From the human T2T-CHM13v2.0 reference genome, Homo sapiens: a stretch of 64,000 nt of DNA. The DNA is taken from the NCBI RefSeq assembly GCF_009914755.1, contig NC_060925.1; one strand, written 5' to 3'. This document shows, piece after piece, positions 1 through 64,000 of this stretch (positions are counted from its first letter, which is position 1; each line of letters starts with the position of its first letter). The position numbers and the translations under genes are program-made. Under the pieces are notes generated by a model. It was given only the letters and a program-made list of their open reading frames with translations, had not been told where the DNA came from and ran no database searches.

Positions 1-563
<563 letters not shown>

Positions 564-715
564 TAATTCTTTTTAAAAGTGTCTTGGAAAATATAAGTGT
601 ACATACTTACTGTAGTAACAGTTTCATAACTAGGAATCTCATATGGATACATTTAAGCTATTAGAGATTAAGTAAGGGTATTCATTGCAGTATTATTTCT
701 AATAATGACAAGTTA

Positions 716-1347
<632 letters not shown>

Positions 1348-1811
1348 AGCAAGTCACCAAATATTATGTATCATACATAGAAATGTGTTTAAAATTTATA
1401 CCAAACTTTTAAAATTAAATGTCAATCCTCTAAATATTTTGCTAGATTCTAGTAGGTAGGTTTAAAATTGGAGTAGAATTGCTGGTTCAATGGGTAGATT
1501 CATTTTCAATTTTAGTAGATTATGTGAAATTTTACCACTGACAAAATCTGCGTATCTATACCCCATTGGCGGTATATAAATTTTTTTTTCATGCCTTCAC
1601 AAGTACTAGTTATGTTTGTGTGTACCTGTCTACTAGAAGTTTTCCATCTTTTCACATTTGCATCTTGTCACGTTTTTAGTTTTTCCATGGCTGTATTTTC
1701 AGAGGGTGCACTTAATTTGGAATCTGCTACAAAACTTGGTTTTTATTTACTGTTTGGAAAATTCTGAAATTAGGACACTTACTACTGCTTGTTTATCCTG
1801 ATGGTCTACAG

Positions 1812-1924
1812 CTCAAATCCCAGCCTTCTATATGGACACAAGTCATTTATTCAATACCCAACATGCACGATTGGCTCCGCCATCCTTGGCTCAACAACAG
1901 GGTTTCCAACCAGGTCTCTCTCAG
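1812..1924 (+). CDS. PRRC2C: PRRC2C coding exon
   Basis: CTACAG| acceptor, (A)QIPAFYMDTSHLFNTQHARLAPPSLAQQQGFQPGLSQ, donor CAG|GTAATA; 113 nt, phase 1-0. Confidence 0.93.
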
Positions 1925-2285
1925 GTAATATCAAAGACTTCTTCCATCCTGTATTTGTTCCTTCGCATTTCTGTGGTTATAATAGTTATCTTGGAACATA
2001 AATAATAGACTCTGAAATTACAAGCTACCCACGATTAGCTTGATATTCTATAAGCAAAATTTAAAATTTTTCCCAAATTTACCAAAGCTTAATAGTAATA
2101 ATGTAGAATAAGTAGTGGGTTGAAAGGGAAATTTAGATGTTTACATTCAGTTTTGTTTTAAAATGGAGCTGATATATAGTATTAATTTTACTCTTTTCAT
2201 GTCTCAAATTTTTATATTCCAGTGTTAATGATTTATCTGTATGATGTTGATATATATGTTTACATACTTTCTCAATGCATTGCAG

Positions 2286-2422
2286 CCAACTTCAGTTCAG
2301 CAGATTCCAATCCCTATTTATGCACCACTGCAAGGGCAGCATCAAGCCCAACTGAGTTTGGGGGCTGGCCCTGCTGTTTCCCAGGCTCAGGAATTGTTCA
2401 GCTCCTCACTTCAACCATATAG
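2286..2422 (+). CDS. PRRC2C: PRRC2C coding exon
   Basis: TTGCAG| acceptor, PTSVQQIPIPIYAPLQGQHQAQLSLGAGPAVSQAQELFSSSLQPY(R), donor AG|GTAAAT; 137 nt. Confidence 0.93.
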
Positions 2423-4894
2423 GTAAATGCTTTAAAAGTTATGTTTGTAATGATGTTGAAAACATTGTAACTGCTGATCCTCCTTGCCGTAATCCATACT
2501 GTTCCTTCCCAAAAAAACCTAGGATGACTCTGCTATAAACTACATTGGCTAATTGAGCATGTTGATTATATGTCATGAACCTCAGCCTCTGGTAATTTCA
2601 ACCATATCTTATTAAAGAATGTCAGGTTTCAAACCCTCTTGAAGTAGTGAACAACAGCAACCCCAAAACTGTTAGAAATTATAGAAAGTAGCTGCTAAAG
2701 AACCTAAAAGTATGTGTGCCATCTGGCTACCAAAAACTATAAATCTGAATCTCCTCTATGTACGAGCTGAGGCATGGCAGTTAACTACATCATGTTAGGG
2801 GGTGCAGGGCAGGGTGGAATATAACAGAACAGAGAGGGGTAAATATCAAAGCATGGAAGTAATGATGATAAATATGCTGTGTAGTGAAGAAAGCATTTTT
2901 TCCAAAAATTCACTCAGATGCACTGTAAGTTACCTTTGCAACTAGGGAAATAATGAAAACTGATTTTTATTGAACTTTCCTTATATATGATAGATATTCA
3001 GCCTTTCACATACATTAACTAAATTTAGTCTTCACACAACCACCTAAGATAAGTCACCCTCATTTAACATGTGGATGTTAGGACTTGAAGAGGGTGAGGC
3101 TTTTTTTGTTTTGTTTTGTTTTAACCTGAGGTTATACATAAAGTGGCAGACCCTCAGTGTCTCTGGTTTCCAGTTTAATGAGGGAAGAAGAGTGAGTAAG
3201 AGTCAGATAGTAGGAGCAGTGCATCATGGCATAGCTGTCATCCATACTCATGATGGTGGCCTTAAATCATCATAAAGAAAAATAAGTTACATTCAGGACA
3301 CTTAGTTTAGGAAGGCTGTGCATTTGTTTTTAGGAATTTGTTTTCAGAAGTGGGTTCAGATAGAATTTCTATACTTTATAGATTAAACCTGTCATCAGTT
3401 AATACAGTATGTTTTATATTACCATAATGATACTCCTAGAGAAGCCAGGTTCAGCTAATGAAACTTTCTTAACAGAGAGCCTAGTCATTAGTAAACCTCA
3501 TAAATGTGGCTTTTATTTTTACCTTTTGATTAAAGATGCTTTAGTAAAATTTAAGACACCTGTATCATTACTTATATAGCTGTTGTAGGTCTTCCCTCCT
3601 CATTTTACTCTCATTTAATTTCGTTATTTTCTCCCGTTAGAAGCCCCAACTAGAAGCTAAAGGAAGTCTTGTATTGAATTTGGGATTATCTTGGAATTTA
3701 TATTAAAAATAAAACTTGAAAATTTCTGACACAGGAATAGCAGCTAGATTTAATCTCACAAGCCAGTCTCCTTTTAAATTGTATTGGCTGCTTGAAACAC
3801 TGTTGAAAAGTTTGCAACCGCTTTTCAGTACTGTGAAAAAGAGTACAGTGATTAATTAGTAATGTTTTCCACAGGCCGTGGGAGGTGGAGTAGCAATGTA
3901 CTATATTTGTAATCCCCATTTCACTAATTGTCTTGGAAGATATACTTTTTAAGACCAGACGTGGTCAATAGAAATAAAATGTAAGACACATATATAATTG
4001 TGGCACTTGGCTACCACATTGGAAAGTACAGGTTTAGATTTTGAAAGCAGTTATTTTATCCCTAAACATTCCTTGCTTGTTCCTTAACCTAATCAGCATA
4101 GTGTTTATTAGGGAATCTCTGAACTGGTTTCTGCAAAGACAGGATAGTTTATAGCAGTATATTCATGTTTTCTTACCTCGTGTTTGAAACATAAATTATA
4201 AGTAGGTATTGTAAAGACTGCTATGATCCTAGACTAGCATTCTTCCTTAGTGGCTTTTGTTCCTGCCACATAGGTCAGTTTTAACAAAGCAACAAAGCAT
4301 AATGTTCTTTAACCCACTACTTTTGATTTAGGTGCTTATTCTTTATCTCTGCATCTTAAAAGTGTAGACTGGAGGCATCCATCTCAGATGATAGGGAAGT
4401 CTGGGGTTAGATTCTGGCATATTGTGGTTTTGTTTTGAGGGGGTGTGTTTTGGCTTGGTTTGGTTTTGGTTTATGTTCTTGTTTGTTTGTTTGCTTGCTT
4501 AATCTTCATGGGTAACTCTGACATGAGCTACTACTGTGCTTTATTCCATGGAGATCTTGAGGCTAGGCCATTTATATTAAAAATATATGTGGGGAAGTAA
4601 TGAAATACAAATAAGAAAAGTTGGGGCTATTGGGGCTATGAATTAGAATGTTGCCAAAGAGAAAAAGAGATTTTGTTCTGAACTTTGTAGTGAACACAAA
4701 AAGAGAATTATTCTCACTGTTCAAAAGGAAAGAGCAATCCACTTCTTAGGGAGAACAGGCCTTTTCACAGAACTTTTACATGTGAAGCTTCCTTGTATAC
4801 AGGGCTTTAAATCTTGAAATAAGTTGCTTTAGACACAGTCTGTATTCTCTGCCTCTTTTCTTGATTTCTGAGCTAATTAGAGTGCATCCAAGTA

Positions 4895-6323
4895 TCAGTG
4901 ATGGGGAGACATTCTGAAGTATGCATCCTTTTTCAAACATCATAGAGTGTACCTACAGGAACCTAGGTGGCATAGCCTGCAGCTATACACCTAGGCTGTA
5001 GAGTACAGCCTATTGTGTCTAATTAGGCTATAAACCCGTGCAGCATTTTACTGTACTTAATACTGTAGGCAGTTGTAACACAGTGGTAAATATTTGTGTC
5101 TAAACATAGAAATCTAAACAATCTAAACAGAAAAGGTACAATAAAAATATAGCATACAAGATTAAAAATGGTACGTACCATGTATAGAGCACTTACCATG
5201 AATGGAGCTTGCAGGACTGGCAGTTGCTGTAGGTGAGTCAGTGAGTGAGTGGCGAGTGATATTACTGTACACTACTGTGGACTCTATACTACACTGTGGG
5301 TACACTAAATTTGTTAAAAAAAAAAAAACAAATTTTTCTTCAATAATAAATTAACCTCAACTTACTATAATTTTTTGACTCTTATAATAACATTTAGCTT
5401 ACAACACAAACACATTGTACATCTGCACAGAAGTATTTCTTTTTTTGTTTGTTTTTTTGAGACAAGGTCTGTGTCACCCAGGCTGGAGTGCAGTGGCACA
5501 TACAGCTCACTACCTCGAACTCCTGAGCTCAAGCCATTGTCCAGCCTCAGCTTCCCAAGTAGCTAGGACTACAGGCACTTGCTACCATGCCCACCTAATT
5601 TTTTATTTTTTTGTAGAGATGATGTCTTGTTCTCTTGCCCAGGCTGGTCTCAAATTCCTGGCCTCAAGCAGCCCTTTCACCTCAGCCTCCCAAAGTGCTG
5701 GGATTATGAGCATGAACACCATGTCTGGCCTTTTCTTTTGTAACGTTTTTCTGTTTTTTAATTTTTTAATTTTTTTTTAACTTTTTAAACTTTTTTGTTA
5801 AAAACTAAGATGCAAACACACACATTAGGCTAGGCCTACGCAGGGCTAGGATCATCAATATACTTTCATCTACCTCCACATCCTGTCCCACTGGGAGGTC
5901 TTCAGGGGCAGTAACACATACAGAGCTGTCATGTCCTATGATAACAATGCCTTCTTCTGGAATACCCGCTAAAGGATCTACCTGAAGCTGTTTTATAAGT
6001 TTTAAGTAAAAAGAGTACACTCTAAAATAACCAGAAAATGTATAGTAAATACATAAACTAGTAACATAATTCTTTTTATCAGTATCAGATATTATGTACT
6101 GTATGTAACTGTATGTACTGAACTGTTAGGACTGTAGGTGTAGTAGGTTTGTTTATATTTAATACTAGCACCAGCAAAAACACTTGAGTCATATGTTCTA
6201 TGATATTAGAACAGCTATGATGTCACTAGGTGATAGGAATTTTTCAGCTTCCTTATGATCTTATGGGACCATCAATATATATGTGGTCTGTTGTTGACTA
6301 AAATGTCATGCAGCACATGACTG
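4895..6323 (-). mobile_element. Tigger3/MER7-type TcMar DNA transposon relic, split by an antisense Alu at ~5436-5730
   Basis: The right end read on the minus strand is TA-CAGTCATGTGCTGCAT...GGTCCCATAAGAT, matching the Tigger3 terminus as recalled; left boundary approximate. Confidence 0.7.
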
Positions 6324-6414
6324 TATTGGGTCATTTGGGATTTGCATTCTTAAGATTTTCAGATTCCAGATGAAATTAACTTCTAACAATATTTTCTCTT
6401 TAATCCTTATGTAG

Positions 6415-6646
6415 ATCTCAGCCAGCTTTTATGCAAAGCAGTTTATCCCAGCCATCTGTGGTCCTTTCTGGTACTGCTATTCACAACTTTCCAACTGTCC
6501 AACACCAAGAACTTGCCAAGGCACAATCCGGTCTTGCCTTTCAGCAAACATCAAATACTCAGCCCATTCCTATATTGTATGAACATCAACTGGGGCAGGC
6601 ATCAGGACTAGGAGGTTCCCAGCTGATTGACACACATCTTCTCCAG
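6415..6646 (+). CDS. PRRC2C: PRRC2C coding exon
   Basis: GTAG| acceptor, SQPAFMQSSLSQPSVVLSG...LIDTHLLQ, donor CAG|GTAAGT; 232 nt, phase 2-0. Confidence 0.94.
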
Positions 6647-6877
6647 GTAAGTCAGGGGACTAGAGCAATGCACCCTCATTGTATTCCTATGCCACAGATC
6701 ATTTTAAGGAAACATTTTTAAAAGAAAACATGTTAGAAGATGCAATGAAAAAAACAAAGTCCTTTCATTTATCTAATACTAAAAATTGCTAGACATTGCT
6801 TTGAAGTCATAATCTCCACCTCTGAATTTGAAATTTTTTTCAGTCTTACTCATGTTTTCTTAAAAAATTTTTTCTAG

Positions 6878-6985
6878 GCCAGAGCAAATCTTACCCAGGC
6901 CTCAAATCTTTATTCTGGACAAGTACAACAGCCTGGTCAGACAAATTTTTATAACACTGCCCAGTCACCAAGTGCTCTCCAGCAG
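6878..6985 (+). CDS. PRRC2C: PRRC2C coding exon
   Basis: TTTCTAG| acceptor, ARANLTQASNLYSGQVQQPGQTNFYNTAQSPSALQQ, donor CAG|GTAAAC; 108 nt. Confidence 0.92.
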
Positions 6986-7239
6986 GTAAACTATGGCATG
7001 GTAAATTTCCTCAATTTTCTTTATTATTATTTTTATTGCTTTTGTTATTGTTTGGGAATTTAAATTGAACCAAGATGCAAGATGGAGGATGGTTTTTAAA
7101 CTGTTCACTGAGATGTCCTGAAGAATTCCACTGGGTCCACGTAGAAGGGGTTTCAGGCTCATGACACCCCCCTTCTCACCACCATCACCCCCTACTTCAG
7201 TCATTCCTGTTTTTTTATATCTTCCAGGTTTTTTGTTGG

Positions 7240-7535
7240 TTTAGGGGGTTTTGTTTTGTTTTTTTCTGTCACCTAGGCCAGAGTGCAGTGGTGTGATCAT
7301 GGCTCATTGCAGCCCAACCTCCCAGGCTCAAGTGATCCTTGCACCGCAGCCTCCTGTGTAGCTGGGACTACAGGCTCACGCCATTATGCCTGGCTAATTT
7401 TTCTTCGTAGTTTTTGTAGAGACAGGGTTTTGCCATGTTGCCCCAGGCTGATCTTGAACTACTGGTTTCAAGCGATCTGCCTGCCTCGGCCTTCCAAAGT
7501 GTTGGGATTACAGGCTTGAGCCACCACACCTGGCT
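7240..7535 (-). mobile_element. Alu (J-like)
   Basis: Antisense dimeric Alu. Confidence 0.85.
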
Positions 7536-8262
7536 GCTTTTTGTTTTTTGTTTTTTTTTAATTAAGGGGGAAAAAACAACTTAGGTTTCCGTGTAATTAT
7601 TTATTCTATTTTAACAAAGGATTCAATGAATATAAAACCTTGAAAACCATTGTCCAGAATATAGTTACATTAAGTGTGATACAGGTGGTTTACCCATTAG
7701 TGCTAGGGAGAAGCCTCCCAAAGACCATCTGGCAGGTTAGCTATACATACAACAGTGTGGCAGACTGTGATCGAGCATAAATGACAAACACTTTCTTAAG
7801 TGTATGAATGCAATAATAATTTTCAGTGAAAAGTATATGGTACGTTTAAAACTATCTCTAATAATTTCATTAGCTTATTCTTTAAAAGTGGTGGAGGGCT
7901 GGTGGGGGAACAAAGTCATTAGTCATTTTCTTATAACTGTTGTTGTTTGCTATTTTAGGGAGTGATAATTCATGAATATCTTATTGACATTCAGATTAAA
8001 TATAGTGTTTATGTGAAAACTGAGAGATTCTTGTTCTTCTCATAGCTCATTTTGACCAGCCTTGAAAGTATTATGTAAAATGTCTGTTTGGAAACTTGTG
8101 AATACTGCTTATATTGTGTCCTCATTTACTTTGTGATTATTTGACATGTCCTGTGGATAAATTCAAAGATAGTCCTAATTCTTTCAGTTTCTATTCTCTT
8201 CACTACAAGTAGCATTAACTAAACTATGTTGTACCTTTAATAGAAGAATGGAGATACGGTTG

Positions 8263-8970
<708 letters not shown>

Positions 8971-8973
8971 TGA

Positions 8974-9349
<376 letters not shown>

Positions 9350-9466
9350 GATGTGTTCTGTTTGAAATCTTACTCAAAAGTATTTGAAGAGTTGTGTATA
9401 GTTGTATGGATATGTCTGTAGTAAACAGAAACAAATTGCTTCAGTTTCTCTTTACTTATTTTCTAG

Positions 9467-9685
9467 GTTACAGTACCTTTACCAGCATCGCAGCTTTCCT
9501 TGCCTAATTTTGGATCTACAGGGCAACCTCTAATTGCTTTGCCTCAGACTCTTCAGCCCCCATTACAGCATACCACTCCCCAAGCACAGGCTCAGAGTCT
9601 GAGTCGTCCTGCACAAGTAAGCCAGCCTTTCAGAGGATTAATTCCTGCTGGAACACAGCATAGCATGATTGCAACCACAGGAAAA
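9467..9685 (+). CDS. PRRC2C: PRRC2C coding exon
   Basis: TTCTAG| acceptor, VTVPLPASQLSLPNFGSTGQ...MIATTGK, donor AAA|GTAAGT; 219 nt. Confidence 0.94.
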
Positions 9686-10111
9686 GTAAGTAAAGAGACA
9701 TTTGCACAGGTTATTTGAGAATTTAAGGTAGTGTGTTCAGATATATGCATCTGTGTTATCTAAAAAACTAAAATGCGTCAGTTTTTACCACCCTGCAAAA
9801 ATCTCAAACCCCAGTATATTTACATTTTATCTATTTACTTTTAATGTGTTTGGCCCCATCTAGTTTTTACCTAATAACAAAGAATTCACAAATTTATTGG
9901 AAGAATTGGATTTATAGTGTCTCTTGGGCTTATTTAATTATAAGTCTGTTTGGTCAGGTAATTCCATAATACTTGAAGCCTAACTATAGGAGTTTTGTAC
10001 TAAGGTTCTTTGCCCTTTCCTAGATTACGTCTTCACGTATAGGACATGTAAACACAGCACTTAGCTTGTGGAATTAAAGAAATGTTAAGTTTATTTTATG
10101 CTTCTCCTCAG

Positions 10112-10215
10112 ATGTCTGAAATGGAACTAAAAGCCTTTGGAAGTGGCATTGATATAAAACCAGGCACACCTCCAATCGCTGGTAGAAGCACCACACCAAC
10201 ATCTAGTCCCTTCCG
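10112..10215 (+). CDS. PRRC2C: PRRC2C coding exon
   Basis: CTCCTCAG| acceptor, MSEMELKAFGSGIDIKPGTPPIAGRSTTPTSSPF(R), donor CG|GTAAAA; 104 nt. Confidence 0.93.
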
Positions 10216-10406
10216 GTAAAATGGGCATTTAAATTTGCTTATGAAATTCCAATTTGGTCACTATTTGTTAAATACTTATCAGTCCTGTGTGACATAATCC
10301 CTTTTCCAAGCAGAAAAGGAATTATTAAGACATTCTTTTTGATAGTTTTGTCTAAAATGTTAAGCTTTTAAATTATTTAAAATGTGTTTATTGTACTATA
10401 TTTTAA

Positions 10407-10640
<234 letters not shown>

Positions 10641-10842
10641 GCCAATCTAACTGGTAACTGGTATCCTTTCTTACCTCTGCTCCTCCAATGTCTCTCTTCT
10701 ACCAGAATGTTTTGGTAATCATCATAGTAAATTTTTACCAACTACCAAGTATGATGAAAATACCAAGAACGGTGTTTGCAAAAATCTAACAGCATTATTT
10801 ACTTGGTATTACTATACTGACTAGTAATGGCTTCTTTCCAAG

Positions 10843-10969
10843 GGCTACTTCTACAAGTCCGAACAGCCAGTCCAGCAAAATGAACAGCATTGTCTACCAG
10901 AAGCAGTTCCAGTCAGCCCCTGCCACTGTGAGAATGACACAACCATTTCCTACACAGTTTGCACCCCAG
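10843..10969 (+). CDS. PRRC2C: PRRC2C coding exon
   Basis: TTTCCAAG| acceptor, ATSTSPNSQSSKMNSIVYQKQFQSAPATVRMTQPFPTQFAPQ, donor CAG|GTGGGC; 127 nt, phase 2-0. Confidence 0.92.
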
Positions 10970-11832
10970 GTGGGCAGACATAATTAAGAAATGAGTATTA
11001 TTTACTTAAAAATAGTTGCTAATCTGATAAATTATTATCTTGCCTTATGTTAACCAGTTAAGAAGTACAGTTTTTAATAAAAAATTGTTTCTGAATTTAA
11101 CAATAAATTTATTTTATAAAGATAGTCTGCGATTTATAGCCAGACATGGTAATTGTTTAGTTCTAAAGCAGACAAGAGAAATAGTTAAAAGATTCCCCAC
11201 ACAGCTCTGATAATGAGTCCTTTTCCTTTTAACTTTTTTTAAGGAGTTGACTTTTCAGCGAAGGGTCCCAGTGCTTGAAGTTTTCTAGGTTTAAAGTTGT
11301 TTTTTGTTGTTGTTAAGATATTTATGTGCAATTGAGATAAAATTTCCAAAAAGATGTTTTAATATATGTAAAAAATGTTGGCTTCTCTTCCCCTTGCTGA
11401 TCGTATAAAAGGACTAAGAACTCTCACAAACTAGAACTGGTTCCTGAGAAATTCACATTTGTTGAATTAGTATTGATTTTATTTATCTTCAGATTACATT
11501 TGTTACAGGTGTGTGCCTTTTCTGCAACTACCTTTTGAAAAGATAGCCTAATTAAAAGTCTTTCTATCCCCCCTTCAGAATTTACAACTGAGATGCTAGG
11601 ACCAACTGAAGTGCCATAGCATGCTTTGCCTAGTTTTTCTGTTAAACTCTCCAAGCATGGCCTGTTTATTCCTTGTCCTTGTTAATGGAATGGCACAATC
11701 TGTACACTTTCTTTCACTGGTAGGATGGGCACAGATTTACTCTGGGATGAGCCAACCTGGTCTAGTTGGCAGTTTTTTTTTTTTTTTTTTTTTTAACAGT
11801 TCAATGTTGTATGTTTTGTTTTTTTCACTCAG

Positions 11833-12069
11833 ATTCTCTCCCAGCCTAACCTGGTCCCTCCATTGGTAAGAGCCCCACATACTAACACCTTCCCAGCGCC
11901 TGTTCAGAGGCCACCAATGGCACTGGCCAGTCAGATGCCTCCTCCGCTGACCACAGGCCTCATGAGCCATGCTCGTTTGCCACATGTAGCCAGGGGTCCT
12001 TGTGGATCACTATCTGGAGTCAGAGGTAATCAGGCCCAGGCTGCGTTGAAGGCTGAACAAGACATGAAG
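11833..12069 (+). CDS. PRRC2C: PRRC2C symmetric (phase 0-0) 79-aa exon, probably an alternative cassette
   Basis: Long U-tract then CTCAG| acceptor, ILSQPNLVPPLVRAPHT...KAEQDMK, donor AAG|GTTAGT; 237 nt, so skipping keeps the frame. Confidence 0.88.
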
Positions 12070-14050
12070 GTTAGTACAGTGTTAACAGCCAACAGATCAA
12101 GAATCTGTCTCTGAACCATGTCTTAAAATGCCTCTGGACCCATAACTGTATATCCAGGCATTCATTGTCTTAGCAGACTTAACCAAGCTAACTACTTTTA
12201 TTCATTCCCCCTTTTTTTTCTTTTTTTTCCCCCATTCCCATTCCTTTCATCTTTTTTTTCTTTTTGTTTCTTTTTCTTTTTCTTTTTTTTTGCAACTGTA
12301 GTCAGGAAATGAATTAATGTCTTAAACTGTGGCCAAATGAATTGTTATCAAATAAATATTTGAGGGAGATCTGAGTTTAGATGCACACTTTTTTTTGGAA
12401 TAGCAAAGAAGTAATATCAATTATTATAGACTTCCCCATTTTCTTTCTTTTTTTTTTTTTTTTTAATATATATTTTCTTCCCCCCTTTCCCCTGACTCTC
12501 CTCCTCCCAGCAGCTTAAAATGTAAATCATGGTTATATGAAAACTCTGGAATGGGTAAGATGTGTTACTATCTTAGTACTTTTTTCCATTATGAGTCATC
12601 AAAGTACAGTTTTCTTCTCAAACTGTTTTCATACCCTTATTGGCCTACCACATGAGGTGGTTGTATTCCACAGTGGATTGTGCAGTTATAGATGAAGAAC
12701 TCAGAAAAGCACTTTGGGATCCTTCATGATGAAAGGCACTGATAAACATGAGGTTTGCTAATGCAGAAAGAGTGCCTTTAGGAGTCTGTGTGGGGACAGT
12801 TTTGTAGCATAAACCTTACATGTCTGCCAGTACAGCCAGTTGAATCCGTTTATTTCTATATTTACTTTAGGCTTGACTTTCAGGGATCTTAGTAATTTTT
12901 GCCTGTTTTGTCACTACATATGTCATCAGATCAGACTAGAACAAAGAAAAGCTTACTGCTTTCAAACAGGGAAATGTGCATAGTAATGCTTTACTCTGAA
13001 TTAGAAACATGTTTATGATAATCCTATTAGAAAATTTGATTGATTGATTAAAGTGTCTTTTTGGGTCGACATCCCTAGTGTTTCTGATCCTGAGTAATCA
13101 AATTTAAAGACTACCCAGCAGCAAAACTTTTATTAAATAATTATCTACTTTTATTAAGGCTGTATGCCTAGGATTTCCATCTGTTTGTTATAATTAGAAA
13201 TACCAGTGTGAGTAAAAATCTTAGGAAGTTATTTGGCCTTGGATTCCAGTTCTACTCCTGGCTCCTTGGCTCTTGATTTTCGCATATTCCCATGTTGGAA
13301 ATAACATTAGAGCTTAATAGTAGTAATGGGGTGGGAGAGGGTACAAACTTCTTGAAAATTGCTTCAGATCTTTGGATAGTACAGGTTACCTATAGAACAT
13401 AAAGCATTTTTTTAATATGCAAGAAGGATGGAAACTTAAGTTTTAATTGTGAATGTTACAGTGGTAAAATTTACAGATTTGACGTAAGTATATTTTTGGG
13501 GGCACATAGTCAAAACTAAGAAATTATTTACCAGCTCAGAATGTGGTAGGAGCTATCAGAACTTAGTGATCAAGTGAAGTCGTAGTTACTAATTTCTGAT
13601 GCTCTTCCCCTGCAGAAGAGAGCTGTGGGAAGAGGACTCAGCCACAAGACATTTGGTCCTAGGTGTTGGTAATGCCACAATATAAGTGCTTCCTTTTCAT
13701 TTTATTGTAGACCACATATTGATAACTAGAAGTTTTAAGTGTTACATGTATGTTTTTAGATTTGCAAGCAGGTTCCCTAAATAAAATTTAATATGAGAGG
13801 GCAGACCTTGAAAAGGTGGTGGGAGGTGGTCCTGTGGTTTTTTTTTTTTTTTTAAATCACATGAAATATTTCAAAAATAGGAAGAAATCTATTCATTAAA
13901 AGCTCAAAGATCAATGAGGTACTTTTGGCTTTGGCCAAACCAGTGTGGGGAAAACTGATTTGTGATTGGTAAAAGAATTTGAACCAAGATTGATTTGACA
14001 GGCTTTGGTAATGCTGCAGTATTTTCAGTTGTTCTTTCTCATTTTTTAAG

Positions 14051-14311
14051 GCAAAGCAGAGAGCAGAGGTTCTTCAGTCCACGCAACGGTTCTTCTCTGA
14101 ACAGCAACAGAGCAAACAGATAGGAGGAGGCAAAGCCCAGAAAGTGGACAGTGATTCAAGTAAACCTCCTGAAACACTGACCGACCCTCCTGGGGTCTGT
14201 CAGGAAAAAGTAGAAGAAAAGCCACCCCCTGCACCCTCCATAGCCACCAAACCTGTTAGAACTGGACCAATCAAACCTCAGGCGATCAAAACCGAAGAAA
14301 CAAAATCTTAA
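14051..14311 (+). CDS. PRRC2C: PRRC2C terminal coding exon
   Basis: TTTTTAAG| acceptor, AKQRAEVLQSTQRFFSEQQQ...IKPQAIKTEETKS, stop TAA 14309-14311. Confidence 0.95.
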   Translation, partial: AKQRAEVLQSTQRFFSEQQQSKQIGGGKAQKVDSDSSKPPETLTDPPGVCQEKVEEKPPPAPSIATKPVRTGPIKPQAIKTEETKS

Positions 14312-15718
14312 AGGCTATGGTTTATTGCAGGGGATTGGGAGGGGGGCGGGAAAACATGGAGAATTAAGTCAGATAATGCTGGCAGCCAAAGGGGCAAAAT
14401 GGCCTGTGACATTATCCTGTTCAGAGCTTGGAGATGTACAAGGGACATAGGAGCAATTTACACTGACACACAGCTGCTGTACCAGTGAAAACGAGGCTTT
14501 GCAAGCTTGTACCTACTATATAACATGTGCTTGGTTGATGGCCATGCATCTTCAGTCAGAATTTATATATAAATGTATGCACCCATTTTTTTGAGTGCAT
14601 ATAATTTAGACCTAAAAATCCTTATGATTAGATGAAACACCAAAAATATAAGGAAAATAACACAGCAGAGGAATAGCTCAGCCTGAACAGTGTGATGGTC
14701 CCAGCTACTACATCAGATGCGGTTTTTTTGCTCCCTTATGTTCTTCGGATATGGTTATGGCATTTGTAGGCTTGGAGGTAAAGAACTGAAGATAACTGGT
14801 GCTGGATAGAGGAGCCTTATTTTTTATTATGGCAGCTTGCTATTTTTATAACATGGTGATTGAGTTGAACACAATCAAAGTACAGTAGTAACTGATGTCC
14901 CCTTCTTCCTGGATGAATGAGCAGATAAATATTGATGTCAGCATCCTTGAACCATATCAAAGTGAGCAGTGTTTGGCTACTGCTTCTATTTGAAATGGTG
15001 CTGTGTTTTGGTTGTGGTCTGAAGCTTTGAAGCGCTACTTAGCATCTCCTTTCTTCCATGGAGCTCTCACGATTCAAACATGACAGATTTGGTAAAATGC
15101 TGGTTAGGTTGAGTCTTCCTTGCCCCCACTCAGTCATCTTTGTATGAATCCCATGATTTGGGGGTTTTTTTCTTTTTTTTTTTATACCAGTTTTTAGCTG
15201 GTGTTTATGAAGAACAGTGAGTACCTAGAACTGTGCCACTAATTAAAGGAAATCCTAAGAAGGTGCATTTCTTTACAGAGCTGTGTCATGCCATCCTTTG
15301 GGCCCTCTGCTGGAAAAGTAGAATCAAGTCTCAAATAATGCCTTTTTAATTGTATCCTCTAGTATTATAGATATAGGACAGTACTGTATCATACCTCTGT
15401 GAATGTAAAATATCTTGTACCTGCTTTATGATACGTAGTAGTGACCGTGCTTTATCAGAGCTGTTTTTAATGATGTTATTCTAGAATGTTTTCTTTCCAG
15501 ATGATGATTCAGAAGCTAATTTTAAAAAACGGTGCCAGGTACCACAACAGTAACAGAACTTTGCAATTTTCTGGGGTTTTGTTTTTTACCTTTTTCCCCC
15601 CTTTTTTTTAAATGGAGTGTGCTGGATGTCTCTATAATTTTATTCAGATGACTGCAGAACCTGGAAAAGCTGTTGCTGCTATTGATGCATAACATACTGC
15701 TATTGGTCTTTTTATATA

Positions 15719-15750
<32 letters not shown>

Positions 15751-15975
15751 ATTTGAATTTTTGGAAACTTTAGCTGTGCTGTCAACTTTGGAAAAAGTAT
15801 CCCGGTTTACTGTGTTGAGTTGGCATTGTACAGAAATTAACAGCCATATTGGTCTAGAAACGTTAAACTTAATTTTTTTCCATTTGTACAGGGGTAACGC
15901 ACTGTATTAAATATGTAAGGTCTTATCTACATGGGTTTGATTACAGAAACTAATAAAGTATTCTCTAAATAATGA
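14312..15975 (+). other. PRRC2C: PRRC2C 3'UTR (~1.66 kb; end approximate)
   Basis: Transposon-free AU-rich sequence between the stop codon and AATAAA at 15952; contains (TA)n near 15713-15750. Confidence 0.85.
15952..15957 (+). terminator. Poly(A) signal of PRRC2C
   Basis: AATAAA preceded by several TGTA (CFIm-type) elements; Alu-rich DNA starts ~100 nt downstream. Confidence 0.85.
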
Positions 15976-16053
15976 TTCTTGGAGCTTATAATCATTTCCT
16001 AAAATCTGAAGCAAGAGGGTTTGTCATGTATTAAAAATAGTGGTCAAGAGTAC

Positions 16054-16957
<904 letters not shown>

Positions 16958-17229
16958 TTATGTTTGTATTTTTCATAGCTTTGTTAGCATGTTCATGAAC
17001 ATCACCTGCCCTAAAAGGCTATAGGGCATTTATTCTATCATTTACTCAATTTATGAAATGAAATACTGAGGGATTGTAATTACTTAATCCCATGTTCAGA
17101 ACATACGGCTTCCAGACCCAGCTTTGAGAAAACTAGTCATTTAGTCACTAATGACGCATGTGCCTTCTTAACTCATGGATACTGCGATTGTTAAACACAA
17201 GATACTCAAGTTTTGATGGTTTTGTGTTG

Positions 17230-17349
17230 GGTAGAGACAGGGTTTCTCCATGTTGCCCAGGCTGGTCTTGAACTCCTGAGCTCAAGCAATCCACCTGCCT
17301 CAGCCTCCCAAAGTTCTGGGATTACAGGCGTGAGCCACCGCACCAGGTC
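17230..17349 (-). mobile_element. Alu left monomer (FLAM-like)
   Basis: Antisense monomer. Confidence 0.8.
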
Positions 17350-19935
17350 TGATACGTATTAATAGGCCCTGCCTTGATCCAAGTTTTCAGTCTAGGGTTT
17401 TTCTCAAAATATGCTCTAAATTAAAAGCTGTGGTTTATTGCAGGGGATTGGGGGAAGAGGTATGATGGATAAGAATGGGAATCAAGTACTTGCCTTACTA
17501 AGTCACTGCCATTGTCAGTATTTTTCATATTCTAGTTTTTAAGTTTAATCCTCCTAAATTTTAAGACCTAATGGGTGACCAGCTATACAGCTTGCATTAC
17601 CCCCACTTGCAAACCAGCAGGCATGTGCTATTTGGTTGTATTAACTGTTAAAATACCACTAATACTTTGGGTCCTTCGCTAGAACCTACAATGGAAAAAT
17701 GGCACCAAAAGCATATCGAATGAAAGTAAGATAATGTATATAAGTGTCTCTGCAGTTGGCCATGTAGTTTTGTCCATGGCTTCTCTGACATGTGACAGAA
17801 TAACCCAAAAGGTTTTGCAGTTAATAGTTGACTGTAGATACTTGGTCACATAAGCTTCTGAACATTGTCCCTGAGCTGCCCTGGTAGAAGGTAAGGGGAG
17901 TCCAGGTCCTTGCCCCTAGTTAATAACAAATAGTGCTTATGATAGAAGAGTGATTGGGGGAGGAGGGTTGGGGAATGAGAGGAGGGTATAGTTTATAAAG
18001 TTCTAACAAACTCTTGGCCAGAGGCAAGATACAGAGGGCAGAATGAGTCAGAAGCTATTTAAGTGTCTTTTCTAACAAGTAACCCGTGATTTTTCATGTT
18101 ACCACTGCAGCATATTTCACAGATGCTTACCATTTTCAGTACTGACTTCACATGCCCCTGCAACTTTTTTCCACCTTATGGATAAATATAAAACTATATT
18201 ATAGTTTGACAGACCTAATTATTTTGTAGGTGCTTTAGAAGTAGAAGAACTAGGATTGGTGGTTGGTCAGTTAAAATGGAAAGTCACAAAGTCTAGATAC
18301 TTTGATTGCTTGTATTAGATGTATGCTTATTTTCCATACAATCTTTTAATGAAGGACTACACCATTTCTTTGAGATGTCTGCTGCCTAGATTCTATTACA
18401 TATGCATCATATATAGTTTTCAGTTTTGTCTTAAAGAAATCTGAATAGAGAATTCCCTTGAACTTTCACAGATACCTTCCCTCAGTTTTCCAGCTTTCTT
18501 CATACCCCTAATTTGACCACAGTTTTTACAGTAAAAATTGTAGAAATCAAGTAATATTGACAACCACCTACTAGCTAATAGTCATCAGTCAACTTATATT
18601 ACCTTGGAAGTGGTTAAATAGAGTTTGGTTAAGAGCCACAAATTTACTTCATATTGTAATGTAATTATTTTTTTAAAAACTTCCCTCAACAGAAAGGAAT
18701 AATGTGCTACAGGAAAAGGAAAACTTACCTGAGGTAGAGAGTTTAAGCAAGAGGTGAATCTGGTGTAATCAGGCAAGGAGTCAAGTATTAACTCTGTATG
18801 TGTCAGGTGCTGGGAATATAGAGGACAGTTTCTTAACACAGTCTGGGGTGTAGGTGGAGATACATGGGGTGGCTTTGAGGCCTTTCAGGTTTTCATCACT
18901 GATAGATACCTAGCCCTTATTTCATGGATGCCTCAAACCCCATTTTCCAGTCTAAGCTTTCGCCCCTAATCTATTTGCCTGTACTGCATAACCTTCTAAA
19001 TATGATTAAAATCTTCCAGAAGTTTTTAGTCAGCCCTGATCTGGCCTTCTCACCATTTCTTCACATACTAGCTAATATTTAATAAGTAGAATTATGTGTA
19101 AATTTGGGTCTTCCTGGTATATGAGCAAAAAAAGCAATAGTTTCCTTATCTGAGCTGAAAAAGACACTAATGTTCAGTGGAGAACAGAGGAAGAGAATTC
19201 CAATAAGCAGAGCCTGTGGTTCCAGGTGAATAAGTCTTAAGTTCAAGGATGGTGTAGAGGGACAGAGATGCATTCTGGCCCTCCAGGGTTAGATTTGTCA
19301 AGAGGCGAAATAGTTAATTTCAGACAGTTCTCTGGAACTGATGTAATCTGGTTTACTTAGGGCAGTGGTTTTCAGATTGGAAGTACACACTATTAAACAG
19401 AAGCAATTCCACTTTAAAATTTTGCTTGGCTAAAGGATTCAGTGGCTATTTTTTTTTTTTTTTTAATTACCAATGTGAATAAGGTTTATTGGTTCCGGGG
19501 AGGAGACACCCTCTCTAGTATGAGAAGCTGCAAAGAAGGTTGTACTTGGAGTAAAAACCACACTCTTCACAGAAGCTGATCGTGATACCCATTGAGGAGA
19601 CTGATTGGGCCTCAGCTTTCTATAACCTGGGAATATAAATGGGTGTTATAAAGTTTCGTGTTACATGACTCAGTTATCAGAATTGTATCTCCAGCTTAGA
19701 ACCTTACAGGGAAAAACTGGAAATTACACATAAATATCACCCACTTGCCCCCTCCACCCCCCAACTTTATAAGGTAGGTAATATTATTTACACATGCAGA
19801 GAATGAGGTGTGGTAACCTGCCCAATGATACACAGTAAGCAGAGGAGGCAGGGTTTTTTGGTCCAGACAGTCTAATTCTTAAGTGTAAGCTCTTTACTAA
19901 GCTGCACTGTTGTGAAAGCACTGTACTTGAAGTTA

Positions 19936-22860
<2,925 letters not shown>

Positions 22861-22908
22861 GCTAGGTGAGTAACCTAAGAAAAATCACTCAGTTGGGTGC
22901 AGTGGCTC

Positions 22909-23387
22909 TGAGGGAAGAGAGAGACCTTCTCATATTGTTTTATATTCAGTGCCTGTTTTAAGAAAAAAAGAAAAAACAACAAGGAAGTAAAACCAAAGAC
23001 AGGCAGCCCAGCGCCAGGCCTGAAACCAGGCCTGGGCCTGCCTGGCCTAAACCCAGTAGTTAAAAATCAACTCCTGACTTAGAAACCAATGTTACCCATA
23101 GATTTCAGGCATTGTATAAAAGAACATGTGGAACTCCCTGCTCTGTTCTGTTTCTCTCTGACTACCAGTGCATGAAACCCCTGTCACGTATCCCCTAGAT
23201 TGCTCAATCAATCACGACCCTTTCATGTGAAATCTTTAGTGTTGTGAGCCCTTAAAAGGGACAGAAATTGTGCACTCAGGGAGCTCGGATTTTAAGGCAG
23301 TAGCTTGCCAATGCTCCCAGCTGAATAAAGCCCTTCCTTCTACAACTTGGTGTCTGAGAGGTTTTGTCTCCGGCTGGTCATGCTACA
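22909..23387 (+). repeat. 5' LTR (LTR2B-like)
   Basis: TGAGGGAAGAGAGAGACC...TGCTACA; TATA-like CCTTAAAAGG and AATAAA inside. Confidence 0.88.
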
Positions 23388-23392
23388 TTTCT

Positions 23393-23410
23393 TGGTTCCC
23401 TGACCGGGAA
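23393..23410 (+). promoter_or_regulatory. Primer-binding site complementary to tRNA-Glu
   Basis: TGGTTCCCTGACCGGGAA, an 18-nt complement of the tRNA-Glu 3' end, 5 nt after the LTR. Confidence 0.9.
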
Positions 23411-23960
23411 ACGAGGCAGACAAAACCTGGGTAGTTAAGGGGCTACCCGAGGCAGCCCCTTAGGCGGCTTAGGCCTGCTGTGTGGAGCATCCCTGCAGGG
23501 GACTCCAGCCAGCCTGAGTGAAGCCATCCGAAGAGCGATCCCAGGTAGAGAATTGCCCCGGTGGAACGCCTCGCCAGAGCAGTGCGTAGCAGGCCCCTGC
23601 GGAGGATTAACACAGTGGCTGAACACCAGGAAGGAACTGGCACTTGGAGTCCAGACATCTGAAATTTAGTAAGACTAGTCTTTAGAACTTGCCCCACTCC
23701 ATCTGAGTGGAAGCGTGGCCTGATCACCCAGGGTGTGCCTGCATTGGCACTTTTGTTCTGGTTTTGACTTGACTTGAATTGCTGGACACTTTGGTTTTAG
23801 TTTTGACTTGGCTTGAATTTTTTGGTACACGGATTTTGAATTTCGTGATTTTGGTTTGGTATAAACAGTAAAAGTGTGGGTGTGCCCTCTTTACCCGTTC
23901 TTTGTCTTGTGGTGAGTGTGTGTAGTGTGAGCGTGGTATTTTGTCTCAAAAAAAAAAAAA

Positions 23961-24210
23961 ATAGGTCAGGTGCAAAGTAAGCCCACCCCACTGGGAACTA
24001 TGTTAAAGAATTTCAAGAAAAGATTTTAGGGAGACTATGGAGTCACTATGACTCCAGGAAAACTTAGGACTTTGTGTGACATAGACTGGCCAGCATTAGA
24101 GGTGGGTTGGCCATCAGAAGGAAGCCTAGACAGGTCCTTTGTTTCAAAAGTATGACACAAGTTAACCTGTAAGCCAAGGCACCCAGACCAATTTCCGTAC
24201 ATAGACAGTT
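23961..24210 (+). pseudogene. ERV gag (matrix) relic
   Basis: (ATA for ATG)GQVQSKPTPLGTMLKNFKK...GDYGVTMTPGKLRTLCDIDWPALEVGWPSEGSLD, a gammaretroviral MA motif. Confidence 0.8.
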
Positions 24211-25739
24211 ACAGCTGGTTTTAGACCCCCTTCCTCCCCACAGTAGTTAAGAGAACAGCAGCATAAGCGGCTGGCAGAGGCAAGGAAAGACCAGCAGAGA
24301 GAAAAAGAGACCATCTATACCAATTCTAAGTTAATTTAGACTAAACAAGGTCTTATTAATAGCAAAAGATAATTGAAATCCCAAACTTACAAGGTTTTCA
24401 ACAAAGTGAAGTTTGCTAAAAGTTAACAGTGTAACATGTATTATGGTAACTTCTAATCTTGTAGCCTTAGACAGTCTAGTCCAAAGACATAAAGAAAGTT
24501 TGCTTTAAAAAAAAAAAAGGAATAGTTATCTTCAAAAAATAAAGAGAAAAAAAAGGGGGGAGGCAGAATTTATGTAAAGAGTGTTATATGGTAAATTCTT
24601 GTCCTGAAATAAATTAACTGCTTGTTTAAAGAAAAAAATCTTTGTAATAAGTCAGAAAGTTGAGACATGTTGAAAAATTGTGTGCGAAAGTCGTGAAAGA
24701 AAAAATGTTATAAAAAATTATGCAAAAAATGTTGTATAATTTAAAAGTAATAAGGCCTCCTGAGTACTGTTTAAAAAAACAGTTTATGTGCAAAGTGTAT
24801 AAGAAAAGTAAAATGTACCTTTAGTAAAAAGATTATAAAGGGGCATAAAAACGTGGATTTTTACCTACATTAAAAGGTTAAAAAAATATTGTTTTAAAAG
24901 TTTTAAAACGTTAATTGTAAAGAAAATTCTGTGTGTAAACATATTAGCTAAAGTTAAAAAGGTATCATCCAATTTTTCTGTGAACTAGACATTAAAGTAA
25001 AAATGCAACAGGTTTTTCTTAAAGCATCAACCTGCTCTTTAACAAAAATTATAAAAAGTTAAAAAGAGTCTATAAAATCTTACCTTATGGTCAAACATAA
25101 AAAATTAGATAAATATGTCTACAAGGTTTTATTAAAATTAAGTTTAACATTAATAACACCCTAATATAAAAGTAAAATTTAACTTACGTGGTATAAAAAT
25201 CATACAAGAAGCATTATTAAATATAAAATAGTGTTTAACTTTCTTTGGTCTAAAAACTAATAAAAAATAGATGCTAAAAGAAACATTCATTTTACTAGAG
25301 GATCATAGAAGTTAAAGACTTAAAACAAACTTTGGCAATTAAGACGGCATACCAAGATGCAAATGCCTGGTTGAAATAGATCAAATATTCCATCTGCACG
25401 TTATAAAAAGCAATTGTTATGCTTGTGCACATGGCAGGCCAGAGGCCCCGATTGTCCCCCTTCCACTAAGGTGGTCCTCCAGTCCACCAGGCGTGGGCTG
25501 CATGGTAGCTCTTTTCCAGGATTCTACAGCCTAGAGTAATAAGTCATGCCAAGCTCTCTCTGCTATATCCCGAAGTCCCTGCAGGTCAGCCCCCAAAGGC
25601 CATCCAGCTTCCGTCTCCCAACACTAAGTTCACTTCGTGTCTCTCATGGCAGGGAGGAGACTTATTAGCATTCCTTAGAGACCTGAAGGGATGCAGTGAG
25701 CTTAAGAATTTTCAACCAGTCAGCCCTTGTTCCTCCCCG

Positions 25740-26090
25740 AGCAAATGTGTGGTGGTATTCTGGTGGACCTTTACTGGGCACTCTGCCGCATAACTAGAGT
25801 GGCACTTGTGCTTTAGTCCACTTGGCTATCCCTTTCACCCTGGCATTTCATCAACCAGAGGAAAAACAAAAAATAAGACATCGTAAAGTGAGAGAAGCCC
25901 TTATAGGTCTTTCAACTCTCACATCTATTTAGATGCAATTGGAGCCCCACAAGAAATACAGATCAATTTAAAGCTTGAAATCAAATAGTTACAGGATTTA
26001 AGTCAATATTTTAGTAGATGACAGTCAATAAAAATGTAAATTAGATAAACTACATCTATTACAACCAACAGCAATGAGCTTTTCATGAGT
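25740..26090 (+). pseudogene. HERV-I-type env fragment inside the provirus
   Basis: Decayed SGTCALVHLAIPFTLAF...HIYLDAIG...NKNV..INYIYYNQQ. Confidence 0.7.
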
Positions 26091-26650
26091 TAAAAAGAAA
26101 AACTCATGTCGGCCCCCGCCATGAGGCTACCTGACCTGAAAAAACTCTTTACACTCTATGTGTCAAAAAGAGAAAAAATGGCAGTTGGAGTTTTAACCCA
26201 GACTGTAAGGCCCTGGCCAAGGCCAGTGGCCTATCTCTCAAAACAACTAGACAGCGTTTCCAAAGGCTGGCCCCCATGTCCAATGGCCCTGGTAGCAACA
26301 GCCCTGTTAGCACAAGAAGCAGATAAGCTAACTCTTAGACAAAACCTAAACATAAAGTCCCCCCATGCTGTGGTGACTTTAATAAATACCAAAGGACACC
26401 ATTAGCTAATGAATGCTAGACTAACTAGATACCAAAGCTTGCTCTGTGAAAATCCCCGCATAACCACTGAAGTTTGCAACACCCTAACCCCGCCATCTTA
26501 CTCCTGGAATCAGAGAGACCAGTTAAACATAAACTGAGTAGAGGTGTTAGACTTAGTTTATTCTAGTAGGCCCAACCTCCGAGACCACTGTTTAACATCA
26601 GTAGACTAGGAGCTGTACGTGGATAGGAGCAGCTTCGCCAACCCCTGCAA
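26090..26650 (+). pseudogene. ERV pol relic (RT connection/tether to RNase H start)
   Basis: ORF 26106-26405 AVGVLTQ...RPVAYLSKQLD...GWPPC; continues *LMNARLTRYQSLLCE and then LYVD(R)SSF. Confidence 0.85.
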
Positions 26651-26724
26651 AGTGACTCTGAAGAAGGTGACAAGCCCTGCTCCAGTCACACCCGGAAGGT
26701 GACTAGTCCATGCACGGCCGAAGC

Positions 26725-28786
26725 GTGAGGAAACTCATCACAGGACTCATTTTCCTTAAAATTTAGACTTGTACAGTAAGGACTTCAACTGACCTTCCTC
26801 AGACTGAGGGCTGTTCCCAGTATATACATCAAGTCACTGAGGTAAGACAAAAGATTGCTACAGTCCTATTATTTTATAGTTATTATAAATGCCTAGGAAC
26901 TCCAAAGGAAACCTGTTTGTATAATGACACCCAGTACAAAGTATATAATCCAGGAAGTGACCAGCCCGATGTGTGCTATGACTCCTTTGAACCTCCCATG
27001 ATCACAGTCTTTGAAGTAAGACTAAGAACTGGTCATTCTGTAAGTGACACAAGTAAAGTAATAGCTAGAACAGAAGAAAGAAAGGTCCCCAAAAATGTAA
27101 CCTTAAAATTTGACGCCTGTGCCACTATTAATAATAAACAGCATAGGATAGGATGCGGTTCTCTAGATTAGAAACAAAGTTACACAGCAGAAAATAAGTA
27201 CATCTGTCAAGAATCATATTTATGTAAGATGTGTCAATACTAGTCTTGTGTCATTTAGGCTACTTAAAAAGAAGATAAAAAAGATCCTGTTTAGCTCCAA
27301 AAAGGAAAAGGCAGCCCCTCCTGCACGAGTGGAAGCTGCAACCCTTTAGAATTAGTAATCACAAACCCCTCAGACCCAAAATGAAATAAAGAAAAATACG
27401 TATCATTAGGCATTGATGAAAAAGGACTAGATCCTAGCATAAACATCCTAATAAAAAAGGAAGTTCAAAGATGCTCTCCAGAACCAGTATTTCAGACTTT
27501 CTGTGATGAACTAAATGTGCCAGTACCTGAGATTCCAGGAAAAACTAAATTTTTTTTTTTTGCAATTAGCCGAGCATGTAGCCCAGTCTCTAAATGTCAC
27601 TTCATGTTACGTTTGTGGAGAAACTGTAGTAAGAGATCAATGGCATAAGAAGCCCGAGAATTAGTGCCTACAGACCCAGTTCCTGATGAATTCCCGGCCC
27701 AAAAGAATCACCCTGATCATTTCTAGGTTCTAAAAGTCTCAATTATTAGACAATATTACATAGCTAGAAAAAGGAAAGAATTCACTCATTCTGTAGGATG
27801 ACTTAGTTGCCTAAGACAAAAACCATATTAATAGTACCACACACACACACACACACAAAAAAAAAAAAAAACAGTTACATGATAAAGTTCCAGTTACACA
27901 GAAAGAGATCCATTCAGTAAATTTCCAAAGTTGCAGACTGTTTAGGCCCACCCAGAATCCCACCAGGACTGGACGGCCCCCACCAGGTTATATTGGATAT
28001 ATAGACACAGAGCTTCTGCTAAGCTGCCTGATCAGTGGACAGGTAGCTGCGTAATTGCACCATTAAGCCATCTTTCTTCTTACTGCCCATAAATCAGGTG
28101 AACTTCTAGGCTTCCCAGTCTATGCTTCCCGCGGAAAACGAAGCATAGCCATAAGTAATTGAAAAGATGACGAATGACCTCCTTAAAAAAAAAAATTATA
28201 CAATACTATAAGCCTGCCACTTAGGCACAAGATGGCTCATAAGGATATCGAACCCCCATCTACATGCTCAACCGAATCATACGGTTACAAGCTGTTTTAA
28301 AAATTATTACTAATAAAACCGGTCAAGCCTTGACTGTTCTTGCCCGGCAAGAGACTCTGAAGAGAAATGCTATCTATCAAAATAGACCAGCTCTTGACTA
28401 CTTGCTAGCAGCTGAATTTAACCTTACTAATTGTTGTCTAAACATAAATAATCAAAGGCAAGTAGTTAAAGACATAGTTAAAAATATGACAAAACTGACA
28501 CATGTGCCCGTAAAAGTGTAGCACGGATTCGACCCTGAAGCCATGTTTAAAAGGTATTTCCCAGCACTAAGAGGATTTAAAACTCTTATAATAGGAGTTA
28601 TAATAGTAATAGAAACCTGCTTACTGCTCCCTTGTTGGCTACCTGTACTTCTTTAAATGATAAAAAAGCTTCATCGCTACCTTAGTTCACCAAAATGCTT
28701 CAGCACAAGTGTACTATATAAATCACTATCAAACTATTGCACAAAAAGACATAAGTAGCAAAAATAAAAGTGAGAACTCCCACTAA
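26725..28786 (+). pseudogene. HERV-E-type env relic (SU+TM)
   Basis: LKFDAC, LNVTSCYVCG, furin site RGKR|[16 protein letters not shown], immunosuppressive domain [19 protein letters not shown]; many stops. Confidence 0.85.
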
Positions 28787-28815
28787 TAAAAAGTAAGAGT
28801 CTCAAAAGGAGGAAA

Positions 28816-29290
28816 TGAGGGAAGAGAGAAACCTTCTCATATTGTTTTATACTCAGTACCTGTTTTAAGAAAAAAAGAAAAAACAACAAGGAAGTAAAAC
28901 CAAAGACAGGCAGCCCGGCACCAGGCCCCAGGCCTGGGCCTGCCTGGCCTAAACCCAGTAGTTAAAAATCAACTCCTGACTTAGAATCCGATGTTACCCA
29001 CAGATTTCAGGCATTGTATAAAAGAACATTGTGGAACTCCCTGCTCTGTTCTGTTTCATTCTGACTACCAGTGCACGAAACCCCTGTCACTTATCCCCTA
29101 GATTGCTCAATCAATCACGACCCTTTCATGTGAAATCTTCAGAGTTGTAAGCCCTTAAAAAGGACAGAAATTGTGCACTCGAGGAGCTCAGATTTTAAGG
29201 CAGTAGCTTGCCAATGCTCCCAGCTGAATAAAGCCCTTCTTTCTACAACTCGGTGTCTCAGAGGTTTTCTCTGCGGCTTGTCCTGCTACA
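28816..29290 (+). repeat. 3' LTR (LTR2B-like)
   Basis: Direct repeat of 22909-23387, preceded by polypurine tract AAAAGGAGGAAA. Confidence 0.88.
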
Positions 29291-29395
29291 GCTCATGCCT
29301 GTAATCTCAGCATTTTGGGAGGCGAAGGCGGGTGGATCACGAGGTCTGGAGTCTAAGACCAGCCTGACCAAGAGGGTGAAACCCCATCTCTACTA

Positions 29396-29602
<207 letters not shown>

Positions 29603-30287
29603 TCATATGTCTGTTTTTCCACCTCTAAAATGGAGATGATTCTATCTTCCTTGCAGAGTTTTGATTAAATGAAATAAAGGGTTTTTTAGAAATATACAAT
29701 GCTTGTTGTTTGGTAGGTTAGTAGGTTACAATAAGATGATTACTTAATTGCCTTGTTAAATATACACATCTAAGTCTAAACCAGCATCTGTACTTATCAG
29801 AAAGCTGGATTTTTCCAGAGTGAAATAACTTCTGTAAATACAAAATTTAGGCCATTGTTTCTCTCTCCCACTTCAAATTATGCTGAGAGGTCCTAGAGTC
29901 CTCAGAGGTGTCTCAAGGTATGAGAAAACCCAAGTTGGTAAATAAATGTAAGCCCTCTCACCATTTTCATCTGTGTATTAAGGTACCATGGAAGACTGAA
30001 CTTCTAAAATGTGGTTCTCTAAAAAAAACGATGCTTAAGACCATTGACATCCTTTCTTATTCTATGATTTCTATTCTCATTCTAAGATGTTGGCATGTGC
30101 CCAAAGTGAGCTCTGGATTTTTCCCTGCCATTCCAATACCTGTAGGTCTCTGGTAGTTCTTAGGCCCTTCTGTCCATATGGGTTAAGGCAGCATGATATT
30201 CCTCAACTCCAAATTGTAATCATTTATTTGTTTGTTCAGCAATTCCATATTTATCTTTGGCCAGGGTGTACAGAAAACAGTGCAGTC

Positions 30288-30654
30288 TGTGTTCACAAGT
30301 CTATTCTCATGCTGCTAATAAAGACATACCCAAGACTGGGTAATTTATAAAGACAAAGAGGTTTATTGGACTCGCAGTTCCATGTGGCCGGGGAAGCCTC
30401 ACAATCATGGCAGAAGGCAAAAGGCACATCTTACATGGCATCAGACAAGAGAGAAATGAGAGCCAAGTGAAAGGGGAAACCCCTTATAAAATCGTCAGAT
30501 CTCATGAGACTTATTCGCTACCACGACAGCAGTATGGGGGAAACTGCCCTTATGATTCAATTATCTCCCACCGGGTCCCTCCCACAACAAGTGGGAATTA
30601 TGGGAGATACAATTCAAGATGAGATTTGGGTGGGGACACGGCCAAACCATATCA
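30288..30654 (-). mobile_element. THE1-type MaLR solo LTR
   Basis: Right end is the reverse complement of TGATATGGTTTGGCCGTGTCCCCACCCAAATCTC. Confidence 0.8.
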
Positions 30655-30841
30655 GTCAGGGCTTACAGGATACACTGCAAAAGAGATGTGCACAGAAAGT
30701 TTATTAGGCCTGCCCTTGAGATCAAACCATAGTGGAGTATAAAATTGGATTGGCAGAGGGAGACGTTCACCTGAGATGCTAATGCAAAAAAATGCCTTAG
30801 TAAATCTTGTGATAAGTTCTGGAAATAAGATGCTCCTTTAA

Positions 30842-31185
<344 letters not shown>

Positions 31186-32049
31186 AGGGAACCAGACTTT
31201 TATACCCTCACATTGTCCAGTTATTGCCCAAGGATGGGGATGTAGGAAGGGAATGCATGATCTTGGATGAGGCATTCTCTGCCGAGGGCAATTCCCAGAA
31301 AGGATTGTGCTCAGAACCAGAGCCTACACTCCCAGCAGCTGGGGAAATGAGTCCCTGAGTCCAGAAGAGGATCTAGGTGGTGCACATAGCCTCCACTATA
31401 GTTCACCTTTCACTGCTCAGTGATAAGCTCTGGAAATATCTCCTCCAGATTAGGATTGGTCTCTTCCTGGGAAACCTGAAGAAGATTAGTGGGTTAAGTA
31501 TACACCCTGCCATTACAGCTGGTCTCAGCCACAGCTGATGTCCTCCTCTCCTACCCATTCTAGATTTCCCTCACCCTCAGCTAGCACCTCTACTGCCCTT
31601 GATGGCTTACACAGGCCCTAATATCTGAGAGGGTCTAAGCCCTTGGTCACTTTGCCTTTCTATGACTGGAAGCTACACTTGTTTATTTACTGTCAAAACT
31701 GGACAAGCATGTACTAAAAGATCCATCACAAATAACCTGGGAGCCAAATGTATTCTTCCTTGGCCCTATCTCCTCCTTGAGACTAGAGTCAAGTATCCCT
31801 GCTGTATAACTTCTTTCCTTAACTACTGGTCTCTTGACAAGATAAGCTCAAAGTGACTAGGTGGAAGCTATAGTGTAAAGGTGAATGGGTCTCTTCCTGT
31901 GTCTCTGGTGGATGTATTCCCCTCCTGCAAATGGGAACCTCTAAACATCCAGGTCTCAGAGTTGGCAAGGATGAGAAACACAAATCCCCCAAGTGGGTCA
32001 CTGGGAATGATGGTGAGACACTTATTTCCACACTTAGTTCCATGAAGGG

Positions 32050-32730
32050 CAACCTATTATTATCTATTGCTGTGTAGCATATTACCCCAAAACTTAGTAG
32101 CTTAAGACAGCATGTATTTCTTTCTTTTTTGTGTCTGTGTTTGTTTGTAGACACAGGGTATATCAATGTTGCCCAGTCTGGTCTCCAACTCTTGGCCTCA
32201 AGTGATCCTCCCTCCTCAGCCTCCCAAAGTGCTGGGATTATAGGCATGAGCCACTGCACCCGGCCAACAAGTATTTGTTATTGCACAGTTCCTATGGGTC
32301 AGGAATGCAGGTGCAGCTTAACTAGATCCCTGTGGCTCAAGATCTTTCATGAATTTGCTGTCAGGTTGTTTGACCAAGACTGCAGTCGCATTGTAAGGCT
32401 CAAATGAGAGAAAATTATTTTCCAAGATCACTCACATGGTTGTTAGTAGGCCTCAGCCCCCCTTCACATGGGTCTCTCCACAGGGATGCCTCACGTTATG
32501 ACATCTGGCTTCCAAGCAAGCAAGCAAGCCAAAAGACAGTGAAAAAGAAAGCATCTAAAACAAGTCTTATAATTTAGTGTTAGAAGGGACAGCCTATCAC
32601 TTCTACCATATTCTGTTTATTATAAGTCAGTCAATAAGTTCACACTCAAGGAGCAGAGATTACACAAAGATGTGAATAACAGGAGTCAGGGATCATTGAG
32701 TCTCATCTTAGAGGCTGCCTGTCCCACCAT
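32050..32730 (-). mobile_element. MLT1-type MaLR LTR with a FLAM insert (~32121-32265)
   Basis: TATCTATTGCTG...TTACCCCAAAACTTAG and GGGTCAGGAAT...CAGCTTA motifs. Confidence 0.55.
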
Positions 32731-32859
32731 GTTTGCAGGGTATCATCTCCAAGTTGGTACCTCAATTGTATCTTCAAAGGTCATTCCATTATGCTATCAG
32801 ACTGGCAGCTTCTAGATGTTACAGAGTGTGATAATACCACTAGATACCCATGCTTAGTA

Positions 32860-33225
32860 TCTGTCTTAGTCTGTTTTATGTTGCTAAGGCAGAATACCAC
32901 AGACTGGATAATTTATAAAGAAAACTTTATTTAGAGTTCCGGAGGCTGGGAAGTCCAGGAGCATGGTGCCAGCATTTGAAGAGGGCTTTCTTGCTGAGTC
33001 ATAACATGGCAGAAGGACAAGTGAGCATGAGAAAGAGGAAGAGAGAGAGAGAGAGAGCTGCTTGTGTAACAAGCCCACTCTTGCGATAAGTAACCCATTT
33101 CTGCAACAATGACATTGATCCATTCACCTCTTAATCACCTCTTAAAGTCCCTACCTCTCAACACTGTTGCATTAGGGATTACATTTCCAATGCATGAATT
33201 CTGTGGGGACACATTCAAACCATAG
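32860..33225 (-). mobile_element. MST-type MaLR LTR
   Basis: TGTCTTAGTCTGTTTT...CAGAATACCACAGACTGG...CATTCAAACCATAGCA. Confidence 0.7.
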
Positions 33226-34529
33226 CATTCACTCACTGCCAAATCACCTTTGATGTAATGTGGGTACCTTGGTCTAATGAGATATTATGCAGGATCCCAT
33301 GAAGGTAAAACAAACACTTTAAGCCCTCTGATAGTGGTGCTAGTTTAGGTCTTGCCCTATTTTATATACAATACATGTCAATTCTAGTCATCCAGTGGTT
33401 GGGTGGTTTTCCAGTTGTTTTCCTTAGAAGCCTCTGACCAATCATCCAAGCCATTTACCATCATTCATGAGTTTGTATGTATTCTTCTCTTGGGCCACTT
33501 CTCTTTCCACACAAAGTAGATGATCAAATGCATTGCCTGAAACTGCCCACTGGGACCAATTTCCCTTGCTGCTATCATTTAGGGCCACCCTGAGAAGAGC
33601 TGCAGAGCAGCAGTTTTGCAATTCCTGCTTGCACTTACCTACTGAATTGACAAAACCAAACTTGAGGGTTTTCTTTTTTTCTCTTTAAGCTGACTATAAG
33701 AGACTCCTTGGACAAACATAGGGATAAATTCAGGGAGAGGTGCTGGTGCAATATTAGTGAATAATATGGGGGTCTGGGCTACCTGCTTGTTCCCTTAGGC
33801 CCTACTTGTGCACAATTCTCAACGTACCACTTCCATCTTGTAGATTGCTGCTGGGCCTGCTCAAACTCATGACTTTCAGGATCTAATAGAACTACTCGAA
33901 ATGGGCTATTTCAAGTAGTTCTATTACTCATTTGGTCACCTCCCAGGAACTTTGTGTAAAACTTCATTGCAGATGAACTTACATTGTAATTCTCCTATTG
34001 GAGCTTGCCACAAAACATCTTTGTGAGTCACCAATACCTCTTACCAGAAGGTCTTCTGCTTAGTATCAACCAAGTGGCTGTGGGGCCACTTGCCCCACTG
34101 CCTGGACCTGCAGGGTCCTTTCCTGCTCTAATATCTGCTCAAAGTCAGCAGACTTTCATGTTAGTCAGTATATGGGTTGCAGCAGTATTCCTAAGTATGG
34201 AATATGCTACCTCAGCATCCAAAGAGGCCTACCAGGCATTGTGCTTCTTTCTTAGTGGTGGGAGGTACAAGGTGCAATATTTTGTCCTTTAATTTGCAGG
34301 GGATGGAAAATCATGCCCCAGACCTCTGGATCCCTAAAAAAAAATCTGACTGATGGGTAAACTGACATTAATCTACCCTAACAAATATATTACTTCTGTC
34401 TCAGCAATTACAATTACAGCTACAACTTGGTTGAATTCATGGTAGTCTTCAGACTGGTTTTTGTAGGGGCCAGAGAAATAAATTCAACAGGGATATTATG
34501 AGAACTGCTGGCCCTGTACCCTTTAGGTT

Positions 34530-36296
<1,767 letters not shown>

Positions 36297-37896
36297 AATC
36301 CTCAGCCTTATCCTCAGCTTTTACTGCCCTTTGGCTGTGGGAAATGAAAGCCTCTTTATATGCTGCCAAAGAGGCCTCTGACTTTATCACTTCACCTGCA
36401 ATGGCTGATTGGCAGTCCAGTCTTTCATCTTCTTTCTCAAATTCATCAATAGCACCCAGGAAGAGGCATTGTCCTTATAATTAGTAGTTCCCCTGAATCT
36501 CTCAAAATCTTGAGATAATGCACCTGCCAATTTATTCCCTTCCAACAGTATCCCCTCCCAATTCAACACCAGGCAAAAATTTAACAATTGTGCCATTACA
36601 GTTTGCCAAGGGATATTAATGTTCCATTACTGCCAGTTATGAGGTCCACATTGCCTGGTAATCCAGTGCCAAAAGTCTTTTTAGAGTTTAATTCCTCTAT
36701 CCCCTACTGATACAAATGGTGTTAGGTCAAGTTTCTAACAGAATACTGGGAAAAGACACTGAAATCAAGATTTATGTGCAGAAAGTTCATTGAGGGAGTG
36801 CCCTCTGCATCAATATCTGTGGGAGAATTAAGTAAGTAGGTTTGGGCAGAGGGATCAGTTGAACTGTGGCACAGTCACAATAAAGGCCTCAGCTGACCCT
36901 ACTGGCACCTCTGCAGCTGGGGATGAACCTTTAGAGTCATCCCAAGTTGAAGCAAGGGGGCTGAGCCTTCATATCCCCAGTTGTGGGCAAGTCATTTGTT
37001 GCAGGCTAGCCTTTATCTCTTAGGAGAGGGGCAGAAACGTGGCTAAGGCAACTCTCTTCAGCTGAGAGCAATGCCTGGAGAGGCACTCAGCTGAGAGTCA
37101 TCACCACCAACACTCCCAGCAGTGGGGGAACAACTGCCTCAGCTGGAAAGGGGATGTGGATGGGAGCACCATAGCATCCACTGCAACATGCATTATTTTA
37201 GGTGTTGAGATACGGCAGTGAACGTGGTAGACAAAAATTTGTGCTTTTTTTCTACATTTTAGACGGAGTAGTCAAGGAAGGCCTCGCTGTGCAGACAACA
37301 CTGAGCAAAGACTTGAAGGAAGAAAGGGAACAAGATATCAAGATATTTGGGAAAAGCATATTCCAGGCAGAGGTCTGAGCAAATGCAAAGACCTGACCTG
37401 AAGGGAGAATATCTCTGGGTGTTCAAGGAACAGTAAGGAGGCCAGATGGTTGAAACCAGCTGAGAAAAAGGTGAGTAGTAGGAGCTGACAGATCAAAGAA
37501 ATCAGGGTGGGGGGAAGAAGGCAGATTGTATCAGACCTTGAAGGCCATTGTAAGGTTTTTGGCTTTTACTCTGTGAAATAAAAAGCCATGGCGAGTTTGG
37601 AGCAGAGTGGTAACATGACATGTTTTTAAAAGAGTGCTCTGGCTGCGTGTTGCAGATAGATTGAAAGAGTGACCAGGATGAAAGCAGGGGACCAGATAGG
37701 CTTAATCTATGCCAAAGATAACGGTGAGTTGGACCAGGATGGTAACAGTGGAGGTGATAAGAAGTGGCTGGATTCTAAGTATAACTGAAGAGTAGAGCTG
37801 AAAATCCACTGCTGATGGATTGAATGTTAGTTTGAGAGAGAGTGAAAGAGATAAGACAAAGATGACTTCTAGATTTGGCGCTTGTGCTGCTGAAAG

Positions 37897-39003
<1,107 letters not shown>

Positions 39004-39229
39004 TCAAATAAATAAATAACAACAACAACAACAAAACAGAGATGAGGGAGACAGCTGCTGGAACAGGTTTGAAGGAGGTGATCAGGAGTTCAGTCTTGGA
39101 CATGTCGAGTTTACATGTTTATTGTTTATATTGAGGTGTCAAGTCAGCAGCTGATATATTGGTTGAGTTCAGGAGAGAGATCTGGGCTGGAGAGACAGAT
39201 TGATGAATGTCATATCCTATAGATGGCAT

Positions 39230-39781
39230 TGTAAGGAACATGGCTGTGCTTTGGTCAAGGATAGGCTGAGGTAAACATCCAGAGCGACTCAGTGAGTTTA
39301 GAGCACAGGCATATAACTCCACTTGTTATCACAGCCATGTAGCCATAACATGGGAAGGTTCATCATTTGGTTCTAAGCCACTGTTGTCTGTAAAAGGTAT
39401 AATTGCCCTGCTGACACTGTACAGGCATGCTGGCACCTAGAGAAAGAGAACCAAAGCTGTCCATTTTGCAGACAGACAGCAGGAAGCCAGGGCACAGCAT
39501 GGCTCAGCTTGTGCCCAGAGAGAGAAAGAGTTAAGCTGCTGACCCTGAGGCAGGGGAGAGCTGGCCACACAGCTGTGTGGGAGCCACTGGACTAAGCAGC
39601 TGAGACAGGGCAGACAGTGTGAGAAAGTTCTTGATGAGAGCTGCTGCTGAATAAAATCATCTTTCACCTGCCTATAGCCTCCCAAGTGTTCTTGCTGCTC
39701 ATCCACCCACTCCCTTCAGACCTCAGCATGGACTGGAACCTGACCCTGAGCATGATAAGTGGTGTAGTTATGAACCTGACA
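39230..39781 (+). mobile_element. Solo LTR, LTR18-like (family name from recall)
   Basis: TGTAAGGAACATGGCTGTG...AATAAA...CCTGACA. Confidence 0.6.
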
Positions 39782-40924
39782 CGCGATTAAGTGATGAGAC
39801 TAGATGCAATTAACAGGGAAATGAGTGTAGAGAATAGAAGAGATTCAAGGGCTGAGGCTTGGATGCTCTGCTGTTATGAGTATAGGAAAATAAGAGGAAA
39901 CAAGCAGAGGGGTCTGAGAAAGAGTTGCCAGTGACTTTGGACCAAGCGAGAGGGTGGTGACCTGGAAATCAATGAAGACAATGCTTCAAGGAGGAGTGAG
40001 TTATTTCCTGTTTCAACTAACTGGTAGAAAACATACAACCTTGATAGCCAGTTTGGTGACTGAGTGATACGAGACATGTTTTTTAAAGTGGATTTGACAG
40101 AGAATTGAAGGAAAGGAATTGGAGGCAGTGAATATAGACAAATCTTTCACAAGCAATTTTTGTGTCTTTGTTTTGTGGTGGGGAAAAGTGGGAACAAGAG
40201 AAGGTTTTAAGATGGGAGAAATAACATGTTTGTTCACTGATGAGAAAGATCGAACAGAGAGGGATAATTTGATAATAAAGAGACGGGAGAATTGTTCAAA
40301 CGAAGACCTCGAGTAGATGAGAGGGAATGGAATCTAGTGCTGGAGTGGAAGGGTTGGCCCCTGAAAAGAGTGCCAATAGTTCATCTAGAGTAAGGTGAGA
40401 GGAGACAGAGAACACGGGCACAAAGGCTGGAAGGTGGGTAGGTGTGGTGAATGTGGAATTCTCTTATGATTGCTTCCATTGTCCTCAGCTAAGAATGAGA
40501 ATTGGGAAGATGTGTTGGAGGTTTGAGGACAGAAGAGAAGGTATCTAGGCCTAGGATGAGCACACACTTACAGCTGCAGTCATGAATTTAAAGGAAGACT
40601 GGCTATCAGGGTTGTATGTTTTCCATTAGCCACATACAGCTGCACAGGTGCAGGTGCTGAGTGGGTAGAGAAGTGAATGTCACCTGGGTTGGCACTCAAC
40701 CAACCAAGTTCAGAGACTCAAGAGCTGGTCAAGGGAGCTGATAGTACACTTGATGGACTCATAACCCCACCTTAGTGCTGACTCTCCTTTATCTCATATA
40801 TGCATATATGTCTAGAAAAAATTATATTGGCCTTAGACATTTTGCAGAGACTGAGAATAACCGAGTCACATTCGTGATAGCGAGCTAGTGCAATAGCTTT
40901 GCTGTTGTGGGGATGACAAGGTAA

Positions 40925-42325
<1,401 letters not shown>

Positions 42326-42656
42326 GAAATCATTACAGTGGCTGTATATCTTCTGAAATTTGCATACAATAATTGCTTCTGACATATTCAAAATATGTAA
42401 GAAGCCCCTCCAACATCAGACTCCAAGTTCTTCAGTTTTGGGATTCAGACTGGCATTTCTTACTCCTCAGCTTGCAGACAGCCTGTGGGACCTTGTGATC
42501 ATGTGAGTTAATATTTAATAAACTCCCCTTTACATATATATATATATATATAACCTATATATAAAATATATATATATATATCTCCTATTAGTTCTGTCTC
42601 TCTAGAGAACCCTAATACAGGAGGACAGGGCTTACCTTCATTCCATTATATGAAGG

Positions 42657-43726
42657 TGAGGACTGAACTCTGATTTTTATGCTGCCCAAATTCCTATCTA
42701 AGGTGTCTGGGGCATCGTGTCCTACAAATCATAAATTCTCATCAGATGGGTTTTATTTAACATTAATCGTGACTTACTCTCCAACCTGACTCTGGCATAA
42801 TATTATGAGACAAGAAAGAAAATCAAAATATTTTACCCCAAAACATGTTTCTTTGCCATATTTTGAAATGGTCATGCAAAGCTGTTCTTTTTGGGGGCAA
42901 ATTTGCATCTGTAAAGAATCTCAATTAACATAGCTAGATATTTTTCTTCCAGACCCTCCCAATCCTAAAGAGATTAACTGAGATCTGAATAGGAAACATT
43001 TGTCATCTATTGTCTCTAAGGGCAGCCACTATAAGACTTTGAAAGAACTTTGGCCTCCACCATCTTTTATCTTAACCTGAACATTCCCTTTCCATCAATC
43101 CCAGGTCCTTAGAAAACTCAACCAATTGTAAAAAAGAAAAATTTTAAATTCACCTGTAGCCTGGAAGCTCCCCCTCCACTGCACTTTGAGTTGTCCTGTC
43201 TTTCTGGGCAAACCAATGTATTTCTTTCTTTTTCTTTCTTTTTTTTTTTTTTTTTGAGACGGAGTCTCGTTCTGTTGCCAAGCTGGAGTGCAGTGGCGAT
43301 CTTGGCTCACTGCAACCTCTGACTCCCGGGTTCAAGCGATTCTCCTGCCTCAGCCTCCCGAGTAGCTGGGATTACAGGCGAGTGCCACCACGCCGGGCTA
43401 ATTTTTGTATTTTTAGTAGAGACGGGGTTTCACCTTGTTGGCCAGGATGGTCTCGATCTCCTGACCTCGTGATCTGCCCGCCTCGGCCTCCCAAAGTGCT
43501 GGGATTACAGGCACGAGCCACCGTGCCCGGCCTACCAATGTATTTCTTAAATGTATTTGACTGATGTCTCATGCCTCTCTAAAATGTATAAAACCAAGCT
43601 GCACCCCGACCAACTTGGGCACGTGTTCTCAGGACCTCCTGAGGGCTTTGTCACAGGTCATGGTCACTCATATTTGGTTCAGAATCTCTTCAAATATTTT
43701 ACAGAGTTTGACTGTTTTCGTTGACA
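42657..43726 (+). mobile_element. MER4-group (MER4D/E-like) solo LTR with an antisense Alu inside (43225-43532)
   Basis: TGAGGACT...TTGACA with 4-bp TSD AAGG; Alu TSD ACCAATGTATTTCTT. Confidence 0.78.
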
Positions 43727-43772
43727 AAGGGAAATAGCTGTATTTATCTACGTATATATAGACCTTGTGTAG

Positions 43773-45670
<1,898 letters not shown>

Positions 45671-46348
45671 AGGGGGTGGGGGGCAACAAAGTAAAAGGAC
45701 ATCCCAAGGTGACCGGCAGTAAATGGGTGGCCGCTATCTCTGTTATCAAAATCAACCCTCCAGTCTCTATGCCATGTGCATATCTGGACAAGTAGCATGG
45801 CTCCCAGCTGCAGCCTTATTTATGTCCCTTTCCTGTTCTTTAAGGGGTAAGTGTTCCAGGAAGAAAGCTTTGCACATGTCAGTGAGGTCAAACAGCCCTG
45901 TGAGAAAAGGGCTCCTCTGGAATGGCGCCATTAGAGAGGAACCAGCATGAGACAGGGCTGCCGTGCAACCTGGGGAGATTCAGTTCACCTATCTGTGCCT
46001 CCATTCCCTCAGTGTTATCTGGGGGTAATGATAGCTGCCCACTGCATGATTGGAATAATCACATTTGTTCTATATAAACAACCAACAAGTACTTTACTCT
46101 TAGCCGCCCACTCCTCATAATAGGTATTTGAGGAAATATCTGCCTCTTGACCTTGGGGGGAAGGGGGATGAAGGCCAGGCTGTAGGGAGGACCAACTGAG
46201 AGTAAGGCAGTGAATGTTCTCTGCAAACTGCGCCATTCTGGACCTAGCTGGAGCATTCCTGACCCCTGAAGCATGTGTGCCAGCTCTTGTGTTTTGCATT
46301 CACAGGTGCAGTAACTTTAAATTCCTCAAATCCCCTGAGTGCAAGGCC

Positions 46349-46443
46349 ATGGCTCAGAAAAGCCTTGCAAACAACAGCATTAATCTCCCCTACAAGGACT
46401 TGACCTCCGAGGTAACCAGGCGCCGAGTCACCATGATCACAAG
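46349..46443 (+). CDS. MYOCOS: MYOCOS first coding exon (exon starts 46306)
   Basis: Acceptor TTTTGCATTCACAG|, strong Kozak GCCATGG, MAQKSLANNSINLPYKDLTSEVTRRRVTMIT, donor AAG|GTACCC, phase 2. Confidence 0.82.
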
Positions 46444-46719
46444 GTACCCAAAATCTTTCCTCTGGATCGCTTGTGGGGTTGGGACGGAGCATAACACTGA
46501 GCCCCAGCAAGTGCCTGAAACTGTAGCTGGCACTGGTTTATTTAAATGTATTTAATGCTGCTGCAAGACACATTTCACAGAAAAGGAAACTGCTTTGTCA
46601 TCCATTGTGGAAAACAGACTTTTCCCACATGGCCCTTCAAGGGGTGATGACACCCATTTGTGTATGTTCACTGCGTGGGTGGTCGTGGCTCTTGATAGAG
46701 AGTGGGGAGTGGGGATCAC

Positions 46720-47349
46720 TTTGTTTGGTTTGGTTTTGTTTTTTTGAGACAGGGTCTCGCTCTGTCACCTGGGCTGGAGTTCAGTGGTGCAATCACAGCT
46801 CACTGTAGCCTCAGCCTCAAGCTCCTGGGGCTTAAGCAATCCTCCCACCTCAGCCTCCCAAGTAGCTGGGACTACAGCCATGTGCCACCACGTCTGGTTA
46901 ATTATTATTATTATTATTATTATTATATTGAGACGGAGTCTCTCTCTGTCGCCCAGGCTGGAGCAATCTTGGCTCACTGCAAGCTCCGCCTCCCGGGTTC
47001 ACGGCATTCTCCCACCTCAGCCTTCTGAGTAGCTGGGACCACAGGCGCCCGCCACGACGCCCGGCTAATATTTTGTGTGTGTGTGTGTTTTTTTTTAGTA
47101 GAGACGGGGTTTCACCATTCACAGGATGGTCTAAATCTCCTGACCTTGTGATCTGCCCGCCTCGGCCTCCCAAAGTGCTGGGATTACAGGCGTGAGCGAC
47201 TGTGCCCGGCCAGTTTTTTTGTATTTTTAATAGAAACAGGGTTTTGCCATGTTGCCCAGGCTGGTCTCAAACTCCTGGGCTCAAGTGGTCCACCTGCCTC
47301 AGCATCCCAAGGTGCTGGGATTACAGATGAGAGCCACTGTGCCTGGCCC
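46720..47349 (-). mobile_element. Nested Alus: a Y-like Alu (~46902-47210, (ATT)n tail) inserted in the mid A-linker of an older Alu
   Basis: Old right arm, then a complete younger Alu, then the old left arm. Confidence 0.8.
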
Positions 47350-48461
47350 AAGATGACACCTCTAGCTTGAGCTCTTTGTCGGGTATGTTATGAGATTAAA
47401 AATAATAATCTTACTAAATCTGATAAGAAGTTGGTCAAAAAAATCAAAATTATTGATTTGAAATAGAAAATACAGACTTCCATCTAATGTTGTTTACAAT
47501 GCCCTTTGACCTTAGAGTTTATTGGGATGTAAGATTCCAGCAAATTGATAGGAATTAGGTGCCATTTCTTAGTTACCATATATGGGAATGTCAAATCTTT
47601 GTTGATAGTGGTGCACAGCCAATTTGATACCACGGGTTTAGACCGTGAGAGTGGGCATTGTCTGCAGGAAGTGTGGTCCCTGTGCTCTAATGTCCATCCA
47701 AGGACGAGATGGCATAATTCTGTGGCCTGTCCTAGCCACCAAACAATTCCCTTCCCATCATCCCACATCCTCTCAGCAACATTAGGGATCAGCTTTGATT
47801 GGGAGATGGGAGCAGTGAACTTGTGGCCAGATTGAAATTTAAATTTGGATTCCAGTTCTGCCTTCTACTGGTCACATGATCTGGGTAATCACCTTCTGTC
47901 TCAGCTTGCTCAGCTGAAAGATTTAATGTGGGGGCTGAGATTCTACATGTGGTTAGTTTCTAGGTAATTTCTAGTCCCTGGAACATAGTAAATGTTCAGG
48001 GAACAATTAAATCTGAACCTGTAAAAGCTTGACAGGCTAGTCCTATGCCCTTGAAGGCAAGGTTTGCCCAGCCCTGAGGAGGATGGGGAGACTCTGGTAT
48101 ACTCCAGCAGAAGGGGAGGCGAACCCCACAGCCTGGGGATGGGGGCAAGTTAGGCCAAAGGGAGCTGTGAAGTGAAACTGAGGCTGGACTGGCCCTGTGA
48201 ATAGCTGGAATGCAAATGAAACGTTTAGACACAGCCTGTCCCAGGCTGAAATGTACAGAGAGCTGGCCAGTAGGGGATGGAGAAAGCTAATTGATGGGAA
48301 GAACTACTGCTCTAATCCTAAGATACCCTTGGAGGATGGGGATGGAGGAGTGAGGGTGCAGACTCTAACTCTGTTGGGTCCATGGCACCAACGGGGACAG
48401 CTGAGCTCACTCTGAGGAGAGCTGACTGACAATTAAAGTATATCTCATTTCTGCAAGGTGA

Positions 48462-48915
<454 letters not shown>

Positions 48916-48918
48916 TAG

Positions 48919-49066
48919 AAAAGAGATAATTACCCAGAAAAGTGATGAAGCTAAGGAGATGCTCTCCCACTTGGATTTGGAGCAAGCCCCTCCCCCTCAC
49001 AGGACCTACCTCACAGTACCTCCTGCCCCACCTCCTTCTCCAGCTGAGGATCCCACGGTCTCCTAA
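48919..49066 (+). CDS. MYOCOS: MYOCOS last coding exon (spliced ORF = 80 aa)
   Basis: Acceptor CTTTCTTCCTAG|, phase-compatible (R)KEIITQKSDEAKEMLSHLDLEQAPPPHRTYLTVPPAPPPSPAEDPTVS*. Confidence 0.82.
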
Positions 49067-49335
49067 GATGTAAAACTTATTTTGAAGTGAATTCTTACAC
49101 AGAACTCCAGAAAACAGTTTCAGTGGCATTCTTGAGGTTTGTCTTAGAAGACTCTTGAAGATCTTTGTTCTTTCCTATTTTTCTTCACCTAGAACCACCA
49201 TAGAGCATGGTTTACCCTTGCTAATAGACTTAGTCATTTTTGGTTTTTTAATCCAAGTCTCTGATATGATATGCATATATTTTGATCTTTATGTTATGCT
49301 ATAGAACTGTTGCTGTAGTCAGTTGTATTTAAATT

Positions 49336-49341
49336 AATAAA
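49336..49341 (+). terminator. Probable MYOCOS poly(A) signal
   Basis: AATAAA 270 nt after the stop, TGTA upstream, GT-rich TTGTTGTTT downstream. Confidence 0.7.
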
Positions 49342-50189
49342 CAGTTATCAGGCCTTGTTGTTTATTACTAAATCTGAATCAGTGAAAAGTCTAGGCCTTT
49401 TAAAGTCTAGAGTTTAAAGATCTCAGGTCCTGGGAACCCTGAGGTAGCTGGATTTTCAAAACGCAACCTGAGACACTACAGTTGTGTGGCCCTATATTTT
49501 GGAGCTGCATTCCCATGCCGTGTGCTGGGGCTAAGGTGGTTGAGTTTCACATTTATTGACAGTGTTTTTAAAGTTTGTTTCTGGGAGATTTGAAGTGATT
49601 TTCAAACTCTGTAACAGAAAACTCTACCCTGAAAAGCAGCCAAGTGTAGAGTGGTTCTGTTGTGGAGAAGTCCATTGCTTGAGTCCTCTCCAAGCTCCTT
49701 GACGGGCCCCAGTGCACCTCTAAGGACTTCCGGGGCTCTTCTGAATTGTTCGAAGGCATCAAAAATGTGATAATTCTGGCATACATATACATATAAAAAA
49801 TATCCCCACATGTCATCCTTTATTTCGTCTGCTGCTTCTTAGAGTCCTTGTAGGTGTTCTGTCTCCAGGCCTGCCCTTGTAAATGTGCTCGGCTCCCCTA
49901 TGAGAAAGGAGTCAAAGCTTCTGTACACCATTGTGGAGTCAGGGTAAACACTCTGTGATCTCCCCTGATCCCATGCATTTAATAAAACCAATGTTCCTTC
50001 TTTAAAAGTAAAAAGTGCTCCGGTTCTTCTACCCCCATAGTAGTTGGCTGTGCCATTGGTGTGGAAGTCGGACTCCTTACCTGTGGCCTTCAGCAGCATG
50101 GGGCAGGGAAGGAGCCTGCACTGAGTGTCTGCCATTGCCAGCTGGATGCTGGACATACACATCTCCCTCTCCTCAGTCTGGTGAAGAAT

Positions 50190-51373
<1,184 letters not shown>

Positions 51374-51422
51374 TTAGAAGTGCAGGTTGGTTGTAGTGTT
51401 AAACAGGGTGGTCTGGGTAGGT

Positions 51423-52123
51423 GTATGACTCCATTTTAATGCCACTGATAAAGGCATACCCGAGACTGGGAAGAATAAGAGGTTTCATTGGACTTACAGT
51501 TCTACATGATTCTGAGGGGAGTCCTCAGAATCATGGCGGAGTGTAAAAGGCACCTCTTACATGGTGGCAGCAAGAGAAAATGAGGAAGATGCAAAAGCAG
51601 AAACCCCTAATAAAACCATCAGATCTCATGAGACTTATTCACTACCATGAGAACAGTATGAGGGAAGCTGTCCCCGTGATTCAAATTATCTCTCACCAGG
51701 TTCCTCCCACAATATGTGGGAATTATGGGAATATAATTCAAGTTGAGATTTGGGTGAGGACACAACCAAAACATATCGTTCCATCCCTGGCCCCTCAAAA
51801 TCTCATGTCCTCACATTTCAAAATTAATAATGCCTTCCCAGCAGTCCCCCAAAGTCTTAACTCATTTCAGCATTAACCTAAAAGTCCATGGTCCAAAGTC
51901 TCATCTGAGACAAGGCAAGTCCCTTCCACCTATGAGTCTGTAAAATCAAAAGCAAGCTAGTTACTTCCTGGATACAGGAGGGTACAGGTATTTTGTAAAT
52001 ACAGCCATTCCAAATAAGAGAAACTGGCCAAAACAAAGGGGTTACAGGGCCCATGCAAGTCTGAAATCCAGCTGGGCAGTTCAAATTTTAAAGCTCCAAA
52101 ATGATCTCCTTTGACTCCAGGTC
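51423..52123 (-). mobile_element. THE1 LTR plus adjoining THE1-internal fragment, within an L2 relic (~51300-53650) that also holds Alus
   Basis: GATAAAGGCATACCCGAGACTGGG LTR motif continuing into internal-type sequence; abrupt end at TTTGACTCCAGGTC. Confidence 0.75.
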
Positions 52124-53310
52124 TGTAGGACCTCTTTAGGAAGGTGGCATTTGAGCAAAGACTTGAAGCCAGTGATGAAGTTAGGTGTGTGGACATTTGG
52201 GACAGAGGGAAGAACTAGTGCAAAGGTTCAAAGGTAGAAGTGTGCCTGGTGCATTCAAGGAGAGCGAGGAAGCTTGAGTAGAGTGGATCAGGGACATTTG
52301 TGGGATGAAGGCACAGTGGTGGAGGAAGGAGGCCGACGATGTGGGGTTTTGTAAGAACTCTGACTTTGACTTTGAATGAGATGGGAAGCAGAAGCCATAG
52401 AGGTTTTCAGAAAAAGAGGCATGATCTGGCTTGTGTTTTAATGGGATTGTTCTGGCTACAGTGTTGAGAGTAGGCTGCATGGGTAGAGGGAACAGAAGCA
52501 GGTCATCTGCTATTGTAGTAATCCAGGAACAAGACGATAGTCATTTAGACCGATTACAGTTGTAGTGATGAGAAATATGGGAAGATTCTGGATCTACGTG
52601 TTTGAAGATGAAACCTACAAAAGCTGCTGATGCATTGGATATGGGGTATGATAGACAGGCGGGTAAAGGATAACTCTAAGATTTTTGGCCCAAGCAACTA
52701 GAGGGATTGAGTTTCCTCAGCCAAAAGAAGAGCAGATTTACCTGGGTGCAATGGTTCATGCTTGTGGAGGCTGAGGCAGGAGGATTGTTTGAGGCCAGGA
52801 GTTTGAGACCAGCCTCATCAACATAGGGAGACCCTGTCTCTACAAAAAACAAAAACAAAAAAAAACCAAGCACAGTGGCTCAAACCTGTAGTCCCACCTA
52901 CTTGGGAGGTTCAAGCTGCTTCTTGCTTGAGCCCAGGAGTTTGAGGCTACAGTGAGCTGTAATTTGCCACTGCCCTCCAGCCTGGGTGATAGAGTGAGAC
53001 CTTGTCTCAAAAAAAATAAAAATAAAAGAGCAGATTTGGTGTGTCTGATGAAGAAAGAGAAGGTCAGATGTTCAACCTGCTAGTTTGACATGCCTAATAG
53101 ACATCTAAATGGAGATGCCAAGGGGGCAGGTGATATATGAATCTGGAGTTCAGGAGTAATGACTAGGTTGGAGATATAAACATGAGGTTCATTAGCATAT
53201 GTGAGTTGGAATTTAAAGCCCTGATATTAGATGAGATGCCCAAAGGAGTAAGTAGATAAGAAGAGACCCTAAACTGAGCCCTGGGGTGCTTCAATCTTAA
53301 GAGGGAGCTA

Positions 53311-53571
<261 letters not shown>

Positions 53572-53933
53572 TCAAAAAAAATAAAAAGTAAAAAGAGGTC
53601 GGGATTAAAGGGCGGAACCAGCAAAAGAAACAAAGAAGGAACAGTCAAAGATGGAGGAGGAGTCTAACATTCTGAAAGCTTCATGAAGGAAAAGTTTTTC
53701 TTCCCTTTGTTTCTTCTTCCTCCACCCTCTTCTTCCATCCCAAAGCCTGATGCAGCAGGTTATGGAGAGAAAGAACAGGAGCCATGGGGAGGGCTGCACA
53801 AACAGGATTGGCTCATCTCAGCATCTCAGTTACTTTCCACCTTCCACTTTTCATTCAAACACCTGGCAGGTAGAGGTGCTTAGTAGGATGAATGAGCTCA
53901 TGCATTCCGATTTCTGGGCTTTTCAGTTTTTAA

Positions 53934-55100
<1,167 letters not shown>

Positions 55101-55194
55101 GTGGAGAGCCATTTTGAGATCTCATCCTCTCCCTTCTCACTCATGGCATGTGTAATCTTAATGAGAATAAACTCCCAGGGGAAAAGAAAAGTCA

Positions 55195-57610
<2,416 letters not shown>

Positions 57611-57744
57611 TCAGGGGAGAGATGGAAAGATTGCTCCGGTAGTGCCGAGAGCACCAGGAGATGGAGGTGGGAAAGTGTGGATGCTGCTATTTGCTTGGCG
57701 TCATCCTGGGCAGCACCTCAAAACCAGGCACAAGCCTCTCAGTT

Positions 57745-57770
57745 ACACACACACACACACACACACACAC
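57745..57770. repeat. (AC)13 microsatellite just downstream of MYOC
   Basis: Pure dinucleotide run. Confidence 0.95.
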
Positions 57771-57895
57771 CACCTTTAACATCCTGCAATCACATCTCCC
57801 AACCTGAAGGAATTACCTGATGGTTGGAATCTATATCCTTCTCTTAAGCAAAGATTCCCACAAAGTTCAAGGAAGAGAACGTTGGGTAAGAAAAT

Positions 57896-58191
57896 TTTAT
57901 TTCACAATGTAAAGGGTTATGTGAGACCCAACTGTATTCTATCTGAAGCATTAGAAGCCAACTGTAGTAAATGCATCTTACTTATATTCGATGCTGGCCA
58001 GAGGAGCTATTCTGCTTCCTTTAGAAGTTATGCTTTTTATTGTGGCTTGTGGTAACCATGTAACATGCAAGAGCAATGGTTTTCAGGAAGAAACTATTAT
58101 GCCTTACAGCTTTTGCCCCAAATCACAAGAAAACTTGAACTATGTCATTAAACATCCCATAAATGCTGACAGAAGATAAAGGATATTTATT
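57896..58191 (-). terminator. Three MYOC poly(A) signals (57896-57901, 58036-58041, 58186-58191)
   Basis: TTTATT on the + strand equals AATAAA on the gene strand, in the 3'UTR. Confidence 0.8.
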
Positions 58192-58389
58192 ATATGAAAT
58201 TGTCTACGCCCTCAGACTACAATTCCTGAATAGTTAGATGGTGACCATGTTCATCCTTCTGGATTAATGAAAACTTGGAAAGCAGTCAAAGCTGCCTGGG
58301 CCCTGGCTGGCTGGCTCTCCCTTCAGCCTGCTCCCCCCAGGAGCCCTGAGCATCTCCTTCTGCCATTGCCTGTACAGCTTGGAGGCTTT

Positions 58390-59313
<924 letters not shown>

Positions 59314-59825
59314 CTACCACCCGCTGGCTGTGTGACTTTCAGTAAGTTACTTAGCTCTCTACGCCTCAGTTATCGCATTTGTAAAAGGGGATACTAATAG
59401 TGTTTTGGGTAGTAGGGCTGTTGTAAATTTTAAATGTAATTATATATGTTAAGTGCTTGGTATAGAGTAAATATATGGTAAATGCTATATGATCAATCTG
59501 TGTTTCATGTTATTGACAATTATTGCTATCACTGAGGGGCATGCATGGGAGTGGGAGCTATAAAATATTTAAAGTACAATTCACTCAGTATCAGTTGTAA
59601 GGATGAAAGTTGCACAGAGGGCTTCAACTGCATTTGTAATATTCTACTTAAGCTGGGCAGGGACCCATGGGTGTTCATTGTATTACTTATTGTGACTTTC
59701 ATGCCTGGTTTATTTCATTACTATAAGGTAGGAGAGAGAAAAATCAACTCATAAGAATAATCTCCATACAACAAAGTTTTTCAAGCCCTGATGAGTCACA
59801 TATTTCATACATCATTTTAATATAA

Positions 59826-60393
<568 letters not shown>

Positions 60394-60984
60394 TAATGGC
60401 ACCTTCGGTTCCCTCATAGAAGGTAGAAACACTTTGCTGCTCATATCTTAGAGAACCGTGTTTTAAATATTTCATAACCCCTACTTGCATGCATGCCCTT
60501 CAGTGCTAGTAATCATTGTCAATAACATGGATAGTCAAAGTTTCTGGAAATCACAGTATTAGTCATAAAGTTGGACTTTCAGGGAACACTTTGGAGAGAG
60601 CCAAACTGTACTTTTCCTAAGTGGCCAAAGTTCAGAAAACATACTGTTAGTAACAGATTGTGGCTGAGATGGTGCTTGGTGTATACCTGTCCCTAAAATA
60701 AAGATATGAAGGCGCTACTGAAAAATGTAACTTCTCAAGTATATCTAATTCTACATGACAATCAAGTGGATGAAATCAACACATCTCTCATCTTGCCCTG
60801 TGCAGCCCAGCCCAGCCTCCCAAGTGTGGGTGATAGGATAGAGGGCTTTGTTAGGGAAAGGCTGACTCCTGCAGACCTGCTCTGACAAGGGAACAGAGAG
60901 AGAGAGAGAGTTCTGTTCCTCTTCTCCTCCCCTCCCTCTGCTCCCAGGGAAGTTAATTTCCCCCTTGGGTGGGCATTTACCCTA

Positions 60985-63680
<2,696 letters not shown>

Positions 63681-64000
63681 AAATTATCTTTACAAGTTGT
63701 TGTACTCACAGAGCCCAAGAGGAAGGGGGCACACTAAGCCCAGGAGGCCACCTGGGGAAGCACCAGGGTTGCTCCAGAAGAGGGCACCAGGGGAAAATGT
63801 GGGAAAGCGCCTTTATTCTTTCCATGGGAAGGAAAGAAAGGGGAGGCAGGGTAAGCAGGTTTAGGATTGGGGAGTTTGAATAATTTCAGCAGGATCTGGG
63901 GTCACAGGAGTTATCTCTAATTGTCTGGTACCAGGCCCTGGGTGATTAGGTCAGGGGGACAGTGGCCTTGAGTTTGAGCCAGATGGAGGTGGTCACAGGG

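What the first reader, a model, noticed from the sequence alone, without database searches (positions are those of the whole stretch)
13532..13668. pri-miRNA-like hairpin burying the branch point and acceptor of a candidate PRRC2C exon
Seen: a ~94-nt stem-loop in the last intron. Paired by eye: CAGCTC/GAGCTG (13532-37 with 13620-25), TGTGG/CTGCA, AGGAGC/GCTCTT, ATCAGAA/TTCTGAT and TTAGTGAT/GTTACTAA, closing a 14-nt loop (13571-84); about 32 bp including G-U pairs. The 3' arm carries a near-consensus branch point TACTAAT (13587-93), the pyrimidine tract and CTGCAG| (13615). Established: stems of this size are Drosha/DGCR8 and ADAR substrates, and hairpins overlapping splice sites can compete with splicing. 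Inference: a structure-gated switch controls an alternative PRRC2C C-terminus, or this is a splice-site-overlapping small-RNA precursor. This is the best candidate for an under-described system in the window.
Basis: partly seen in the sequence, partly recalled or inferred. Interest (0 to 1): 0.8.

Follow-up and report, generated by a model that had tools for sequence, protein, structure and literature searches.

The report
Hairpin over an alternative PRRC2C acceptor
A predicted RNA fold does cover the branch point and pyrimidine tract of a known, weak alternative exon near the end of human PRRC2C, but it does not look like a microRNA precursor and nothing yet shows it is more than an ordinary local fold.

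Summary
The isolated 94 nt fold as drawn (-35.5 kcal/mol, z -4.75). Only the upper 15 bp (13555-13600, holding both branch-point candidates) survive in wider context, at P>=0.9. The lower stems fall to P 0.04-0.16 once the exon is transcribed, because the pyrimidine tract 13602-09 then pairs with an exonic purine run 13627-34. So there are two adjacent small hairpins, not one 32-bp pri-miRNA-like stem.

The exon 13616-13668 is annotated. It is 53 nt, has the weakest PRRC2C donor, and shifts the frame to a shorter C-terminus. Its acceptor is the most structured of the window's acceptors. Significance is modest: 8 of 300 and 11 of 300 flank shuffles do as well. Equal or stronger hairpins occur every few kb.

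There is no Rfam match and no pri-miRNA motif in register, and PRRC2C is absent from one catalogue of splicing-derived hairpins. Conservation, junction reads and small-RNA reads could not be tested.

Best reading: structure that damps a weak acceptor (0.4). Chance is nearly as likely. Small-RNA precursor is unlikely.

The parts
13555..13600 (+). Core hairpin: 7 bp + 1x1 mismatch + 8 bp, closing a 14-nt loop (13571-84).
   Evidence: P 0.90-0.98 in every context and at every 3' end tried. Alone it folds at -13.3 kcal/mol, z -2.92, with 1 of 200 shuffles as good.
13587..13593 (+). Branch-point candidate TACTAAT (A at 13592, 23 nt before the AG), paired in the 3' arm of the core hairpin.
   Evidence: Sequence. 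Per-base P(unpaired) is 0.12-0.27 for 13587-92. The 13587-13600 region is as paired in 11 of 300 flank shuffles. The branch-point consensus is recalled, not tested.
13596..13600 (+). Second branch-point-like pentamer CTGAT (A at 13599, 16 nt before the AG), also inside the core hairpin.
   Evidence: Sequence. P(unpaired) is 0.00-0.08.
13602..13609 (+). Pyrimidine-tract segment CTCTTCCC. It pairs either with the upstream purines at 13548-53 or with the exonic purines at 13627-34.
   Evidence: P(H3)+P(ALT) is about 1 in all six wider contexts. Mean P(unpaired) of 13596-13615 is 0.173.
13548..13553 (+).
   Evidence: P 0.10-0.52 in wider contexts and 0.73-0.97 before the exon is transcribed.
13627..13634 (+). 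Exonic purine run GGGAAGAG, perfectly complementary to the pyrimidine-tract segment. It forms a second hairpin with the acceptor AG in or near its loop.
   Evidence: Inverted repeat I10, 8 nt, 100% complementary. P 0.50-0.97 once transcribed. 13602-13634 alone folds at -15.2 kcal/mol, z -2.96, with 2 of 200 shuffles as good.
13532..13546 (+). These are context-dependent and mostly not formed.
   Evidence: P 0.04-0.21 in wider contexts. They are high only when the transcript ends at about 13626.
13610..13625 (+). 3' halves of the lower helices, spanning CTGCAG and the first 10 nt of the exon.
13616..13668 (+). Annotated 53-nt alternative exon. Inclusion shifts the frame.
   Evidence: Hub gene table. 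AG before and GTAATG after; 53 nt = 17 codons + 2 nt.
13666..13674 (+). Donor TTG|GTAATG. It matches 5 of 9 positions of the consensus, the lowest of the 10 PRRC2C donors compared.
   Evidence: The consensus string is recalled.
14052..14123 (+). Alternative-frame tail in the last exon: 23 codons, then a stop at 14121-23. It replaces the 86 canonical residues.
   Evidence: P0001. The stop lies in the last exon, so no nonsense-mediated decay is expected (inference).

Best explanation
This is a weak, annotated alternative exon of PRRC2C whose acceptor signals are tied up in local RNA structure. A stable 15-bp hairpin (13555-13600) holds both branch-point candidates in its 3' arm. The pyrimidine tract (13602-09) is paired nearly all the time with one of two purine runs. 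One run lies upstream (13548-53) and is favoured while only the intron has been made. The other lies in the exon (13627-34) and is favoured once the exon is made.

Inference: this lowers access for U2 snRNP and U2AF, and together with a poor donor it keeps the 53-nt exon a minor choice. Inclusion exchanges the last 86 residues for 17 + 1 + 23 residues in another frame. The fold is not a Microprocessor substrate. Shown here: the pairs, their predicted robustness, and the exon and its frame. Inferred: any effect on splicing.
For: - Predicted access, real acceptors. The 20 nt before 13616 have mean P(unpaired) 0.173. This is the lowest of 16 listed exon starts; the others range 0.296-0.671, and two of the 16 have no AG before them.
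- Predicted access, background. That value lies at the 0.2 percentile of all + strand 20-mers. It is matched by 2 of 374 acceptor-like sites, itself included.
- Last 74 intron nt. They fold at -26.4 kcal/mol against -3.9 to -15.1 for 11 other real acceptors. Among acceptor-like sites, 11 of 372 are as stable, and 1 of 106 GC-matched sites (itself).
- Shuffled flanks. They bury the tract as well in 8 of 300 trials and the branch-point region in 11 of 300.
- Robustness. The core hairpin has P>=0.9 in all contexts, and the tract is paired by one partner or the other with summed P about 1.
- Strand. The sense strand folds better than the antisense (-35.5, z -4.75 against -26.2, z -2.31), because 5 pairs are G-U.
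- Weak donor. 5 of 9 consensus positions, the lowest of the 10 PRRC2C donors compared.
- Precedent. A Py-tract paired with a GA-rich exon run blocks U2AF65 at RELL2 exon 3, where a second GA-rich run can substitute (PMC7005744, passages). A stem-loop against U2AF65 acts at cTNT exon 5 (review PMC7404189, passages).
Against: - All structure evidence is thermodynamic prediction on naked RNA. No probing data were available.
- The shuffle tests give only about 0.03-0.04. The site was picked by eye from 64 kb holding about 12-14 acceptors, so chance is not excluded.
- Hairpins as stable or more stable occur every few kb in the window.
- The core hairpin is AU-rich and only -13.3 kcal/mol, within reach of helicases.
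- Conservation and covariation could not be tested, because no vertebrate genomes are held.
- No paper found mentions this exon or hairpin.
- PRRC2C is absent from the two supplementary files held for the ADAR splicing study.
Confidence: 0.4

Rival explanations
1. Chance fold. This is an ordinary local hairpin that happens to sit at a weak alternative acceptor and has no measurable effect on splicing in cells.
For: - 293 of 15,978 windows, and 13 of 3,400 GC-matched windows, are as stable as the 94-mer.
- The hairpin ranks 26th among distinct loci on the scan grid.
- Three other hairpins in the window have z -5.0 to -7.6.
- In 201-nt context the z-score is -1.82.
- The flank-shuffle tests give 8 of 300 and 11 of 300. 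After allowing for selection among about a dozen acceptors, this is not significant.
- 5 of 372 acceptor-like sites show the same 'single hairpin ending at AG' geometry.
Against: - It is the single most structured of the real acceptors in the window by three measures.
- It belongs to the only cassette-type alternative PRRC2C exon listed by the hub table for this window.
- Two independent purine partners flank the tract.
Confidence: 0.42
2. 5'-tailed mirtron or splicing-derived hairpin RNA. When the acceptor at 13616 is used, the excised 1,546-nt intron (12070-13615) ends in a 74-nt hairpin (13542-13615). After debranching and 5' trimming, this hairpin could be exported and diced.
For: - The 74 nt fold as one hairpin whose 3' end is the acceptor AG with a 1-nt overhang (-26.4 kcal/mol, z -4.30, 0 of 200 shuffles).
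- The intron is under 3 kb, the hairpin starts at -74, and both notional 22-mers begin with U. This fits the features given in PMC4556696 (passages).
Against: - The bottom helix needed for that geometry has P 0.04-0.17 in context.
- GC is 0.43, with 7 G of 22 in the 5p arm and 8 C of 22 in the 3p arm, whereas the class is described as GC-rich.
- The same geometry appears at 5 of 372 acceptor-like sites by chance.
- PRRC2C has 0 occurrences in the 7 supplementary tables of PMC10508058, which list loci by gene name.
- The mirtron tables of PMC4556696 and PMC3431481 could not be opened.
Confidence: 0.05
3. Microprocessor substrate. Either a splice-site-overlapping miRNA (as miR-34b) or a Drosha-bound pre-miRNA-like element that changes exon use (as eIF4H exon 5).
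For: - The isolated 94-mer has about 32 bp and a 14-nt loop.
- As in SO-miR-34b, a branch point lies in the hairpin and a purine-rich stretch follows in the exon (PMC3794580, abstract).
- Non-miRNA Drosha substrates lack the miRNA motifs (PMC10954719, passages), so the missing motifs do not exclude binding.
Against: - The lower stem, where Drosha would sit, is not stable in context (P 0.04-0.21).
- Arm lengths are 39/41 or 29/30 nt.
- Basal UG and CNNC are missing in 3 of 3 registers, and a GUG fits only 1 of 3 registers and sits inside the stem.
- There is no Rfam hit on the hairpin at E<=10 and none at gathering score in the whole window apart from two SRP/Alu-type matches.
- Drosha knockdown did not change inclusion of SO-miRNA exons in coding genes (PMC6097652, abstract).
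Confidence: 0.03
4. dsRNA-binding-protein switch of the RELL2 type. ADAR, or another dsRBP or helicase such as DHX9, binds or unwinds the pyrimidine-tract:purine duplex and thereby sets inclusion, with or without editing.
For: The predicted 8-bp perfect duplex between tract and exonic GA-rich run, plus a second purine partner, mirrors the RELL2 arrangement (PMC7005744 passages). That paper proposes the mechanism is common.
Against: - The duplexes are short (8 bp and 6 bp).
- PRRC2C has 0 occurrences in that paper's main text and in its 2 held supplementary files.
- The only PRRC2C A-to-G variant met in the literature search is a coding site far from here (PMC8632122, passage).
- No editing or CLIP data could be reached.
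Confidence: 0.07

Closest known systems
RELL2 exon 3: Py-tract paired with GA-rich exon sequence, bound by ADAR2, blocking U2AF65 (PMC7005744; passages read)
   Same: The pyrimidine tract of a cassette exon is predicted to pair with a GA-rich run inside the same exon. A second purine run can take over the pairing. The acceptor lies between the two strands.
   Different: Here one of the two partners is intronic and upstream. The branch point is additionally locked in a separate 15-bp hairpin. No protein binding, editing or splicing effect has been shown, and PRRC2C is not in that study's text or held tables.
cTNT exon 5: mutually exclusive stem-loop or single strand at the 3' end of intron 4, read by MBNL1 or U2AF65 (Warf 2009, as described in review PMC7404189; passage read)
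   Same: A stem-loop over the 3' splice-site region competes with U2AF65 binding to the single-stranded tract.
   Different: No MBNL-type motif or protein partner has been identified here, and the original paper was not read.
Splice-site-overlapping miRNAs, e.g. miR-34b (PMC3794580 abstract; PMC6097652 abstract)
   Same: A hairpin overlaps a 3' splice site, the branch point lies inside the hairpin, and a purine-rich exon segment lies downstream.
   Different: There is no annotated or Rfam-matching miRNA, the lower stem is unstable in context, and no UG or CNNC motif is in register.
5'-tailed mirtrons (PMC4556696, passages)
   Same: The hairpin can be drawn to end exactly at the acceptor AG. 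The host intron is under 3 kb, and both notional arms start with U.
   Different: GC content is low, the terminal helix is weak in context, no read evidence exists, and the locus is absent from one catalogue.
Drosha-promoted splicing of the pre-miRNA-like eIF4H exon 5 (PMC4006729; only the search listing and the start of the abstract seen)
   Same: A hairpin is associated with an alternative exon of a protein-coding gene.
   Different: Going by that paper's title, the exon itself is the pre-miRNA-like element there. Here the hairpin is mostly intronic and covers the acceptor. No Drosha evidence exists.

Membership tests
canonical pri-miRNA (Drosha/DGCR8 substrate) | One continuous stem of about 35 bp between a basal and an apical single-strand junction (figure recalled from Fang & Bartel 2015, not read here) | tested here: not met
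   Arms are 39/41 nt with 4x5 and 1x3 internal loops, or 29/30 nt without the outer helix. The lower helices have P 0.04-0.21 in wider contexts.
canonical pri-miRNA (Drosha/DGCR8 substrate) | At least one of basal UG, apical UGU/GUG, CNNC or mGHG in register (motif list from PMC10954719; positions recalled) | tested here: inconclusive
   UG and CNNC are absent in 3 of 3 registers. A GUG fits 1 of 3 registers but lies inside the stem. mGHG was not tested.
canonical pri-miRNA (Drosha/DGCR8 substrate) | Match to a curated miRNA family | tested here: not met
   Rfam 15 at E<=10 over 12000-15000 gives 3 weak hits, none on 13532-13625. At gathering score the whole window gives only 2 Metazoa_SRP hits. 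miRBase and MirGeneDB are not available.
canonical pri-miRNA (Drosha/DGCR8 substrate) | Small-RNA duplex reads with 2-nt offsets; dependence on Microprocessor | not testable with these tools
   No read data are held.
5'-tailed mirtron | [quoted passage not shown] | tested here: inconclusive
   This is met for the isolated 74-mer 13542-13615. The terminal helix 13542-46/13610-14 has P 0.04-0.17 in context.
5'-tailed mirtron | Host intron mostly under 3 kb (PMC4556696) | tested here: met
   12070-13615 is 1,546 nt (coordinates from the hub table).
5'-tailed mirtron | G-rich 5p arm, C-rich 3p arm, high GC (PMC4556696) | tested here: inconclusive
   5p has 7 G of 22, 3p has 8 C of 22, and hairpin GC is 0.43. 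No numeric threshold was seen in the passages.
5'-tailed mirtron | Confident evidence of dicing into a small-RNA duplex | not testable with these tools
   No read data are held. PRRC2C has 0 occurrences in 7 tables of PMC10508058.
structure-occluded 3' splice site (RELL2 / cTNT kind) | Pyrimidine tract and/or branch point base-paired in a local structure | tested here: met
   Met in prediction only.
structure-occluded 3' splice site (RELL2 / cTNT kind) | Breaking the pairs raises exon use and compensatory changes restore it; U2AF65 or U2 binding is reduced by the structure | not testable with these tools
   This needs minigene and binding assays.
conserved structured RNA element | Conservation with covariation across species | not testable with these tools
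   No vertebrate genomes are held. The own-genome search finds a single copy.

The most novel reading that the evidence does not exclude
The acceptor of the frame-shifting PRRC2C exon is held by a two-partner clamp. The branch point is locked in a stable hairpin. The pyrimidine tract toggles between an intronic and an exonic purine partner, depending on how far transcription has gone. A helicase, a dsRNA-binding protein (ADAR, DHX9 or Drosha) or the elongation rate then decides which C-terminus of this translation and stress-granule factor is made. Use of the acceptor might also release a 74-nt hairpin ending at the AG as a splicing-derived small-RNA precursor, which would tie isoform choice to a small RNA.
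Probability: 0.08. Interest if true: 0.55.

Novelty: new member of a known kind. Interest (0 to 1): 0.25.

Why it matters
PRRC2C acts in translation initiation and stress granules, according to abstracts listed. A preprint reports that PRRC2C holds a region read in three frames, with peptide support for all three (10.64898/2026.05.28.727796, section 22). The passages seen do not say which exon. The 53-nt exon studied here is one way to reach a second frame of the last exon.

If the predicted structure really limits this acceptor, it would give a simple, mutable handle for changing the ratio of C-terminal isoforms, for example with antisense oligonucleotides against the stems. It would also add one more case to the known class of structure-masked 3' splice sites. 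If it does not, the finding is an ordinary intronic fold next to an already annotated exon.

Tried and rejected
- Rfam at E<=10 over 12000-15000, and at gathering score over the whole window: nothing on the hairpin.
- Repeat or transposon origin: the own-genome DNA search with 221 nt and with 381 nt (E<=10) finds only the locus itself. The tool skips very common words, and old diverged repeats could be missed. window.fa carries no soft-masking.
- Paralogue check: the canonical last-exon peptide finds only itself and two partial copies on contigs C23 and C24. It does not find PRRC2A or PRRC2B, so no comparison of paralogous last introns was possible.
- Pfam on the last two canonical coding exons: 0 families. 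What the exon removes has no named domain.
- Literature:
  - PRRC2C + alternative splicing + C-terminal: 25 papers, one relevant preprint.
  - PRRC2C + pri-miRNA: 4 papers, none relevant by title or abstract.
  - Phrase 'PRRC2C exon': 0 papers.
  - PRRC2C + mirtron: 1 paper, synteny only.
  - PRRC2C + A-to-I + intron: 2 papers, none on this site.
  - One search was badly framed and returned nothing about PRRC2C.
They may list or exclude this locus as a mirtron.
- bioRxiv supplements are closed, so which PRRC2C exon is 'triple coding' is unknown to me.
- Complex prediction, structure prediction and the large protein searches were not relevant and were not used.

Full report
**The observation**

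- The helices are 13532-37/13620-25, 13542-46/13610-14, 13548-53/13601-06, 13555-61/13594-600 and 13563-70/13585-92.
- They close a 14-nt loop at 13571-84 and give 32 pairs, of which 5 are G-U.
- TACTAAT lies at 13587-93 and CTGCAG ends at 13615.

Folded alone, the 94 nt adopt exactly this structure.
- The energy is -35.5 kcal/mol. Shuffles average -21.96 (sd 2.85), so z is -4.75, and 0 of 200 shuffles do as well.
- The antisense strand folds worse: -26.2 kcal/mol, z -2.31, 6 of 200.

**How special is the hairpin as a hairpin?**

Not very.
- In 201 nt of context the z-score is -1.82, with 6 of 200 shuffles as good.
- A scan of the whole window used 15,978 windows of 94 nt at step 8 on both strands. 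It gives 293 windows at -35.5 or lower, and 13 of 3,400 GC-matched windows.
- After GC correction the flagged hairpin ranks 26th among distinct loci on that grid.
- Hairpins at 44153-44246, 4929-5022 and 51473-51566 have z -7.55, -7.29 and -5.01.

**What actually folds**

I computed pair probabilities in seven contexts (the isolated 94 nt and six wider ones) and at ten 3' ends that mimic transcription.
- The apical 15 bp (13555-13600) keep P 0.90-0.98 throughout.
- The two lowest helices are strong only if the RNA ends near 13626. With more sequence they fall to P 0.04-0.21.
- The reason is an 8-nt perfect complement. The tract segment CTCTTCCC (13602-09) pairs with GGGAAGAG in the exon (13627-34, I10), at P 0.50-0.97.
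The two probabilities sum to about 1 in all six wider contexts.

The predicted state is therefore two neighbouring small hairpins, not one 32-bp stem.
- The first hairpin is -13.3 kcal/mol, z -2.92.
- The second is -15.2 kcal/mol, z -2.96, with the AG inside it.

**The exon**

The hub's gene table lists 13616-13668 as an exon of other PRRC2C transcripts.
- It is 53 nt, preceded by AG and followed by GTAATG.
- The upstream exon ends on a complete codon. Inclusion therefore adds 17 codons and 2 nt, and the last exon is read in another frame for 23 codons up to a stop at 14121-23.
- This replaces 86 canonical residues.
- The stop is in the last exon, so decay is not expected (inference).
- The donor matches 5 of 9 consensus positions. 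This is the lowest of the 10 PRRC2C donors compared; the others match 6-9.
- Pfam finds no domain in the replaced part.
[quoted passage not shown] It does not say in the text I saw which exon that is.

**Is the acceptor unusually buried?**

Yes in prediction, but only moderately in statistics.
- Local-fold P(unpaired) for the 20 nt before the exon is 0.173. This is the lowest of 16 listed exon starts (the others range 0.296-0.671).
- That value is at the 0.2 percentile of all 20-mers on the strand, and 2 of 374 acceptor-like sites are as low.
- For the 40 nt before the exon the figures are weaker: the 6.9 percentile, and 4.5% of acceptor-like sites.
- The last 74 nt of the intron fold at -26.4 kcal/mol, against -3.9 to -15.1 at 11 other real acceptors.
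- With the tract kept and its flanks dinucleotide-shuffled, 8 of 300 trials bury it as well. For the branch-point region the count is 11 of 300.
- Given that the site was chosen by eye among about a dozen acceptors, chance remains a serious rival.

**Small-RNA readings**

- Rfam gives nothing on the hairpin.
- Arm lengths are 39/41 or 29/30 nt.
- Basal UG and CNNC are missing in all three registers tried, and a GUG fits one register only. The motif list comes from PMC10954719; the positions are recalled.
- The geometry fits a 5'-tailed mirtron better than a Drosha substrate:
  - The 74-mer 13542-13615 ends at the AG.
  - The intron is 1,546 nt.
  - Both notional arms begin with U (class features from PMC4556696).
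- Against the mirtron reading:
  - The terminal helix is weak in context.
  - GC is 0.43.
  - The same geometry occurs at 5 of 372 acceptor-like sites.
  - PRRC2C is absent from the seven gene-named tables of PMC10508058.

**Comparison with what is known**

- The nearest case is RELL2 exon 3. There a GA-rich exon run pairs with the upstream Py-tract, a second GA-rich run can substitute, and ADAR2 binding blocks U2AF65 (PMC7005744). PRRC2C is not named in that paper's text or its two held tables.
- The cTNT exon 5 stem-loop read by MBNL1 or U2AF65 is another case (review PMC7404189).
- SO-miR-34b shares the branch point in the hairpin and a purine-rich exon element (PMC3794580, abstract). For coding genes, however, Drosha depletion did not change inclusion of such exons (PMC6097652, abstract).

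**Verdict**

- The pri-miRNA reading is not supported.
- The idea that structure limits a weak, already annotated alternative acceptor is plausible but unproven, and it belongs to a known kind.
- Conservation, usage and in-cell structure are the missing tests and could not be run here.

Noticed in passing
window 4929-5022 (both strands): A near-perfect long palindromic hairpin in an upstream PRRC2C intron. It folds at -45.5 kcal/mol, z -7.29 on the minus strand, and -40.0, z -5.11 on the plus strand. It is far more pri-miRNA- or transposon-palindrome-like than the flagged hairpin. There is no Rfam hit at gathering score.
   Followed up: partly
window 44153-44246 (+): The strongest hairpin in the window (-52.2 kcal/mol, z -7.55), with about 30 bp almost perfect. 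It lies just after the RefSeq silencer (43700-43900) and beside a masked repeat (43830-44145). It looks like an inverted repeat of repeat-derived sequence.
   Followed up: no
window 51473-51566 (+): Another hairpin with a 13-bp perfect apical stem (-38.5 kcal/mol, z -5.01) between MYOCOS and MYOC. Its origin is unknown.
   Followed up: no
L003 (G000:C24:3226848-3227009, -) and L004 (G000:C23:88333645-88333806, -): Two copies of the coding end of the PRRC2C last exon, 83% identical to residues 33-86 and open for 59 aa, lie on two other contigs. They give identical scores. They may be fragments of a retrocopy in a region shared by the two contigs.
   Followed up: no
window 14051-14123: The start of the last exon holds a short internal near-repeat, so the canonical frame and the alternative frame both read a QRFFS pentapeptide from different nucleotides. 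The third frame also stays open for only a short run. This may be the 'triple coding' region of the preprint, but that is not established.
   Followed up: partly
window 38859-39007 and 61278-61394 (+): Two Metazoa_SRP matches lie just above the gathering score (71.5 and 71.0 against 70). Each spans about 120-150 nt of a 299-position model, as expected of Alu-type repeats rather than SRP RNA genes.
   Followed up: no
window 13839-13854: A run of 16 T lies about 170 nt after the alternative exon. It underlies a meaningless weak mir-308 match (E 4.4).
   Followed up: no
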